NCBI GenBank assembly: GCA_018819225.1
Contig: JAHJQN010000003.1
Location: forward strand, 32,001 to 96,000
DNA: 64,000 bases
Direction: 5' to 3'
Source of the DNA: Candidatus Micrarchaeota archaeon
GTDB taxonomy: Archaea; Micrarchaeota; Micrarchaeia; Norongarragalinales; SBBD01
Shown here: piece after piece, positions 1-64,000 of the stretch
Numbering within the stretch: position 1 is the stretch's first letter
Layout: every line of letters begins with the position of its first letter
Notes under the pieces: model-generated
The model's database searches: none
Told to the model about the DNA's origin: nothing
The model's input: the letters and a program-made list of their open reading frames with translations, nothing else
Program-made: the position numbers and the translations under genes

Positions 1-84
1 GCGTCGAAAAAAGGAGGCGTTCACGCCCAACAATGGGCGAACGCGTTCGCTCAACTGAGCCGCCAAGTAGGGGTCAAGTTCTGA
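1..84 (+). CDS. 3' end of an upstream gene (partial), possibly a GH57/DUF3536-type glucan enzyme
   Basis: Frame 1 is open from base 1 (ASKKGGVHAQQWANAFAQLSRQVGVKF) to TGA at 82-84, which overlaps the treY ATG (TGATG). The family guess rests on context only. Confidence 0.4.
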   Translation, partial: ASKKGGVHAQQWANAFAQLSRQVGVKF

Positions 85-2642
85 TGCACGCACCCGTGGC
101 TACATACCGATTGCAATTCAACCCGGAATTCGCATTTCGTGACGCGGCGAAAATCATCCCATACCTGGATTCGCTGGGAGTCAGCACCATTTACGCCAGC
201 CCGATCTTCCAAGCCCGTAAAAAAAGCATGCACGGATATGATATCGTTAACGTTCGGCAAATCCGGAACGAGCTCGGAGGAACGCAGGGTTTCCAACGAT
301 TACTGAAAGCCGTTCGGAGGAAAAAAATGAACTGGCTGCAAGACATCGTGCCCAACCACATGGCATACGATCGGGATAATGCGTGGTTGATGGATGTACT
401 ACTTAAAGGAAAAGGATCGCGGTACCGCTTTTTTTTCGACGTGGATTGGAACCACCCTTCCCCTGCATTGAAAGGAAGGGTGCTGGCGCCGTTTCTCGGC
501 AAACCGTATTCGCAATGTCTTCGGGACAGCGAACTGATAATTGAATGGAAAAACGGGTGGCGCGTCCGATATTTTGATACCCTTTTCCCGATCGCGCTGC
601 CTCGAAATAGTCATGGCAGAGTGCAAGCATCGTTTCGCGGGCACGCTCCAGATCGAAAAGTATTGGAAGAGTGGATGGAACAGCAGCACTATCGCCTCAC
701 GGACTGGAGAACCACGGCACACGAAACCAATTACCGTAGATTCTTCGACATCAATGGCCTCATAGCCATCTCCGTAGAACATCCCCGCGTCTTCAAAGCC
801 ACGCATCGACTCATACGCCGTATGTCGCGATGGAAAGGAATCATCGGTTTTCGAGTCGACCACGTCGACGGATTGAAGGACCCCCGCGGGTATCTAGCCA
901 GGCTTCGGAAAACCGTGCGCGACTACATCATCATTGAAAAAATATTGGCAGAAAATGAAGTGCTTAATGATTGGCCCATCCAAGGAACAACGGGGTACGA
1001 GTTTCTCTATAACGTGAACGGATTATTCGTGGATAAAAAAAAGGAGCCGGCATTTAATGAAATATATACCGCGTTTACGGGAGTACACGGATCTCCCGAA
1101 CAACGCGCCTTCCACACCCGACTTCAAGTAGCCCGCAACTTGTTTTTTGGGGATGCAAAGAATCTGGCCCGCATGGCGCTCGCAACTTCGAAGAAACCCC
1201 GAAGTGACCAATCCGTGGAAGAAGTGGCGAAAGCGTTGTGTCGACTTATGGCGGCATTTCCCGTATACCGCACCTATTTTGAAAAAAAACATTGGAACGT
1301 TAAAGACCAACAAACGATGCAAGACGTTTTTCGCGCCGTAGCATCCAAGTCAAAAAAACAACAACGCCTATTCCGACTGCTTCAACAGTCTTTCGAGACC
1401 GCGGGTAATCGTTCCCCTTCCCGAGCATTCGTGACACGCTTCCAACAATACACGGGCGCAGTCATGGCAAAAGGTTTCGAGGACACGTTCATGTTCCGGT
1501 ACAACCGCCTGCTGTCCCTCAATGAAGTCGGCGGAAACCCCGCTCGATTCGGAATAAGCCCGGAATCCATGCACGCATTCGGGGTTCAGCGCCAACAATC
1601 GAACCCGTTGTCGCTCAACGCATCCAGTACGCACGATACGAAGCGAGGGGAAGATGCGCGGGCACGGTTGAACGTGTTGTCTGAAATTCCGGACGAATGG
1701 AAATCGCATCTCCGTAAATGGGCTCACCTCAACGCGCATTGGAAGCAAAAAAAAAACGGAAGCGCCATTCCTACCCCCAATGAAGAATATTATTTTTATC
1801 AAACGTTGCTGGGAGCCCAACCGTTCGGAAAACCTACTGGGTTGTTTCGCGATCGACTTAAAGAGCACATGACGAAAGCGTTGAGGGAAGCCAAGGAGCA
1901 TTCCAGTTGGACGGCTCCATCACAAGCATACGAAGAAGCAACCCAGCAGTTCATTGACCGCGTAATGCATCCTCGAAGAAACCAAGCGTTTCTTCACTCA
2001 TTCCGCGTGTTTAAAGACCGCGTAGCAGAGTTTGGCATATGGAACTCTCTTTCTCAAACCCTCATCAAAATCACGTTTCCAGGCGTTCCGGATATATACC
2101 AAGGAAGCGAAAGCTGGAATTACTCCTTAACGGATCCAGACAACCGAACACCCGTTTCGTATGCATCCCTGCAGAAAAAAATGAAACGACTTCCGAGAAC
2201 CGCTACTCCATCCAGTATACGACAATGGCTGAAACACCGTTCGGATGGACGTATTAAACTATTCGTCGTGCGCTCGAGCCTTCAACTGCGAAAGCAACAC
2301 CGCGTCCTGTTTGAAAAAGGAACGTATAGTCCACTCTACTTCCAAGGCCCGAAAAAACATCACGCGTTCGGATATCTTCGTCAACATCAGAATGATGCAG
2401 TCATGGTCGTTGTTCCTCGACTTGTTGCGACGCTATGCAAGAATCAACGAATACCATTTGGAAAACGAGCTTGGGAAAACACGCACGTGCTACTGCCGTC
2501 GAACGCACCCAACACGTGGAGAAATATTTTTACAAACGAAATCATTATTGCTACTCAAAGACGCGGGCAACCAACGATCGCATGCGCAGATCTCATGCAA
2601 CGGTTTCCCGTATCCCTGTTGGTTCCCGTGAAAACCATATGA
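84..2642 (+). CDS. treY: Malto-oligosyltrehalose synthase (GH13)
   Basis: Motifs PVATYRLQFN, HGYD, DIVPNHM, NYRRFFDIN, GFRVDHVDGL, IEKIL, GTTGYEF, STHDTKRGED, PGVPDIYQG and DPDNR. ATG at 84 preferred over 33 because of the TGATG coupling. Confidence 0.93.
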   Translation: MHAPVATYRLQFNPEFAFRDAAKIIPYLDSLGVSTIYASPIFQARKKSMHGYDIVNVRQIRNELGGTQGFQRLLKAVRRKKMNWLQDIVPNHMAYDRDNAWLMDVLLKGKGSRYRFFFDVDWNHPSPALKGRVLAPFLGKPYSQCLRDSELIIEWKNGWRVRYFDTLFPIALPRNSHGRVQASFRGHAPDRKVLEEWMEQQHYRLTDWRTTAHETNYRRFFDINGLIAISVEHPRVFKATHRLIRRMSRWKGIIGFRVDHVDGLKDPRGYLARLRKTVRDYIIIEKILAENEVLNDWPIQGTTGYEFLYNVNGLFVDKKKEPAFNEIYTAFTGVHGSPEQRAFHTRLQVARNLFFGDAKNLARMALATSKKPRSDQSVEEVAKALCRLMAAFPVYRTYFEKKHWNVKDQQTMQDVFRAVASKSKKQQRLFRLLQQSFETAGNRSPSRAFVTRFQQYTGAVMAKGFEDTFMFRYNRLLSLNEVGGNPARFGISPESMHAFGVQRQQSNPLSLNASSTHDTKRGEDARARLNVLSEIPDEWKSHLRKWAHLNAHWKQKKNGSAIPTPNEEYYFYQTLLGAQPFGKPTGLFRDRLKEHMTKALREAKEHSSWTAPSQAYEEATQQFIDRVMHPRRNQAFLHSFRVFKDRVAEFGIWNSLSQTLIKITFPGVPDIYQGSESWNYSLTDPDNRTPVSYASLQKKMKRLPRTATPSSIRQWLKHRSDGRIKLFVVRSSLQLRKQHRVLFEKGTYSPLYFQGPKKHHAFGYLRQHQNDAVMVVVPRLVATLCKNQRIPFGKRAWENTHVLLPSNAPNTWRNIFTNEIIIATQRRGQPTIACADLMQRFPVSLLVPVKTI

Positions 2643-4627
2643 ATCATCTTGCGCTTAATACGCTGGCACGGCAGTATGGAATCCAAACGCAGTACCAAGA
2701 CGCCTCCGGAAAAAAAAGGCGGCCTCCTGAACGAACCATTCTGGCCCTTCTGAATGCGTTGGGTTGCCCCATCCATAAAAAAGAAGAGGCAGCATCCTGG
2801 CTTAAAAAAGAACAATTATTGAAATGGCGGCGAACGCTGGACCCCGTAATCATTAACTGGGACAAGGAAACGCTTCACGTACCAATTCGTATTCCCGAAA
2901 GCGAATCGAAAGCAACCTATTCGTACTTGCTACAATTAGAAAACGGAGAAATACGTCGGGGAGTCGCTCGAATGAAAAACGCGCGTACGAAACAACGATG
3001 GGGACCAAACGGACACGCATTTTTGTTAAAGGACATCCGAATTCCAACGAAGCTGCCATGGGGGTACCACCAATTACATATGCGAATTAAAAAGAAAAAA
3101 GCGAGTGCCTACGTCATAACCGCACCTCGTAAAGCAGCTGCTCCTCATCAAAGAAAAACATGGGGCGTGTTTTTACCCCTTCATGCATTTCACTCCGTGA
3201 AGAACCCGTACCCCGCGTATACCGCATGGAGCGCGTTCGTTGGCTGGATAAAAGAAATGAAAGGGGGCGTCGTGGCAACACTTCCTTGGCTTCCCTTGTT
3301 CTTAGAAAATGAAGGGGATGTGAGTCCGTATTCTCCGGTCAGCCGACTCGCCTGGAACGAATTATGGATTGGCTCTCCAAAACCAGATACCCGTTCATCG
3401 ACAGCGAATCCTTCAGAACACGATTTCCTCAACTATGCCGCTCTCTGGAAAAAACGGAAAAAGGCCCTTGAAACAGAGGCGCTGGCCATGAAACCCGGAA
3501 GCGGTAAAAACTATACGGCATTTCAGCGTTTTCAGAGAAATCACCCTACCGTGCAAGCGTATGCGTTATTCCGAGCGCAGAAGATGATGAAAAAAAGGAA
3601 TCAAAGGAAGATGAGTCAAGTCATCAAAATGTTTGCCTATGCCCAATTCGCAGCTGACCAACAAATCCGAATGCTTTCTGAGAAAGCCCGTTGCCAAGGA
3701 GTGCAATTGTATCTCGATTTTCCTCTCGGAGTCCATCCGCAAGGATTTGACGTGTCGGCGTACCCCCAGTCATTTGTACCGGAAGCGCGGGTAGGTGCTC
3801 CTCCGGACCCAGTATTCAAACGAGGCCAAGATTGGGGATTCTTTCCGCTACATCCGCGCCGATTGAGGGAGCAAGGGTATCACTATTTCCATAACTGCTT
3901 ATCGCATCACATGACGTACGCCGATATTTTACGCATTGACCATATCATGGGACTGCACCGTCTTTGGATGATTCCAAAGGATGCGACCTCGGACGAAGGC
4001 GCGTACGTTCATTACAACGCGGAAGAAATGTACGCGGTATTGTGCCTCGAATCTCGTCGGCACCACACCACCATCGTAGGAGAAAATCTAGGAACCGTGC
4101 CTCCCACGGTCAACAAAGCCATGCAACGGCACGGATTGCTCTCCATGTACGTGCTCCAGTACGAGCTGGCTACTGAGGTGCGACCACCACCCGTACCTCA
4201 CAATACGGTAGCCAGTTTGAATACACACGACATGCCGTTATTTTCAGCGTTTTGGAGCGGAAAAGACATTTCCGTTATGACCAAACGACGCGTTTGGAGA
4301 CCAGACGATGCAAAACGCGAAAAACAGTTTAGAAACAAGACGCGAACGGCTTTCTCACGGTATCTTCAACGAAACGGATTTCTTCGGACGCCGTCAACGG
4401 ACACCACAAGCGTTCGAAACGCCGCACACGCTTTCTTAGGTAAATCAAAAGCGGCGCTCGTCGTGTTGAATCTGGAAGATGTATGGAACGAAACCCGGCC
4501 ACAAAATGTTCCTTCAACGAACAGCCGCTTCAATTGGCGGAGGAAAACGAAATACACGTTCGACGCATTCCGAAAACGAGTGGATGTTCTGGAAGCGTTG
4601 GAAGAAATGAAAGAGACCCGAAAATAA
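2639..4627 (+). CDS. malQ: 4-alpha-glucanotransferase (amylomaltase, GH77)
   Basis: Motifs SPYSPVSR, LYLDFPLG, GAPPD..F..GQDWG, LRIDHIMG, VGENLG, NTHD and NVPST..NWR. ATG at 2639 overlaps the treY stop (ATGA). Confidence 0.92.
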   Translation: MNHLALNTLARQYGIQTQYQDASGKKRRPPERTILALLNALGCPIHKKEEAASWLKKEQLLKWRRTLDPVIINWDKETLHVPIRIPESESKATYSYLLQLENGEIRRGVARMKNARTKQRWGPNGHAFLLKDIRIPTKLPWGYHQLHMRIKKKKASAYVITAPRKAAAPHQRKTWGVFLPLHAFHSVKNPYPAYTAWSAFVGWIKEMKGGVVATLPWLPLFLENEGDVSPYSPVSRLAWNELWIGSPKPDTRSSTANPSEHDFLNYAALWKKRKKALETEALAMKPGSGKNYTAFQRFQRNHPTVQAYALFRAQKMMKKRNQRKMSQVIKMFAYAQFAADQQIRMLSEKARCQGVQLYLDFPLGVHPQGFDVSAYPQSFVPEARVGAPPDPVFKRGQDWGFFPLHPRRLREQGYHYFHNCLSHHMTYADILRIDHIMGLHRLWMIPKDATSDEGAYVHYNAEEMYAVLCLESRRHHTTIVGENLGTVPPTVNKAMQRHGLLSMYVLQYELATEVRPPPVPHNTVASLNTHDMPLFSAFWSGKDISVMTKRRVWRPDDAKREKQFRNKTRTAFSRYLQRNGFLRTPSTDTTSVRNAAHAFLGKSKAALVVLNLEDVWNETRPQNVPSTNSRFNWRRKTKYTFDAFRKRVDVLEALEEMKETRK

Positions 4628-4644
4628 GAATTGCGGTTAGTTCG

Positions 4645-6117
4645 TCACGGGCTCAACGAACTGGATGCCTTAGGAGCTGGCGCTTTCACGGTGATCACAT
4701 CGGCTTTCGTCTTCTTGCGCAGCTCTTCGCGCTTCGCCTCGTCCTTCAACTGCTCTTCAGCGGTTTTCTCGCCGCCCACCCACTTGTCCATCACCAAACA
4801 AGCCGTTAAGTCCCCGGTAACGTTTATGGCGGTACGGCTCATGTCCAGAATGCGGTCCACTCCAAAAATCAAGGCAATTCCGGCAGCGGGAATGCCGACT
4901 CCACCTAATACCAACGAAAGAATCGCGATTCCGATGCCAGGAGTCGCTGGCGCGCCAATGGAGGCAACGACTACGGTAACGACAATGAACGCCAACGCGC
5001 TAAGCCCCAAATCCAGGCCGAATACTTGCGCGAGAAAAACAGCGGCGACTCCTTGGTATAATGCCGTGCCGTCCATGTTGACTGTGGCGCCCAACGGAAT
5101 AATAAAATGCGAAATGGACGGACGCACGCCTAACTTCTCTTCGGCAGTGCGCATGGATAGCGGCATGACTACCGCAGAGCTTGACGTGGAAAACGCAAGA
5201 AGTTGAGCATCTCGAATGGCTCCCATGAACACCCACGGGTTCTTGCCCGCAACTATCCACACCAACGCCAAATAGAAAACGAGCAGCAAAACAAGTCCCA
5301 GCAATACCACGCCCACGTACGCCGACAAGCCCGTTAACGTTTCAATCCCAAAACGCGAAGTCAATTGCGCCATGAGCCCGAACACGGCCAGCGGAGCCAA
5401 CAACATCGCCCACTTGACGATCGTCATGCATACTTGCTGCAACGAGCCCAACAATTCAAGCAGCGGTCGCGACTGCTTCGTGTCCATGTTCACGAGAGCG
5501 ATCCCGAAAATCAATGAAAATATGACGAGCTGCAACATTTCGCCATTAATGGCAGACCCCAACGGATTCGTGGGGAGCAACGTGCCCACCAACCCCGGAA
5601 TTTCTTTAAACGAAGGAGTCGCCATCCGGCTCTGATTGATTTCAAGCGAATCCGTGCCGATCACGTCCGCAGCGAATTCCTGGCTGACGAACTGTCCGGG
5701 ATTCAACCACGAAGCTAACGCGATACCGATTACAATGGCGAGCGTGGTCGTCAAAATGAAGTAAATGGCGAGTACCGTGCCCTTTTTTTTCAGCTGCTGC
5801 ATGCTCTCGCTCGCGGCAATCCCGCGAATAATGGATGCGAAAATAAGCGGAATAACAATCATTTGAATGACGCGCAAGAACACGTTGCCGGGCAAACCCA
5901 TCCATTCCCCTAGCGCATACGACGTGGCGGGATCAATGAAACCGAAGTAAGGCCTCATGAGGAAGCCGGCCAGGATGCCGAAAACCATTGCGATAATGAT
6001 TTTCAGCCACAACCGGCCTTTCACGAGCCCTTCCAAATGCTCGCTCAAGTATTTCAGGGGGCGCGGGTGAATACTGGCCAACGGATTAGAAGAATCTGGT
6101 TTCGGCACGATGCACAA
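4645..6117 (-). CDS. Dicarboxylate/amino acid:cation symporter (DAACS, GltP/GltT-like)
   Basis: Motifs FSTSSS, PLGATVNMDGTALY and DRILDMSRTAINVTGD; multiple TM helices. Confidence 0.92.
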   Translation of the reverse strand: MCIVPKPDSSNPLASIHPRPLKYLSEHLEGLVKGRLWLKIIIAMVFGILAGFLMRPYFGFIDPATSYALGEWMGLPGNVFLRVIQMIVIPLIFASIIRGIAASESMQQLKKKGTVLAIYFILTTTLAIVIGIALASWLNPGQFVSQEFAADVIGTDSLEINQSRMATPSFKEIPGLVGTLLPTNPLGSAINGEMLQLVIFSLIFGIALVNMDTKQSRPLLELLGSLQQVCMTIVKWAMLLAPLAVFGLMAQLTSRFGIETLTGLSAYVGVVLLGLVLLLVFYLALVWIVAGKNPWVFMGAIRDAQLLAFSTSSSAVVMPLSMRTAEEKLGVRPSISHFIIPLGATVNMDGTALYQGVAAVFLAQVFGLDLGLSALAFIVVTVVVASIGAPATPGIGIAILSLVLGGVGIPAAGIALIFGVDRILDMSRTAINVTGDLTACLVMDKWVGGEKTAEEQLKDEAKREELRKKTKADVITVKAPAPKASSSLSP

Positions 6118-6167
6118 CCCGAAACGGTTACGTCCCCATCATTTAAAAAACGCGTTTTCAAATCCGT

Positions 6168-7085
6168 TCAATCTGCGGCGGACGGAAAGAGAGTCGTGCT
6201 GTAATATCGATCCGAAGAATCCGGAAGCACCGTAATAACGACTCCTTCACCAAGCTCTTTAGCCGTATGTAAAGCCGCCGCGTAATTCGCTCCCGCGCTG
6301 ATGCCCGCTCCAAAACCTTGATGGGCCAATTTCCTCGAATGCGCAATTGCCTGCGGAGTCGAGACCTTCTTCCAGGCACTCACCATGGAACGGTTTGCGG
6401 CAATGATACCGGGCACAAAACCGATGCCGATGCCCCCGATTCCATGCGAACCCTTCCTGCCTTCTGAAATCATAGGACTTTCCTCAGGCTCCACGCCAAT
6501 GATTTTTACGCCTGAAAACGATTTCCGAACAGCTCTCGCGACTCCAATCAACGTGCCACCGGTACCGGCACCGGCGACGAATGCGGACAACTCACCGGCT
6601 TTTCGTTCCTCGAGTTGTCTCAGGATTTCAGGCCCAGTGCATTCCTCGTGCGCGCGAATGTTTTCCACATTATCGTATTGGGAAGGAAGCCATGCGCCGG
6701 ATTCCTCGGAAACCGCTTTCGCTTTCTCTACGGCTCCGGAATAGCCTTCTACAGCGGATACCAGCATGAGATTCGCTCCGTACAGTTTCATGATGGAACG
6801 GCGTTCCACGGTAGCCATTTCAGGCATGACCGCAGTAAACTCGTAACCCCGCACAGCGGATAGCCATGCAAACGATATGCCGGTGTTCCCGCTCGTGGCT
6901 TCCACGATGCGCTTGCGACCCAATAAATCGTTGGCCTCTGCCGCATCCGCCATATGCTTGGCCATGCGGTCCTTGACGCTCCCACTGGGATTCAAGTACT
7001 CCAGCTTCGCGAAAATGCGCGCTCCCTCCGGAGATTCAAGCTCCATCAACGGCGTGTTTCCAACTTCTTTGCAAATACCGTGCAC
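6168..7085 (-). CDS. cysK: PLP-dependent cysteine synthase family protein (CysK/CysM-like)
   Basis: Motifs KLEYLNPSGSVKDR, EATSGNTG, GTGGT, GISAG and LPDSSDRY. GTG start preceded by GGAGGTG. Confidence 0.88.
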   Translation of the reverse strand: MHGICKEVGNTPLMELESPEGARIFAKLEYLNPSGSVKDRMAKHMADAAEANDLLGRKRIVEATSGNTGISFAWLSAVRGYEFTAVMPEMATVERRSIMKLYGANLMLVSAVEGYSGAVEKAKAVSEESGAWLPSQYDNVENIRAHEECTGPEILRQLEERKAGELSAFVAGAGTGGTLIGVARAVRKSFSGVKIIGVEPEESPMISEGRKGSHGIGGIGIGFVPGIIAANRSMVSAWKKVSTPQAIAHSRKLAHQGFGAGISAGANYAAALHTAKELGEGVVITVLPDSSDRYYSTTLFPSAAD

Positions 7086-7163
7086 AGGCTCCCACCTCCG
7101 CTTATCTTCAATCCAACGATTTTTTGGAAGAAAGGAAAATGATAAAACAATTGCGTTTTGATT

Positions 7164-8087
7164 TCAGCTCACCGACGGCGGCGGAGGACACGAACCCGGC
7201 GGAACATTTTGATTCGAAGGGTTTCCTGCGAGCGCGTCCTCAAATTGTTGCAAGGTCTGCGGACCCACCATGACGATGCCGTTCAAGAAGAAAGTCGGGG
7301 TTCCATAGACTCCTGCAGTGGTGGCTGCATCCTTATCTAATTGAACGCGTTGCGCGGTTTGCTCATTACCCATACACGAACGGAAAGCGGATTCGTCCAT
7401 ACCCATTTTGCGTGCCACCGCAATTAACGATTCAGGAGAACGATCGTTCAGTTCAAACAACGCATCGTGGTACGCCCAGTAATTATTCTGTTCCAATGCG
7501 CAGAAAGAGGCTTTCGCTGCATCCAGACTATTTTCATGAGCCGGAAGCGGAAGCACGCGGAATTCGAGGGAAATTTCCGGATGCCTGGAAAGGAATTCCT
7601 TGAGCGCCGGCTGCGTTTGCTTCGTATACGGACAAGTGAAACAACCCACTTCCACTAAAACAATTTCCCCTGAGCCGCGCACGGGCCCGACTCCCGGAAT
7701 AATGGGAATGACTTCATCCGGCGTGTTGTCCCCAAAAACCAAATCAAACGGACAGAAACCAGTGCCTTGCGGGCCATCGCAATGCCCGTAAACCGCGTAA
7801 TTGTAGGAAGCGTAAGCCGTGTAGAACATGCTCGCAAAGAAGAGTGCCGTAAAGAAAAATGAGATGAAACGGAAATGTTTATTCAAACTTCCGGCCATCG
7901 AAGGAGAAAACGTAATGACGTGAACCAGAATCGTGGCCTTCAACCGTTCATCCAACTTGCTCTCGCACGGACGAAAGGTAGCGGTTCGGATGACGCAGTC
8001 AAACGCCTCACCGGCCAGCGCGCGATATTTCGCAGAGAATATGCCGAGTACGGCAAACACGAACAATGCCACGAAACAAAGAACCAT
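7164..8087 (-). CDS. Membrane-anchored thioredoxin-fold (DsbA-like) protein
   Basis: N-terminal TM segments, EVGCFTCPYT active-site region, LPLPAH..S..AAKAS.CA..Q..YW.YHD.LF and the cis-Pro motif GVYGTPTFFLNG. Confidence 0.8.
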   Translation of the reverse strand: MVLCFVALFVFAVLGIFSAKYRALAGEAFDCVIRTATFRPCESKLDERLKATILVHVITFSPSMAGSLNKHFRFISFFFTALFFASMFYTAYASYNYAVYGHCDGPQGTGFCPFDLVFGDNTPDEVIPIIPGVGPVRGSGEIVLVEVGCFTCPYTKQTQPALKEFLSRHPEISLEFRVLPLPAHENSLDAAKASFCALEQNNYWAYHDALFELNDRSPESLIAVARKMGMDESAFRSCMGNEQTAQRVQLDKDAATTAGVYGTPTFFLNGIVMVGPQTLQQFEDALAGNPSNQNVPPGSCPPPPSVS

Positions 8088-8094
8088 GCGCGAT

Positions 8095-9267
8095 TCAACT
8101 CAAAGCCGCCAACGTCTTTAAAGCTTCCCCGAAACGAGTCACTTGCTCTTCCGTATTGTAGACGTGCAACGAAGCCCTCACCGTGCCCGGCACGCCCAGT
8201 TTTTTAGTGAGGGGAATCGCGCAATGATGTCCGGAACGACATGCAAACCCCAATTGATCGAGCATGACCGCCGCTTGATGGTGCGGAACATTTTTTACGG
8301 AAAACGGGAATATTGCTCCTGCTTTTTCCTCCGCTTGGTTCGAACCGAACAACGTGACATGCGGCGACTCTTGAAAAACGCGCAACATCGCGGCAATCAA
8401 TTTCTGATCGTGAGACTGAATAACAGAATAACCGATTTGGTTAATGACATCTAACGCGGCCCCGAGCCCCAGCCATTCAGCTATGGGCGGCGTTCCTGCT
8501 TCAAAGCGCTCCCGGTGCTTCAATAAGTTGTAATCGGATAAGGATACGTCGCGAACGGTTCCACCGCCGACAAACCAAGGCGAGAGATCGACATTCTTTC
8601 GATGAAATAGAACGCCGATTCCCGTGGGGCCAAAGCTCTTGTGACCGGAAAACGCGAGAAAATCAACAGGCCATTGCTTCAAGCTAACGGGATGATGGCC
8701 CACGTATTGAGCGGCATCCACGAAAACGAGCGCGCCGGCTTTCTTGGCCGTGCTCGCCAAATCCGTTATTGGAATCGTCCCGCCCAACACGTTACTGCAA
8801 GCAGTAAATGACACTAAACGCGTCTTCTTGGAGATCACGGACACAAGCTTTTCAGGAGACAAGCGGCCTTCCGCATCCGACTCCAATATGCGAACAAGGA
8901 CTCCCTGCTTTTTCAAGCGCAGCCAAGGCAACAGATTCGAATGATGCTCAATATCCGTGACAATGACTTCGTCTCCTTTACTCCATTCCAACCCCAAAGC
9001 GACGGCATTAACGGCTTCCGTCGTATTGCGTACTGCAGTAAACTCCTGCGCGTCCGCTTGAAAGAAGTGCGCTAATTTTCCATAAACGGACTCGTATTCA
9101 TCCGATGCTTTTAGAGTTAGTCGATGCGCTCCGCGGTGAATGTTCGCCCGGTAATCCCGATAGTATTCCTGCATTTTCTCCAAAGCGGGCGTACACGTCA
9201 GCGAAGTAGCTGCGGAATCGAAGTACGCCATTCCTGCTGGTTGTTGGAATAGCTCGGATACGTCCAT
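8095..9267 (-). CDS. sufS: Cysteine desulfurase, SufS-type (class V aminotransferase)
   Basis: Motifs YFDSAATS, ANIHRG, EHHSN, DAAQ, FSGHK, FEAGTP and the group II motif RSGHHCA. Confidence 0.88.
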   Translation of the reverse strand: MDVSELFQQPAGMAYFDSAATSLTCTPALEKMQEYYRDYRANIHRGAHRLTLKASDEYESVYGKLAHFFQADAQEFTAVRNTTEAVNAVALGLEWSKGDEVIVTDIEHHSNLLPWLRLKKQGVLVRILESDAEGRLSPEKLVSVISKKTRLVSFTACSNVLGGTIPITDLASTAKKAGALVFVDAAQYVGHHPVSLKQWPVDFLAFSGHKSFGPTGIGVLFHRKNVDLSPWFVGGGTVRDVSLSDYNLLKHRERFEAGTPPIAEWLGLGAALDVINQIGYSVIQSHDQKLIAAMLRVFQESPHVTLFGSNQAEEKAGAIFPFSVKNVPHHQAAVMLDQLGFACRSGHHCAIPLTKKLGVPGTVRASLHVYNTEEQVTRFGEALKTLAALS

Positions 9268-9332
9268 GGCTAAATCATTGGGAAAAGGGATTTAAAAGCG
9301 CTCGAAATCATGAGCCCTTGAAGCACGGGGGC

Positions 9333-9722
9333 TCATTCCTCGCTTTCGTAGCAAAGCCCGTCTTCACCGCTACAAAACTCGTTTCCCACGCAACCGCAAT
9401 CCGCTGGACACAAATCGCACCGTTCGTCCGCCTGGCAAATGGCGTCCCCGCATTCCGGTAATGCGAATTCGTCTTCATCCCCAGCCGGAGCAGGCGCCAC
9501 AGCTTCTCCTTCATCGAATAACTCGCCTCCGGAAGGAGCAGGAGTCGCGGTTAGAGATGGAGGTGAAGCCGTTGGAACGGGTTCGTTATCGGGAGTGGGA
9601 AAGGAAGGAGAAGGAGTTGTATCCGCTGTTTTGAATCCCAAATACCAAATGCCTAAAATAATCACTAACGCAATGGCTCCCCACACGAGCAGGTTCACTC
9701 CTTTTCTTTTCAATAATTTCAT
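9333..9722 (-). CDS. Small membrane-anchored Cys-rich protein (copy A)
   Basis: KRKG followed by a hydrophobic helix, a Pro/Thr linker and C-terminal CGDAICQADERCDLCPADCGCVGNEFCSGEDGLCY. Paralog of 13057-13464. Confidence 0.8.
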   Translation of the reverse strand: MKLLKRKGVNLLVWGAIALVIILGIWYLGFKTADTTPSPSFPTPDNEPVPTASPPSLTATPAPSGGELFDEGEAVAPAPAGDEDEFALPECGDAICQADERCDLCPADCGCVGNEFCSGEDGLCYESEE

Positions 9723-9738
9723 GCAATCAACTTATGAG

Positions 9739-12700
9739 TTAGTCTTGGACACCCGCTACTGCCGGCGTATACGTAGAAACGAGAACAATAACCTCGAACT
9801 CGCCTTTAGAATTCTCTTCAATACCGCAGAAACGTGCTTCAACCCCTTCCATTTTGCCTTCGCCGGCACATAGCACGGACGGAGGAGCCATCGCACAATC
9901 CACAACACTTGAATAAACCTGCAATTGAGTTGAATCATCCAACACGTCCTCGCAGATCTGCGTAGAGATCTCGAAAGGAGTATCGCCTTCCTTTTCATAA
10001 ATGCGTAGAGTCAACTTTTCAAGAAGCGGTTCCGCGTAATCACTTGACGTAAACGGATGGGATAAATGATTGTATGCTGAGATGGGTGTTTTAAATATTG
10101 TGGATAGCTTTCCCGTGTCTCCCAGCTCAATGACTCGTGTCCAAGGTTCCGCTTTTTTAGCTGCAGAAAGCCTGTATGAAACCCAGTATCGGTCACCCCA
10201 AGCGGTTTCAGTCACAATAGTATTGTCTACGGGAATCACGGGGATCGGGGACGTGACGATTGCTGGAGACGGGGAAGGCGTCGGAGTCGCCTCGACAACG
10301 GGTTCGTCAAAAAATAAGGGAATGGATGGATCGCCCGTTAAATGAAACGCGTAGGGGAAAACGTATACATTGGGATTCAGATTTTTAGACGGAATATCGG
10401 GCGAGATCAATTCTCTTTTAAGCACCAACAATGCTTCCCCTAACGTTCCCGTTTTTTGTTTTTCATGAAGACCGGCAAAAATCATTCCGATTAACCCGTA
10501 ATTTTCTTCGATGACTTGAGCATTGCGTTCACTGATGAGCGCCGCTGCGCCCCGGCCTAATGTTGAAGAGATGCCAAGAAGCGAATCATCCCGGCGAGCG
10601 ATGAAAACGATGGGCCGATTTTCAAGATCAAACTTCGGAAAATCTTTGTCGGAAAACGAGCTCAGCATGAAATACGGATTCTTTGAGGTATCTTTCGCCA
10701 ATACAGCGACATCCGTCAAATGACTCGGAAAAAGGGCAATGAAGCTGCTGCCCTCCAACCGATTCACATAGGATTTTGAATCCGTACACGATCCGGTATA
10801 TGAATGAATGCAATAGGGAGGAGAAAACACGCATAATTCGGGATATGCGGAACACCCGTAATGGTCAAAATCAAAATGGTCAATATGATTGTTAAAACCC
10901 TCCACAAACGCATCCAGCCTCACATCGATATATCGCGGATCCACGATCTCCAAGTGTTCCGCCGGGCCAACCACGAGAGGCTTGCGGTTTTCCTTCAAAG
11001 GAGTCAAGGCGTCTGCGGTTTGCTGCAACATGATGGCGAGAGTCGCGGGATCCGAGGCGTCTCCGTTGCGGGGATCAAAACCCGTGATTCGTCCCACCGG
11101 AATTTTTGGAAATACGTCGTTTGGAATCATTCCATACGCATCGTCGGTTTCAAACGATAGGGAACCTCCGCTTGAAGTCTGGTATGTTTTGATGCCAAAG
11201 GGAAGAACTCGCTCATCTCCCAATAATACGACTTGAATCGGATTTACTTTTCTTCGAACGCGATTCACCACGAGCCGGTTTCGCGTGGTTTCATCGTTAA
11301 CACGCTCGAACATCGTTTTGGCGTTAGGATCAAAGGATTGCAGTGACCCCACATCGTCAATAACTGCCAATCGCGTTCTCAACGGATGCGATTCGACGTA
11401 ATTTCTTAAAGCGGCATTCAACGTGGAGTCTTCTAAATCTAATTTCTTACTTGTTAATACTAGATTATCCGCGGAACAAGAAAAGCGGGCCCGGATAGTA
11501 TTCGGTTTCTCCAATATGCCGGGCACGGAAACTTCAACGGCATCGAATACTCCGCACATTTGACACAGGGGGTCATATTCAAATGATAGCGCGAACACGT
11601 TTTCCTTATCCGTGGCTTTAAATGATTCCCCGGCCTTCAAGCATGAGGATGCGGACTCTACGACCTTGAAAAGAATATCCGGATTCTTGAGGATCCAACC
11701 CTTTTCCGATACGGGATCCAAGGATACGAGTTTGAGTTCGGCTTGCGTATTCTTGGAATTAAAAACGAACTCCGAGTTATCAAAGAAAACGCGCTGGGAA
11801 AGTCGCGGTTGCGAATGAGCATCCAAATAGGCCGTATCCAACGGAGATCGCTCCGCACCATTTTCTTCTTCGTAGGAATAGGTCCTGAGACCCGCTCGCA
11901 TATGGTACTCCCGATCCTTGAATTGGAAACCGCAGAACGACACTTCAAATATTTCATCGCGCCCCGGACCGGCACAGCGAATGTAGGAAGGTGAAGCAGA
12001 GCAATCCGCTTTTTCAGATCCTAATAGCCCGTCAGGCTCTTCAATGACTCCGGTGCATAAGACGTTTTTCCCTTCATCATAAAGAGTTAGCCCAAGTTTT
12101 GTGACGCTCACATCCATCGCAGGGGCATATTTAAGGTCGGATGGAAATATCGCGCGATCTATTGTTTGGGAATACCGCGACGTCACTTTATCAATAAATT
12201 GGGGCTTTTCGGGATTCAATGGATCTAATACTCGAACGGTATATGATAATTGGTATCGGTCACCCCACGTTTTTTCCGGGATTTCAAAGACGGGTTCTTG
12301 CTCTAATTGACGTGTTTCGCCTTCTCCGGAAACGAGTTCGATGAAAAAGGTCTTGTCGGAATACCCCCAGTACCGATCGGCATCCCCGCCCCGATCCCTA
12401 ATCGTGGAATAATCAGTATAAGTATGGGCCACGAACACGCGGTATTTTCCGGGCTGCCACGGATTCGTGGTGCGCGCACCCACCCCGGTTGCACCCAAAA
12501 CAGGGCACTCGAACTTGATCTTGAATTTCGAGTTCGCATGCTGATCATCTTGGAATTCATAGCTGCACAACCGACTGCCGTAACGTTCATCAATGGGCAC
12601 TAACGTAACCGTGAGCTTCTCTCCTTTACGCGCGTTCTGCATCTTGACCATAAAGTAAATGCTATCTTCCCCGATCGTAAACTGAGCGGCTTTCTCGTCG

Positions 12701-12957
12701 CGGTAGGAATATCCATCAGGGTTCTCTTCCGTTGCCACAAAAATATCAAACAACGCGGGTTCGCGGGATGGAAGAGATTCTCCGGGAGGAGTCAGTTGAA
12801 CGCTGGAAGTGGGAAGAATGGTCCAGCAAAACAAGGAAGTACTGCAGGCCAGCTCAAGTTCTGAAAATCCAAGTGATTGAGCGTGAGCAGAGAACGGTAG
12901 CAATAGAACAAGAAACACGATGAGTAGAATGAACCGGTTGGGCCAGCGCATGAACAT
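9739..12957 (-). CDS. Large secreted protein with a peptidase C25 (gingipain)-like domain, probably inactive (copy A)
   Basis: Signal peptide; C25 hallmarks VVLLGDERVLP, TDDAYG, PKIPVGRI, TLGEAL..LK and FHLTGDPSI. Paralog of 13482-16544. Confidence 0.7.
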   Translation of the reverse strand: MFMRWPNRFILLIVFLVLLLPFSAHAQSLGFSELELACSTSLFCWTILPTSSVQLTPPGESLPSREPALFDIFVATEENPDGYSYRDEKAAQFTIGEDSIYFMVKMQNARKGEKLTVTLVPIDERYGSRLCSYEFQDDQHANSKFKIKFECPVLGATGVGARTTNPWQPGKYRVFVAHTYTDYSTIRDRGGDADRYWGYSDKTFFIELVSGEGETRQLEQEPVFEIPEKTWGDRYQLSYTVRVLDPLNPEKPQFIDKVTSRYSQTIDRAIFPSDLKYAPAMDVSVTKLGLTLYDEGKNVLCTGVIEEPDGLLGSEKADCSASPSYIRCAGPGRDEIFEVSFCGFQFKDREYHMRAGLRTYSYEEENGAERSPLDTAYLDAHSQPRLSQRVFFDNSEFVFNSKNTQAELKLVSLDPVSEKGWILKNPDILFKVVESASSCLKAGESFKATDKENVFALSFEYDPLCQMCGVFDAVEVSVPGILEKPNTIRARFSCSADNLVLTSKKLDLEDSTLNAALRNYVESHPLRTRLAVIDDVGSLQSFDPNAKTMFERVNDETTRNRLVVNRVRRKVNPIQVVLLGDERVLPFGIKTYQTSSGGSLSFETDDAYGMIPNDVFPKIPVGRITGFDPRNGDASDPATLAIMLQQTADALTPLKENRKPLVVGPAEHLEIVDPRYIDVRLDAFVEGFNNHIDHFDFDHYGCSAYPELCVFSPPYCIHSYTGSCTDSKSYVNRLEGSSFIALFPSHLTDVAVLAKDTSKNPYFMLSSFSDKDFPKFDLENRPIVFIARRDDSLLGISSTLGRGAAALISERNAQVIEENYGLIGMIFAGLHEKQKTGTLGEALLVLKRELISPDIPSKNLNPNVYVFPYAFHLTGDPSIPLFFDEPVVEATPTPSPSPAIVTSPIPVIPVDNTIVTETAWGDRYWVSYRLSAAKKAEPWTRVIELGDTGKLSTIFKTPISAYNHLSHPFTSSDYAEPLLEKLTLRIYEKEGDTPFEISTQICEDVLDDSTQLQVYSSVVDCAMAPPSVLCAGEGKMEGVEARFCGIEENSKGEFEVIVLVSTYTPAVAGVQD

Positions 12958-13056
12958 GTCCTCGTTCTCTATGATTGAAAAAATATGGAACCAGAGTTAT
13001 TAAATGCTTTTGGAGCTATTGCTCGACCCAAAAAAAAAGAACGTGAAAAAGTTTCT

Positions 13057-13464
13057 CTATTCGGAGGGATAGCAGACGCCGTTGTCCCCGCTGCAATATT
13101 CTTCTCCCGTGCACCCGCAATCCTGGGGGCACGTGTCACAACGCTCGCTGGATTGACAAGTAAAGTCCCCGCAAGACTCCTCCTCAAACGACTCGAAATC
13201 AAGGGGCATGGGCGCACCGTCCACGACATTATCCGCATAATGTTCGTTATCCAGCAAGGTGAGGGAACCGGTTATCGATTCCGTTGGAATGGGAGTCGCA
13301 ACAATAGCGGGTTGGGTAGGGATGGCAGTAGGTTGAACAGGCCCGGGGCCAATCGGTACCGGCGAAGGTTGGTTGAAACCGAAGTACCAGACAGAGGCGA
13401 GAATGATCACCACGCCGACTGCAATCCATGTTCCCGAAGCCATTCCTTTTTCCTTGTTTTCCAT
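13057..13464 (-). CDS. Small membrane-anchored Cys-rich protein (copy B)
   Basis: KEKG followed by a hydrophobic helix, a PT-rich linker and CGDFTCQSSERCDTCPQDCGCTGEEYCSGDNGVCY. SD GGAGGTGA upstream. Confidence 0.82.
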   Translation of the reverse strand: MENKEKGMASGTWIAVGVVIILASVWYFGFNQPSPVPIGPGPVQPTAIPTQPAIVATPIPTESITGSLTLLDNEHYADNVVDGAPMPLDFESFEEESCGDFTCQSSERCDTCPQDCGCTGEEYCSGDNGVCYPSE

Positions 13465-13481
13465 TTAATCATTCACCTCCT

Positions 13482-16400
13482 CTAATTCGCGTTCCCAGCC
13501 GGTTGGACCGTCAACTTCCCGTACTCGGTATCGCCAGTTGTCGCGCCAGGTGCTATCGGAATATCGGCGCATGTGATAGTGTAGGTGCCAGTTGAATCCG
13601 GAGCGTTGAAATGGAATTTTTCGCCATTTATCAACTGCTCTGCTTGATTCTTGAGGACTTGGTTTGCGATTATGAGTCCCGAAGTACAACGCGTAGAACC
13701 CGCCGGGATTTGAATGGTTAATTCGACTTCTTCACCGGGTTTGGCACTGATCGAATTGATATTACTTTGCGTGTTCAACGTCGCCTTCTTTGCTACGGGG
13801 GCAGGCGTAGGCTTAATGTTCTCGGGATTGGGAATCAGGGAAATCGCGGGGTCTCCGGACAAGCTAAGCATGTACGGATTCTTTGAATTCTTTCCGTAGA
13901 TCTCGAGGAGTGCTTCTTTCGCTTTCTTCAAAGCGGTTCCCAAAGGATATGAGACGTATGGGCTAAATATCTTCTTGGGGGAAAGACTTTCTCCCAGGGA
14001 AGCGTACGCTTTGGGCTCGTACGAGGTGTCGCGCACGCTTACCAAAGCACCTGCTCCTTTTCCGATGGTGAACGGCAATGACTTCCAGTCCTCCTGCCCT
14101 CCAACGAACACGATCGCGTCAGAGGAAAGGGTGTACGGCGGAAAGTCGAACTTGCCCGTGGGCGTTTTGTCGTAAAGTAAATCGTATTGCGTGCCCGCCT
14201 GATCCTTTACGGAAACTTCCTTGTCTAAAACGTGGTTTGAAATCAAGGAAAGCATTTTGGCATCCTTAATTTTCTGAATGTATCCATCGTTTGAAAGATC
14301 GCATCCGATGGCGGCTTCACCCAATCCGTATAGGCAGAATGGAGGTGCCATCAGGCATTCCTTCGCGTGGTCCTTGCACGCTTTTCCATCCAAGAAATAA
14401 TTCTCGGAAAATTGCCTCAACTTGTTGACTTCGTCGGGATAGGGATTCCAGCCATCCTTTTCATCTGCCGGACCCACGATAAAGTTCTCCCGATAGTTTG
14501 TAAGGGGCTTGAGCGCCTCCATGGTCTGCTGCATCGCCTTCTTCAACGAAGTCGTATCCGTTGCGTCGTCGCCTTCAAAACCCTGGATGCGGCCCACAGG
14601 AACCGCCAATTGTTTCGAGCCGAACAACATGCCGTAAGCGTCGTCGGAGTTTACCTTCGAATTATCGGAGACCTGCACTTCTCCGAGGGGAAGCACGCTC
14701 TCGTCTCCCAGTATCACTACCTGCTGGGCCTTGGTGCCTAACCGCACCTTGTCCATGGCTTGCATGTATTCTTCCGAGGTAGGATCTTCTGGTAACAGTA
14801 CGGAAGTCAGACCGAAATTGGAATAGAAATCGGGATCCGTGAGAATCACGAAACGCGTGACGTACGGATGTTCTGTCACGTATTTTTTCAACTCGTCATT
14901 CACGGAGGATAGTTTCAACTTGTTTGAAGTCACCACGAGGTTTTCCGCTTGGCACGGGATTTTTGCCGGAACTTGCACGGGCTTGCTCATCATGCCAGGC
15001 ACATTCACTTCAATGGCCTTGAAACCCCCGTCTTTGCAGAACCCGCAGAGCGGATCGTACGTAACCTTTAATGAATAGACGTTGCCGGACTTGGACGCTT
15101 TTTCAAAGCGGTCGGCAACGGTCAGGCAAGCACTTGCCTCGGGAAGCACCTTGAAAAAGATTTGCGGGGTTTTCTTGCCATTCCACCAATCCGCTTTGTC
15201 TATGGTGGCAGCTTTCTCGGCGATCTTATCGCGGGATATGACTTTCAGTTCTCCCTTCAAATTCTTTGAGTCAAATACGAGATCGTCGTAATTAACTTTT
15301 ATTGAAACTGCGGGCAAGGCTTCTTTTCTTCCGTTTGCATATGCTTCGTCGATGCCGGGTCGGTCCATTGGTTTACCGTCATTCGTAAGACCCGCAGCAA
15401 ATGTAAACTCGGCAAGCGTAGCAAGCATGCCGTAAATCCCAGAATCCGCTTTCTCCGGAACTAAGGTGCAATAATCGAGGGATACTACGTTATTACTATT
15501 TGGGGCAGCGCAGTCAAGGCCGGTAGGCGAATCGTGGGGAGCACACGACTTTGCTTGGGAAATAGGAATACCGAATTTGTCCATCAGACCCAATAAACCA
15601 TTTTCATCTTCAACGAAGGACGTACAAAGCGCCTTACCTTGTTCATCAAATATGCTGAGGCCGAGTTTGACGAGCCGAACGTCTAAGCTAGGATCGTATT
15701 CGGTGTTTGTGGGGAAAAAGGAAGGCCACGAACTGGGAATTTCCGTGAATTCTTTGGTGTAGCTCTCGGTCTTCTCTTCGAGCTTATCGAAATCGCGGAC
15801 GAGAATGGAATAGGAGACTTGATATTTAGCGCCCCATGAACTCGGGTCTAAAACATTACCGGTATTCGTTGTGTTTGAAGGAGGGGCAACGGGAGTCGGC
15901 GTTGGTTTAGCGGGTTGGTCTCCGGTGAGCACGATTTTGTAGGCGAGGTTGGTGCGGCCCCAGTAACGGGCAGGGAAGCCGCGCGTAATGGTCTTATAAT
16001 TCTCATCTTCGATGGCTACGTAAACGCGGTATTCGCCGGGCTCGTGCGGAAATGTTTTTCTTTTTTTGGGTCCAAGTACGGGACAGCGGAATTTTACAAC
16101 CGTAACGAAGGGATTATCGGACTGGAATTGGTAGCTGCACAACCGGTGACCGTACCGTTCGTTGACGGGAACCAAATAAACGGACAAGCGCTCGTTCTTT
16201 TTCGTCGCTTGCGTTTTAATCTTGAAGAAAATGGGTTTGGATTCGTCTCCAATCTCAAACGTGGCGCCTTTCTCGTCAAGGTAGTTGGAATCGTCATCCA
16301 CGAAAATATCGAAAAGCGTAGGTTTGGCTTCGGGGAGAACGGGATCGCCACGGTCTACTTTCGGTAAACACGCCGATCCCATCGAAAGACAATCGGTCCA

Positions 16401-16544
16401 GTAGATGGCAGAAGAAAGGGACGGTTCAGAAGGCTTAAGCTGGTCTGGATTAATGAAGTTGGTAGTAACGGCATTCACGTTCGGAGAAATAGAGACCAGA
16501 AGTATCAGGAAAAAAGCAGCGCAACCTATCCAGAACGGTTTCAT
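13482..16544 (-). CDS. Large secreted protein with a peptidase C25-like domain, probably inactive (copy B)
   Basis: Signal peptide; VVILGDESVLP, SDDAYG, VPVGRI, PLGTALKKAK and LSLSGDPAI; beta-rich C-terminal domain. Confidence 0.7.
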   Translation of the reverse strand: MKPFWIGCAAFFLILLVSISPNVNAVTTNFINPDQLKPSEPSLSSAIYWTDCLSMGSACLPKVDRGDPVLPEAKPTLFDIFVDDDSNYLDEKGATFEIGDESKPIFFKIKTQATKKNERLSVYLVPVNERYGHRLCSYQFQSDNPFVTVVKFRCPVLGPKKRKTFPHEPGEYRVYVAIEDENYKTITRGFPARYWGRTNLAYKIVLTGDQPAKPTPTPVAPPSNTTNTGNVLDPSSWGAKYQVSYSILVRDFDKLEEKTESYTKEFTEIPSSWPSFFPTNTEYDPSLDVRLVKLGLSIFDEQGKALCTSFVEDENGLLGLMDKFGIPISQAKSCAPHDSPTGLDCAAPNSNNVVSLDYCTLVPEKADSGIYGMLATLAEFTFAAGLTNDGKPMDRPGIDEAYANGRKEALPAVSIKVNYDDLVFDSKNLKGELKVISRDKIAEKAATIDKADWWNGKKTPQIFFKVLPEASACLTVADRFEKASKSGNVYSLKVTYDPLCGFCKDGGFKAIEVNVPGMMSKPVQVPAKIPCQAENLVVTSNKLKLSSVNDELKKYVTEHPYVTRFVILTDPDFYSNFGLTSVLLPEDPTSEEYMQAMDKVRLGTKAQQVVILGDESVLPLGEVQVSDNSKVNSDDAYGMLFGSKQLAVPVGRIQGFEGDDATDTTSLKKAMQQTMEALKPLTNYRENFIVGPADEKDGWNPYPDEVNKLRQFSENYFLDGKACKDHAKECLMAPPFCLYGLGEAAIGCDLSNDGYIQKIKDAKMLSLISNHVLDKEVSVKDQAGTQYDLLYDKTPTGKFDFPPYTLSSDAIVFVGGQEDWKSLPFTIGKGAGALVSVRDTSYEPKAYASLGESLSPKKIFSPYVSYPLGTALKKAKEALLEIYGKNSKNPYMLSLSGDPAISLIPNPENIKPTPAPVAKKATLNTQSNINSISAKPGEEVELTIQIPAGSTRCTSGLIIANQVLKNQAEQLINGEKFHFNAPDSTGTYTITCADIPIAPGATTGDTEYGKLTVQPAGNAN

Positions 16545-16634
16545 GTTTCAACCACCATCGAAGGTATTAATATGGTAACCAACTATAAAACATCTTTTAA
16601 AAAGGTTGCGCAGAGGAAAAAAAGAGAAAAAATC

Positions 16635-17111
16635 ATGGGAACGTATTTTTCAACGTCGAGAAGACCGTCACAGCTCACGCGCCGAATCGTGCGCAAGCTC
16701 GCGTACCTGCTGCAAGGCAAGTATGAAAATCGAGGCAAGCGAAGCGGGGAAGAGCTTGCGGAGAGAGCGCAGCACTTTGGTTTCTCACGCGTATGCTTTC
16801 TTTATGAAAAGAACGGAAACCCCAGCGAAATGCAGTTCTTTGACGTGGAAAAAGGATGGCTGGAAGAAAAAGTGCGCGTGCTGGGAGTGAGAGAATTTGA
16901 GCGGAACAAGAGAGCACCGAAAGAATTGCTGTTGAAAGCTCATGATGCGGCAGGAAAGAAAATGAAAGAGCTGTTCATGCTGGAGGATAGCGAAGTGGAC
17001 GGGCTGGAGGAAGAGGAAGCCGTGGTAGTGGAAATGAACGCGCAGCGGATCGCTTTGAAAGCCAAGGGAGAGGCGGCGCTGGAGTTGCGCGTGAAGTTGG
17101 AGAAAGCGTGA
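16635..17111 (+). CDS. Brix-domain ribosome biogenesis protein (archaeal Imp4-like)
   Basis: Motifs STSRRPSQLTRR, ENRGKRS and EKNGNP. Start moved to the ATG at 16635. Confidence 0.75.
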   Translation: MGTYFSTSRRPSQLTRRIVRKLAYLLQGKYENRGKRSGEELAERAQHFGFSRVCFLYEKNGNPSEMQFFDVEKGWLEEKVRVLGVREFERNKRAPKELLLKAHDAAGKKMKELFMLEDSEVDGLEEEEAVVVEMNAQRIALKAKGEAALELRVKLEKA

Positions 17112-17159
17112 GGAAGTACTCGAAAGCTTTTTTATTGCTCGTGAATTAAGCGGTAGTGA

Positions 17160-17414
17160 TTGCCTATGCCTTTGAACCCCGAAGTCAAGAAAGCGTTTGA
17201 TAAAGTCCACGCGAAACTCGAGCTATTGAACAAAGGGCAAGAGGAGAGCAAAGAAAAACTGTTTGACCTCGCGGAATTCGACGAGAAAGTGGAAAAGGTC
17301 GTGGAAGAGAAGGTGCTGGAGATCAAGGGAGTCGCGTACATGATTCTCATCATCGTAGCGATTCTATTAGCGATTGTTTTGGGCGCGTTGCTGCGCCTCT
17401 ACTTCGGAGAGTGA
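17160..17414 (+). CDS. Small tail-anchored coiled-coil membrane protein
   Basis: Charged helical N-terminus and a single C-terminal TM; fills the gap between the Brix gene and tpiA. Confidence 0.65.
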   Translation: MPMPLNPEVKKAFDKVHAKLELLNKGQEESKEKLFDLAEFDEKVEKVVEEKVLEIKGVAYMILIIVAILLAIVLGALLRLYFGE

Positions 17415-17424
17415 AAAAAATAGG

Positions 17425-18105
17425 ATGAAAACACCGGTTATTGCATTGAATCTTAAAACGTACAAGGAAGCCGCGGGGTATAAAGCGGAAAAATTGGCGG
17501 TCATGGCTAAAGAGCTCGCGAATCGAAGCGATAAACATGTGATCGTTTGCCCCCAGAATCCGGAGCTCGCGTATCTGGCACGCAAATATGCGTCGGAGAA
17601 AAACTTCTCCGTTTATGGACAGCACGTGGACGCGGAAAAACAAGGCGCGTTCACGGGAAGCATCGTTCCCGAAACGTTGCGGGATGCCGGCGCGAAAGGA
17701 AGTTTGCTGAACCACGCGGAAAAGAAAGTGGGTTTGGAAACCGTTGAAAAAACCATTGCGCGGGCTAAAGAAGCGGGAATCGAATTGATTGTTTGCGCGG
17801 ATTCCGTTCAAGAAGCCATAGCGATCGCAAAATTTCGCCCGCCGTGCATCGCCGTAGAACCACCGGAATTGATTGGAAAAGGCGTTTCCATAAGTACGGC
17901 TAAACCGGACGCGATATTAAAATGCGTGAAAGAGATTAAGACAATTGACCCGGCCATCGTCGTGCTCGTGGGTGCAGGCGTTTCAACGGCCGAGGATGTA
18001 CGGAAGTCGAGGGAGCTTGGAGCGGAAGGCGTTCTGCTCGCGAGCGCATTCGCAAAGAACAAGAGTCCGCGAACCCTTTTGGAGCAGATGCTGCAGCAGC
18101 TTTAA
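17425..18105 (+). CDS. tpiA: Triosephosphate isomerase (archaeal type)
   Basis: Motifs LNLKTY, QHVD, GAFTG, LLNHAE, AVEPPELIG, GAGV and GVLLAS. Confidence 0.95.
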   Translation: MKTPVIALNLKTYKEAAGYKAEKLAVMAKELANRSDKHVIVCPQNPELAYLARKYASEKNFSVYGQHVDAEKQGAFTGSIVPETLRDAGAKGSLLNHAEKKVGLETVEKTIARAKEAGIELIVCADSVQEAIAIAKFRPPCIAVEPPELIGKGVSISTAKPDAILKCVKEIKTIDPAIVVLVGAGVSTAEDVRKSRELGAEGVLLASAFAKNKSPRTLLEQMLQQL

Positions 18106-18129
18106 CGAATCCGCCGGCTAACAATAGAA

Positions 18130-19074
18130 TTAGGAACACGTGACGGATACCCCGTACGTGAGCGCGCTGGGAACATCGAGCTTGAACCAGCCGTACGTCG
18201 CGTTGTTGACGGTGCAGCCATCGATGTCCGTGGAGGCAAAGTAAAGGTAATCCACGACGGTCTGATTGGTTTTCACAGGTATTCCCACGCCCGACAGTTG
18301 CATGAGATCCACGAAACTCTCCATACCCTCGTTTCCGCTCACGTTGTACTTCGCTGAAAGATTTAATTGGCCTTCCATGCGGTCTAAAAAGCTCGCGCCC
18401 GCGCTGGAATTCCCGTAGAGCCGCAAAACCGACGCGTTGTTCACGTCGAAAATTCCGTATATGGAGCCATTGGACCGGTTGACCACGCGTTTGACGAACC
18501 CGTTCGTGTAAAGAGGGTAGAGCGGATCCTCAAATCCTTCCACGGAAACCAAAGCGTATTCCCGGTAGACGCGATCCACCTGTATTTGCGTCAGCGAATC
18601 CAACGATTTGACGGACATGGTCATGGAGAAATTGAGCGTAAACGAGTCGGCCGGAACCACGGTGAGATCTAGAATTTCAATCTCGGTTTGAAGACCGAAT
18701 CGAGAGCCCAATAATTCCATTTCATTCGCCCAATCCATCAACCCACTCCCATTCATGAACGAAGAGTTTTGGCCGTAGAGAGTGGAGTTAAGCATGAGTT
18801 CCGTCAATCGCAATTGCGCATCATCCAATGCCGTACCGTTGGCATCGATTTCGTTCAGCGCCGCAACAAAAGCGAGTTTGGAAGTGATATCGAGGATGCG
18901 GGGAACATCTAAGGATATGGATTCCATGTAATTCGCGAGTTCGGCGCCCCGGACTTTCAGAACCGTGTGTTCGTCTTGCGTTCGAACGGATTCCAAATAG
19001 ACGAGGACGTAAAACAATAGGGGGGCCAGAATAACGATGACCATGATCGAGAAGAAAATGCCGCGGAATTTCAC
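18130..19074 (-). CDS. Class III signal peptide protein (minor pilin / pilus-associated)
   Basis: GTG start overlapping the upstream stop (GTGA); KFRG|IFFS plus hydrophobic helix; EDPLY, SFLDRMEG and GMESFV blocks; many N-x-S/T sequons. Confidence 0.7.
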   Translation of the reverse strand: MKFRGIFFSIMVIVILAPLLFYVLVYLESVRTQDEHTVLKVRGAELANYMESISLDVPRILDITSKLAFVAALNEIDANGTALDDAQLRLTELMLNSTLYGQNSSFMNGSGLMDWANEMELLGSRFGLQTEIEILDLTVVPADSFTLNFSMTMSVKSLDSLTQIQVDRVYREYALVSVEGFEDPLYPLYTNGFVKRVVNRSNGSIYGIFDVNNASVLRLYGNSSAGASFLDRMEGQLNLSAKYNVSGNEGMESFVDLMQLSGVGIPVKTNQTVVDYLYFASTDIDGCTVNNATYGWFKLDVPSALTYGVSVTCS

Positions 19075-22000
19075 GTCCATACCACCATGCTGATGTCCAC
19101 GGGACCCCAAATGTACGGAATGAACGTCAACACATCCGTTTCAACCCGAACATTCGAGGAGAGGATGACATCCACCGGATTGTTTTCCGAACCGGAACGG
19201 CCGAAGTTGGCGCCCGTGATCACGAAATTGATTTGGTCCAGTAATCGCAAAAGGGAATCATGCAAGGCATTGTTGATGGGATCCAAATCCTCCACCAGAA
19301 TGGGAGTGGCATTGAATCCCGGGAGACCGGCACCGATGGCCACGTAGACAAACCCGTCCTCGATGCCATCGTGATCCGTATCGTAATAAACCGTGACATT
19401 GCTGCCGTTCATTTCCTCAAAAACGCCTTCGAACGGAGCGTAGGCGCGCAAACGGAGGTTATAGATGACGCGGTTGCGGTCCGAACACGTCGGATTCACG
19501 TGAGAAACATTGAATCCGAGTTCGTCGCGTATTTGATTGGTTTCGTTTGGAGCCAACAAATTGATGGGAAGATAGACGTGATACGGATCGCCGAGATCCG
19601 TGTAGTTCGGGCCGTGAACCGACAAATTGAAAATGTTCTGCCATCCCCCGCCCGTCAACGAACTTTGCAGGTAAGCCCCTTTCGTCCAATAGAAACCCGA
19701 ATAGGAAGTGAGTTTGGCATCCGTAATCGTCATACCCGGCGGAATGAGGAAGCTTCCATCGCATCCGGGAAATGCGGCGGTTTCCGCATTGAGCGTAATT
19801 TCCTGGTATGCCGGAGGCGGGATATCGGGGTCGTAGACGATCTTGATGTACGAAGACGGATCGAGAATCGAGTCCGTCAGATTGCCTTGCGTCATGACTT
19901 GTTGCGTCGTGGTGACGCTGGTAAGAATATTCTCGACAATTTGACAATAAATGGTTTGAAGTTCCGAGGCGTTGGAACTGCTGTACGAGCTTCCGTTTCC
20001 GGCCAGCGCGATTTGAGTCACCGTATCGTTCCCGAGATTACAGGATGAAATGGGTCCGAATCCAACGGAATCAACCGTAACGTTAATGAGGTCTCGGAAC
20101 GCGCGATAGGAGGAATAATTGGCATTGAGGGCGGGCCATGAATCGGAAACCGAAAGGCTGCAGCTGTCATCATCACTGCAATAAATTCCGGTGGTGAGGT
20201 TCCCATGATAATACACGGGAGCGTACGTGCGAGCCCACGTCGTGCCATCCCATTCCCACACATCATAATCTCCTACCGCGTAAGCCATCGAGGAATTGAC
20301 GAGGTGAATTCCGTACAGGGCAGCACCCGTATTGACGGCTTGACTCCACGAGGACCCGTCCCATTCGTAAATGCGGTTGTTCGTGGTAACGGAAAATGCC
20401 GTGTTGGCATCGAGAATAGCCGCATCACGATGCGTATTACTGCCGGTATCCTCTTCTTCAGACCACGCACCTCCCAGCCAGCGATAAATCTTTCCGCTGC
20501 TTCCCACGGCGAGCGCATTCGTATTGCCATAAGTAGCCACCCCGTACAACGTTCCGCTGCCCATATCCTGAAACTCGTACCAGCCCGTTCCATCCCACGC
20601 CCAAATCTTATTGCTTTGACCAACGGCCCAAGCCCACGAGCTGTTTTGGAACGCTATGGCCAATACATCATTGCTACCGAAATCCGCGTCCTGCGCCCAA
20701 TTGCTTCCATCCCATCGCCAAATCCTGGAGCTATCTCCACCTGAAAATGCCAATGTTTCATTAAACATATCCACGCCGAAAATGTTGAGAGTCCCCAGGT
20801 CCTGTTCCAGCAACCACGCGGTTCCGTTCCAGTAATAGATTTCTCCGGCGTCGCCAACTGCCCTCGCCAGCGTGCGGTTAAGCGCAGACACGTGATTGAG
20901 ATCCGTCGTGGTTTGACCCGTTGTTTCCGGACTCCACGGAGGATGCCGTAACGCAAAACCCCCGCTGTCTGCCACCGCCAGATCGAGATCCGCATCGTTC
21001 ATGTAATTGCAGGAAGGCGTTGACCGATAATTCGCTACCCCGTCGGTCATCACCACAATATATTTGGAGCGGTTCGGACCGCTTTCCGAAGCCAGAATTT
21101 CGTAGGCGCGGTTAATGGCACACGAAACGCACGTTCCACCGCCTGCAGAATACAAATCCACTTGAGACGTCAAGTAACCGATATCGTCCGTAAGACTTTC
21201 CCAGTTATTGGCTTGCGTACTAAAGCCCACGAGTCCCACGTTGTTTCCAGGCGTGGGCGTTCCACCCGTGCACACGGACTCGTTACCGCCCAGCACCGCG
21301 TTGATGAACCATTTATCGAGACAGCGAGCGAGGGAAATGCGGCTGGTAGAGGACAAGAAGAGATCGGGGTCGCTGCAATTCGTAATGGAATTCCCGCCTA
21401 CTCCATCCTGATCCAGGCGCCAATTCATGCTGCCGGACAAGTCCGTGATAAGCGCGATGTCAACGGTTCCGTTGATGAGACCGCCGGTCAGGTTCGCGCT
21501 GACCAGCATTCGAAGCGGAATCGTGGTGTTGCTCAAATCAATGAACGTCACGTTATGGTCGCTGAAATTCTGCTGAAAATCGGAATTCTGGATGCGGATG
21601 GTCTGCGAGGAATTGGTGCCGGTGTGATTGAGAACGGTCGTGTTCCCAATCATGAGAACCGTCGAATAATTGTGCCCCGTAAAGAAGGTTACATTGGCAT
21701 TCATGGTCGTAATGTTTCCGGGAACGTAAAACGAATCGTACAAGTTAACCAGTCCGTGAATTCCGGGAAAATGGTAGTAAAGCACGTTGTCGGAATCGCT
21801 ATAAAGTTCTTGCGTGGAATAAACGAGTTTCAAGAACCCACCGCCCACGAATTGATCGGTAAAGTTGGAGCCGGAAGAGAAATTAAGGGAAAAATTGTTG
21901 ACACCGCTTGAGACGATATCATCGAGGCAAGCCGGCGCGGTAATCGTCCAATTGTCGACCGTGAAATTGCCGGGGGAAACGCTCATGGATTGACAAAACA

Positions 22001-22682
22001 CGTTATTGACATAAAAATCGAAATCGGCGCCGCCGTTCAGCTCCATATAGATCTTTGAAACGTTGGCGTCCGAAGGAAGATCATGAATGGTGGCGGTGAT
22101 GTTTCCTTGTCCTACGAACCCCCCGAAGAAGAAATAGGAGGCCAAATCGGTTCCAATAATGTTCTCGAGGTATGCCCGCGCCACAATGCCCGTCAAGGGA
22201 GCGGTTCGACTGAACCCGGATGCGGCGCGGCGGCTGACCGTGGTCGTCAGAATGGACGCATTGATTCGATCCGTGGTGTTGTAAATCACGTCCCCTCCTA
22301 TCTGAAGCTCCCAACCCATATTCGCGGGTAAAAAGGGAGAGAGAAGCTGTTGCGTCACATTATGGGCATCGCTGAGGTTGCTGGGATTGTTCGCGCTCCA
22401 AAACAAGCCAATCGCATTGAGTAAGGACGCGTTCAAATCCGAATCTTGAAGAACGCCTCGTTGAAATAAGTCGTCAATAGCGGGTTCATTGCGCACGTCG
22501 GAAATTTTCACCAATGCCACGACATCCACGGAATCCTCCGCAAGAAAATGCAGATACTCCGTGGTGTGATGGGTGGGAACCGGTTGGGAACTGATGAGCA
22601 ATAGAACCGGAATCGTCGAGACGACCACGAGTAACGCAAACGATGCATCTAATGTGAATACAATACTTTTCCTCAATCCCAT
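19071..22682 (-). CDS. Large pilin-like adhesin with a vWA domain and beta-propeller-like repeats
   Basis: LRKS|IVFTLDA class III-like N-terminus; MIDAS motifs DLSGS and VMTDG; AVG..G.I..W.G..W repeats. Confidence 0.8.
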   Translation of the reverse strand: MGLRKSIVFTLDASFALLVVVSTIPVLLLISSQPVPTHHTTEYLHFLAEDSVDVVALVKISDVRNEPAIDDLFQRGVLQDSDLNASLLNAIGLFWSANNPSNLSDAHNVTQQLLSPFLPANMGWELQIGGDVIYNTTDRINASILTTTVSRRAASGFSRTAPLTGIVARAYLENIIGTDLASYFFFGGFVGQGNITATIHDLPSDANVSKIYMELNGGADFDFYVNNVFCQSMSVSPGNFTVDNWTITAPACLDDIVSSGVNNFSLNFSSGSNFTDQFVGGGFLKLVYSTQELYSDSDNVLYYHFPGIHGLVNLYDSFYVPGNITTMNANVTFFTGHNYSTVLMIGNTTVLNHTGTNSSQTIRIQNSDFQQNFSDHNVTFIDLSNTTIPLRMLVSANLTGGLINGTVDIALITDLSGSMNWRLDQDGVGGNSITNCSDPDLFLSSTSRISLARCLDKWFINAVLGGNESVCTGGTPTPGNNVGLVGFSTQANNWESLTDDIGYLTSQVDLYSAGGGTCVSCAINRAYEILASESGPNRSKYIVVMTDGVANYRSTPSCNYMNDADLDLAVADSGGFALRHPPWSPETTGQTTTDLNHVSALNRTLARAVGDAGEIYYWNGTAWLLEQDLGTLNIFGVDMFNETLAFSGGDSSRIWRWDGSNWAQDADFGSNDVLAIAFQNSSWAWAVGQSNKIWAWDGTGWYEFQDMGSGTLYGVATYGNTNALAVGSSGKIYRWLGGAWSEEEDTGSNTHRDAAILDANTAFSVTTNNRIYEWDGSSWSQAVNTGAALYGIHLVNSSMAYAVGDYDVWEWDGTTWARTYAPVYYHGNLTTGIYCSDDDSCSLSVSDSWPALNANYSSYRAFRDLINVTVDSVGFGPISSCNLGNDTVTQIALAGNGSSYSSSNASELQTIYCQIVENILTSVTTTQQVMTQGNLTDSILDPSSYIKIVYDPDIPPPAYQEITLNAETAAFPGCDGSFLIPPGMTITDAKLTSYSGFYWTKGAYLQSSLTGGGWQNIFNLSVHGPNYTDLGDPYHVYLPINLLAPNETNQIRDELGFNVSHVNPTCSDRNRVIYNLRLRAYAPFEGVFEEMNGSNVTVYYDTDHDGIEDGFVYVAIGAGLPGFNATPILVEDLDPINNALHDSLLRLLDQINFVITGANFGRSGSENNPVDVILSSNVRVETDVLTFIPYIWGPVDISMVVWT

Positions 22683-23185
22683 ACGACCACGTTCAAATTG
22701 ACGATCTGACGAGACGTTTCATTCCATTGAAGCAAAGCGATTCGGGTAACGGAAATCACGTCCCTTGCCGAAGAACTGTCTCGGCCAAACCTCGTTTCAT
22801 TCCCTTGAATCGTCAAGGGAGTTCCATTGGCATCCGTGACGGATACATTCAAGTCATACCGCGGAATGCCGATGAGACTTTTAATGTGATAATAATCGGA
22901 CTCCAGCGCGTTCATGAACAAGAGCACTTTAGTGACATTGAGTAGGTGTTCGGTATTCGCGAGACCCGCGCTTTGTACACTCGTTTCATTCCAGTCGGAA
23001 GGAGATCCCGGACTGCGCACCAGCATATCCGAAACCGCGAGGGCCCGGGAATGAATCATGCGCTGATTGGCCGACTCCACCGTATGAAAACGGATATTAT
23101 CCCACAAGGGAAGAATGAGGGCAAGCACCACGAGAAACACCAGTAGACCAATCGCAAAATCGCTGGAGAACATGCCCCTATTCAA
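22673..23185 (-). CDS. Class III signal peptide protein (minor pilin)
   Basis: TTG start at 23185; NRG|MFSSDF plus hydrophobic helix; SDMLVRSPGSPSDW block. Confidence 0.7.
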   Translation of the reverse strand: MNRGMFSSDFAIGLLVFLVVLALILPLWDNIRFHTVESANQRMIHSRALAVSDMLVRSPGSPSDWNETSVQSAGLANTEHLLNVTKVLLFMNALESDYYHIKSLIGIPRYDLNVSVTDANGTPLTIQGNETRFGRDSSSARDVISVTRIALLQWNETSRQIVNLNVVVWD

Positions 23186-23573
23186 GGTAAACCACCCCGC
23201 CTTCGTTGCGAACCTGAACGGAATAGCCCGCAATATTTAAATTGAAATTCGTCGTGGATACCGGCGCGGAATAACTGAAATTCTCGGTGCCCCATATGAC
23301 GACCACGCGTTGTTCATCCGGAAAACCCGTCACGGCATAGGTTTCGCCGTCCAAATGGGAGGGAATAGTAAAATTAGCGGAGTATCCATCACCGACGGAA
23401 ACCGCCGTATTGATGTGCGCGGCCAACAACTGGCCGATTCGCTCGCCTTCCACCAGCGAACGCGCCCGTAACACTTCATTATTTCGCTCGAAAGAAACCC
23501 AAAGAAAAACCATGAGCAAAATAATCATGAATCCAACATAGGTAGTGAGCTCGATGCCCGATTGCGCCCGAAT
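23178..23573 (-). CDS. Type IV pilin-like protein with an apparent non-canonical (ATT) start
   Basis: Reading upstream of the annotated ATG 23528 gives (I)RAQSGIELTTYVGF, a QxxxE class III signal. There is an in-frame TGA at 23595-23597 and no ATG/GTG/TTG in between. Confidence 0.7.
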   Translation of the reverse strand: MRAQSGIELTTYVGFMIILLMVFLWVSFERNNEVLRARSLVEGERIGQLLAAHINTAVSVGDGYSANFTIPSHLDGETYAVTGFPDEQRVVVIWGTENFSYSAPVSTTNFNLNIAGYSVQVRNEGGVVYLE

Positions 23574-23574
23574 G

Positions 23575-23982
23575 TCAACCGCCCTCCGTAATATTCACGA
23601 ACGTTCCTTCGGATTTGATGAGAAGCACCACGGGCCCCGCTCGCGTCGGCAGCGTCCCTTGAACATCTCCCAACGTCACCGCGTATACGTCCGTCAACCC
23701 CGCGGGAGTGGAAAGTTTAATCATCACTTCCTTCAAATCGACCGTAGCCGCTTGAATGTTATCGGGAAATACCACTTGCACGCGAAGCTGGGACGGCTCT
23801 CCTTGGATGTAGACGAGATCCGCCGCATCCGCAATTTTATGCACGGCGAGTTTAGCGTAAGCAAACTGAAGCTCCTGACGCGACGCATTCATTTCATTGT
23901 TGACATAAAGCCAAAGGGGAAGCACGATGGCCATACTGAGACCTAAGACGACGAGATATTCCATAGCGACTTGGGCACGCAT
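23575..23982 (-). CDS. Type IV pilin (class III signal peptide, QxxxE type)
   Basis: MRA|QVAMEY followed by a hydrophobic helix; IADAADLVY.QG motif. Confidence 0.85.
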   Translation of the reverse strand: MRAQVAMEYLVVLGLSMAIVLPLWLYVNNEMNASRQELQFAYAKLAVHKIADAADLVYIQGEPSQLRVQVVFPDNIQAATVDLKEVMIKLSTPAGLTDVYAVTLGDVQGTLPTRAGPVVLLIKSEGTFVNITEGG

Positions 23983-24073
23983 GGAAATGGGTAAGGACCC
24001 GTTCTTAAAAAAGGTTGTTTCTGGATGAGAAAATACCTAAGCCTTTTATATTCGGCGAATGTAATGCCTGGCA

Positions 24074-24685
24074 ATGGAAAAGAGGGAGGGAAAGCTCGAT
24101 ACGTCTATCGATCGCCTCGTCGAGTTCATCCGTCTTAAGAAGTCAACGACCGTCGATGAAGCAGCGAGAGCCTTATCGTTATCGCAGAAGCAGGTGGAAG
24201 AAATTGCCGAAGTCCTCGCGGAAAGCGGCCTCATCCATTTGAAATACGAGTTTTCGGGAATTCGGCTGTCCCCCCAACTCGTTCAAAAACACGATGTGAG
24301 CACCGAACGGGAACCGAAAGACCAAAGTCCCCTTCAACGCATGAACGAAATCAAGACGGAATTGGATTCCGTGGAAGGCATGCTTGATTTTTCGCAAAAG
24401 GATATCGGCCGGCGCATCGACAATATCACCGAACACTTTCGCGAAACGGAACGCATGGACCTGGAAAACGAAAACACGCAGGACATGACGCGACACATCG
24501 ATGGTTTGTTGCACCAGATGGAAATGATTCAAGCCAAAGTGACGCTGCTGGAAACCAAAGCTCAAAAAGCGCGAGAAGAAATGAAGCGATTCGAACGCGA
24601 ATTGGAAATGCATGGAGGAAAAACAGCAGGAAAACTGACTCGCGCCTGGAGGAAACTGCGCAGGATCATTCGGAAAAAGACATAA
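24074..24685 (+). CDS. Winged-helix plus coiled-coil protein upstream of the pilus ATPase
   Basis: N-terminal HTH-like segment (TTVDEAARALSLSQKQVEEIAEVLAESGLI), heptad-rich middle and basic amphipathic C-terminus. Confidence 0.65.
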   Translation: MEKREGKLDTSIDRLVEFIRLKKSTTVDEAARALSLSQKQVEEIAEVLAESGLIHLKYEFSGIRLSPQLVQKHDVSTEREPKDQSPLQRMNEIKTELDSVEGMLDFSQKDIGRRIDNITEHFRETERMDLENENTQDMTRHIDGLLHQMEMIQAKVTLLETKAQKAREEMKRFERELEMHGGKTAGKLTRAWRKLRRIIRKKT

Positions 24686-24724
24686 GAATAAATACGGGGA
24701 ATCCGTAATGCACAGGAGGAAGTC

Positions 24725-26359
24725 ATGAAAGTCTTAGCGGTTTACAAAGTGGAAAGCGAGCAGGTCGTTGCGGACGTGCGGGTGCTCCAGCGGGACGACG
24801 AGTACATCAACACCTATGAATTGGAATACTTGCATTTGAATCCGGCGACCCGCGCCGTACTCCAGCGATTAAAGGAACGAATTATCGATAGCGTGGACGT
24901 GAAGATTTCGGATCTCGTCTCCAAAGCCGAAGACGAAAATATCCGGCGCACGTTTTATAAACGGGCCAAAGAAATTTTGAAACGCGAACTTCCGGACGCG
25001 ACGGAAGATGAAGAAAACTTCCTTTCGGGAAGACTCATGCAGGAAATGCTGGGGCTCGGGGACCTGGAGCTTTTGCTTTCGGATCCGCAACTGGAAGAAG
25101 TGATCGTTAATTCCGCGAAAGAAAACGTATGGGTATACCACCGCACGTTTGGATGGCTGAAATCCAACATCATCATCAAGAAAGAGGAGCAAATCCAAAA
25201 CTATTCGGAAATCATCGGACGGAAAATTGGTCGACAGATTACAACTCTCAATCCCTTGATGGACGCGAACCTACTCTCCGGAAACCGAGTGAACTGCGTG
25301 TTACTGCCGATCAGCAGCAAAGGAAACAGCATCGTGATACGAAAATTCCGCGCGGATCCATGGACGATCGTGCACCTCATCGATCCCGTTAACAAAACGC
25401 TGTCAGCGGAAGTCGCGGCGCTCCTCTGGCTGTGCATCCAATACGAAATGAACATTCTCGTCGGAGGGGGAACCGGTAGCGGAAAAACATCGTTCTTGAA
25501 CGCCGTGTTATTGTTCACGCCGCCGAATCAACGAGTCGTCAGCATTGAAGATACGCGCGAGCTCGTGCTGCCCGATTTCCTGCATTGGACGCCCATGGTC
25601 ACGAGACAACCGAATACGGAAGGAAAAGGAGAAATCACGATGTTGGATCTCATGATCAACAGTTTGCGTATGCGACCGGACCGAATCGTGTTAGGTGAAA
25701 CGCGCAGGCAGCGGGAAGCCGAGGTTCTATTTGAGGCGATGCATACGGGGCATTCGGTGCTCAGTACCTTTCACGCGGAAGACGTGTTCCAACTGAAAAA
25801 TCGGTTGATTCACGCACCCGTAAACATTCCCGAACTCTTACTGAGTGCCATTAACCTCGTGGTCATCCAGTACCGGCAACGACGCACCGGATTTCGACGC
25901 ACATTCGAGATAGCGGAATTCCTGGAGGAAGAAGACAAAGTCTCGGCGAACGTGCTTTACCGATGGAACCCCCAGCAGGATGAGTTGGAGAAAGTGGGCG
26001 AATCCATCAAACTGTATTCCACGTTAAGTTTGTACACGGGCATGACGCCGAAAGAAATTCATGGGGAATTGAAGGAGCGCCAATCGGTATTGGAATACAT
26101 GTTGAAGCATCGGATTTTCGGGGTCAACGAAGTCGGACGCATCGTCGCCTGGTACTACCGAGATAAAAAGCGGTTGATTAACGTCGTGGAAAACGACGAG
26201 GAACCCAATAAATTACTGGAACCGGAAGAAACGGGAAAAGAAGAAGAAGAGAATCAACCGATGGAAAATCAAAAGAAGAAAAAGGAAGTCCATGCCCCGA
26301 AGAAAGAAAGCAAGGACAGCATCCGCAAAAAATTGAAAGCCATCCTCGGGGAGAAGTAA
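24725..26359 (+). CDS. Type IV pilus / type II secretion assembly ATPase (VirB11/CpaF/ArlI family)
   Basis: Walker A GGTGSGKT, SIEDTREL, LRMRPDRIVLGETR and MHTGH..STFHA. Confidence 0.93.
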   Translation: MKVLAVYKVESEQVVADVRVLQRDDEYINTYELEYLHLNPATRAVLQRLKERIIDSVDVKISDLVSKAEDENIRRTFYKRAKEILKRELPDATEDEENFLSGRLMQEMLGLGDLELLLSDPQLEEVIVNSAKENVWVYHRTFGWLKSNIIIKKEEQIQNYSEIIGRKIGRQITTLNPLMDANLLSGNRVNCVLLPISSKGNSIVIRKFRADPWTIVHLIDPVNKTLSAEVAALLWLCIQYEMNILVGGGTGSGKTSFLNAVLLFTPPNQRVVSIEDTRELVLPDFLHWTPMVTRQPNTEGKGEITMLDLMINSLRMRPDRIVLGETRRQREAEVLFEAMHTGHSVLSTFHAEDVFQLKNRLIHAPVNIPELLLSAINLVVIQYRQRRTGFRRTFEIAEFLEEEDKVSANVLYRWNPQQDELEKVGESIKLYSTLSLYTGMTPKEIHGELKERQSVLEYMLKHRIFGVNEVGRIVAWYYRDKKRLINVVENDEEPNKLLEPEETGKEEEENQPMENQKKKKEVHAPKKESKDSIRKKLKAILGEK

Positions 26360-26366
26360 AGGTGCG

Positions 26367-27257
26367 TTGGCCGTGAAAGTACCCTTCAGCATTCTTCCGC
26401 CACCCGTTGTTGAAAAAATCGCGACGGTCGGATCGATAGCCCGCGCCGGAAATGTGGCGAGCACGTTCTTTCCCCATCTCGGGGAGCAACTCATTCAAGT
26501 CAGCGGGGACGTTCACCATCGCACGTACATGGCTCAAGCACTCGTCGCGTCATTCTTCAACTTTTTTTTCTTGTTCGTTGGAAGCATCGCGTTATACCAA
26601 ATAACTCAAAACCCCGACATTCTCTGGCAAGGCCCTCTGGTGGCCCTTTTCATGGGATTCATCTCGCTGATCACGATCGTCAATTACCCGCGCATCATCG
26701 CTCGAAAACAAGCGAGGAATATCGAAAACGAGTTGATTCCCGCCATGCGTCAGTTGCTCATTCAAGTGAAAAGTGGCGTTCCCTTGTTCGATGCCATGGC
26801 CAGTATTTGCGCCGATTACGGAAGCGTCTCCCGCGAATTCCGGAAAATGGTCAAGAAAATTAACGGCGGCTTAAGCATCGAAAGCACCTTTGAAGAAGAA
26901 AGCAAGCGCACCCCCTCCAAACAACTCAAACGCATTCTCTGGCACATCTCGAATGCCCTGAAAGTCGGGACCGATGTCGGCATCGCACTGGAAGAAATCA
27001 TTGAAGATTTGACCAAGGAACGCATTGACGATATCCGCAGGTACGGACAGGAGCTGAGTCCGTGGACCATGATATATATGCTCGCGGCCATCATCGTCCC
27101 GTCACTCGGAATCACGATGATGCTCGTCGTTATTTCATTCCTAGGCGTTCAAGTGCCCCCTATTTTCTTCGCGTTCACGTTATTGTTTATCATCGGTTTC
27201 CAACTATTTTTTATGGATTTTGTCCGCAGCCGTCGCCCGGCAGTCGAAGACGTGTGA
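26367..27257 (+). CDS. Pilus platform membrane protein (T2SS-F/TadB-like)
   Basis: TM segments flanking IENELIPAMRQL..QVKSGVPL..A; directly follows the ATPase. Confidence 0.85.
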   Translation: MAVKVPFSILPPPVVEKIATVGSIARAGNVASTFFPHLGEQLIQVSGDVHHRTYMAQALVASFFNFFFLFVGSIALYQITQNPDILWQGPLVALFMGFISLITIVNYPRIIARKQARNIENELIPAMRQLLIQVKSGVPLFDAMASICADYGSVSREFRKMVKKINGGLSIESTFEEESKRTPSKQLKRILWHISNALKVGTDVGIALEEIIEDLTKERIDDIRRYGQELSPWTMIYMLAAIIVPSLGITMMLVVISFLGVQVPPIFFAFTLLFIIGFQLFFMDFVRSRRPAVEDV

Positions 27258-27263
27258 TCCCCT

Positions 27264-28316
27264 ATGCCCCGCATCCGTTTGTATTACATTCTCTCGCAGA
27301 TCTTCCCGAATCAAGGCCTTCAATCCATTGAAAAAATGATTGTCCAGGCGGGTTTCACCACCATTGATCCGAGAAAGTACGCGGGATTCATGGTCATCTT
27401 CACGATAGCCGCCGCAATCGTTGCGGCCATTGTTATCAACCAATTCTATCCGGATCCGTTGTGGATGGGGCCAGCGGCAGGCCTCTTTTCCCTGATCGTC
27501 GTGGGCGGAACGTTTTATATCGTGCTGTACATGTCCGCTGAAAATCGCGCGATGGCCATTGAAGAAAACCTTCCGGAAGCGCTTCGAATCATTTCCGCCA
27601 ATATCCGAGCCGGGATGACGATCGAGAACGCGGTATGGAGCGTCAGCAAACCCGAGTTCGGGGTTTTGGGAGAAGAAATCAAACGCGTCTCCGTCGGGGT
27701 TTACGGAGGAAAACCCATCCAGCAAAGCCTGATGGAAATGGGCGAACGAGTCGACTCCAAAATATTGCAGCGGTCCGTGAAACTATTATCAGAAGGCATT
27801 ACACTCGGAGGAGAAATTGCGAATTTGCTGGATTCCGTATCCGACAATATCAAACAAACCAAGAACTTGCGGAAAGAAATTCGCAATGCGACGCTGTCGT
27901 ATACGTTGTTCATTGTCTTCTCCGCGATTCTGGTGGCCCCCATGCTGTTCTCCGTATCGCTGTACTATGCTGAAACGAACGAACGCATCGCACAACAACA
28001 GCAAGCCGTTAACTTCAGCAATATTCAGCAAGGCGGGCCGGGGTCGCAATTTGCCGGAGGAGGGATCAGCAGCATGGCATTCCAGAACATCCAATCTGAA
28101 ATCACCGCGAAGGATATCCGAATTTTCGCGTTGAGCGCCATCAGCATTACGGCGTTCTTCAGTGCACTACTCATTGGACTCATCCAGCATGGAAAAGCCC
28201 GTTGGGGCCTCAAACTCGTGCCGATTTTCATCATTGTATCGATCGGCATCTTCTTTTTCGTGAGAAGCATGCTGGGGGCCGCTTTTGGAAGTATCATCGG
28301 TTCCAGTCCCACTTAA
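27264..28316 (+). CDS. Pilus platform membrane protein (T2SS-F/TadC-like)
   Basis: IEENLPEALRIISANIRAGMT and PEFGVLGEEI; multiple TMs. Confidence 0.87.
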   Translation: MPRIRLYYILSQIFPNQGLQSIEKMIVQAGFTTIDPRKYAGFMVIFTIAAAIVAAIVINQFYPDPLWMGPAAGLFSLIVVGGTFYIVLYMSAENRAMAIEENLPEALRIISANIRAGMTIENAVWSVSKPEFGVLGEEIKRVSVGVYGGKPIQQSLMEMGERVDSKILQRSVKLLSEGITLGGEIANLLDSVSDNIKQTKNLRKEIRNATLSYTLFIVFSAILVAPMLFSVSLYYAETNERIAQQQQAVNFSNIQQGGPGSQFAGGGISSMAFQNIQSEITAKDIRIFALSAISITAFFSALLIGLIQHGKARWGLKLVPIFIIVSIGIFFFVRSMLGAAFGSIIGSSPT

Positions 28317-28343
28317 AAACATTATAGGCGACAATACCGCTTG

Positions 28344-30050
28344 ATGACCCTCGAAACCATCATTCGTAAATTCGTACTCAAGAACGCGCACGAGTACGGA
28401 AAAGCGTCTCCGAAAGCCGTCGCGGGCAAAGTCATTGCCGCATCATCGGAAGCCAAGACGGACCTGAAGAAAACCATGCAACTCATTCAAGAAATGATTC
28501 GGGAAGTGGAAACGCTATCCAAAGAACAAATCGAAAACGAGTTGAAAGGACACGCGTTCGTTCAAAAAGAAGAAGGCCCGCGCGTCCTGCGATTGGAAGA
28601 CGCGGAAGAAGGAAAAGTGATCACGCGATTCCTCCCGGAACCGAACGGCTGGATGCACTTGGGACACGCCAAAGCCGCTTTTCTCTCCATGGAAGCCGCC
28701 CAACAATTCAAAGGAAGTTGCCATTTACGATTTGATGACACGAATCCCGAAACCGAAAAGCAGGAGTACGAGGACGCGATTCGCGAGGACTTGAACTGGC
28801 TGGGATTGACGTTCTCGAAAGAAACGCATACCTCTGATTTGATGTCGCAATTCCAACAATTTATCAGCAAGCTCCTCATCCTCGGACGCGCGTACGTCTG
28901 CACGTGCACGCAAGAACACATGAACACGAACCGATACGAAAAAAAGGTGTGCAACTGCCGCGAGCGCCGTGGCGGAGAACAACTCGTGCTCTGGCAACGC
29001 ATGCAGAAAGGGGACGCGGAAAAAGGGGAGATGGTGGTGCGGTTGAAAGGGGACATGAAAAGCGACAACACGGCCATGCGGGACCCGACGCTGTTTCGCA
29101 TCAATAAAACCGCGCATTACCGGCTCGGCAACACATTCAACGCCTGGCCGACGTATGACTTCAGCGTGAGCATCGCCGACTCCATTGAGGATGTCACGCA
29201 CGCCTTACGCAGCAAGGAATACGAGTTGCGCGATGAATTGTATGACGCGATCTTGACCGCAGTCAACCTGCGCAAACCCAGGGTATACGATTTCGCGCGC
29301 TTGAAAATGAAGGGAACGGCATTAAGCAAGCGCTTCCTCAAACCGCTCATCGAACAAGGCAAAGTGCACGGATGGAATGATCCGCGTCTGCCGACGCTTC
29401 GCGGCATGAAACGGCGAGGCATTCTCCCGGAAGCCATCAAGGAATTCGTGATGTCGCTCGGGCTCAGCAAACAAGAAAGCCAACCCTCATTCGATCAACT
29501 CCTTCAAATCAATCGCCGTTGCTTGGATCCCATGGCCGAACACTACTTCTTTGTATCCAATCCATTCAAGCTCACGATTCCATCACTGACCGAAAAGCAA
29601 ACGCACGGGATTCCCAAGAGGGGAAACAGCAAAGGGAATCGGGGAGTGGCGTTCAAAAACGCGTTCTGGCTCTCGAAATCCGATGTTCAAGAATGGAAAG
29701 AAGGCCTGCGAGTGCGCCTGAAAGATTTATTCGATGTGAAGATTTCGGCGCTGAACGAAAACGAAATCGCGGGAGAATTTGTAGGCAAAGAGCCTGCATC
29801 GGGAGCGAAGGTCGTGCAATGGGTTTCCGCAATGGAAGGCGAATCCGTTCCGTGCTCGGTCATCGAAATCGCGGATTTACTCAATGATAAAGACGAATTT
29901 AATCCGGAAAGCTGGAGGGAAACAACGGGAGTCTGCGAAAAGGAATGCCGAAGCCTGAAAGAAGGAGCGATCATTCAATTCGAACGCACGGGATTCTGCC
30001 GACTCGACGAAAAACGAGAGAATCAGCTGACATTCATCAAAAGCGGATAG
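28344..30050 (+). CDS. gltX: Glutamyl-tRNA synthetase (archaeal type)
   Basis: TRFLPEPNG..HLGH, LRFDDTNP, RDP, WPTYDF, LSKR, GWNDPRLPT and QFERTGF. Confidence 0.95.
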   Translation: MTLETIIRKFVLKNAHEYGKASPKAVAGKVIAASSEAKTDLKKTMQLIQEMIREVETLSKEQIENELKGHAFVQKEEGPRVLRLEDAEEGKVITRFLPEPNGWMHLGHAKAAFLSMEAAQQFKGSCHLRFDDTNPETEKQEYEDAIREDLNWLGLTFSKETHTSDLMSQFQQFISKLLILGRAYVCTCTQEHMNTNRYEKKVCNCRERRGGEQLVLWQRMQKGDAEKGEMVVRLKGDMKSDNTAMRDPTLFRINKTAHYRLGNTFNAWPTYDFSVSIADSIEDVTHALRSKEYELRDELYDAILTAVNLRKPRVYDFARLKMKGTALSKRFLKPLIEQGKVHGWNDPRLPTLRGMKRRGILPEAIKEFVMSLGLSKQESQPSFDQLLQINRRCLDPMAEHYFFVSNPFKLTIPSLTEKQTHGIPKRGNSKGNRGVAFKNAFWLSKSDVQEWKEGLRVRLKDLFDVKISALNENEIAGEFVGKEPASGAKVVQWVSAMEGESVPCSVIEIADLLNDKDEFNPESWRETTGVCEKECRSLKEGAIIQFERTGFCRLDEKRENQLTFIKSG

Positions 30051-30058
30051 GAATCCAC

Positions 30059-30775
30059 ATGACGAATTTCTTGTTTCAAAAAGACGCGTACGTGAAGGAA
30101 TTTGATGCGCGCATCGTGGAACGGGAAGGAACGGAAGTGGTGTTGGATCAAACCGCGTTTTACTATACGTCGGGAGGCCAACCCCACGATACCGGAACCT
30201 TTCACGCGAATGGAATAACGTACGAAATCCAAGACGTGTACCGGCATAAACCCACGGGAAAAATCAGACACCAACTGAATCAACCGATCCCTGAAGAGAT
30301 AACGAGCGGACACGGAAAAGTGAATTGGGAGCGTCGGTACGGACACATGCGCCACCACACCGCACTGCACATGATTTCGCGCGTGGCACTCGACGAATTT
30401 CAATGTCTCGTGACGGGATCGCAGGTGTACGCGGACCGCGGACGCATTGATTTTGCTCTCGAGGATTTAAGCGAAGAACGGCTCCGGCTTCTGGAAGAAA
30501 AGACGAATGAGGCGAACGCGAAAGCCTACCCGGTAACGATTCAATTCCTTCCGAGGGAGGAAGCGTTGAAGAATCCCGAGCTCATTCGCACGCAAATCAA
30601 CCTCGTGCCCGAATCCGCAACAATCATCCGTTGTGTTGAAATCAAGGGATTCGATTTCCAGGCATGCGGGGGCACCCATGTGGGTAACACCCGAGAAATC
30701 GGCCGAATCCAAATCACGAAATACGAAAACAAGGGCGTGGGAAAGAAACGATTGGAACTCACGGCGACCCCCTGA
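30059..30775 (+). CDS. alaX: AlaX-type tRNA editing protein (AlaX-M)
   Basis: LDQTAFY..SGGQPHDTG, MRHHTALH (HxxxH) and ACGGTH (CxxxH). Confidence 0.9.
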   Translation: MTNFLFQKDAYVKEFDARIVEREGTEVVLDQTAFYYTSGGQPHDTGTFHANGITYEIQDVYRHKPTGKIRHQLNQPIPEEITSGHGKVNWERRYGHMRHHTALHMISRVALDEFQCLVTGSQVYADRGRIDFALEDLSEERLRLLEEKTNEANAKAYPVTIQFLPREEALKNPELIRTQINLVPESATIIRCVEIKGFDFQACGGTHVGNTREIGRIQITKYENKGVGKKRLELTATP

Positions 30776-30832
30776 AAAGGCATTTCATGAAAACAAAGAA
30801 AGGTATTTAAGGCTCGAGGGCGGTAATGGAAT

Positions 30833-31978
30833 ATGGCATCTTCTTTCGACCCCAAAGAACTCGTTAAGGGATACGAGAAAAACGAGCTGACTATTGCGGT
30901 CATTGGCAGTCATTCCGCCCTAGAGATTGCCCGAGGCGCCAAAGACGAAAGCATTCACAGCCTCGTGGTCTGCCAGAAAGGACGCGACAAAACCTATTCC
31001 AAGCACTACTTGAACCGGCAGCGAAAAGGCGTGGAAGGAACCGTGGGATGCGTGGATGAAGTCATCATCCTCGACCAATTCTCCGACCTCGTCTCCGAAG
31101 ACATTATGAAGGATTTGCGCATCAAGGCCGCGATCTTCGTACCGAACCGCTCGTTCTGCGTATACGTTCCATACCAGGATATAGAAACCCGCTTCTCGAT
31201 CCCCATTTTCGGAAACCGCTACCTGTTGAGAGCGGAAGAGAGGGATGAAGCTTGGAACCAATACACGCTCATGAAAGAAGCCGGTATCCGAACCCCGCGG
31301 CGATTTGAAAAACCCAGCGATATCCATCAACTCGCCATCGTCAAGGCGTCGGAAGCGCAACGAAAATACGAACGCGCGTTCTTTTTTGCATCGAACGAAA
31401 AAGAATTCGAGGAGAAGAGTGCCAACCTGTTGAAAGAAAAACGGGCCACGGAAGAAGGCATACAAAACGCAGTCATCGAAGAAGTGATTCTGGGCGCGCA
31501 ATTCAACTTCAATTTCTTTTATTCCCCGCTCCATCAAGAAATCGAGTTGATGGGCATAGACATGCGCCGGCAAACGAATCTCGACGGATTGCTGAGACTT
31601 CCGGCTGCGCAGCAACTCGAGGTCATGAAACACGTTCCCGTTAACCACATCGAGGTCGGTCACGTCGCATCAACGATACGCGAATCCCTGCTTGAAAAAG
31701 CGTTCGCGGCAGCCGAACGATTGGTGGCGGCCGCCAAGAAAGCGAAGCCGCCTGGAATCATTGGACCGTTCGCGCTTCAAGGCGCCATCACGAGCGAAGA
31801 AGGACACGAAGATCTCGTGGTCTTCGACTTGAGTCTCCGCGTGCCGGGCTCGCCCGGCATTGCCGCCACGCCATACTCCTATTACTTGAACGGAAAACGC
31901 GTATCCATCGGCCGACGGATAGCCCAAGAAGTCAAACTCGCCATGGAAAAAGAACGTTTGCATGAAATCGTGACGTGA
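30833..31978 (+). CDS. PurP-like ATP-grasp protein (second paralog)
   Basis: GSHSALEIARGAKDE, FVPNRSF, FGNR..LR.EER, TIRESLLE, PPGIIGPFALQ and RVPGSPG. Confidence 0.85.
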   Translation: MASSFDPKELVKGYEKNELTIAVIGSHSALEIARGAKDESIHSLVVCQKGRDKTYSKHYLNRQRKGVEGTVGCVDEVIILDQFSDLVSEDIMKDLRIKAAIFVPNRSFCVYVPYQDIETRFSIPIFGNRYLLRAEERDEAWNQYTLMKEAGIRTPRRFEKPSDIHQLAIVKASEAQRKYERAFFFASNEKEFEEKSANLLKEKRATEEGIQNAVIEEVILGAQFNFNFFYSPLHQEIELMGIDMRRQTNLDGLLRLPAAQQLEVMKHVPVNHIEVGHVASTIRESLLEKAFAAAERLVAAAKKAKPPGIIGPFALQGAITSEEGHEDLVVFDLSLRVPGSPGIAATPYSYYLNGKRVSIGRRIAQEVKLAMEKERLHEIVT

Positions 31979-31979
31979 C

Positions 31980-33083
31980 ATGATACCCCAAAAAGAAATC
32001 CTGAAGGCATTGGAGGCGTACCATCCCAAGAAGATGGCAATCGGCACCATTTGCTCTCATTCCGCTCTACAGATTTTCCACGGAGCCAAGCGGGAAGGCT
32101 TTCGCACCGTGGGCATTTGCACGGAGGACCGAAGAGAACTCTACGAAAGCTATCCGTTAGCGCGTCCGGACGTCATCATCCCCGTCAAGAAATTTTCCGA
32201 CGTGCTCAGCGACCGCGTCCAATCCGAACTGCTCGCGGAAAACGTCGTCATCATTCCGCATGGATCGTTCGTGGAATACGTGGGTGCCAAAAACCTGGAA
32301 GACCAGTTCCGCGTACCAGTTTTCGGAAACCGCCGCAGTCTGCAATGGGAAAGCTCCCGTAAGCAGGTCAAGGAATGGCTGAAGAAATCCAATTGCCTCG
32401 TTCCCAAGGAATTCAAGCACCCGAAAGACATTGACCGCATCTGCATCGTCAAGTTCTCGGGCGCCAAAGGCGGAAGGGGATTCTTCCTCACGACATCCGA
32501 GGAGGATTACAAGAGAAAAATGCAGGAGAAGATCCAGAAACGCGTGGTCAGCGCGGAGGAAGCCCAACACGTCACCATTCAAGAATTCGTCAACGGAGTC
32601 CGGTATTACCCTCATTATTTTTCGTCGCCGTTTGAGAACAACGGAAAAGGCCGCGTCGAACTCTTGAGCATGGACAAACGCCTCGAAAGCAACGTCGAGG
32701 AAATCTACCGGATTCTCGCTGCGGGAACACTGCAGGAACTGAAGATCAATCCAACGTACGTGGTCACGGGCAACGCGCCCCAAACCATTCGCGAATCCCT
32801 GCTTCCTGAACTGTACGGGATGGGTCGACGCGTGCACGAATCATCTAAAAAATTGTTCGGGGGCATCGTGGGGCCATACTGCATCGAATGCGTCGTCACG
32901 CCGGAATTGGATATTTACTCCTTCGAGATTTCCGCGCGCATCGTTGCGGGAACGAATTTGTATCCCGAGGGATCATTCCTTTCCGCCTACCTGTTCAAAG
33001 AACCCATGAGCACCGGAAGGAGAATCGCGCGCGAACTCAAAACCGCGATCACGAAAAAAGCGCTCGACCAAGTGGTTTACTGA
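31980..33083 (+). CDS. purP: FAICAR synthetase (formate--AICAR ligase)
   Basis: TICSHSALQI, PHGSFVEYVG, GAKGGRGFF, GN....RESLL, FEISARIVAGTN and MSTGRRIA. Confidence 0.9.
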   Translation: MIPQKEILKALEAYHPKKMAIGTICSHSALQIFHGAKREGFRTVGICTEDRRELYESYPLARPDVIIPVKKFSDVLSDRVQSELLAENVVIIPHGSFVEYVGAKNLEDQFRVPVFGNRRSLQWESSRKQVKEWLKKSNCLVPKEFKHPKDIDRICIVKFSGAKGGRGFFLTTSEEDYKRKMQEKIQKRVVSAEEAQHVTIQEFVNGVRYYPHYFSSPFENNGKGRVELLSMDKRLESNVEEIYRILAAGTLQELKINPTYVVTGNAPQTIRESLLPELYGMGRRVHESSKKLFGGIVGPYCIECVVTPELDIYSFEISARIVAGTNLYPEGSFLSAYLFKEPMSTGRRIARELKTAITKKALDQVVY

Positions 33084-33088
33084 AAGGG

Positions 33089-34165
33089 ATGGACATGAAC
33101 GAAGCACGTCTGGTACACCAGCTCAATCGTGATTTCAATTTATTTATTTCCCAATGGTGGCGCGAAGCCTTTCGAGACAATTTCCAAAAAGTAATGAAAG
33201 CCCGTTATACCGATTACATCGCCGTCGGAAACGAATGGTCCGCCAATTACTATGCCATCGAACAAGATGAAGAAGACATTCGTCAGAATTCCCTTCAATG
33301 GCTTGCGGATCACCCGGATGAATACATCAACGGATGCAACGAATTCATGCGCCAAGGACAGGAAACGCGCCGTATACTAAAAAACTTCGGGCACGTCAAC
33401 GAACTCGATTACGAAAGCGTGAAACGGTTGAAAACGCGCTACCAACTCCTGTTTCCGTGGCTTCGATTCAGCATCCGTTTCCCTGCCACGTGGAAAAAAG
33501 ATATCGAAAAACAAGTTCCAAAACACGCGAAGCGTGTCATCGATACCGCGTATGAAAGTCGCAGGTCGACGGACGGCATCTTCGAAAAAATCAATGCGTT
33601 ATTCCGAACGGTATTCGCCAAGTCCTTGCGAGAAACCCATCACCCAGAACATTGGACGAAGTACTTTACGGAAGAAGACGTGTATCGATTCGCAAAAAAC
33701 GAATCCATGGATTGGCCAGCCATCGAAGCCCGCTCCAAAGGATACGTGTTGTGCAGGGGAAAAGTATACGCGTCGAGCCACTACCAGAGCATCTTCCAGG
33801 AACACGGATACGCCTTCCAAGAAACCCCAGTGAATGCTTCGGAAAACATTCGAGGAACCATTGCGTTCGCCGACGGAAAACGAACAGGAATCGTGCGTAA
33901 GCTATTTGCCATCGAACAACTGCCATCCTTTCAAGAAGGCGAAATCCTGGTTTCACCCATGACGGTACCCGATTTCCTTCCCGCCATGAAAAAAGCAGCG
34001 GCCATTGTCACGGATGAAGGCGGGGTCACGTGTCATGCGGCCATCGTCGCCAGAGAACTCGGCAAGCCCTGCATCATTGGAACGAAGATCGCTTCCAAAA
34101 TACTGGAAGATGGCGAACGAGTGGAGGTGGATTCCGCGGAAGGCATTATCCGTCGGATCGCATGA
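33089..34165 (+). CDS. Protein with a C-terminal PEP-utilising phosphohistidine (swivel) domain
   Basis: GEILVSPMTVPD..P.M..AAAIVTDEGGVTCHAAIVARELGKPCIIG; N-terminal helical region without recognisable ATP-grasp motifs. Confidence 0.82.
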   Translation: MDMNEARLVHQLNRDFNLFISQWWREAFRDNFQKVMKARYTDYIAVGNEWSANYYAIEQDEEDIRQNSLQWLADHPDEYINGCNEFMRQGQETRRILKNFGHVNELDYESVKRLKTRYQLLFPWLRFSIRFPATWKKDIEKQVPKHAKRVIDTAYESRRSTDGIFEKINALFRTVFAKSLRETHHPEHWTKYFTEEDVYRFAKNESMDWPAIEARSKGYVLCRGKVYASSHYQSIFQEHGYAFQETPVNASENIRGTIAFADGKRTGIVRKLFAIEQLPSFQEGEILVSPMTVPDFLPAMKKAAAIVTDEGGVTCHAAIVARELGKPCIIGTKIASKILEDGERVEVDSAEGIIRRIA

Positions 34166-34270
34166 ACCCGCGCCCGAATGCGTCGACAACGTATCCCCGG
34201 AAAGGCACAAATACGTGGACGAAAGCGTTAAAAGAAAGAGATCAAGTATAAGGAATCACGGGTCGTTAAA

Positions 34271-35173
34271 TTGAAAGGAATTACGTTGAAACACGGCACG
34301 CAACGATTGAAGGAAGGCTTCGCTAAAATGCAGAAAGGCGGCGTCATCATGGACGTGGTCAACGAAAAGCAGGCGAAGATCGCGGAAGAAGCCGGCGCCG
34401 TAGCGGTCATGGCCTTGCACGCCGTTCCAGCGGACATTCGTAAGGAAGGGGGAGTGGCGCGCATGGCCGATCCCCTGGTCATCGAACAAATCATGAAGGC
34501 CGTCACGATACCGGTGATGGCCAAAGCGCGCATTGGACACGTTGCGGAAGCGCAAGTGTTGCAGGAACTGGGCGTGGACATGATTGATGAAAGCGAAGTG
34601 CTGACTCCCGCCGACGAAGAGCATCACATCGACAAGAGCCAATTCACGATTCCGTTCGTATGCGGTGCCCGCGATCTCGGAGAAGCGTTGAGACGCATTG
34701 ATGAGGGGGCGGCCATGATTCGCACCAAAGGCGAGCCCGGAACCGGAAATGTCGTTGAAGCGGTTCGCCACGCCCGAAAAGTGAACCAAGAGATTGCCGA
34801 ACTCGTCAAGAATATCAATAACGCGTCCGTCCTGGAGAAAAAAGCAAACGAATATGGCGTCCCCCTATCGCTCGTGAAAAAAATCGCCCAGGAAAAGCGG
34901 TTGACCGTCGTCAATTTTGCGGCCGGAGGCATTGCCACTCCCGCCGACGCCGCGTTGATGATGCAGCTCGGAGTCGACGGCGTTTTTGTGGGCAGCGGCA
35001 TCTTCAAGAGCCAGTTCCCGGAAAAGTTTGCGAAAGCCATCGTGGAGGCCACGCGCCATTACGATGATGCGTCGGTGGTGGCGCGCGTATCCCGCGGATT
35101 GGGAACGCCCATGAAAGGAATCGAGACGTCCATGTTGAAAAAAGAAGAGCGCATGCAGGACCGAGGAATCTGA
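34271..35173 (+). CDS. pdxS: Pyridoxal 5'-phosphate synthase, synthase subunit
   Basis: [55 protein letters not shown] and FVGSGIFKS. Confidence 0.97.
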
Positions 35174-35187
35174 ACGGAGGAGGGCCC

Positions 35188-35829
35188 ATGGCTGAAAAAC
35201 CAAAGAAATCCTCTCGAGAACAACGATTCGAGCACTTGATGAAACGAAGTGCCGAAACGCCGGAAGGGCGTGCGAGCGGTATATGGAAACGAAATCCGTT
35301 ATTGCATAATTACACGATTCCGCACGCGTTTCTGATGAACGATCACGAGCTCGGATTGGAATCGTTTGCAAAATCGCATCCAAGATACTCAAGGTCCCAA
35401 GTGTATTATGCGCGAAGAATTATTCGGGGGAACCAACGAGTGGTTAACCGGCTCATTGGAAGCTGGAGAAACGGAAAGCACGTACTCGCAAGTGGTCCAG
35501 CCCTCATGGAATTAATTTCAGCAGCCTCTCCTGAGGAACGGACTTTGAGAAAACGGCGCGTTCCAACGGGAGTGCAAGACGTACGTGCGCTCGTCATCCA
35601 AGCGGACCGCTGGATTGAAGGGGGGCTCTGCACTCCAGAAATCGATCGGTACGCGATGCATCTTAAAACACATTTTTTGAACCATTTGAAAAGTGCTGAA
35701 CGCGTGCCTGAATATGCTCAGGTGGCACGAGCCATGCAAAAAGTATTCCAAGACGCAGATCATCTTGCGTTAGCCCATGCTCTCGTGCGAAACGTCCATT
35801 CCTATTATTCGGACCCGAATAAAACGTAA
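35188..35829 (+). CDS. Hypothetical protein between pdxS and pdxT
   Basis: 213-aa ORF with a GGAGGAGG SD, filling the gap exactly; no recognisable motif. Confidence 0.65.
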   Translation: MAEKPKKSSREQRFEHLMKRSAETPEGRASGIWKRNPLLHNYTIPHAFLMNDHELGLESFAKSHPRYSRSQVYYARRIIRGNQRVVNRLIGSWRNGKHVLASGPALMELISAASPEERTLRKRRVPTGVQDVRALVIQADRWIEGGLCTPEIDRYAMHLKTHFLNHLKSAERVPEYAQVARAMQKVFQDADHLALAHALVRNVHSYYSDPNKT

Positions 35830-35839
35830 GGCGAATGCT

Positions 35840-36418
35840 TTGAAAATCGGCGTACTCGGTTTACAGGGAGCGGTGTCGGAACACCTCGAGGTGCTTCGCA
35901 AGCTTCCGGTGGAAGCGGTCTGGGTGAAAGAGGATAAGCACCTCGCGGCCGTGGATGCGTTAATCCTTCCCGGAGGCGAAAGCACCACCATTTCAACATT
36001 GCTGGAAAAAAACCGTTTATTTGAACCGTTGAAAGAACGCGCAAGCAACGGAATGCCGATCTTCGGAACGTGTGCAGGACTCGTATTGTTGGCGAAGGAT
36101 GCAGGACGACAACAGCAACAGACCGGCCAAAAATTATTGGAGCTCATGGATATGCGCGTGAACCGAAACGCGTTTGGCCGACAAAAAGACAGCATGGAAG
36201 CCCCGATAACCATTCAAGGCATTGCAGGAAAATTCCCGGCCGTGTTCATCCGAGCGCCCGTTATTGAAAAAGTGAATGGAACGTGTCACATCATTGCGCG
36301 TCTCGATCAACACATCGTCGCTGCGGAACAAGAACCATTCCTGGCCACGAGCTTTCATCCGGAGCTCTCCGGCGATTCGCGCGTACACGAATATTTCATT
36401 CGGAAAATCAAGCGCTAG
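35840..36418 (+). CDS. pdxT: Pyridoxal 5'-phosphate synthase, glutaminase subunit
   Basis: KIGVLGLQG, PGGESTT, GTCAG, RNAFGRQ, FIRAP and FHPEL; TTG start at 35840. Confidence 0.95.
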   Translation: MKIGVLGLQGAVSEHLEVLRKLPVEAVWVKEDKHLAAVDALILPGGESTTISTLLEKNRLFEPLKERASNGMPIFGTCAGLVLLAKDAGRQQQQTGQKLLELMDMRVNRNAFGRQKDSMEAPITIQGIAGKFPAVFIRAPVIEKVNGTCHIIARLDQHIVAAEQEPFLATSFHPELSGDSRVHEYFIRKIKR

Positions 36419-36918
36419 TAAATCGACACTTTCTTCACGCCCTTGATTTGCGGAAAGCGATTCAGCAAAGCACCCGGAATCTTGCGTTCGGTAATGATGA
36501 GGAGAGTCGGGTTCTCAAATAGCTCGGGATCCTTCGCGTACACTTGACGAATCCGAATCCGTTTTTCCGCCAACAGTTGAGTGGCCGCAGCCACGATACC
36601 GCCTCTCCGCGCATCCGCTTCAATTTCAACGACCCCGAAACCCAGCATCGGGGCCACCTCCCGCAATAACGATCCCGCCGGTTGAATATGGGAGAAAATT
36701 TTGTTTAGATACGGATCGGAACGAATCCCTGCAATGGTTCGACGGACCATCCGGCGGTCGACGCCCGCGCTTTGCGCTAACGAGGCATCCTTGACTTCCA
36801 CATCCCCGCAACAAATTTTTCCGTCCTCGCGAATCCGGAGCCCCAACTCGACGAGCTTTCGCGCCACCGATTTCTGAGCCGGCAGGCCACCAAACAATCC
36901 CGAAACCCGATTCCACAT
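36415..36918 (-). CDS. trpY: TrpY tryptophan-responsive transcription regulator (HTH + ACT)
   Basis: Starts M-W and W2 is the only Trp; CGDVEV...LA...GVDRRMV HTH region; ACT-like GIVAAAT.LLA...I.IRQ...DPEL; divergent from trpB2 across TGTACA boxes. Confidence 0.85.
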   Translation of the reverse strand: MWNRVSGLFGGLPAQKSVARKLVELGLRIREDGKICCGDVEVKDASLAQSAGVDRRMVRRTIAGIRSDPYLNKIFSHIQPAGSLLREVAPMLGFGVVEIEADARRGGIVAAATQLLAEKRIRIRQVYAKDPELFENPTLLIITERKIPGALLNRFPQIKGVKKVSIY

Positions 36919-36920
36919 AA

Positions 36921-36951
36921 TGTACAAATATGTACAGCAATGTATTAAATA
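36921..36951. promoter_or_regulatory. TRP boxes (TrpY operator) and overlapping divergent TATA elements
   Basis: TGTACA 36921-36926, TGTACA 36931-36936 and TGTATT 36941-36946 at 10-bp periodicity; AT-rich TATA-like core at 36944-36951. Confidence 0.85.
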
Positions 36952-36998
36952 GATACGTCGAGTCGATGGAAGATACCAGTCAGCTAGAGGTGTTTCTA

Positions 36999-37028
36999 AT
37001 GAAACCAGGCGAGTTACTTTGGCGTTAA
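36999..37028 (+). CDS. trpB2 leader ORF MKPGELLWR (zero-frame part of a putative frameshift gene)
   Basis: GAGGTG SD at 36987-36992; ATG AAA CCA GGC GAG TTA CTT TGG CGT TAA. Confidence 0.7.
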   Translation: MKPGELLWR

Positions 37029-38316
37029 AACCGTATTAACCGAGGACGAGGTCCCGAGAAACTACTACAACATATTGCCGGACCTCCCCAAACCGCTCGA
37101 TCCTCCACTGGACGGACAAACCCGCATGCCCATCACTCCCGATGCGCTCAAACCCATTTTTCCGATGGAAATAATCCGGCAAGAGGTTTCCACGCAAAAA
37201 ACGATTGCGATACCCGACGAAGTACGCGAAGCGTATTTGAAATTGGGACGGCCTACCCCCTTATACCGCGCAAAGAAATTGGAAGCGAAACTGAAAACGC
37301 CCGCAAAAATCTTCTTCAAGCGAGAGGATTTGAATCCGTGCGGCTCGCATAAGCCGAATACCGCCATCGCGCAAGCCTACTATTCCATGAAAGAAGGCGT
37401 GGACGTGCTGGCCACGGAAACCGGTGCCGGACAATGGGGAACCGCTCTCGCTTACGCGACCCAGCTTTTCGGCTTAAAATGCGACGTGTTCATGGTGCGA
37501 ACCAGCTTTGAACAAAAACCGTACCGGAAAACGCTCATGCAACTCTACGGAGCCCACGTCACCCCCTCCCCGAGCCAGCGCACAACATTCGGGCAAGAAG
37601 TGCTAAAAAAAAGTCCGGAACACCCCGGGAGTCTTGGAATCGCGATCAGCGAAGCCTTGGAAACCGTCGTCACATCTAAAAACGCGAAGTACTCGTTGGG
37701 AAGCGTGCTCAATCACGTGTTATTGCACCAAACCGTCATCGGACAAGAAACACTGATTCAACTCGCTAAAAACGATGTCGAACCGGATGTCATGATTGGC
37801 TGCGTGGGAGGCGGCAGCAACTTCGGGGGATTCGCGTTTCCGGCCATGGAACGCAAACTCAAAAAGAAAACGAATACGCGGTTTATTGCCGTAGAACCCG
37901 ATGCCGCGCCATCCATCACCAAAGGAACGTACGCTTACGACGCAGGGGACACGGCCGGCATGACGCCGTTGATGAAAATGTATACGCTGGGGAAGGAATT
38001 CATTCCATCCCCCATTCATGCCGGCGGGCTGAGATATCACGGCATGGCACCCGCCATCTCTCTGCTCGCGCAAGAAAAACTCATCGAAGCGAAAGCGTAT
38101 TCCCAGATCAAAATCTTCGATGCGGCCGCGCTGTTTGCGCAAACCGAGGGAATCGTGGCGGCACCGGAAAGCGCGCACGCGATCGCGGCGGCCATTGATG
38201 AAGCCAAAGCATGCAAACGCTCGGGAGAAAGGCAAACCATTGTCTTCAATCTCTCGGGCCACGGACTCCTTGACCTGAAAGGATACGAAGACTACTTGGA
38301 AGGAAGAATCACGTGA
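36999..38316 (+). CDS. trpB2: Tryptophan synthase beta chain, TrpB2 type (about 438 aa if joined by a +1 frameshift at 37017-37023)
   Basis: KTVLTEDEVPRNYYNILPDLP, RPTPL.RA..LE, GSHKPNTA, TETGAGQWG, GSLGIAISEA, GSVLNHV, GGGSN, HAGGLRYHG, APES and FNLSGHG. Confidence 0.92.
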
Positions 38317-38323
38317 TGAAAAA

Positions 38324-38731
38324 ATGCCGTTAATTCCCGCTGGACAACTCAGGCCGCACGAGCGCATTGAACGAATGCGGTTAAGAAAAGTACGCGCGGA
38401 TATCGAAGCGCGAGGCGTGCTCGACTATCCGTTGCTTGTCTACGAGGAAACGCGCGTTATATTGGATGGACATCACCGCTTTCGCGCGCTTCAACTAATG
38501 GGCTGTCCGCTGATCCCCGTCCAGTTCATTAGATATGAAGGAAAGGCCGTGCAAGTCAGCAGCCAGCGCCCCGGCGTACGCGTCAGCAAAGCGCGTGTCC
38601 GTGAACGCGGTTTAACGGGCCGTTTATTCCCGCCCAAAACCACGAAACACGCATATAAGAAAAGGAGAAAACCGTTTAAATTAAATGAAAGTAGCGTCCT
38701 CGCTTTGGAGGGCGGACCCACAATATATTAA
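38324..38731 (+). CDS. ParB/Srx N-terminal domain protein, candidate free-serine kinase (SerK/SbnI-like)
   Basis: LRPHE, G.LDYPLLV, ILDGHHR..AL..MG...IP and FPPKTT; 7 bp downstream of trpB2. Confidence 0.72.
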   Translation: MPLIPAGQLRPHERIERMRLRKVRADIEARGVLDYPLLVYEETRVILDGHHRFRALQLMGCPLIPVQFIRYEGKAVQVSSQRPGVRVSKARVRERGLTGRLFPPKTTKHAYKKRRKPFKLNESSVLALEGGPTIY

Positions 38732-38783
38732 ACTGTCGTCGCACTCAATTAGCCAAGGAAACCATACGGGTTAGGTGCGACTT

Positions 38784-40565
38784 ATGCTTCGACAGCCCAT
38801 CGTATGCGTATTGGGTCATGTGGACCACGGAAAAACCAGCCTATTAGATGCCTTGCGAAAAACGCGCATCACGGAAAAAGAAGCCGGAAAAATCACGCAA
38901 GGCATTTCCTCGTGGGAAATCCCCATCGGCATGATCGAATCCGCGTGCGGCGCGCTCATGAATAAAATGAAGACAAAATTCTCTATCCCGGGACTGCTTT
39001 TCATTGACACGCCGGGACACGAAGCGTTCGTCAACCTGCGAAAACGCGGAGGAAGCATTGCGGACATCGCGATTCTCGTCATCGACGTGAATCAAGGCCT
39101 GCAGCCGCAAACCAAGGAAGCCATTGAAATACTTCGGGAATACAAGACCCCGTTCGTCGTCGCGTTCACGAAAATCGATACCATGCAAGGCTGGGTCGAA
39201 AACCGGCCGAAAAACACGTGTTTTACGGACGTGCTTCAAACCCAACGCGAAGACGTGCGGGATGACCTCGACAAAAAAATTTACGAGCTCGTCGGAAATC
39301 TGTCGCAGTACGGATTCTCCTGCGAACGGTTTGACCGCGTGGACGATTTCACGCAACAAATCGCGATCATTCCCACGAGCAGCGAGACCCGCGAAGGCCT
39401 GGCGGAACTCCTTTTATTCGTGGCAGGGCTCGCGCAAAAGTTTATGGAAAAGAAGCTCGAAAAAGGACCCGGCCCGGGTAAAGCCAGCATTTTGGAGCTC
39501 AAGGAAGAACGCGGAATCGGAAAGACGCTGGACGTCATCGTTTACGAAGGAACGATTCGTGAAGGAGAAGATATCGTGTTCTCGCAAGCGGATGGCACGC
39601 CCATTCGCTCGCGCGTTAAAGCACTCTTAAAACCCAAACCATTAGACCAAAGAACCAACCCCGAAGAAAAATTCACGACCGTGAAATCCGTGGAGGCGGC
39701 GGCCGGAGTCAAAATCGCATGCGAGAACGCCGATCACGCGGTCGCTGGTTCCTCCGTATTCGTTGTAAACGACCAAACCGCTTCGCAAATGGAAGACGAG
39801 CTGCGCAAGGAAGCGAAAGAAATTGAAGTGGAAACCAACGAGAACGGGGTCATCGTCAATGCGGACGCGCTCGGTAGCTTGGAAGCGATTGTCCGGATGC
39901 TCAAGCATGAAAACATTCCGATCCGACACGCACGAGTCGGAAAAATCGTCAAGAAAGACGTATTGGAGGCGGCGAGCGTGGCGAAAGGAAACCAGTTCCT
40001 GGGAGTCGTGTTCGGGTTCAATACATCGATGGAAGATGATGCACGACAAACCGCCAAGGAAGAACACGTCAAGCTTTTTGAAGAAAAAGTGATTTACTAC
40101 TTAATCGAAAATTACAAGCAGTGGAAACAAGAGGAGAAAGAAGCGGAACGGAAAAAAGCGTTCCAGACGATTCCGTTGCCGGCCCGCATCCAAGTACTTG
40201 AAAACCATTGTTTCCGCGTCAGCAGCCCCTGCATATTCGGCGTGGAGGTATTGGTAGGACGCATACGGAAAGGCACGCGATTGATGACGGAAAGCGGCGT
40301 CAGTATCGGGGAAATCAAGTCCATTCAAAAAGAAAAGGAATCCGTGGACGAAGCCAAACGAGGGGACTCGGTAGCCATCGCCGTGCAAGGACCGTATTTT
40401 GGAAGGCAAGTAAAAGAAAAGTTCGTGTTGTACACGGAAATTGATCGAAACAACGTGAAAACGCTGGAAGAAAAATACGGGCAAGCGCTCAGCGACGAAG
40501 AAAAAGAATTGCTGCAGGTCATCAAGAAAATCCGCGGCTTCACCGTCATCCGTTCGACGAAATAG
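38784..40565 (+). CDS. infB: Translation initiation factor aIF5B (IF2)
   Basis: LRQPIVCVLGHVDHGKT, EAGKITQ, FIDTPGHEAF..LRKRGG, TKID and DALGSLEA. Confidence 0.96.
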   Translation: MLRQPIVCVLGHVDHGKTSLLDALRKTRITEKEAGKITQGISSWEIPIGMIESACGALMNKMKTKFSIPGLLFIDTPGHEAFVNLRKRGGSIADIAILVIDVNQGLQPQTKEAIEILREYKTPFVVAFTKIDTMQGWVENRPKNTCFTDVLQTQREDVRDDLDKKIYELVGNLSQYGFSCERFDRVDDFTQQIAIIPTSSETREGLAELLLFVAGLAQKFMEKKLEKGPGPGKASILELKEERGIGKTLDVIVYEGTIREGEDIVFSQADGTPIRSRVKALLKPKPLDQRTNPEEKFTTVKSVEAAAGVKIACENADHAVAGSSVFVVNDQTASQMEDELRKEAKEIEVETNENGVIVNADALGSLEAIVRMLKHENIPIRHARVGKIVKKDVLEAASVAKGNQFLGVVFGFNTSMEDDARQTAKEEHVKLFEEKVIYYLIENYKQWKQEEKEAERKKAFQTIPLPARIQVLENHCFRVSSPCIFGVEVLVGRIRKGTRLMTESGVSIGEIKSIQKEKESVDEAKRGDSVAIAVQGPYFGRQVKEKFVLYTEIDRNNVKTLEEKYGQALSDEEKELLQVIKKIRGFTVIRSTK

Positions 40566-40629
40566 CCAACGAGCGTTTCGAAAGCTAATACGAAAACGTA
40601 TTATAGGGTTGCTACCCTGTTCAATCCAC

Positions 40630-43600
40630 ATGCAAACCGGGCCGGTGGTAAGCGTTGGAATCCTCGCGCTTATCTTAAGCGCGCTTCCGATCTCTGCGGC
40701 AACATGGGGAGCACCCGCATGGCAGGAATACGGACTGGATGTCAGCCAAATGCAGCCATGGGATTGGGCGGCGATATCGGATGAAGCGGGAGGCGCAGTC
40801 GCTGTATGGAGCAAGTTCCTGTCGGGCACGGCCCGAGAACCCTATTTCCAACGCGTTTACCCGGATGGAACACGGTATTTCGCAAACGGAATTCTATTGG
40901 CTCCCGCTTTCAGCGACTGGAGGGCCTACGACATGGAATTAATAAAACCGGGCACGGGCGCGCGTTATTATGCGGTTTGGACGAACATCAACAGCCCAAA
41001 CGGGGGTGCAGATGATGGGCTGTGGGTACAGCGCTTCAACGGCAACACGGGCGCGTTACTTTTCGGGGACGAAGGCATCCAGGTCACCCCACTCGAACCG
41101 TACGCGATGGCGCTCGCCGGCTCGGGAACCTCGAACGCGTACATCGCATTTGTCGAAAACTCTGCAGGAAATGGTGCCTCGCCGGACCTTTATTTGGCTC
41201 AGGTAACACAAGCCGCAATCGTAGACCGATTTGAGCTCGTGAACCCCGACTTCAATTCGAATACGAACGTCTACTTGAGCATGATCAAGTCCGGAAATGG
41301 CGTCATCGTGAGCAGCGTGCAAAATAGCCAACTCATTCTCGACCGATACGAGTACAACGTGAATTTGGGAGTTTGGGAGAAGGATTGGAGTAGGTTGATC
41401 GCATCAAACGTGGTTCCAACCCAATTAACAACGGACGAAAATGGAGGTGCCGTCATCGGATTCGAGGACTTTGATGGCACCGGATGGTACATTCAAAACG
41501 TGGGCTGGGCTTGGGTCGATGCATCCGGCAACATCGCGGACTCGGAAAGCGGCACGAGCACCAACTACTTATCCGAAGCCGTGTTGAAGAACAATGCGGC
41601 CGTGGAAACCCGCGTTTCCGCTTATGCATCGCCCGCAGGATTCGGTCGTATCGAAATATTATACGATGGTCCAGGAGGGGGACAAGCGATGGACTCCTAT
41701 TCCTATCCGTGGGACAACGGCAACAATCCGGCCCCGCAAACCAAGATATCGCTGGTAACCGATGGAGTCCAACGGGGAGCGCAGAACTGGTATGGATCGT
41801 ATATGGCGTATGAGATGCGAGAGAAAAACTGCAACACCGGTTCGGGAATGAATTGGGAAACCTATATCGTCATCAAGCGAGTCGACGGCGGGGGCACGCG
41901 TTGGTCCGGACCGTTTCCAAACTACGATGAAGACCGGCTCGTGCTGTCCATTCCCAACCCCAACCAATACCGGGCAACCAATCCCCTCGCGATCAATGCG
42001 GGTCCGGAATCCGCGATCGTATTTTGGACCCAGCGAAACCCCAACCGGGTTTACGCACAAAAAGTGATTGAAGCAGCCAATGAGTACGTGTATGCCAATG
42101 CGATTCCGGGAGTGAGCGGAGGTGGGCCATACAGCGGTAACGTCGGAGAAGAAGTGGCATTGGATGGAACCGTAACAGAAGGAAATGCCGTGGCGTTTGA
42201 ATGGAGCGTTTTTTCCGGAAACGCAGCCGACTGCATCTGGAATCCAAATCCCAATGTAGAAGATCCGGGTATTACATGCAATTCCGTAGGAACGAGGGGA
42301 CTCGCGCTTCGAGCACAGAATGCGAACGGTTTGTGGAGCGGATACGCGTGCACGAGCGTCACATTTGCAGCGGGGGGCGATCCCGTTGCGGATGCCGGTC
42401 CGGATCAGGAATTACTGAGTTTGGAAACGATGGTATTGGATGGATCGGGTTCAACGGATCCGGATGGAACGATTGTTGCCTACCGATGGCGGCGAGAAAC
42501 CGGTAACCTGCCCATTGATTGTTCTTTGACGGACCCGGACGGTGAAAGCGGGTCGTTGGCGCAATTGCATTGCACGGACGATCACGATCCGGCTATCATC
42601 ATGGAATTGGAAGTCGAAGATAACGATGGAAAGCTTGCAACGGATACAATGAACGCAAAATTCTTGAATCGCCTTCCCGTAGCAGACGCTTCCGGAAATG
42701 GTCCAGGAGTCAATGACCAGGATATCAATGTTCAGGGAACCGTCATTGATGAAGATGGGATCTTAAACCCAGCAGAATGGATCAGTGATGCTGGTCAATG
42801 TTTGAAGACCGCTCCAGATACCTATTTTCCACTGCCACCATGGCAAGCAAATATGTTAGTAACGGTTTATTCTAAAATGAAGTGTTCGGCCGAAGGTTCA
42901 TTCCCCATTCGATTGACAGTAACCGATGACGATAACGGCTACGATGAAGACTCGTTTGATTTACTCATTTCGTCCAACGCGCCACCCATTGCAAACGCGT
43001 GGGGAGATTACTCGGGTGCTCCGAATACCGAGATTTCCATTTATGGAACAGCTGACGACAACTCCGCAATCAATACGATGTCATGGGCGAAAGTATTCGG
43101 ACCCGGCAACTGCGTATTCGATACCACGTTTGTGGGTCAAGGCAGTCCGACCGCGTCCCTGAACGGAACCATTACCTGCGATGCCGAAGGAAGTTACGGA
43201 ATTCAATTGAAAGTCTCGGATGGTGATGGCGCACAAGCATCGGATAATGCGTTAGTTAATATCGGATCCGCACCCTCTGCCACATTCGAAGCCGTACAAC
43301 CTGCCGTCGTATTACTGGATTGTCCGCGTCTGACCTATCAAGAAACCACTCAAATTTCCGTTCAATGTCTGGATAATGGAGTGGCGTGCGAAACGGATCA
43401 GATAGTAATAACGGGTGCGCCAGCGACGTTATCAACGCAAGATGGACACGTGTTTATTTTTGACGTGGAAACGCTGACAGATGGGGAATATCCCGTCGTG
43501 GCCGACGCGGGATTCGATGCAAGCTCCTGCACCATTCGGAAAGTCGGGAAAGAAACGGCGTCGTTCCCGGAAACGCATCCGTTCATCATCGCACTCGTTG

Positions 43601-43644
43601 TTCTTGCAAGCATGGCCGTTGTGCGCCTCAAGAAAAACAAGTGA
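40630..43644 (+). CDS. Secreted cell-surface protein with PKD/Ig-like repeats and a C-terminal sorting-signal-like tail
   Basis: Signal peptide; D..GGA.. repeats; PVADAGPDQ...LDGSGSTDPDGTIVAYRW and similar repeats; C-terminal FPE + TM + KKNK. Confidence 0.8.
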   Translation: MQTGPVVSVGILALILSALPISAATWGAPAWQEYGLDVSQMQPWDWAAISDEAGGAVAVWSKFLSGTAREPYFQRVYPDGTRYFANGILLAPAFSDWRAYDMELIKPGTGARYYAVWTNINSPNGGADDGLWVQRFNGNTGALLFGDEGIQVTPLEPYAMALAGSGTSNAYIAFVENSAGNGASPDLYLAQVTQAAIVDRFELVNPDFNSNTNVYLSMIKSGNGVIVSSVQNSQLILDRYEYNVNLGVWEKDWSRLIASNVVPTQLTTDENGGAVIGFEDFDGTGWYIQNVGWAWVDASGNIADSESGTSTNYLSEAVLKNNAAVETRVSAYASPAGFGRIEILYDGPGGGQAMDSYSYPWDNGNNPAPQTKISLVTDGVQRGAQNWYGSYMAYEMREKNCNTGSGMNWETYIVIKRVDGGGTRWSGPFPNYDEDRLVLSIPNPNQYRATNPLAINAGPESAIVFWTQRNPNRVYAQKVIEAANEYVYANAIPGVSGGGPYSGNVGEEVALDGTVTEGNAVAFEWSVFSGNAADCIWNPNPNVEDPGITCNSVGTRGLALRAQNANGLWSGYACTSVTFAAGGDPVADAGPDQELLSLETMVLDGSGSTDPDGTIVAYRWRRETGNLPIDCSLTDPDGESGSLAQLHCTDDHDPAIIMELEVEDNDGKLATDTMNAKFLNRLPVADASGNGPGVNDQDINVQGTVIDEDGILNPAEWISDAGQCLKTAPDTYFPLPPWQANMLVTVYSKMKCSAEGSFPIRLTVTDDDNGYDEDSFDLLISSNAPPIANAWGDYSGAPNTEISIYGTADDNSAINTMSWAKVFGPGNCVFDTTFVGQGSPTASLNGTITCDAEGSYGIQLKVSDGDGAQASDNALVNIGSAPSATFEAVQPAVVLLDCPRLTYQETTQISVQCLDNGVACETDQIVITGAPATLSTQDGHVFIFDVETLTDGEYPVVADAGFDASSCTIRKVGKETASFPETHPFIIALVVLASMAVVRLKKNK

Positions 43645-43998
43645 TTACTTGAGTTCGGCGAGCACGCGCAACTTGTCGGGATCGCGCTTGATCTCCTTCA
43701 CGAGGTTCGACGGCCCAACAATCGTTATGCCTTGCGTTTTTCCACCCAAAATCTGGATCAACCGGGAACGCAAACCCTCGGGCTCTTCCCCGAACGAAGA
43801 AATCTCAATTCCCGGAAAACTCTTCGATATTTGCTCCATGGTGCGCTGGAACAACCGGCGCTCTTCCTGACGCGTCAAACCCTTCTCCAACACCAAGATT
43901 TTGCTTTCTTTGACGTTCTTGAGTATGAACTTGAGTTTTTCATCGTCGCCCATGCTTTCAAGCATGCGGTTGGAAACGAATTCGAGACTGATCTTCAT
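43645..43998 (-). CDS. DUF2073 family protein (OapB-like)
   Basis: EKLKFIL..VK...ILVLEKGLT..EE..L...TM..I...FPGIEI and GITIVGP. Confidence 0.85.
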   Translation of the reverse strand: MKISLEFVSNRMLESMGDDEKLKFILKNVKESKILVLEKGLTRQEERRLFQRTMEQISKSFPGIEISSFGEEPEGLRSRLIQILGGKTQGITIVGPSNLVKEIKRDPDKLRVLAELK

Positions 43999-44330
43999 TT
44001 CGATTTAGCACCAAAAATACCTTCCAATAACGAAGCGGTGACGTACCAGTAAAACACCATGAGCAACACGCCGATAAACGAAGCCGGCTGTAAACACTCG
44101 GTTTCCACGCCACATTGACCCGCGACAAAAAACAATGGCCAAGCAATGATCATCAAAATGGCTTGGTAGACGTTCTCCGGAAGATCAATAATGAGTAAAA
44201 GAAACAGGATGACCATGAGCACGAGAGCCAGCGTCAGCTTTCCAACCGTGGGCTTGAAAATACCGAGGTTCGCCATGCCGTGGTGATGCGGCATTTTTTG
44301 TCTATTCTTGGAGCGCTTCTTCATATCCAT
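43995..44330 (-). CDS. Small membrane protein
   Basis: Three hydrophobic segments; start and stop overlap both neighbours. Confidence 0.6.
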   Translation of the reverse strand: MDMKKRSKNRQKMPHHHGMANLGIFKPTVGKLTLALVLMVILFLLLIIDLPENVYQAILMIIAWPLFFVAGQCGVETECLQPASFIGVLLMVFYWYVTASLLEGIFGAKSK

Positions 44331-44953
44331 TACCGAGCGTGCTTTGCAATCGCTTCATACAACTTGTTGATGTTCTGGCCCGTTAACGCAGAGACTTCCA
44401 CGACCACATGTTGCGGAAACGCTTCTCTCACCTTATTCACCCTCGATTTCTTGCTGTCGATCTTATTCGCAACGATTATGACGGGAATCTTTCGCGCCTC
44501 CAGATTTCCAAGAATCGTAATATTCACTTGCGTAAACGGATCTTGCGTGGAATCCATGACCACAAGCGCCGCATCCACGTTCTCCAGCCACTTGATCGCT
44601 TCAATCACGCCTTTCGTCGCTTCTTTTGCCCGCTTCAAGGACTCGCTCTTTCGCAACCCGTACGCCGAAAAATCGCGGTAATCCACTTTCGTTGCAATGC
44701 CCGGCATGTCCAGCAAGTTCATGTCCAGCTCCTTGCCTTTCGAGCGCACCACCACATGCTCCTTCTTTTGAACCATGCGCGTCTCGTGCGGGACCTCCGA
44801 CACTTTTCCCACGGGTTCACCCAACCAATCCATGGAAATGCGGTTCGCCAGAGAGGTTTTTCCGGCATTCGGCGCGCCATAGAAGCCCAAACGAATAAGC
44901 TTCCTTCTCCAGAATAAGCGACGCAGCCAATCAATGAATCGTCGAAAAGGCAT
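44330..44953 (-). CDS. Era-like small GTP-binding protein (OapA-like)
   Basis: GFYGAPNAGKT, PHETR, DMPG, DP.TQVN, ANKID and SAL.G.N. Confidence 0.88.
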   Translation of the reverse strand: MPFRRFIDWLRRLFWRRKLIRLGFYGAPNAGKTSLANRISMDWLGEPVGKVSEVPHETRMVQKKEHVVVRSKGKELDMNLLDMPGIATKVDYRDFSAYGLRKSESLKRAKEATKGVIEAIKWLENVDAALVVMDSTQDPFTQVNITILGNLEARKIPVIIVANKIDSKKSRVNKVREAFPQHVVVEVSALTGQNINKLYEAIAKHAR

Positions 44954-45026
44954 ACCCAAATCCCATTCAATCGAGTGCAATACGTTAAATGCCTTTAAAA
45001 AACGTGCGTCCTTCGACACGAACGAA

Positions 45027-46400
45027 TCAAACCACTTTTCCGATCACGATGGCACGCGCCCCGTTCGAATGAATGAGGCTAGCGATTTCAAGAACCTGAT
45101 GCGGACCGCTCAAGCGACTGGATCCGTCCAATAACGTCGAGTCCCCGAAATCGAATTGATTGGAAGGTAGGAAGGAAGCGGTCTCAAAGGAAAATCGGCG
45201 CGGGGATTGAAGCCAAACGATGTGAAGGGACGCGGAATGAAGAGCGCCAGTATCGGGTTCAGCCAACAAATAACCTCGCGGCTTCAATTCGCGGCGCAAC
45301 GCGATCTCCAACTCAACGGACGAGAAGGAGGAAGGCGCTGCGTACAACGCGAACCATCCGAAACGCTCCAGTTCATCAAATCCGGATGGTACGAAGGAAG
45401 CGCCTTCCGGTAATCCATACGCTAATGCCAGGGGAGCCGCAGAGGATTCTCCAAACGCATAACGAACCACATCCCCGCCCATTAACAGGATGGAAACGAG
45501 CAGGAGAGCGGATAACGCGAGGAATGGAAGGTTGCGCGCATGCCGCACACGCCACCAAGCGTATGCGCTGCAAAGGAATAGCGGAGCCGTCAGCCATTCG
45601 CGAAACACGAGTTTCGTGTCCAGAACGTAATAGGGAAACCAACTGATTCCGATAACGATCACGAATACGATGGCGGGCCATAAATGGCGGAAGCGTCCGG
45701 GAACCGAATCTCCGAAATAAAGTAATAGCAGGGTAAATGCAGCAGCTCCGGCCAGCGAAAAGAATCCTCCATCCAGAACCGCAATACCGGAAACGAATCC
45801 GGCACCCGCCAGCCAAACCGATGACTCCATTCCACGGGAAAACGGGGCCAGCAAAAAGGTCGTGCCGAAAATGCCGGCCAACAGAAAGAGAACCAGGGGA
45901 GAAAGCGAACCGGAAAAGGGAACGGCTTCATATAACGGATACCCATCGTCGGCTGCAAGCGGAAGGCGAAAACCAAGGGTTTTTTCCGTGAAGTAAATGG
46001 CGGGTTTCAGCACGTGAATGTGTTGAAAATAGGATCCTTCCCAACAAGAGTATTGCTCGCAATTCGCGACATAGCCTAAATAGGAATCGTACGAAGCGCC
46101 GTACGAAGACTGCCAATAAAGTTGTGCAGCAATACCGACGAAAAAACCAAAAAGAATCCATGCGAGTAAAAGAAAGCGCAAGCGCAAAAACGCGCGGGCG
46201 TTCTTGAAGAAAGGACGGTTCGCAGCCCATGCGCGAAAGGAAAAGAAAAGAACGAGCATGAAGAGTAAAAGCAAGTGTTTGGCACTCGAATTGCCTTCCG
46301 TGAACACGCGAAGGATGCTGCCGACCAGCAGGCTAAACGGCTCCACGGCAAGGGATAATATTAACGTCACCGCGAGCGCGACCGGCCATTTCGTATCCAT
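45027..46400 (-). CDS. Multi-pass membrane protein of unknown function
   Basis: About 10 TM segments with a soluble C-terminus; directly follows the GT2 gene. Confidence 0.7.
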   Translation of the reverse strand: MDTKWPVALAVTLILSLAVEPFSLLVGSILRVFTEGNSSAKHLLLLFMLVLFFSFRAWAANRPFFKNARAFLRLRFLLLAWILFGFFVGIAAQLYWQSSYGASYDSYLGYVANCEQYSCWEGSYFQHIHVLKPAIYFTEKTLGFRLPLAADDGYPLYEAVPFSGSLSPLVLFLLAGIFGTTFLLAPFSRGMESSVWLAGAGFVSGIAVLDGGFFSLAGAAAFTLLLLYFGDSVPGRFRHLWPAIVFVIVIGISWFPYYVLDTKLVFREWLTAPLFLCSAYAWWRVRHARNLPFLALSALLLVSILLMGGDVVRYAFGESSAAPLALAYGLPEGASFVPSGFDELERFGWFALYAAPSSFSSVELEIALRRELKPRGYLLAEPDTGALHSASLHIVWLQSPRRFSFETASFLPSNQFDFGDSTLLDGSSRLSGPHQVLEIASLIHSNGARAIVIGKVV

Positions 46401-46404
46401 AACC

Positions 46405-47913
46405 CTAACCTTGAACATACGCAAACAGGGGCGCCGAGAAGAATAAAAGCGAATAATACGAAAGCCACAACCCGCTGATCACGTCCGCGTGAATAAACGA
46501 AGAAAAGGCAAATAGGAGTAAAGCCATCGCGAAAGAGGTTTCTCGAAGCGTCAGGCGAACGGCCTTCTTCAACGAGCGCTGGAACGAATCCGTTTTCTTA
46601 ACCACCACGAACAAGGCCTTGCGATTCAACATGGCATTGAAAATCGCGCGCATTCGAACCAACGCCACGGAAAAGTTGAGGAAATACCCAATGACGCCGC
46701 GCCGGAACGAGGTGAAGAAGAACGTGGCGACCATATACATGCTGATCAGCGTCAACAGCATGGGAAGCAAATCCGAAAACTGAATTTGGGGAGCAAACTG
46801 CCAAAACGCTTCACCCGAAAAAATCAAGCGACTAATGCCCATGAGCGCAAAAAGAACCGTCAACAATGCGAAGAATACGTAAACAGCGGAAATGTATTGC
46901 AGCCCAAACACTTGCGTGAAATAGTGCATACGCTTTCGTGACGAAAAACGATTCCAGTTTTTCAGGTACGGGTTGATCAGCGACGCATTGCCATAGGAAT
47001 ACCGGTTTTGTTGCACGAGAAATTCGCTGAAGCGTTCAATGGGCTTACCGACCGCATATTGCTTCGGAACATAAATGCCGTGAAACCCCTTCAAATCCGC
47101 TTCAAACGAAAGCGCCGTGTCTTCCGTCAACGAGTGCGGGAATCCGCCGGCATCGCGTACGAGAGACGAGCGCAAGAGGCCCATCGAACCTTGGTACATG
47201 GCCATCTGGTCTCGGCTGCGAATCGGCTGAATGAAGCGGAGAAAGAATGCGTACGTTTCATCCACGGCCATGGAAAACAAGCTTCCGACACGCGTGCGCT
47301 TAACCGTTTGTACGGAGATCAGCAGGGGATCCGCTTCAAAATAGGGCAGCACGTCCTTCAAGAACGCGGGATGAGTCAGTTCTTCATCCGCATCAAACAT
47401 GCCGAAATAATCTTCGGACATTTGGTCCAGAAAGTGGTTGAGTGCGCCGGCCTTGAAATGCGTGCGGTCCGTACGGTGCATGAAAATGACTCCGAGTTCC
47501 GTGCAGGTGCGGCGCAATTCCCCAACGATCGCGGGAGTAGAGGAATCATCGAGCAAGTAGAATTTCAGCAAGGATTTCGGGTAATCCACGGTTTTCAGGG
47601 AAACCAAGGCTTTTTTCACGAGCGCCGGATCTTCATTGTACGAAGCAACTCCGAGCGCAACCGTCGGCAGTTTTTTCACGGGACGAGTCGCCGGACGGTC
47701 TTTCACGAAATACGAATCAAAGTAATAGGAAGTGCCCACGAAATTGAACACGATGGAAAGAAGCAGCAACAGAATGAACACGAACCCCAAAACGATTTCC
47801 ATGAACGAGGAGAATACGAATAACGTCAAGTACGTGAAATAAAAAACGGCAAAGAACGAGGAACCGCCCACAAACAGCAGTAAGACGTACCGCCTTAAGA
47901 TTTCAGGGTGCAT
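46405..47913 (-). CDS. Processive GT2 glycosyltransferase (cellulose synthase-like)
   Basis: SYNE, LDDS, HFKAGALN, FDAD, LTED and QQNRY (QxxRW-like); flanking TMs. Confidence 0.88.
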   Translation of the reverse strand: MHPEILRRYVLLLFVGGSSFFAVFYFTYLTLFVFSSFMEIVLGFVFILLLLLSIVFNFVGTSYYFDSYFVKDRPATRPVKKLPTVALGVASYNEDPALVKKALVSLKTVDYPKSLLKFYLLDDSSTPAIVGELRRTCTELGVIFMHRTDRTHFKAGALNHFLDQMSEDYFGMFDADEELTHPAFLKDVLPYFEADPLLISVQTVKRTRVGSLFSMAVDETYAFFLRFIQPIRSRDQMAMYQGSMGLLRSSLVRDAGGFPHSLTEDTALSFEADLKGFHGIYVPKQYAVGKPIERFSEFLVQQNRYSYGNASLINPYLKNWNRFSSRKRMHYFTQVFGLQYISAVYVFFALLTVLFALMGISRLIFSGEAFWQFAPQIQFSDLLPMLLTLISMYMVATFFFTSFRRGVIGYFLNFSVALVRMRAIFNAMLNRKALFVVVKKTDSFQRSLKKAVRLTLRETSFAMALLLFAFSSFIHADVISGLWLSYYSLLFFSAPLFAYVQG

Positions 47914-48016
47914 AACGCAAGTCCTCAACACGCGCTGTCGTTATTGATGCGAGTGAATCGACAGAATAGTGTTAAGCCAACCAGCATTTAAAAGCTTTAA
48001 AGGGTTAACGGGCTCC

Positions 48017-49303
48017 ATGCGACCCCTCGAACTGCTGCTCCTGTTTGCGATGGTTTCCGTCTTGTTCACGCACGCGTATTATGACCGGCCGCTCATCCGC
48101 GACCAACTCGAAAGCTTTCGCTCCGCCGAATTCCTTAAAGAACAACAGCACTTTCCCATCGAAAACGCCAATATTCAAGCGCCGGGAACGCGTTACCCGC
48201 CCATTTTTTCAGTCACATTAGCCACGCTGAGCGCATTAATGGGATTAAGCATTCCCACCATGGCCGAGCTTTTGGCGTACGCGACGACCGTCATCATGCT
48301 GCTATCCATGTTCTTGCTGGCTCGGGCGATCACGAATAGCGAGAAAAAAGCATTGATAGCCACGACCGTCTTCCTCACCATGCCGTGGCTGTTTTACCGG
48401 ATGACGTATCCGATCGCAGAAAGCATGGGATTCTCGCTACTACTCCTTGCGGTGTACACGTTTCACCAACAACGCTACTACGCCGCATCCATCGTGCTGT
48501 TCGTGCTCCCCCTCGTCCATTTTCGGAGCGCAGCCATTGCCTTGGGAACGCTATTTCTTTTTGCGTTACTCGCGCAACGAATCGGCGTATACCTTCAAAG
48601 CGCGCTTCCCTCCATTACCCTATACGTTTTTCTGGTCCCCCGACAGGCATTAGAACTCAGTAACCCTTGGGTAATACCCGCCACCGCATTCGAAATGATC
48701 GGCGTATTTGCGTTAACGCTAGGCATTCTAGGAGCCGGATATCAACTACTCGTAAAAAATTCGGGACTGGAATCCCTGACGTCGAGTTTTGTCCTCGCCT
48801 TTTTCGTGACCACACTCGTACTCCCGTTCCCGTTCCGGCAATTGTTGTTTCTTTCGCCAGCCATAGCGATTTTCGCCTCCGAAATCGTCGATGCCGCGCC
48901 ACGCGTGCTGCCTGGATTATTCATTGCGAGCGCGTTCATTCTCGCGTATAATGTGTCGTATCAATCGCTCCCGTATCGTTTGGAGGAACAAGCGGGCTTC
49001 CAAGCCCTGCAGTCCATGACCGGAGAACGGGTACTCGCTCCGTTCGAATACAATTACATTATCCCGTGGTTCTCCAAAAAACAAGTCGTGGCCGGGCCGT
49101 ACGTGGAAGAACTCGCGGATGGAATCCAACGCATTCGGGAACTCAGGGGGTATTACGAGGGATCCAACGCCGGCATTCAATCCGAAATCGAAAGCAAATA
49201 CGAACCCGATTTCATTGTGAGACGCAAACCGGTGGACGGATTCGAATCCATTCGAAGCGCTCGCGTATTGGACAGCAAGTCTTTTTCCGTTGAACGACGC
49301 TAA
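48017..49303 (+). CDS. Membrane protein, probable GT-C fold glycosyltransferase
   Basis: RYPPIF after the first loop, many TMs, LVH and PFRQ; soluble C-terminal domain. Confidence 0.6.
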   Translation: MRPLELLLLFAMVSVLFTHAYYDRPLIRDQLESFRSAEFLKEQQHFPIENANIQAPGTRYPPIFSVTLATLSALMGLSIPTMAELLAYATTVIMLLSMFLLARAITNSEKKALIATTVFLTMPWLFYRMTYPIAESMGFSLLLLAVYTFHQQRYYAASIVLFVLPLVHFRSAAIALGTLFLFALLAQRIGVYLQSALPSITLYVFLVPRQALELSNPWVIPATAFEMIGVFALTLGILGAGYQLLVKNSGLESLTSSFVLAFFVTTLVLPFPFRQLLFLSPAIAIFASEIVDAAPRVLPGLFIASAFILAYNVSYQSLPYRLEEQAGFQALQSMTGERVLAPFEYNYIIPWFSKKQVVAGPYVEELADGIQRIRELRGYYEGSNAGIQSEIESKYEPDFIVRRKPVDGFESIRSARVLDSKSFSVERR

Positions 49304-49375
49304 GGCATCTCCTTAACAAAAAAACAAGCATTATATAAACGGAGCTTGAACAAAGCGGTTAGAGGTGTCGTCAGA

Positions 49376-50863
49376 ATGGAAATAAAGTACGCGGTCATCG
49401 GACTGGTGATTATCGCTCTCGGATTCGCAGGCATTACGTATCTCCAACAGCCCCAGGAACACGTCTATCGCATTCAAGCGCAATGGAATCTGCAACAGCA
49501 GGCACTAGACAGTGCATCCGAAACACCGGAATCCGTCGAAATAACGGTGTATCAAGTCGAACCTCAACAATACTATTATCCCATTCAATCCCAAACCGGC
49601 TTCAATATTGACGAAGGCATCGCCCTCATTAAAGAAAAACGATCCGCGCTCTTTCCAGCAGGACTCACCTCGTTCGCCATGAAAGGAACCGCCCAACACA
49701 TTGATTCCACGTCCCTGCACCTTAAAGATTTCACGGATCCCGCGATCGCGGTATTGGAACAAAACTATCATTACGATCTGGTGAGCCAAAGCAAGCTGCT
49801 CCAAAAATTCTTGAATAAACCCATTGAAGTCCTTACGGAAAACGGTTTGGTGGCCGGCACGCTGCTCAGCTCCCGCGACGGCCTCGTACTCAAAAACTCG
49901 AACGGAATCGTTTCGTTCAACGAGTATAAGCAAGTGAATTTTCCATCCTTGCCTGAAGGACTCGTGACCGTACCGACCATTAACTGGTTACTGGGAAGCC
50001 ATGCGGCAGGAGAACACGATCTCGAAGTGAGTTACTTGGCCTCCGGATTAAACTGGCACGCGGATTACGTAGCCGTTGTCAACGAAGCGGATACGCTGCT
50101 AGACCTGCAAGGCTGGGTATCCCTCCAGAATCGAGCAGGCGCTACATTTGAAAACGCGAAATTGAAGCTCATCGCCGGAGACATTCACTTGGTTCGCGGA
50201 CAAAAAGCGGCTGCACGTTACCCGATGGTAGAGGATATGGCGATGGGAGCCGCACCCGCGCCGCAGTTCACGGAAGAAGGCTTGTTCGAATACCACTTGT
50301 ATTCCCTGCAACGACCGACCACGCTGAAAGACAACGAGGACAAGCAAATCGCGTTATTTACAGCCGAAAACACGGGCGTACAAAAACAATACGTATTCGA
50401 TTCGAGAACCAGCGACAAAGTGCAAGTCAAACTCAACTTCGATAACTCGGAAGAAAACAATCTAGGAATGCCCATGCCCAAAGGAAAAGTGCGCGTGTAC
50501 AAGGCGGACTCGGAAGGCCAATTGCAGTTCCTCGGAGAAGATGAAATCGATCACACGCCAAAGGATGAAACCATTCGACTCTTCATCGGAAACGCATTCG
50601 ATATCACCGCGGTCGAGACGCAAACCAATTATGAAAAAATCAGCTCGTGCCAGCGGCGGGAATCGTATAAAGTCGAAATCCGCAATCACAAAGAGGAACC
50701 GATCACGGTTACGGTCCTCAAATACGTGTATAGCGACTGGGAAATCGTGCAAGAAAACTTCGGGCACGTCAAGGAAAGCAGCACGAAGGCGTCATGGCAA
50801 GTACCCGTTGCGGCAGACGGAACCGAAACGCTTACATATACCGCGAGAATCAAGTATTGTTAA
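49376..50863 (+). CDS. DUF4139/DUF4140-type exported protein
   Basis: LEQNYHYDL, SYLASGLNWHADY, L.GWV.L.N.AG, FEYHLY.L..P.TL, LGMPMPKG.VRVY and IDHTP; N-terminal anchor. Confidence 0.85.
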   Translation: MEIKYAVIGLVIIALGFAGITYLQQPQEHVYRIQAQWNLQQQALDSASETPESVEITVYQVEPQQYYYPIQSQTGFNIDEGIALIKEKRSALFPAGLTSFAMKGTAQHIDSTSLHLKDFTDPAIAVLEQNYHYDLVSQSKLLQKFLNKPIEVLTENGLVAGTLLSSRDGLVLKNSNGIVSFNEYKQVNFPSLPEGLVTVPTINWLLGSHAAGEHDLEVSYLASGLNWHADYVAVVNEADTLLDLQGWVSLQNRAGATFENAKLKLIAGDIHLVRGQKAAARYPMVEDMAMGAAPAPQFTEEGLFEYHLYSLQRPTTLKDNEDKQIALFTAENTGVQKQYVFDSRTSDKVQVKLNFDNSEENNLGMPMPKGKVRVYKADSEGQLQFLGEDEIDHTPKDETIRLFIGNAFDITAVETQTNYEKISSCQRRESYKVEIRNHKEEPITVTVLKYVYSDWEIVQENFGHVKESSTKASWQVPVAADGTETLTYTARIKYC

Positions 50864-50877
50864 CGAGGTGGTCGCGC

Positions 50878-52320
50878 ATGAATCGTTTACAAAGAATCGC
50901 TATTTGGATGTTCTTGGGACTGCTTTTCGCGCCCGCGCACGCCATGGATCAGCCATCCGAAACGGATATTATGATCCAACCGATCATGGCAACGACGATG
51001 CCGCCATTTCCTGCAGAAAACTTCGATTACTCGATTCGTCTGCGACCGGGATGGAACCTCGTATCCGTTCCGGTTGCGTTCTATCAACGCGTGGAATGCA
51101 TTACGGCCCCTTGTCCTGCGGGAATGCCTGCCAACATTAAAAGCAATACGTGTCGCGATCCCAAGGTGTATGCGTACGACGCCTTAAACAACCGGTATCG
51201 AGACCAAACACAAGCGTTATACCAAGAAATCTATCCGCAAGGCGGGTGGAGCGCCGGATACGCGTATTGGGTGAAAGTGAAGGAATCTTGCGAGCTCACG
51301 TTTGAAGGATCGCATCGCATGACTCCCGAATTGATAGCGAATGGAGACGGGTGGTCATTGAATGCGGGCTGGAATGCCGTGGGTGGACCGTACAAGAATG
51401 TGGAGTTCTCGAAAGTGAGCGAGATGTGCCGCGTCTCAAGCGGACCGTACCGATTCAACACGGCAGCCAATAAATGGGAGAAAGCGCAAGTGCTCATGGA
51501 AGGCGAAGGATACTTCATCAAAGTGAGGGATGACTGTTTCTTAACGCCAAGCGGACCCGTCACCACCAACAGGGAACAAGCGTTGTGCGAAAGCACGGGA
51601 GGAAAATGGATCCAATACAAATGCGGTACGGGAAACAAATGCGTTGGTGCGAAACCCTACTGTGAATGCCCGAGTGATTCCGTGTGGAATGATGTGAAAG
51701 GATGCGGACTCAATTACCAAGATGAAGCGTATTGCGAGAAAGACTCGGATTGCGTACGACAAGGCAGCTGCTGCGATTGCGGGCTCGGAAAATATATCAA
51801 CAAAGATCATTACGAGGAGGTAATCTGCGAGGCGCAATGTTTGTGCGCATCGTATCCCAGTCGAGGCATCTGTGAAGACCATCAATGCAAGGCCGTGCCA
51901 AAAGAATACCTTCGCCAAACAGAGAAAGTGGAAATGAAGCTCAGCGCGTTCTCGCACGCCAATAACCCCATCGAAATCGGGGTCAAGAACCTAGGAGAGG
52001 AAAGTATTTATTACACGAAAGGATGCACGTCCCCATTTACGATAGAGAAGATGAATTTGAACGGCGAGTGGGAACCCCTTAAACGATACGGACCCAACAC
52101 CGCATTCTGCATGGGATTTTCAGTAGCCGAACTCGAGCCCGGAAATACGGACACGCTGGGCACCTGGAACCTCAAAGAATATTATCACACCATGGTCAAC
52201 AATGACCTCTACCAATTCGTGGGGTTAGGCCGGTATGCCATCGTCTTCGGATACACGTTTGACCCCGACCGAGCGGGCACAGCCGACTACGCGGTTCGAG
52301 CGGAATTTTCAATACCCTAA
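50878..52320 (+). CDS. Secreted Cys-rich surface protein (paralog 1)
   Basis: Signal peptide; two L..GWN / GY..KV...C repeats; LCESTGGKW and C..DSDC....CCDC modules. Confidence 0.75.
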   Translation: MNRLQRIAIWMFLGLLFAPAHAMDQPSETDIMIQPIMATTMPPFPAENFDYSIRLRPGWNLVSVPVAFYQRVECITAPCPAGMPANIKSNTCRDPKVYAYDALNNRYRDQTQALYQEIYPQGGWSAGYAYWVKVKESCELTFEGSHRMTPELIANGDGWSLNAGWNAVGGPYKNVEFSKVSEMCRVSSGPYRFNTAANKWEKAQVLMEGEGYFIKVRDDCFLTPSGPVTTNREQALCESTGGKWIQYKCGTGNKCVGAKPYCECPSDSVWNDVKGCGLNYQDEAYCEKDSDCVRQGSCCDCGLGKYINKDHYEEVICEAQCLCASYPSRGICEDHQCKAVPKEYLRQTEKVEMKLSAFSHANNPIEIGVKNLGEESIYYTKGCTSPFTIEKMNLNGEWEPLKRYGPNTAFCMGFSVAELEPGNTDTLGTWNLKEYYHTMVNNDLYQFVGLGRYAIVFGYTFDPDRAGTADYAVRAEFSIP

Positions 52321-52349
52321 AATAGAAACGCGCGCAGGTGAGACACGCA

Positions 52350-53834
52350 ATGGAAAAAAGAGGCCTAATCGGTATTGCAGCGGTTCTGTTAATGATCGCG
52401 ATGCCCGCAGTAAACGGTACCACGTTTATTTCAGAGTGCGCGTCCGATAACTACCGGACCGCGCAATCGGATGCCGTGGCCACGGGCACGATCTACCACG
52501 TGGAAAGCACGGTGCGCGAAAGCGAGATGACCGTAATCCGTATCGAAGACGTCACGTTCGAGAAAGGCGGGCCGGAACCAACGGACCTGCACATCACGTC
52601 CATGGAATTCTACGTACTCGGAAATGAAAACATGCGGGTCGCGGGATTCCCTGAACTGGACGCAAACGATATCGGGAAACGCGTGCGCGTGCAATTGCAT
52701 AAAGATTTTTACGGAAGTTACAGTCTCGTATGCGGGGAATTCGGATGGGCATTCTTACAGCTACCCCAAGAACCTATCGTGAATGAACGCTTCGAACAAG
52801 CCGTTGAACTGGAAGCAGGCTGGAACCTGTTTAGCATCAATCCCTACGTATACCGCGGAATCGATTGTCAAGAAAACGAACGCTGCATTTTAATCGCAGG
52901 AACCGCGCTGGAAGTGAAGGAAAACTCGTGCGGGAACATGCGATTATGGCACTACCATCCGGAAACGAATCAGTACGAACACGCGAGGTTATCAGAACTT
53001 GAATACGCGCACGTGCAAGGCCTTGCCCATAATCCGTCGAACGGCTATTTCGCGAAAGTGCCGAATCATTGCCGCGTCGTATTTACGGGAGACGAGGAAC
53101 TTCAGAGCATGCATGGAACGCAGCTGCAGCGGGGATGGAATCAAATCGGCGCCGCGTATCATTCCGAAAACGCGGAAACCCTGCTGCGCTCGTGCTTCGT
53201 GAACGCGGGCCCGTATGATTATGACTCGAACGTGAAGCGATGGGTTCGCGCGACGGCATTCGAACCCGAAAAAGCGTATTTCGTGAAAGTGGCCGGCGAG
53301 TGTTCGCTTAAGCAAAAAGAGCCGGATACAACAAAGAAAAAGCTTTGTGAAGATTCAGAGGGAAGCTGGGAAAAAACCTGCCAGTCTTCTGATGTGAAAT
53401 GCACCATTTACGAATGGAATTGCCAGTGTCCCGAGACGCTGAGTTGGTCCGATCGTTCGGGATGCGTCACCACAGCCACCCATTCAGGAAATGATCCGTC
53501 CGTCACATTTGACGAGCTCATGGAAGCGCCATGGAAGCACGACGGGCAAGGCGTTTGTGTCGAAGCGGTTTACGGAAATGGATTTGAATTCTCTGGATTA
53601 GGTCAAGAAACGATCGATCGTTGTACGGACAGCGAACCCCCCGAATGTTATTACCAGTTATCCGAACCGGTTATCTGGACGTCCTTGAGCACCATTACAC
53701 CTCTCGAAGTAAAAATCGCGAGGGCGCAAGGATCGTATTACCAGAAAGCGGTATCGTGCGGCGTATTCTACTATGAACCGCGCGGTGGTTTTGGACATCT
53801 CGGCGCATACCAGTACACGATTATAGCGAGTTAA
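52350..53834 (+). CDS. Secreted Cys-rich surface protein (paralog 2)
   Basis: Signal peptide; LEAGWNL and LQRGWNQ repeats, AYFVKVAGECSL and LCEDSEGSW...CQCP...W....GC. Confidence 0.75.
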   Translation: MEKRGLIGIAAVLLMIAMPAVNGTTFISECASDNYRTAQSDAVATGTIYHVESTVRESEMTVIRIEDVTFEKGGPEPTDLHITSMEFYVLGNENMRVAGFPELDANDIGKRVRVQLHKDFYGSYSLVCGEFGWAFLQLPQEPIVNERFEQAVELEAGWNLFSINPYVYRGIDCQENERCILIAGTALEVKENSCGNMRLWHYHPETNQYEHARLSELEYAHVQGLAHNPSNGYFAKVPNHCRVVFTGDEELQSMHGTQLQRGWNQIGAAYHSENAETLLRSCFVNAGPYDYDSNVKRWVRATAFEPEKAYFVKVAGECSLKQKEPDTTKKKLCEDSEGSWEKTCQSSDVKCTIYEWNCQCPETLSWSDRSGCVTTATHSGNDPSVTFDELMEAPWKHDGQGVCVEAVYGNGFEFSGLGQETIDRCTDSEPPECYYQLSEPVIWTSLSTITPLEVKIARAQGSYYQKAVSCGVFYYEPRGGFGHLGAYQYTIIAS

Positions 53835-56251
53835 GGCTGCACGTGCACGGAAACCATTGATCCATCTCCGGAAAGGGGTTTGAAGGAAACGCTTCCGAGC
53901 TTCATCACCGCCTTCAAATCCGCTTCCAGCTCCGTCATCCGCGGCAACAGCTTCTCCGGCACGGAAACCTCGGCGGAAGAAAGGGGTTCATTTAATGCGA
54001 GATGGTTCGCGGCCTTGAACTTGCGTATCAAGGATACCGCGTCGTGCAAAATGTGCGCGAGTTCCTCCGCAGACGCATCGCGGAGAGATTCCTTCATCTC
54101 CGGCCAAGACGTGAGGTGAATGGACTTGGCTTCCCGCGCCTCTTTCGGAAACAGCCTGTGGAATAATTCTTCCGTGACGTAGCAGGCGAAAGGCGCCAAG
54201 AGCTGCAGCGTGTTCAACAAGACTTCCCGAAAAACGTATTGAACCGCTTCCCGGCTCTTCGCGTGTTCCTTCCCTTTAGCGTAAATACGGTGCTTCACTT
54301 CCTCGAGATAGAAATCACAGAAATCCTTCCAGAAAAAGTTTTGCACGGCCACAATGGAATCATAGTATTCGTATTGGTCCATGGATTGCGTCGTCGATTC
54401 GATGGTGGCGTGCAAGCGAGAAAGCATCCAGCGGTCCGAGACGTGCAAGTGCGCTTTGACTTCCCCATAAGACCGAGGTTCGGAATGCTCCAGAGTTTTA
54501 GCGACAAGGGATGAAGCGTTCCAGAGCTTGTTGAGAAAACTTTGCGCGTATTGAATATCCTTCCAGTAAAACACGTTATCTTTTCCGGTGGTGCCGGAGA
54601 GCGCTATCCATTGTCTTAACGCGTCCACGGAGCTCTTCGCAATAACGTCTTTGGCTTCCACGTAATTGCCGAGACTCTTGCTCATCTTCTTGTTGTCGCT
54701 TCCGAGCACCATGCCGTTGATCAGCAAATCCTTGAACGGAGGCGTTCCCGTGAGCTCCGTGCAGCGAAAGATCGAGTAAAACGCCCACGTGCGGATAATG
54801 TCCGTGCCTTGAGGACGCACCGCGTTCGGGTACAAGCGTTTGAACAGCTTCTCGTCCTCCATCCACTTGCTGATAATCAAGGGGGTTATGCTGGAGTCCA
54901 CCCAGCCGTCGCACACGGAGGTTTCCCCGATAATGGCCCCTCCACACGAACACGTCTTTTTCTTGAATGCGTGCGAAGCAGGGTCAACGGGAAGATCGTT
55001 CTTTGAAGGCGCATGAACCGCGCCGCATTTTTCGCAATAATAGAACGGGAGAGGAATGCCGAATACGCGCTGGCGCGAAATGCACCAATCCCATTCCAAG
55101 CCGTTCGTCCAATCAACCAGGAGTTGTTGGTGATGGGAAGGATACCAGCGCATGCGAGAAGAGGCTTTCAAAATCTTTTCTTTCTGGTCCTTGAGCTTGA
55201 TGAACCACTGCCGGCTCTGCAGTAATTCAACGGGATGCTTGCAACGGTCGTGCACCTTCACCGTCTGACGTCGTTTTTCTTGCTTGAGCAATAAACCGGC
55301 AGAACCCAAATCGTCAATTATTTTTGCGCGCGCTTTATCCGCTTTCAAACCGTTGTACGCTTCCGAAGCGTTCATCACGCGACCCGCGTGATCAAATGCC
55401 TCGACGACCGGCAACGTATATTGGTACATCCACATCACGTCCTGCCGGTCACCAAACGTGCAAATCATGACGATACCGGAACCGAATTCGGGATCAACTG
55501 CAGAATCCGCGTACACGCGCACCGGTTTCTTAAATAGCGGGGTAAACGCGATCTTTCCAATCCACTTCTTGTTTCGCGCGTCTTCCGGATGCACCGCGAT
55601 ACCCACGCACGCGTGCAAAAGCTCGGGACGCGTCGTCGCGATCACGAGATCCTGTTCCTCGCACGAGAATTTCACGTAGTGGAGCGTGCCCTCGCGATCA
55701 TGATCCTCGGTCTCCGCCTTCGCGATCGCGCTTCGGCAGCGCGTGCAGAATAAAACAGGATGCTTGGCCTGATAGACCAAGCCGTTATCGTGCATGAGAA
55801 GAAGCGATAGCTGCACCTTGCGGTGATACTCCTTGTGAAACGTGTAATACTCGTGCCGCCAATCAATACTGAAACCCATCTGCTGCATTTGCTCCTTGAT
55901 GGAAGCCACCATGTCGCGACTCCACTCCAAACACTTCTCCCGAAATTCAGCTCGCGGCAGACGTCCAAACTTCTTTTCCACTTTCGTTTCCGTTGGAAAT
56001 CCGTGGCAATCCCAGCCTTGAGGGAATAAAACGTTGTATTGGCGCATCCGCTTGTACCGGGCCGCAAAATCGATGTAACCCCAATTCAACGTCGACCCCG
56101 TATGAAATTCTCCAGTGGGAAACGGAGGAGGCGTATCGATAACGTAAATCGGTTTTTGGGCATCCGATTCATCGAATTGGTGGATGCGGTGATGGTGCCA
56201 GTACTCCCGCCAACGCCCTTCCATCTGTTTCGAGTTAAGCTTGCCGAGCAT
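53831..56251 (-). CDS. valS: Valyl-tRNA synthetase (archaeal type)
   Basis: IDTPPP, HTGS (HIGH variant), GWDCHG.PTE, ATTRPE, DWCISRQR, RPQGTDII and KMSKS. Start moved to ATG 56251 to avoid overlap with the DedA gene. Confidence 0.94.
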   Translation of the reverse strand: MLGKLNSKQMEGRWREYWHHHRIHQFDESDAQKPIYVIDTPPPFPTGEFHTGSTLNWGYIDFAARYKRMRQYNVLFPQGWDCHGFPTETKVEKKFGRLPRAEFREKCLEWSRDMVASIKEQMQQMGFSIDWRHEYYTFHKEYHRKVQLSLLLMHDNGLVYQAKHPVLFCTRCRSAIAKAETEDHDREGTLHYVKFSCEEQDLVIATTRPELLHACVGIAVHPEDARNKKWIGKIAFTPLFKKPVRVYADSAVDPEFGSGIVMICTFGDRQDVMWMYQYTLPVVEAFDHAGRVMNASEAYNGLKADKARAKIIDDLGSAGLLLKQEKRRQTVKVHDRCKHPVELLQSRQWFIKLKDQKEKILKASSRMRWYPSHHQQLLVDWTNGLEWDWCISRQRVFGIPLPFYYCEKCGAVHAPSKNDLPVDPASHAFKKKTCSCGGAIIGETSVCDGWVDSSITPLIISKWMEDEKLFKRLYPNAVRPQGTDIIRTWAFYSIFRCTELTGTPPFKDLLINGMVLGSDNKKMSKSLGNYVEAKDVIAKSSVDALRQWIALSGTTGKDNVFYWKDIQYAQSFLNKLWNASSLVAKTLEHSEPRSYGEVKAHLHVSDRWMLSRLHATIESTTQSMDQYEYYDSIVAVQNFFWKDFCDFYLEEVKHRIYAKGKEHAKSREAVQYVFREVLLNTLQLLAPFACYVTEELFHRLFPKEAREAKSIHLTSWPEMKESLRDASAEELAHILHDAVSLIRKFKAANHLALNEPLSSAEVSVPEKLLPRMTELEADLKAVMKLGSVSFKPLSGDGSMVSVHVQP

Positions 56252-56289
56252 ATGATCACGTGCTGCGTAGCTCTTAGCGGTGAAAGCCT

Positions 56290-56925
56290 TTAAGGGATTG
56301 CGGTCTCCCGTTTCCGGTGCTTCCAATACTCGTAAATGGCGGGAAGGAACGACAGGAATATCACCAAACCAATAACCCAAAGCAAATTTTTCTCGAGATC
56401 GGGAATCGCGTGCCCGAGGAAGAAGCTGAGTGACGTGAGACCCGTCACCCAAATGAACCCGCCCACCACGTTGTACGTGGCAAACGACTTGTACGACATG
56501 CCGGAGGCTCCAGCTACGATGGGCGCAAACGTGCGCACCACGGGAACAAAACGCGCAAGAACAATGGTTTTCCCGCCGTGTTTATCGTAAAAGGCCTTTG
56601 CTTTCTGCAAGTGGCTTTGCTTGAAGAAACGAGAGTCCGGACGCGAATAAAGTCTCGGACCTACTTTCTTCCCGAAAAAGTAGCCGACCGCATCCCCCAT
56701 GATGGCCGCAGGAACGAGAATGACGTTGAGCAGAAAAATATCCAAGTGACCGGTCGCAGCAAACAAGCCCGCGGTAACGAGCAAGGAATCCCCGGGCAAA
56801 AAGAAACCAATCATCAGCCCGGTTTCCGCAAAAATGATGAAGGCCAGACCCGCATAACCCACCGTGCTGATGAGGAAAGGAATATCGTAGAGTTGGGTAA
56901 AGAATACGATGAGCTGATCCCACAT
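56290..56925 (-). CDS. DedA / VTT domain membrane protein
   Basis: FAETGL..GFFLPGDSLL..AG and ARFVP.VRTFAP.VAG. Confidence 0.92.
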   Translation of the reverse strand: MWDQLIVFFTQLYDIPFLISTVGYAGLAFIIFAETGLMIGFFLPGDSLLVTAGLFAATGHLDIFLLNVILVPAAIMGDAVGYFFGKKVGPRLYSRPDSRFFKQSHLQKAKAFYDKHGGKTIVLARFVPVVRTFAPIVAGASGMSYKSFATYNVVGGFIWVTGLTSLSFFLGHAIPDLEKNLLWVIGLVIFLSFLPAIYEYWKHRKRETAIP

Positions 56926-56948
56926 GATAACAATCCTCCGAATCGACG

Positions 56949-57353
56949 TTATAACTCCAACAGCTTTAACCCGACTTCGGAATCCATTTCCCGACGTATC
57001 TTTTTAAGCTCTGTGACGAAGAGCTCGAGCGTAGCAGAAACCCGGGCCTCCTTTACGTGGCCGCCGAAACACTGAAAGGAATGATCGGAAATCACGGCAT
57101 GCGCGTGCAAACCGGTCTCGGAAATCGTGCCCTGCAGGGAAACGACTTCGAACTCGCCCTGCCACGTCCCCCAAACGTAGCCTTTCGTCTCTAATACATA
57201 GCGGCCAAGCGTAATCTCGTCCACGGCTCCAATCCCTTGAACCCGACCGCCTTTTACACCGGTTTGCTCGAAAAACGATTGCATGGACTCGAACAGCTTT
57301 TCCCCGCGTGTTAGTCGAATGACGAAGTGATTGCTCTCCTTGCGCATTTCCAT
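56949..57353 (-). CDS. PPC/DUF296 domain protein
   Basis: RL.RGE, GIGA, EVVSL.G.I, HAH and GGH. Confidence 0.85.
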   Translation of the reverse strand: MEMRKESNHFVIRLTRGEKLFESMQSFFEQTGVKGGRVQGIGAVDEITLGRYVLETKGYVWGTWQGEFEVVSLQGTISETGLHAHAVISDHSFQCFGGHVKEARVSATLELFVTELKKIRREMDSEVGLKLLEL

Positions 57354-57450
57354 AGCCGTCCCCTCCCTGCACTAAACCATTTTAAATTTGAGTGAATTGA
57401 AACGTACCAAGCATAAAAACATTTGCCAACCAATCCCAAGTGAAAAACTT

Positions 57451-57678
57451 ATGAGTACCTCCAAACGATTTAAACACGTGACCTGGGCGATTCTGGCCTT
57501 CATCGCGCTCATCATAGCGAGCATTGGAGCCTCTTACCACGCGGTCATCGACGTGTTCGGAGCCAAAATAGCATTGCAACCCTATTCGTACGTGTTTTGG
57601 GGACTCGCGTTCTTGATTATTGTGTTCATTGCATTCAACGTCTGGAAACCAGAGCCCACGCACGCCAAAGAGGAGTAA
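57451..57678 (+). CDS. Small two-TM membrane protein upstream of ftsZ
   Basis: Two hydrophobic helices; ends 2 bp before the ftsZ ATG. Confidence 0.6.
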   Translation: MSTSKRFKHVTWAILAFIALIIASIGASYHAVIDVFGAKIALQPYSYVFWGLAFLIIVFIAFNVWKPEPTHAKEE

Positions 57679-57680
57679 CC

Positions 57681-58931
57681 ATGGGACTCATCGAAAAATT
57701 ATTAACCGGGGAAGAAAAAGAAGGCAGCGCTTCCGAGCTCAACGAAATCCAAGACGAGAATGTCAAGCGACTCGAAGAAGAAGAGGAAAAGCGGCGCGGA
57801 CTCGAACAATCCCCGGAGTCCCTTGAAAAAGAGGAAAACGAAGTGCCTCCCGAACGAATACCCAAACCCGCACCCGAAAAGCCGCTATCGAAAGACGATG
57901 AAGAACTCAAGAAGTTTCTCGATCAAAGCGAGCCCAAAATCTTTGTCGTGGGATCCGGAGGCTCGGGATGCAACACCCTCAACCGCATGATCGAAGAGGG
58001 GGGCGTGCACGGATCGCGCATCGTGGCATTGAACACGGACGCGCAACACTTGTTCCGCGTATCCAAAGCCGAACGCAAACTCCTCCTCGGAAAACAGAAA
58101 ACCAAAGGAAGCGGGGCGGGAAGCAACCCGCAACTCGGAAAAGCAGCCGCCGAAGAATCCTATAAAGAAATCAAGCATCTGCTAGCCGACGCGAACATGG
58201 TATTCGTCACGTGCGGAATGGGGGGCGGAACCGGAACCGGAAGTGCGTCGGTCGTTGCCCAGGCCGCCAAGGAGAACGGTGCGCTCGTCATCGGCATCGT
58301 CACCATGCCGTTCACGAGCGAAGGCCACAAACGCATGCACAACGCCATTGAAGGCCTGAAAGCGTTGCGCCAAGTCGCGGACACGACCATCGCGATTCCC
58401 AACGATAAACTGCTGTTCTTTGTACCGGACCTGCCGTTGAATCAAGCCTTCCGTGCTGCGGACGAAGTGCTGGCCAATGCCGTCAGAGGCATCGCGGAAC
58501 TCATCACCAAGCCCGGCCTCATCAATTTGGATTTTGCGGACGTGAAAACCATTATCGAAAGCTCCGGAATTGCCATGATCGGCCTCGGAGAAAACTCGAA
58601 GGATCAAGGAAAAGACCGCGTCGTGGATGCCGCTCATCGCGCACTCCAATCCCCGCTGCTCGATTTGGATTTGTCGCAAGCCAACAAGGCGTTGGTGCAC
58701 ATCACGGGAGGAGAGGATATGACGTTGGGAGAAGCGGAGGCAGCCGTCAATGCGATCAGCGCAAAAATAGCGAAGGAAGCGCACGTGATCTGGGGCGCAA
58801 CCGTTGAAAAGGAGTTGACGGGCAAAGGCGTAAAAGTACTGGCCGTGCTTTCCGGTATTCAGGACGATCAGCATCAGAAACAACCCGAAGTCGCCATTGA
58901 AGAAACGCTCAACCTCGAATTCATCACGTAG
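57681..58931 (+). CDS. ftsZ: Cell division protein FtsZ (FtsZ1-like)
   Basis: [34 protein letters not shown] and INLDFAD; next to secE. Confidence 0.96.
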
Positions 58932-59068
58932 CATACCGGTCAGTGAACGCGATAACGCAACGCTTAAAAATGTTCTATTGCCTAAGGGAATTGCTAATTT
59001 TCCGAGTGCCTAGTTTTGGATGCGTTAGAGGTGCACTGCGGAAAAGGCGATAAAAAAAGGGGATCCGA

Positions 59069-59269
59069 ATGGTCAGCTTGCAAAGCATTGGAGCCATGTT
59101 CGAGGAATTCGTCAAGCAGAGTGAACGCGTCATAAACGTGACGCACAAGCCCGGACCCGACGAATACAAACGCATTGCCATCAGTACCGGAATCGGCATG
59201 CTCATCATCGGCGTCATCGGTTACGTCATCGCCATGGCCGCCGTCTTCATGCGAAGAGGCAGCTTCTAA
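59069..59269 (+). CDS. secE: Protein translocase subunit SecE (Sec61-gamma)
   Basis: RV..VT.KP..DEY..IA..TG.G..IIG.IGY.I; conserved position. Confidence 0.9.
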   Translation: MVSLQSIGAMFEEFVKQSERVINVTHKPGPDEYKRIAISTGIGMLIIGVIGYVIAMAAVFMRRGSF

Positions 59270-59285
59270 AAAAAAGTGAAAAACC

Positions 59286-59720
59286 ATGTTATTCGCATTT
59301 CGCGTCACGGCCGGTCAAGAAAACATTGTCGCCGATTTGTTGAACGAGAAAACGAAGAAAACCAAGGCGCCCATTCAAGGCATCGTGGTATCACCTTACC
59401 TGAAAGGCTACCTGATCGCCGAAGCGGAAAACGAAGTGGAAGCCAAGCGTTTGATCACGAACGTACCGCACGTTAAAGGCGTGTTGCAACGGCCCATGCA
59501 AATCGAAGACCTGAAAGAAATGCTGGAAAGCAAGCCGCAAGAAATCACGCTCGAAGAAAGCGACCTCGTGGAAATCACGTCCGGGCCCTTTAAAGGCGAG
59601 AAAGCGAAAGTCGTGCGCATCTTCAAGGACAAGGAAGAAGTGATCGTCGAACTCGTGGAAGTCGCGGTACCGATTCCGGTCACCATCAAAATCAATACCG
59701 TCAAAGTACTGCAACAGTGA
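59286..59720 (+). CDS. spt5: Transcription elongation factor Spt5 (NusG family)
   Basis: TAGQE, LKGY...EA and the KOW motif VEITSGPFKGEKAKV. Confidence 0.95.
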   Translation: MLFAFRVTAGQENIVADLLNEKTKKTKAPIQGIVVSPYLKGYLIAEAENEVEAKRLITNVPHVKGVLQRPMQIEDLKEMLESKPQEITLEESDLVEITSGPFKGEKAKVVRIFKDKEEVIVELVEVAVPIPVTIKINTVKVLQQ

Positions 59721-59726
59721 TTAACT

Positions 59727-60218
59727 ATGGGAAAACAAACAATACCCGCATTAGTGGAAGGCGGCAACGCAACCGCAGGCCCGCCGTTGGGACCCGCGCT
59801 CGGAGCCGCCAAAGTGAACATCGGCCAAGTGATCGCGGCCATCAACGAAAAAACCGCGGCCTTCAAAGGCATTTCCGTGCCCATTAAAGTCATTATAGAT
59901 ACGGGCACCAAACAGTTTGAAGTCGAAGTGGGCACGCCCCCCGTATCCGCGTTGATCAAGAAAGAACTCGGTATTACGGAAAACGTGAAAGAAGAATCGG
60001 GCGTGAAAGGAAAGAAAATCATCGGGAATCTCAGTATCGATCAAGTGGTACGCGTCGCGAAATCGAAACAAAGCGCGAGTTTAGCCACCACGCTCAAGAA
60101 CGGCGTCAAGGAAGTCATGGGCACGTGTAAAAGCATGGGCGTGACCGTGGAAAACAAGGATCCCAAGGAAACCATTCAAGAAACGGATTCGGGCGCGTTC
60201 GACGAAAAAATTAAATAG
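59727..60218 (+). CDS. rpl11: 50S ribosomal protein uL11
   Basis: LVEGG.A..GPPLGPALG, PPVSALIKK and GTCKSMG. Confidence 0.96.
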   Translation: MGKQTIPALVEGGNATAGPPLGPALGAAKVNIGQVIAAINEKTAAFKGISVPIKVIIDTGTKQFEVEVGTPPVSALIKKELGITENVKEESGVKGKKIIGNLSIDQVVRVAKSKQSASLATTLKNGVKEVMGTCKSMGVTVENKDPKETIQETDSGAFDEKIK

Positions 60219-60267
60219 TCCGCTGCCCCCACCTTTGTTCATACGGCATTCAAGCGAGGTGGACGAT

Positions 60268-60600
60268 ATGGAACAACCGGCAACGCAACAACCCCAGCCA
60301 AAGCCCGAAACCAAGACCAGCGAACCCAAAAAAGACCGCAATATCGTGTACGTCGGAAAAAAAGAAACGATGGCCTACGTGCTCGCCGTCGTCACCCAAT
60401 TCAATCAAGGATCGCAAGAAGTGCATCTGAAAGCACGCGGCCGCAGCATCAACAAAGCCGTTGATATCTCGCAAATCGTCAAGAACCGTTTCGTGCCAAC
60501 CCTCACGATAAAAAACGTTGATATCGCCACCGAAGAACTGACTTCGGAAGACGGCAGCGTCAACAAAGTCAGCAGCATGGACATTCTCGTGCGGAAATAA
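60268..60600 (+). CDS. albA: DNA/RNA-binding protein Alba
   Basis: VYVGKK..M.YV.A, KARGRSI.KAVD and VSSMDI; SD GAGGTG before ATG 60268. Confidence 0.9.
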   Translation: MEQPATQQPQPKPETKTSEPKKDRNIVYVGKKETMAYVLAVVTQFNQGSQEVHLKARGRSINKAVDISQIVKNRFVPTLTIKNVDIATEELTSEDGSVNKVSSMDILVRK

Positions 60601-60607
60601 GATAATG

Positions 60608-62350
60608 CTACATTCGCTCGGGAACCGTTATTCCCAGCACGTCGAGCGCGGATTCCAATACCGTCTCCGTACTTTTCACGAGATGCAATCGAAATGCCTT
60701 GGATTCCTCACTTTCCGCTTTCAGCACAGGGCACGCGTCATAGAATAACGAGAACTGGGTGGCTAGCGAGAACGCGTAGGTGCACACGGCATGCGGTGCC
60801 CGAGAATGCGCGGCAGCCGACAACACGTCCGGATAAGAAGAAAGCAAGGCGATCAAACGCTTTTCCTGATCGTGCATTGGAAGCGCTTTCGGAAGGGCGG
60901 GAATCTCGGAAACATTCCCTTTACGAAAAATGTTTTTTGCGCGAACGATCGTGTATTGTAAATAAGCGGCGGTGTTCCCATCAAAACGCACGGCATCCTT
61001 CAAACGGAACGTAATGTCCTTTTCCGCCGTGACTTTAAGAACGGAATATTTAACGGAGGCGATGCCCACGGAATGCGCGATCGCCTCCGCCTCCTTCGGC
61101 GTATATCGTTGGCGTTGTTGCACCTCTTTCAACGCATATTCTTTAGCGGTCTGCAGAACGTCCTCCAACAACACCACGTGACCCTTGCGAGTCGAAATGC
61201 GTCCTTCCTCCAAGAAAATCAGTCCAAAACCCAAATGCATCAAGCGGTCGGCAAACGGTTTCTTGAGCGCCAGGAGCAAAGCAAAGACCTGCTGGAAATG
61301 GAGGTTCTGTTCGCTCGCCGTCACGTATAATCGGAACGCGTACTTGTATTTGCGGTAATCGCGTGCCGCCAGGGCCAAATCCCTCGTGGAATAAAGCGTG
61401 GTGCCGTTCGAGCGAAGAATCACGAGATTCGGCAAGCCGAGCGGCTCCAAGTTTCCAACGATTTCTCCCCCCGTATCCTTGAACGCCACATTCTTTTTTA
61501 CGGCCTCGCTCACCAGCTTTTTTCCTTCCGAAACAAAATCGGAATCAAAGACCTGCTCGTCAAACGTAATGCCTAGTAATTGGTAATTGCGTTCGAACGG
61601 CAAACAACTGGTATCCCGCACGCTCTTCAAATCCTTCAGAACCAATGCATCGCCCGATTCCATGCCTTCCACCAACGCACGCGCCCGTTTCTCCAGTTCG
61701 GGATGCGTCTCCATTTCCGCGTGAATCTTCACGTAGTATTTCAACAAATCGTTTTCCGTGAGGATACCTTCCCGACCAAATTGTTTTACGGCTAACAAGA
61801 GTTTGGCGGTTTGCAAGCCCGCTTCGCACAAATAGTTCGTGGAAATCACGCGATACCCCTGCGTACGGTACAAGCGAGCGAGAGAATCTCCTAAAATGGT
61901 GGAACGAATGTGGCCGATATGCATGGGTTTGCCGATATTGGGAGACGAAAATTCAACGATCACGGTTTTCTTCTTGCCGGAATCGCCGATACCGTAAGAC
62001 GAATGACCGGCCAGTTCAATTAAAACGCGATTGTAAAATGTCGACGAAAAAAAGAAGTTGACGTAACCATTCGCTGCTTCCACCTTCTCAAACAACGCGT
62101 CATTCGAAAGGCGAATGGAAGATACGAGGGATTCCGCCAATTGAATCGGATTTCCGAGCGAGCGATCGCGACCGCACGCCTCGAAGCACACGTTGGAAGA
62201 GAGGTCACCCAAGCGCTTGTCGCGCACGTCCTGCAAACGCATCTTTTTTTCCGAGAAATCCAAATGAGGAACCGTCTTCTTCAACGCGCGGACCAAGAGG
62301 CGAGCGGCTTGCGTTCGCGCCTGCAATGAAACGTAAGGAACCATTTCCAT
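60608..62350 (-). CDS. argS: Arginyl-tRNA synthetase
   Basis: VEFSSPNIGKPMHIGHIRSTILGD, RSNGTTLY.TRDLA, STRKG and YLQY...RA. Confidence 0.95.
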   Translation of the reverse strand: MEMVPYVSLQARTQAARLLVRALKKTVPHLDFSEKKMRLQDVRDKRLGDLSSNVCFEACGRDRSLGNPIQLAESLVSSIRLSNDALFEKVEAANGYVNFFFSSTFYNRVLIELAGHSSYGIGDSGKKKTVIVEFSSPNIGKPMHIGHIRSTILGDSLARLYRTQGYRVISTNYLCEAGLQTAKLLLAVKQFGREGILTENDLLKYYVKIHAEMETHPELEKRARALVEGMESGDALVLKDLKSVRDTSCLPFERNYQLLGITFDEQVFDSDFVSEGKKLVSEAVKKNVAFKDTGGEIVGNLEPLGLPNLVILRSNGTTLYSTRDLALAARDYRKYKYAFRLYVTASEQNLHFQQVFALLLALKKPFADRLMHLGFGLIFLEEGRISTRKGHVVLLEDVLQTAKEYALKEVQQRQRYTPKEAEAIAHSVGIASVKYSVLKVTAEKDITFRLKDAVRFDGNTAAYLQYTIVRAKNIFRKGNVSEIPALPKALPMHDQEKRLIALLSSYPDVLSAAAHSRAPHAVCTYAFSLATQFSLFYDACPVLKAESEESKAFRLHLVKSTETVLESALDVLGITVPERM

Positions 62351-62400
62351 TCACGGACACGTAACAGGAATAAGAGATTTAAATAACGAGAGGGGTTTGT

Positions 62401-63381
62401 TCAAATGAGATAGGGTAGGGCAACGAGTGCGATAACGGCTGCAGCGGCTTCCACCGCCAATAAAACGCGCACGACTTGGGTTTCAGTAACGGGTTGCCAC
62501 CGCATGATGACGTGAGTCAACGATCCAATATGCGGAGGCGAATGCAAAATTCCTTTCGTATCCGGAATCCCGAAACATTGCGCCTGAAAACGGGAGCGCA
62601 ACTTTAAAAGGAATTCAACGAAATACGGGGCGAATAATACCAATCCGAATAACTCCAGGTTTCCGATAATGGCCGCTGAAGCAATCGTGGCTCCAATCGT
62701 GTACGTTCCCACGTCCCCGGGAAACACTTTCGACGGAAACCGGTTGTAGTGAAAAAAAGCAAGGAGTGACGCCAGCAAACACAATGATAGAATCAAGGCT
62801 TCCCAAGCGCCCGTGGAGAATGCGGCAATGGAAAGTGCGGTGGCCATGATGATGCCCATACCGGCCTCCAATCCGTTGAGTCCGGCCAACATGTTGAATG
62901 CGTTCGACGCCCCACCCACTCCCAGAGGAATCGCGATCACCGGATAGAAGGATCCGAAGTGAATCGGTCCAATGAAAGGAAAGTCAATGATGCGACTTCC
63001 CGCCCGCACCGAACTCAACGGAATCGCGGAAAAAAATGGGAGCGGGGCCTTCACGCGTCGTTTGAGCACATACAAATCGTCGATGATACCCATCAAACCC
63101 ATGAGCAGAATCGTGCCCAGTGCGCCCAAAAGAAAAATCTTCTCGAGCGCGGGGGTATTGTAGCCCAGCGTAATCGCTGCAAGCAAACCGAGACTGAGAC
63201 CGAAAACAAGGGCAATTCCTCCCAACTCGGGAACCTTGCGCCGGTCTTTCTTGTTGAAATCGACGCCCTGCAAACCCACATGCCGAGAATTGCGGATGAC
63301 GAACGGAACCGCAAAGAATACCGCTAAGAACGACAACGTGAAAGAAAAAGCGAAAACCTCAAACAACGCGAATTGGACCAT
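62401..63381 (-). CDS. aglH: UDP-GlcNAc:dolichyl-phosphate GlcNAc-1-phosphotransferase (AglH/GPT, glycosyltransferase family 4)
   Basis: D.NK....VPE.GG, G.IDD, NAFNMLAGLNGLE and P.KVFPGDVGT. Confidence 0.85.
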   Translation of the reverse strand: MVQFALFEVFAFSFTLSFLAVFFAVPFVIRNSRHVGLQGVDFNKKDRRKVPELGGIALVFGLSLGLLAAITLGYNTPALEKIFLLGALGTILLMGLMGIIDDLYVLKRRVKAPLPFFSAIPLSSVRAGSRIIDFPFIGPIHFGSFYPVIAIPLGVGGASNAFNMLAGLNGLEAGMGIIMATALSIAAFSTGAWEALILSLCLLASLLAFFHYNRFPSKVFPGDVGTYTIGATIASAAIIGNLELFGLVLFAPYFVEFLLKLRSRFQAQCFGIPDTKGILHSPPHIGSLTHVIMRWQPVTETQVVRVLLAVEAAAAVIALVALPYLI

Positions 63382-63393
63382 CCAATAAATCGC

Positions 63394-64000
63394 CTACGCG
63401 ACGAGCTTGAAAATCTTGACTTGACCGTTCGGAGACGTGTACGCATGCTCAAAACCCTCCAGCGTTCCGAAGAAGAAGAGCTGCACGAACGCTGCCTCAA
63501 ACAAATGACTCTTAAGGCGTCCGTCCGTCAATGTTTCCAGATCCGGATTCAGATTCATGAAGGCGGCATTCGAATTATACAAGAAGCCCGTGCTGGACAG
63601 CGGCACGGCATTGATGCGCGAGTCCCCACCCAGGCTCACCAACTGAGGATTATTCAACGCTTTCTCCTCGCCGGGTTTGATCAATAAGGACAAGCCCCCG
63701 TTGTTATCCAAGCAGTAGAACGCGCCGAACCCCGAGTACATCATGGCCCGAGGAATCACTCCCGGACACTGCACGCGCTGCGGATCTCCTCCAGGAGTCG
63801 GTTGGAAAACGGAATAGATTTGCTCGAACGCGTGCTCGGTTTCATATTCGCTTTGGCCCGGACCCGCATCCCAGTTCGCAATGGAAGGCGTGAAACCGTT
63901 TTCAGGCCCGCTGTACGTGCCGGAAAGATAATTCAAGGCGCCCCATTTCGGCACCAGTTCCGCGTCCGCTAAAAGGTAAGTGGCCCCGTGCTGCTTCATG
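63394..64000 (-). CDS. C-terminal part of a probable oligosaccharyltransferase AglB/STT3 (partial)
   Basis: DK-like motif ELVPKW..L and the C-terminal FE..YTS.NG.VKIFK typical of STT3/AglB; adjacent to aglH. The WWDYG motif would lie outside the window. Confidence 0.6.
   Translation of the reverse strand, partial: MKQHGATYLLADAELVPKWGALNYLSGTYSGPENGFTPSIANWDAGPGQSEYETEHAFEQIYSVFQPTPGGDPQRVQCPGVIPRAMMYSGFGAFYCLDNNGGLSLLIKPGEEKALNNPQLVSLGGDSRINAVPLSSTGFLYNSNAAFMNLNPDLETLTDGRLKSHLFEAAFVQLFFFGTLEGFEHAYTSPNGQVKIFKLVA

What the first reader, a model, noticed from the sequence alone, without database searches (positions are those of the whole stretch)
36999..38731. trpB2 followed by a minimal ParB/Srx-domain protein: a possible phosphoserine-supplying kinase for indole salvage
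Seen: a 135-aa ORF 7 bp after trpB2 with PHE, P.LV, LDGHHR..AL and FPPKTT motifs, and no trpA or other trp genes in the window. Established: TrpB2 enzymes preferentially use O-phospho-L-serine plus indole, and the free-serine kinases SerK (Thermococcus) and SbnI (Staphylococcus) have a ParB/Srx fold with a catalytic Glu and a DGxHR motif. Inference: this is a two-gene Ser to O-phosphoserine to Trp salvage module, with pdxS/pdxT next door supplying PLP. The protein is much shorter than characterised serine kinases, so it could be a minimal form.
Basis: partly seen in the sequence, partly recalled or inferred. Interest (0 to 1): 0.72.

Follow-up and report, generated by a model that had tools for sequence, protein, structure and literature searches.

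The report
Mini serine-kinase gene beside trpB2
A 135-residue, stripped-down relative of the free-serine kinases SerK and SbnI sits directly after trpB2, the only tryptophan-pathway gene I found in this small Micrarchaeota genome; it most likely makes the O-phosphoserine that TrpB2 joins to scavenged indole, but no enzyme activity has been measured and I found no paper describing the pairing.

Summary
A 135-aa ORF (38324-38731) starts 7 nt after trpB2 and carries the PHE, DGHHR and FPPKTT motifs.

A profile of its family matches SerK in two pieces (chain 16-116 and 200-241). An AlphaFold model (pLDDT 90) superposes on SerK over 125 residues (rmsd 1.6-1.8, Z 17-18). So it is the SerK core without the roughly 100-residue inserted subdomain and the C-terminal tail.

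Gene neighbourhoods support the interpretation:
- Of 62 related loci with complete flanks, 14 sit next to trpB2 and 19 next to CysM or O-phosphoserine sulfhydrylase genes.
- In its own phylum, all 6 genomes with both genes have them adjacent.
- One OPSS fusion exists.
- Bacterial versions sit behind Trp-specific T-boxes; archaeal ones sit beside trpY.

At 90% completeness, the genome shows no trpA, trpC, trpE, cysE or serC, so a serine kinase is the simplest source of phosphoserine.

Nothing has been tested at the bench. Only 3 of 80 trpB2 loci carry the partner, and other family members have unrelated neighbours.

This scan has reported the same pairing in at least 25 other genomes. I found no paper on it. 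I rate it a new variant of a known kind, with confidence about 0.6.

Separately, trpB2 appears to need a +1 frameshift at CTT-TGG.

The parts
38324..38731 (+). Mini-SerK: a 135-aa SerK/SbnI-family ParB/Srx-fold protein, the proposed free L-serine kinase
   Evidence: NCBIfam partial hits to SbnI (6e-12) and SerK (5e-10). A family profile hits SerK at 7e-24 in two stretches. The model has pLDDT 90. VIA-align gives Z 17-18, rmsd 1.6-1.8 and 125 aligned residues on SerK chain 18-242. The invariant motifs are listed.
37021..38316 (+). trpB2, a stand-alone TrpB-like PLP enzyme. The conserved coding starts near 37021 in this frame; the first canonical start is TTG 37075.
   Evidence: NF009057 scores 673 bits and TIGR01415 scores 644 bits. 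The best solved relatives are Sulfolobus TrpB2 chains 6hul_B, 6hte_B and 4qys_B. The N-terminal segment is conserved in relatives.
36987..37028 (+). Shine-Dalgarno site (GAGGTG), then a 9-codon ORF (ATG 36999 to TAA 37028) that ends with CTT TGG CGT TAA. CTT-TGG (37017-37022) is a candidate +1 frameshift site leading into the trpB2 frame.
   Evidence: The same layout occurs in five other Micrarchaeota genomes, and a seventh relative has the site but an in-frame ATG. An independent assembly of the source run is identical here.
36415..36927 (-). TrpY-family transcription regulator, divergent from trpB2
   Evidence: NF053754 scores 193.7 bits against a cut-off of 180. It is divergently adjacent to trpB2 in at least eight other archaeal genomes.
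36921..36946 (.). TGTACA-N4-TGTACA-N4-TGTATT repeat between trpY and trpB2, a candidate TrpY operator
   Evidence: It is the only match in the window, with 0 expected from shuffles. TGTACA clusters are also present in the closest relative, L046. That TGTACA is the TRP-box consensus is from my memory of the Methanothermobacter work.
6168..7085 (-). cysK-type cysteine synthase, a possible second consumer of O-phosphoserine. It is not adjacent to the kinase gene.
   Evidence: TIGR01136 scores 314 bits. It is the only other fold-type-II PLP enzyme in the genome. No cysE was found.

Best explanation
The 135-aa protein is a minimal free L-serine kinase. It keeps the ParB/Srx catalytic core of SerK, including the catalytic Glu (E13, equivalent to SerK E30), the phosphate-binding DGHHR loop (48-52) and the PKTT.H motif (104-109). 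It has lost SerK's inserted subdomain and C-terminal tail.

It is co-transcribed with trpB2 and its translation is linked to trpB2's. It phosphorylates serine with a nucleotide donor whose identity is unknown. TrpB2 then condenses the O-phosphoserine with scavenged indole to give tryptophan.

The pair is switched on when tryptophan is short, here through a TrpY-family repressor and possibly a Trp-codon frameshift. This also limits futile cycling against the genome's SerB phosphatase.

Shown here: homology, fold, motif retention, and recurrent adjacency to enzymes that use O-phosphoserine. Inferred: the substrate, the phosphate donor and the metabolic flux.
For: **Homology and fold**
- The best NCBIfam hits are SbnI and SerK.
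- The family profile matches SerK chain 16-116 and 200-241 at E 7e-24.
- The AlphaFold model (pLDDT 90) aligns 125 residues to SerK at rmsd 1.6-1.8 and Z 17-18. The best ParB, Noc or Srx match reaches only Z 8.5.
- E13 aligns with SerK E30, the residue mutated in PDB entries 5x0e, 5x0g, 5x0j and 5x0k.

**Gene neighbourhood**
- Of 80 species-level loci, 18 are adjacent to trpB2 and 26 to CysM or OPSS genes. Among the 62 loci with complete flanks, the total is 33.
- The archaeal partner is the ortholog of Aeropyrum O-phosphoserine sulfhydrylase (1wkv, E 2e-78).
- True fusions to OPSS exist: L036 and P0051.
- Neighbour type (trpB2, cysteine synthase or other) switches repeatedly on the family tree, 18 changes in all.

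**Own phylum**
- 11 of 151 genomes carry the short form, and 6 of those also have trpB2. All 6 pairs are adjacent.
- 14 of 18 trpB2 genomes have a short or long SerK homolog, against 34 of 133 genomes without trpB2. Related genomes are not independent, so the p-value overstates this.

**Regulation**
- T-box leaders with a UGG specifier precede trpB2 and mini-SerK in L034 and L022.
- trpY is adjacent in archaeal loci.

**Metabolic gap**
- I found no trpA, trpC, trpE, cysE or serC in the 90%-complete genome, while SHMT is present.

**Literature**
- TrpB2 enzymes prefer O-phosphoserine (Busch 2014, as cited in PMC11917138).
- SerK feeds an O-phosphoserine-using CysK (PMC5120207).
Against: - No activity has been measured.
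- The protein lacks about 100 internal residues and the tail of SerK. I could not check whether those parts contact serine, because the structural papers are not held and no ligand coordinates are available.
- Only 3 of the 80 closest trpB2 loci carry the gene, so most TrpB2 enzymes work without it.
- About half of the family members have other neighbours: TrmY and PCMT genes, Mo-hydroxylase subunits, or LysRS.
- Some members are fused to GalU-like nucleotidyltransferases or LbH proteins, which hints at other substrates.
- The window's copy is divergent: at most 52% identity to relatives, on a long branch.
- A SerK-like protein was reported to bind CTP rather than ATP (PMC12704722).
- SerB is present, so free phosphoserine could be hydrolysed.
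- O-phosphoserine preference has not been shown for this TrpB2.
Confidence: 0.6

Rival explanations
1. It is a small-molecule kinase or phosphotransferase of the SerK family, but its substrate or direction differs. It might act on another hydroxy compound, or run backwards to turn phosphoserine into serine. In that case the trpB2 adjacency reflects shared regulation rather than substrate supply.
For: Some family members are fused to GalU-like sugar-1-phosphate nucleotidyltransferases (L008, P0083, P0113) or to LbH proteins. Many loci lack a PLP partner. SerK's inserted subdomain is missing. DUF1015 'SerBK' proteins are proposed to run the reaction both ways (PMC13759103).
Against: The two recurrent partners, TrpB2 and OPSS/CysM, have O-phosphoserine as their common substrate. 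An OPSS fusion exists. The motifs shared with SerK are invariant. A reverse reaction makes little sense next to an enzyme that consumes phosphoserine, in a genome that already has SerB.
Confidence: 0.17
2. It is a nucleotide-binding regulator, like the regulatory face of SbnI or other orphan ParB-fold switches. It would control trpB2 or cys genes rather than catalyse a reaction.
For: SbnI is annotated as a bifunctional regulator and synthase. ParB-fold proteins are often NTP-dependent switches (PMC12704722). The window protein has a basic, low-confidence C-terminal tail.
Against: There is no HTH or other DNA-binding domain, and the protein is only 135 aa. The catalytic Glu and the PKTT.H motif are invariant. 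These operons already have dedicated Trp sensors, either a T-box or TrpY. Fusion to OPSS fits an enzyme partner better than a regulator.
Confidence: 0.08
3. It is a non-catalytic accessory subunit that docks on TrpB2 or OPSS. It would act as an activator standing in for the missing TrpA, much like the degenerate ParB-like N-terminal domain of OPSS.
For: It shows tight adjacency and fusion to PLP enzymes. The OPSS N-terminal domain is homologous to it but has lost the motifs (hhalign probability 95%; Z about 6).
Against: Unlike the OPSS domain, the free-standing proteins keep every catalytic motif under strong conservation. Many members have no PLP neighbour.
Confidence: 0.08

Closest known systems
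SerK, the ADP-dependent free L-serine kinase of Thermococcus kodakarensis (TK0378; PDB 5x0b-5x0k; P. furiosus homolog 1vk1; NCBIfam NF053625)
   Same: It shares the ParB/Srx core (Z 17-18, rmsd 1.6-1.8 over 125 residues), the PHE catalytic Glu, DGHHR and PKTTRH motifs, and a functional link to an O-phosphoserine-using PLP enzyme.
   Different: It is 135 aa rather than 242 aa. It lacks the internal segment of about 100 residues (SerK roughly 117-199) and the C-terminal tail. It scores 38.9 bits against a cut-off of 380. Its partner here is TrpB2, not CysK, and the phosphate donor is unknown.
The SbnI-SbnA pair of Staphylococcus aureus (staphyloferrin B synthesis; PDB 5uje, 5ujd, 6nr6)
   Same: A serine kinase is encoded in the same cluster as the fold-type-II PLP enzyme that consumes its O-phosphoserine. 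The N-terminal domain is the best single-sequence match (E 7.5e-9).
   Different: SbnI has a 254-aa two-domain architecture and a regulatory role. The C-terminal PKTT.H motif did not align to SbnI in the profile search.
Aeropyrum pernix O-phosphoserine sulfhydrylase (CysO, PDB 1wkv)
   Same: Its orthologs are the commonest archaeal neighbours of this small gene. Its own N-terminal domain is a diverged homolog of the small protein.
   Different: The OPSS domain has lost the HE, DGHHR and PKTT.H motifs and is part of the PLP enzyme.
ParB CTPase clamps and sulfiredoxin
   Same: They share the ancestral ParB/Srx nucleotide-binding fold (Z 7-8.5).
   Different: The small protein has no HTH or dimerisation domain. 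It has no GERR-type box and no catalytic Cys: it reads LDGHHR where Srx, from my memory, reads FGGCHR.

Membership tests
SerK (NCBIfam NF053625, ADP-dependent L-serine kinase) | ParB/Srx-fold core that superposes on solved SerK | tested here: met
   VIA-align gives Z 16.8-17.9, rmsd 1.6-1.8 and 125 aligned residues, model 1-125 on chain 18-242.
SerK (NCBIfam NF053625, ADP-dependent L-serine kinase) | Catalytic Glu of the P-H-E motif (SerK E30) | tested here: met
   E13 aligns with E30 in the profile alignment and is invariant in 21 relatives. PDB titles name E30A and E30Q mutants.
SerK (NCBIfam NF053625, ADP-dependent L-serine kinase) | DGHHR loop and the C-terminal (S/P)PKTTRH motif | tested here: met
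   D48-R52 aligns with SerK D69-R73, and P104-H109 aligns with SerK P220-H225. Both are invariant or nearly so.
SerK (NCBIfam NF053625, ADP-dependent L-serine kinase) | Full two-part architecture of about 240 aa that scores above the curated cut-off | tested here: not met
   It scores 38.9 bits against a cut-off of 380, and only profile positions 18-111 match. The internal segment of about 100 residues and the tail are absent.
SerK (NCBIfam NF053625, ADP-dependent L-serine kinase) | Phosphorylates free L-serine to O-phospho-L-serine | not testable with these tools
   This needs a bench assay.
SbnI (NCBIfam NF033589) | Two-domain 254-aa protein that scores above the cut-off | tested here: not met
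   It scores 45.4 bits against a cut-off of 350, and the match covers only profile positions 10-82.
ParB/Noc/KorB CTP-dependent DNA clamps | HTH DNA-binding domain and C-terminal dimerisation domain after the N-terminal fold | tested here: not met
   The protein is 135 aa. Its only Pfam hit is ParB_N at 17.3 bits, below the 26.3 cut-off. Structural Z is at most 8.5.
Sulfiredoxin | Catalytic cysteine in the nucleotide-binding motif | tested here: not met
   The motif reads L-D-G-H-H-R with no Cys. The Srx motif itself is from my memory.
TrpB2 (NCBIfam NF009057 / TIGR01415), for the partner gene | Scores above the curated cut-offs | tested here: met
   NF009057 scores 673 bits (cut-off 366) and TIGR01415 scores 644.3 bits (cut-off 518.85).
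TrpB2 (NCBIfam NF009057 / TIGR01415), for the partner gene | Prefers O-phospho-L-serine over L-serine | not testable with these tools
   This is known for other TrpB2 enzymes (Busch 2014, as cited in PMC11917138). It has not been examined for this protein.

The most novel reading that the evidence does not exclude
The 135-aa protein is the smallest free-amino-acid kinase, and it works only when docked on its PLP partner (TrpB2 here, OPSS elsewhere). The partner would replace SerK's missing subdomain and take up O-phosphoserine directly, keeping it away from SerB. The degenerate ParB-like N-terminal domain of archaeal OPSS would then be a fossil of such a docked kinase. In this genome the whole module would be gated twice by tryptophan, through TrpY and through a hungry-UGG +1 frameshift.
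Probability: 0.15. Interest if true: 0.85.

Novelty: new variant of a known kind. Interest (0 to 1): 0.62.

Why it matters
TrpB2 enzymes have been reported since 2014 to prefer O-phosphoserine. What supplies that substrate for indole salvage has not been explained, and an earlier neighbourhood analysis found no conserved partner for trpB2 (PMC1854888).

A dedicated mini serine kinase would give a self-contained two-gene route from serine plus indole to tryptophan. That route would let reduced, host-dependent archaea and many bacteria salvage indole.

It would also widen the free-serine-kinase family from two characterised types to thousands of unannotated proteins: 1,737 cluster representatives at E 1e-10 or better. 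And it would define the minimal catalytic core of the ParB/Srx kinase fold. The hypothesis can be tested directly with two recombinant proteins.

Tried and rejected
- **Complex prediction.** TrpB2 with the small protein, both as alignments, gave no verdict (score 0.28 against a mark of 0.32). This is not evidence either way.
- **Papers.** The SerK and SbnI structural papers (PMC5912478, 10.1074/jbc.RA118.001875, 10.1021/acschembio.7b00064) are not held. Serine-contact residues could therefore not be mapped.
- **RNA data.** No RNA holder was listed. Only contigs of the probable source sample covered the stretch. They agree with the window but are not independent.
- **False fusions.**
  - The '463-aa open frame' in G145 is two ORFs separated by one stop, not a fusion.
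  - A 467-aa ORF in L049 is an out-of-frame extension produced by my ORF caller.
- **pdxS/pdxT as part of the module.** The synteny is limited to two close relatives, L046 and G131.
- **Other readings.** I considered a sulfiredoxin, nuclease or chromosome-partition role and dropped it on the motif and domain evidence.
- **Literature searches.** No paper holds both 'TrpB2' and 'serine kinase'. GapMind 2026 discusses DUF1015 'SerBK', not this family.

Full report
**What is there.** The window is archaeal. The closest relatives of its genes are Candidatus Micrarchaeota MAGs. The assembly is 1.37 Mb in 8 contigs and 90% complete. Around the finding lie:
- pdxS (34271-35173) and pdxT (35777-36418);
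- a TrpY-family regulator on the minus strand (36415-36927; NF053754 at 193.7 bits);
- trpB2 (ending at 38316; NF009057 at 673 bits);
- the 135-aa ORF (38324-38731);
- aIF5B (38775-40565).

The small ORF starts 7 nt after the trpB2 stop, behind a GTGAT core that overlaps that stop.

**What the small protein is.**
- Pfam gives only a sub-threshold ParB_N hit (17.3 bits).
- The best NCBIfam matches are SbnI (6e-12) and SerK (5e-10). Both cover only the N-terminal part of those 244-254-aa models.
- A database search found a family of 120-170-aa proteins, unnamed or labelled only 'ParB N-terminal domain-containing'.
- In an alignment of 21 members, H12, E13, P36, I-L-D-G-H-H-R (46-52), Y71 and L-F-P-P-K-T-x-x-H (101-109) are invariant.
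- A profile of that alignment hits SerK (5x0b) and its Pyrococcus homolog (1vk1) at E 5.5e-24 and 7e-24, in two stretches. The first is chain 16-116, which contains P-H-E30 and D69-G-H-H-R73. The second is chain 200-241, which contains S-P-K-T-T-R-H.
- The AlphaFold model is confident (pLDDT 90, pTM 0.83).
- Foldseek ranks SbnI and SerK first.
- VIA-align places model residues 1-125 on SerK residues 18-242, with 125 aligned positions, rmsd 1.6-1.8 and Z 17-18. SbnI scores Z 13-16 and every ParB, Noc or sulfiredoxin entry scores 8.5 or less.
- An alignment with about 265-275-aa SerK-like proteins from the same phylum shows the same picture. The short form lacks a block of about 100 residues and a tail of about 45 residues, and keeps H, E, P, D-G, R, Y, K, P-K and H.

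So this is the SerK catalytic core without the insert. It fails SerK and SbnI membership on architecture and score, but it retains every conserved motif shared with SerK.

**Neighbourhood evidence.** I fetched 80 loci from different species.
- 18 have trpB2 directly adjacent, in both gene orders. They come from Thermoproteota, Bathyarchaeia, Micrarchaeota, Bacillota, Caldisericota, Ignavibacteriota and Saccharibacteria.
- 26 have a CysK/CysM-type gene adjacent.
- Among the 62 loci with at least 1.4 kb on both sides, 33 have one of these partners.
- The long archaeal partner is the ortholog of Aeropyrum O-phosphoserine sulfhydrylase: 1wkv at E 2e-78, against 7e-35 for the next hit.
- One Sulfolobales MAG encodes a continuous 575-aa fusion of the small protein to this OPSS. 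A similar 582-aa protein exists among the cluster representatives.
- In Caldisericota the gene lies within a NifS, NifU, small gene, CysM run.
- On a tree of the small proteins, neighbour type (trpB2, cysteine synthase or other) changes at least 18 times in all. Starred branches force at least two changes each for trpB2 and for cysteine-synthase neighbours.

In a sample of 151 genomes of the window's phylum:
- 11 carry the short form.
- 6 of those also have trpB2, and all 6 pairs are adjacent.
- Two others have CysM directly downstream.
- Another 37 or so genomes carry long SerK-like proteins.
- 14 of 18 trpB2 genomes have a short or long homolog, against 34 of 133 without trpB2. Fisher's test gives p 3e-5, but related genomes are not independent.

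The association is one-sided: only 3 of the 80 closest trpB2 loci have the small gene within 1.5 kb.

**Regulation.** In two bacterial loci, a T-box leader above Rfam's gathering score lies just upstream of trpB2 and the small gene. Its specifier position reads GAA-UGG-A, the Trp codon. In archaea a trpY homolog is divergently adjacent in L035, L040, L046, G131, G006, G103, L232 and L254. Both arrangements point to expression when tryptophan is scarce.

**Metabolic context.**
- Not found in the genome: trpA, trpC, trpE, cysE and serC.
- Both class-V aminotransferases are SufS-like.
- Present: SHMT, a SerB just over its cut-off, one 2-hydroxyacid dehydrogenase that looks like a glyoxylate reductase, and one CysK.

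At 90% completeness, absence is not proven. On what is seen, phosphorylating serine is the simplest route to O-phosphoserine for TrpB2, and perhaps for CysK too.

**Caveats.** Nothing has been measured. I could not read the SerK or SbnI structural papers, so I do not know whether the missing subdomain contacts serine. About half of the family has other neighbours: TrmY and PCMT genes in Fraserbacteria and Bipolaricaulota, Mo-hydroxylase subunits in Thermoplasmata, and LysRS in Bathyarchaeia. Fusions to GalU-like nucleotidyltransferases, a SufS-like protein and an LbH protein exist. The family may therefore not have a single substrate.

**Literature and novelty.** Makino et al. found clear SerK homologs only in four genera (PMC5120207). 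Merkl (2007) found no conserved trpB2 neighbourhood beyond trp operons. No held paper contains both 'TrpB2' and 'serine kinase'. The 2025 survey of the ParB fold mentions SerK and SbnI only as sporadic examples.

This scan has already reported the same pairing in at least 25 other genomes. I read those notes only, and my results agree with them.

I class this as a new variant of a known kind. The family has 1,737 cluster representatives at E 1e-10 or better.

**A second feature inside the given coordinates.**
- The ATG at 36999, preceded by GAGGTG, is not in the TrpB2 frame. It reads a 9-codon ORF that ends CTT TGG CGT TAA.
- The conserved TrpB2 N-terminus continues in the +1 frame from exactly CTT-T|GGC. 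No canonical start lies in that frame before TTG 37075.
- Five more Micrarchaeota genomes, which with the window fall in two TrpB2 clades, show the same layout: Shine-Dalgarno site, ATG, 4-5 codons before CTT, an internal G-rich SD-like hexamer, a 3-nt spacer, then CTT-TGG-(C/G). A seventh relative has an in-frame ATG instead.
- About 100 other trpB2 genes have an ordinary in-frame ATG.
- An independent assembly of the source run is identical at about 16x depth.
- The site resembles the RF2 CUU_U site with its 5' SD stimulator, and Ty1's CUU_AGG_C. The Atkins 2016 review states that no natural starvation-specific 'hungry codon' trans-frame protein is known (PMC5009743).
I list them under things noticed in passing.

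Noticed in passing
window 36987-37028 (site CTT-TGG at 37017-37022): Candidate Trp-sensing +1 programmed frameshift needed to make full-length TrpB2. The layout is: SD (GAGGTG), ATG 36999, six codons, CTT TGG CGT TAA. The TrpB2 frame is +1 and has no canonical start before 37075. The same cassette, with an internal SD-like hexamer 3 nt before CTT, occurs in five other Micrarchaeota genomes, including the complete chromosome CP058998.1. With the window, these fall in two TrpB2 clades. A seventh relative has the site but an in-frame ATG. About 100 other trpB2 genes have a normal in-frame ATG. TrpB2 has one Trp and the small protein has none. I put the odds of a real +1 shift at about 0.5. It was already filed as separate findings e1-5613913 and e1-5605876.
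   Followed up: partly
window 36921-36946, with trpY at 36415-36927 (-): TGTACA-N4-TGTACA-N4-TGTATT lies between the divergent trpY and trpB2. It is unique in the window (0 expected). Clusters of TGTACA boxes also occur in the closest relative, L046. The trpY-trpB2-small-gene cassette recurs in Micrarchaeota, Bathyarchaeia and a Thermoproteota MAG.
   Followed up: partly
L002:5446-5790, L036:6418-6840, L006:6383-6751; PDB 1wkv residues 2-76: The N-terminal domain of archaeal O-phosphoserine sulfhydrylase is a diverged homolog of the mini kinase that has lost the HE, DGHHR and PKTT.H motifs (hhalign probability 95%, E 2e-8; VIA Z about 6). In L006 and L010 a separate 123-125-aa ORF lies between the kinase gene and the OPSS gene. 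I included both ORFs in that domain alignment, but they align poorly and were not tested on their own. In L036 kinase, degenerate copy and OPSS are one 575-aa protein.
   Followed up: partly
L008:4420-6369; proteins P0083, P0113: A GalU-like nucleotidyltransferase is fused to the mini kinase (399-422 aa). In L008 the fusion lies directly after an ORF with a CDP-alcohol phosphatidyltransferase-like motif. A kinase, a nucleotidyltransferase and a phosphotransferase together resemble a Kennedy-type activation pathway. This suggests that some family members serve a different pathway, and possibly a different substrate.
   Followed up: no
proteins P0176, P0090: Further fusions of the mini-kinase domain: one to a SufS-like cysteine desulfurase (519 aa) and one to a gamma-carbonic-anhydrase/PaaY-like LbH protein (297 aa; several representatives have a similar length). 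Several tandem two-copy proteins of 333-649 aa also exist.
   Followed up: partly
G013, G087, G104 and about 34 more genomes of the phylum (loci L095-L103): Long SerK-like proteins (263-275 aa, mostly D-G-N-H-R instead of D-G-H-H-R) are common in this phylum: about 37 of 151 genomes. They score only 50-75 bits on the SerK model. In L095 and L100 a 2-hydroxyacid dehydrogenase lies 1.5-2.5 kb downstream.
   Followed up: partly
window 35188-35829: A 213-aa ORF with no Pfam or NCBIfam hit fills the gap between pdxS and pdxT. In the relative G131 the two genes are only about 67 nt apart, so this looks like an insertion.
   Followed up: no
window 4645-9267 (-): A cluster of four genes: a GltP/SstT-like amino-acid transporter, cysK, a thioredoxin-like lipoprotein-family ORF, and a SufS-like desulfurase. 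No cysE was found in the genome. CysK may also depend on O-phosphoserine.
   Followed up: partly
L038, L067, L072, L073, L085 (Thermoplasmata): In these loci the mini-kinase gene directly follows the FAD-binding subunit gene of a molybdenum hydroxylase, in an apparent large-subunit, FAD-subunit, small-gene operon. The ORFs overlap by 4 nt in L038, L072, L073 and L085; in L067 they read as one open frame. O-phosphoserine supply does not explain this context.
   Followed up: no
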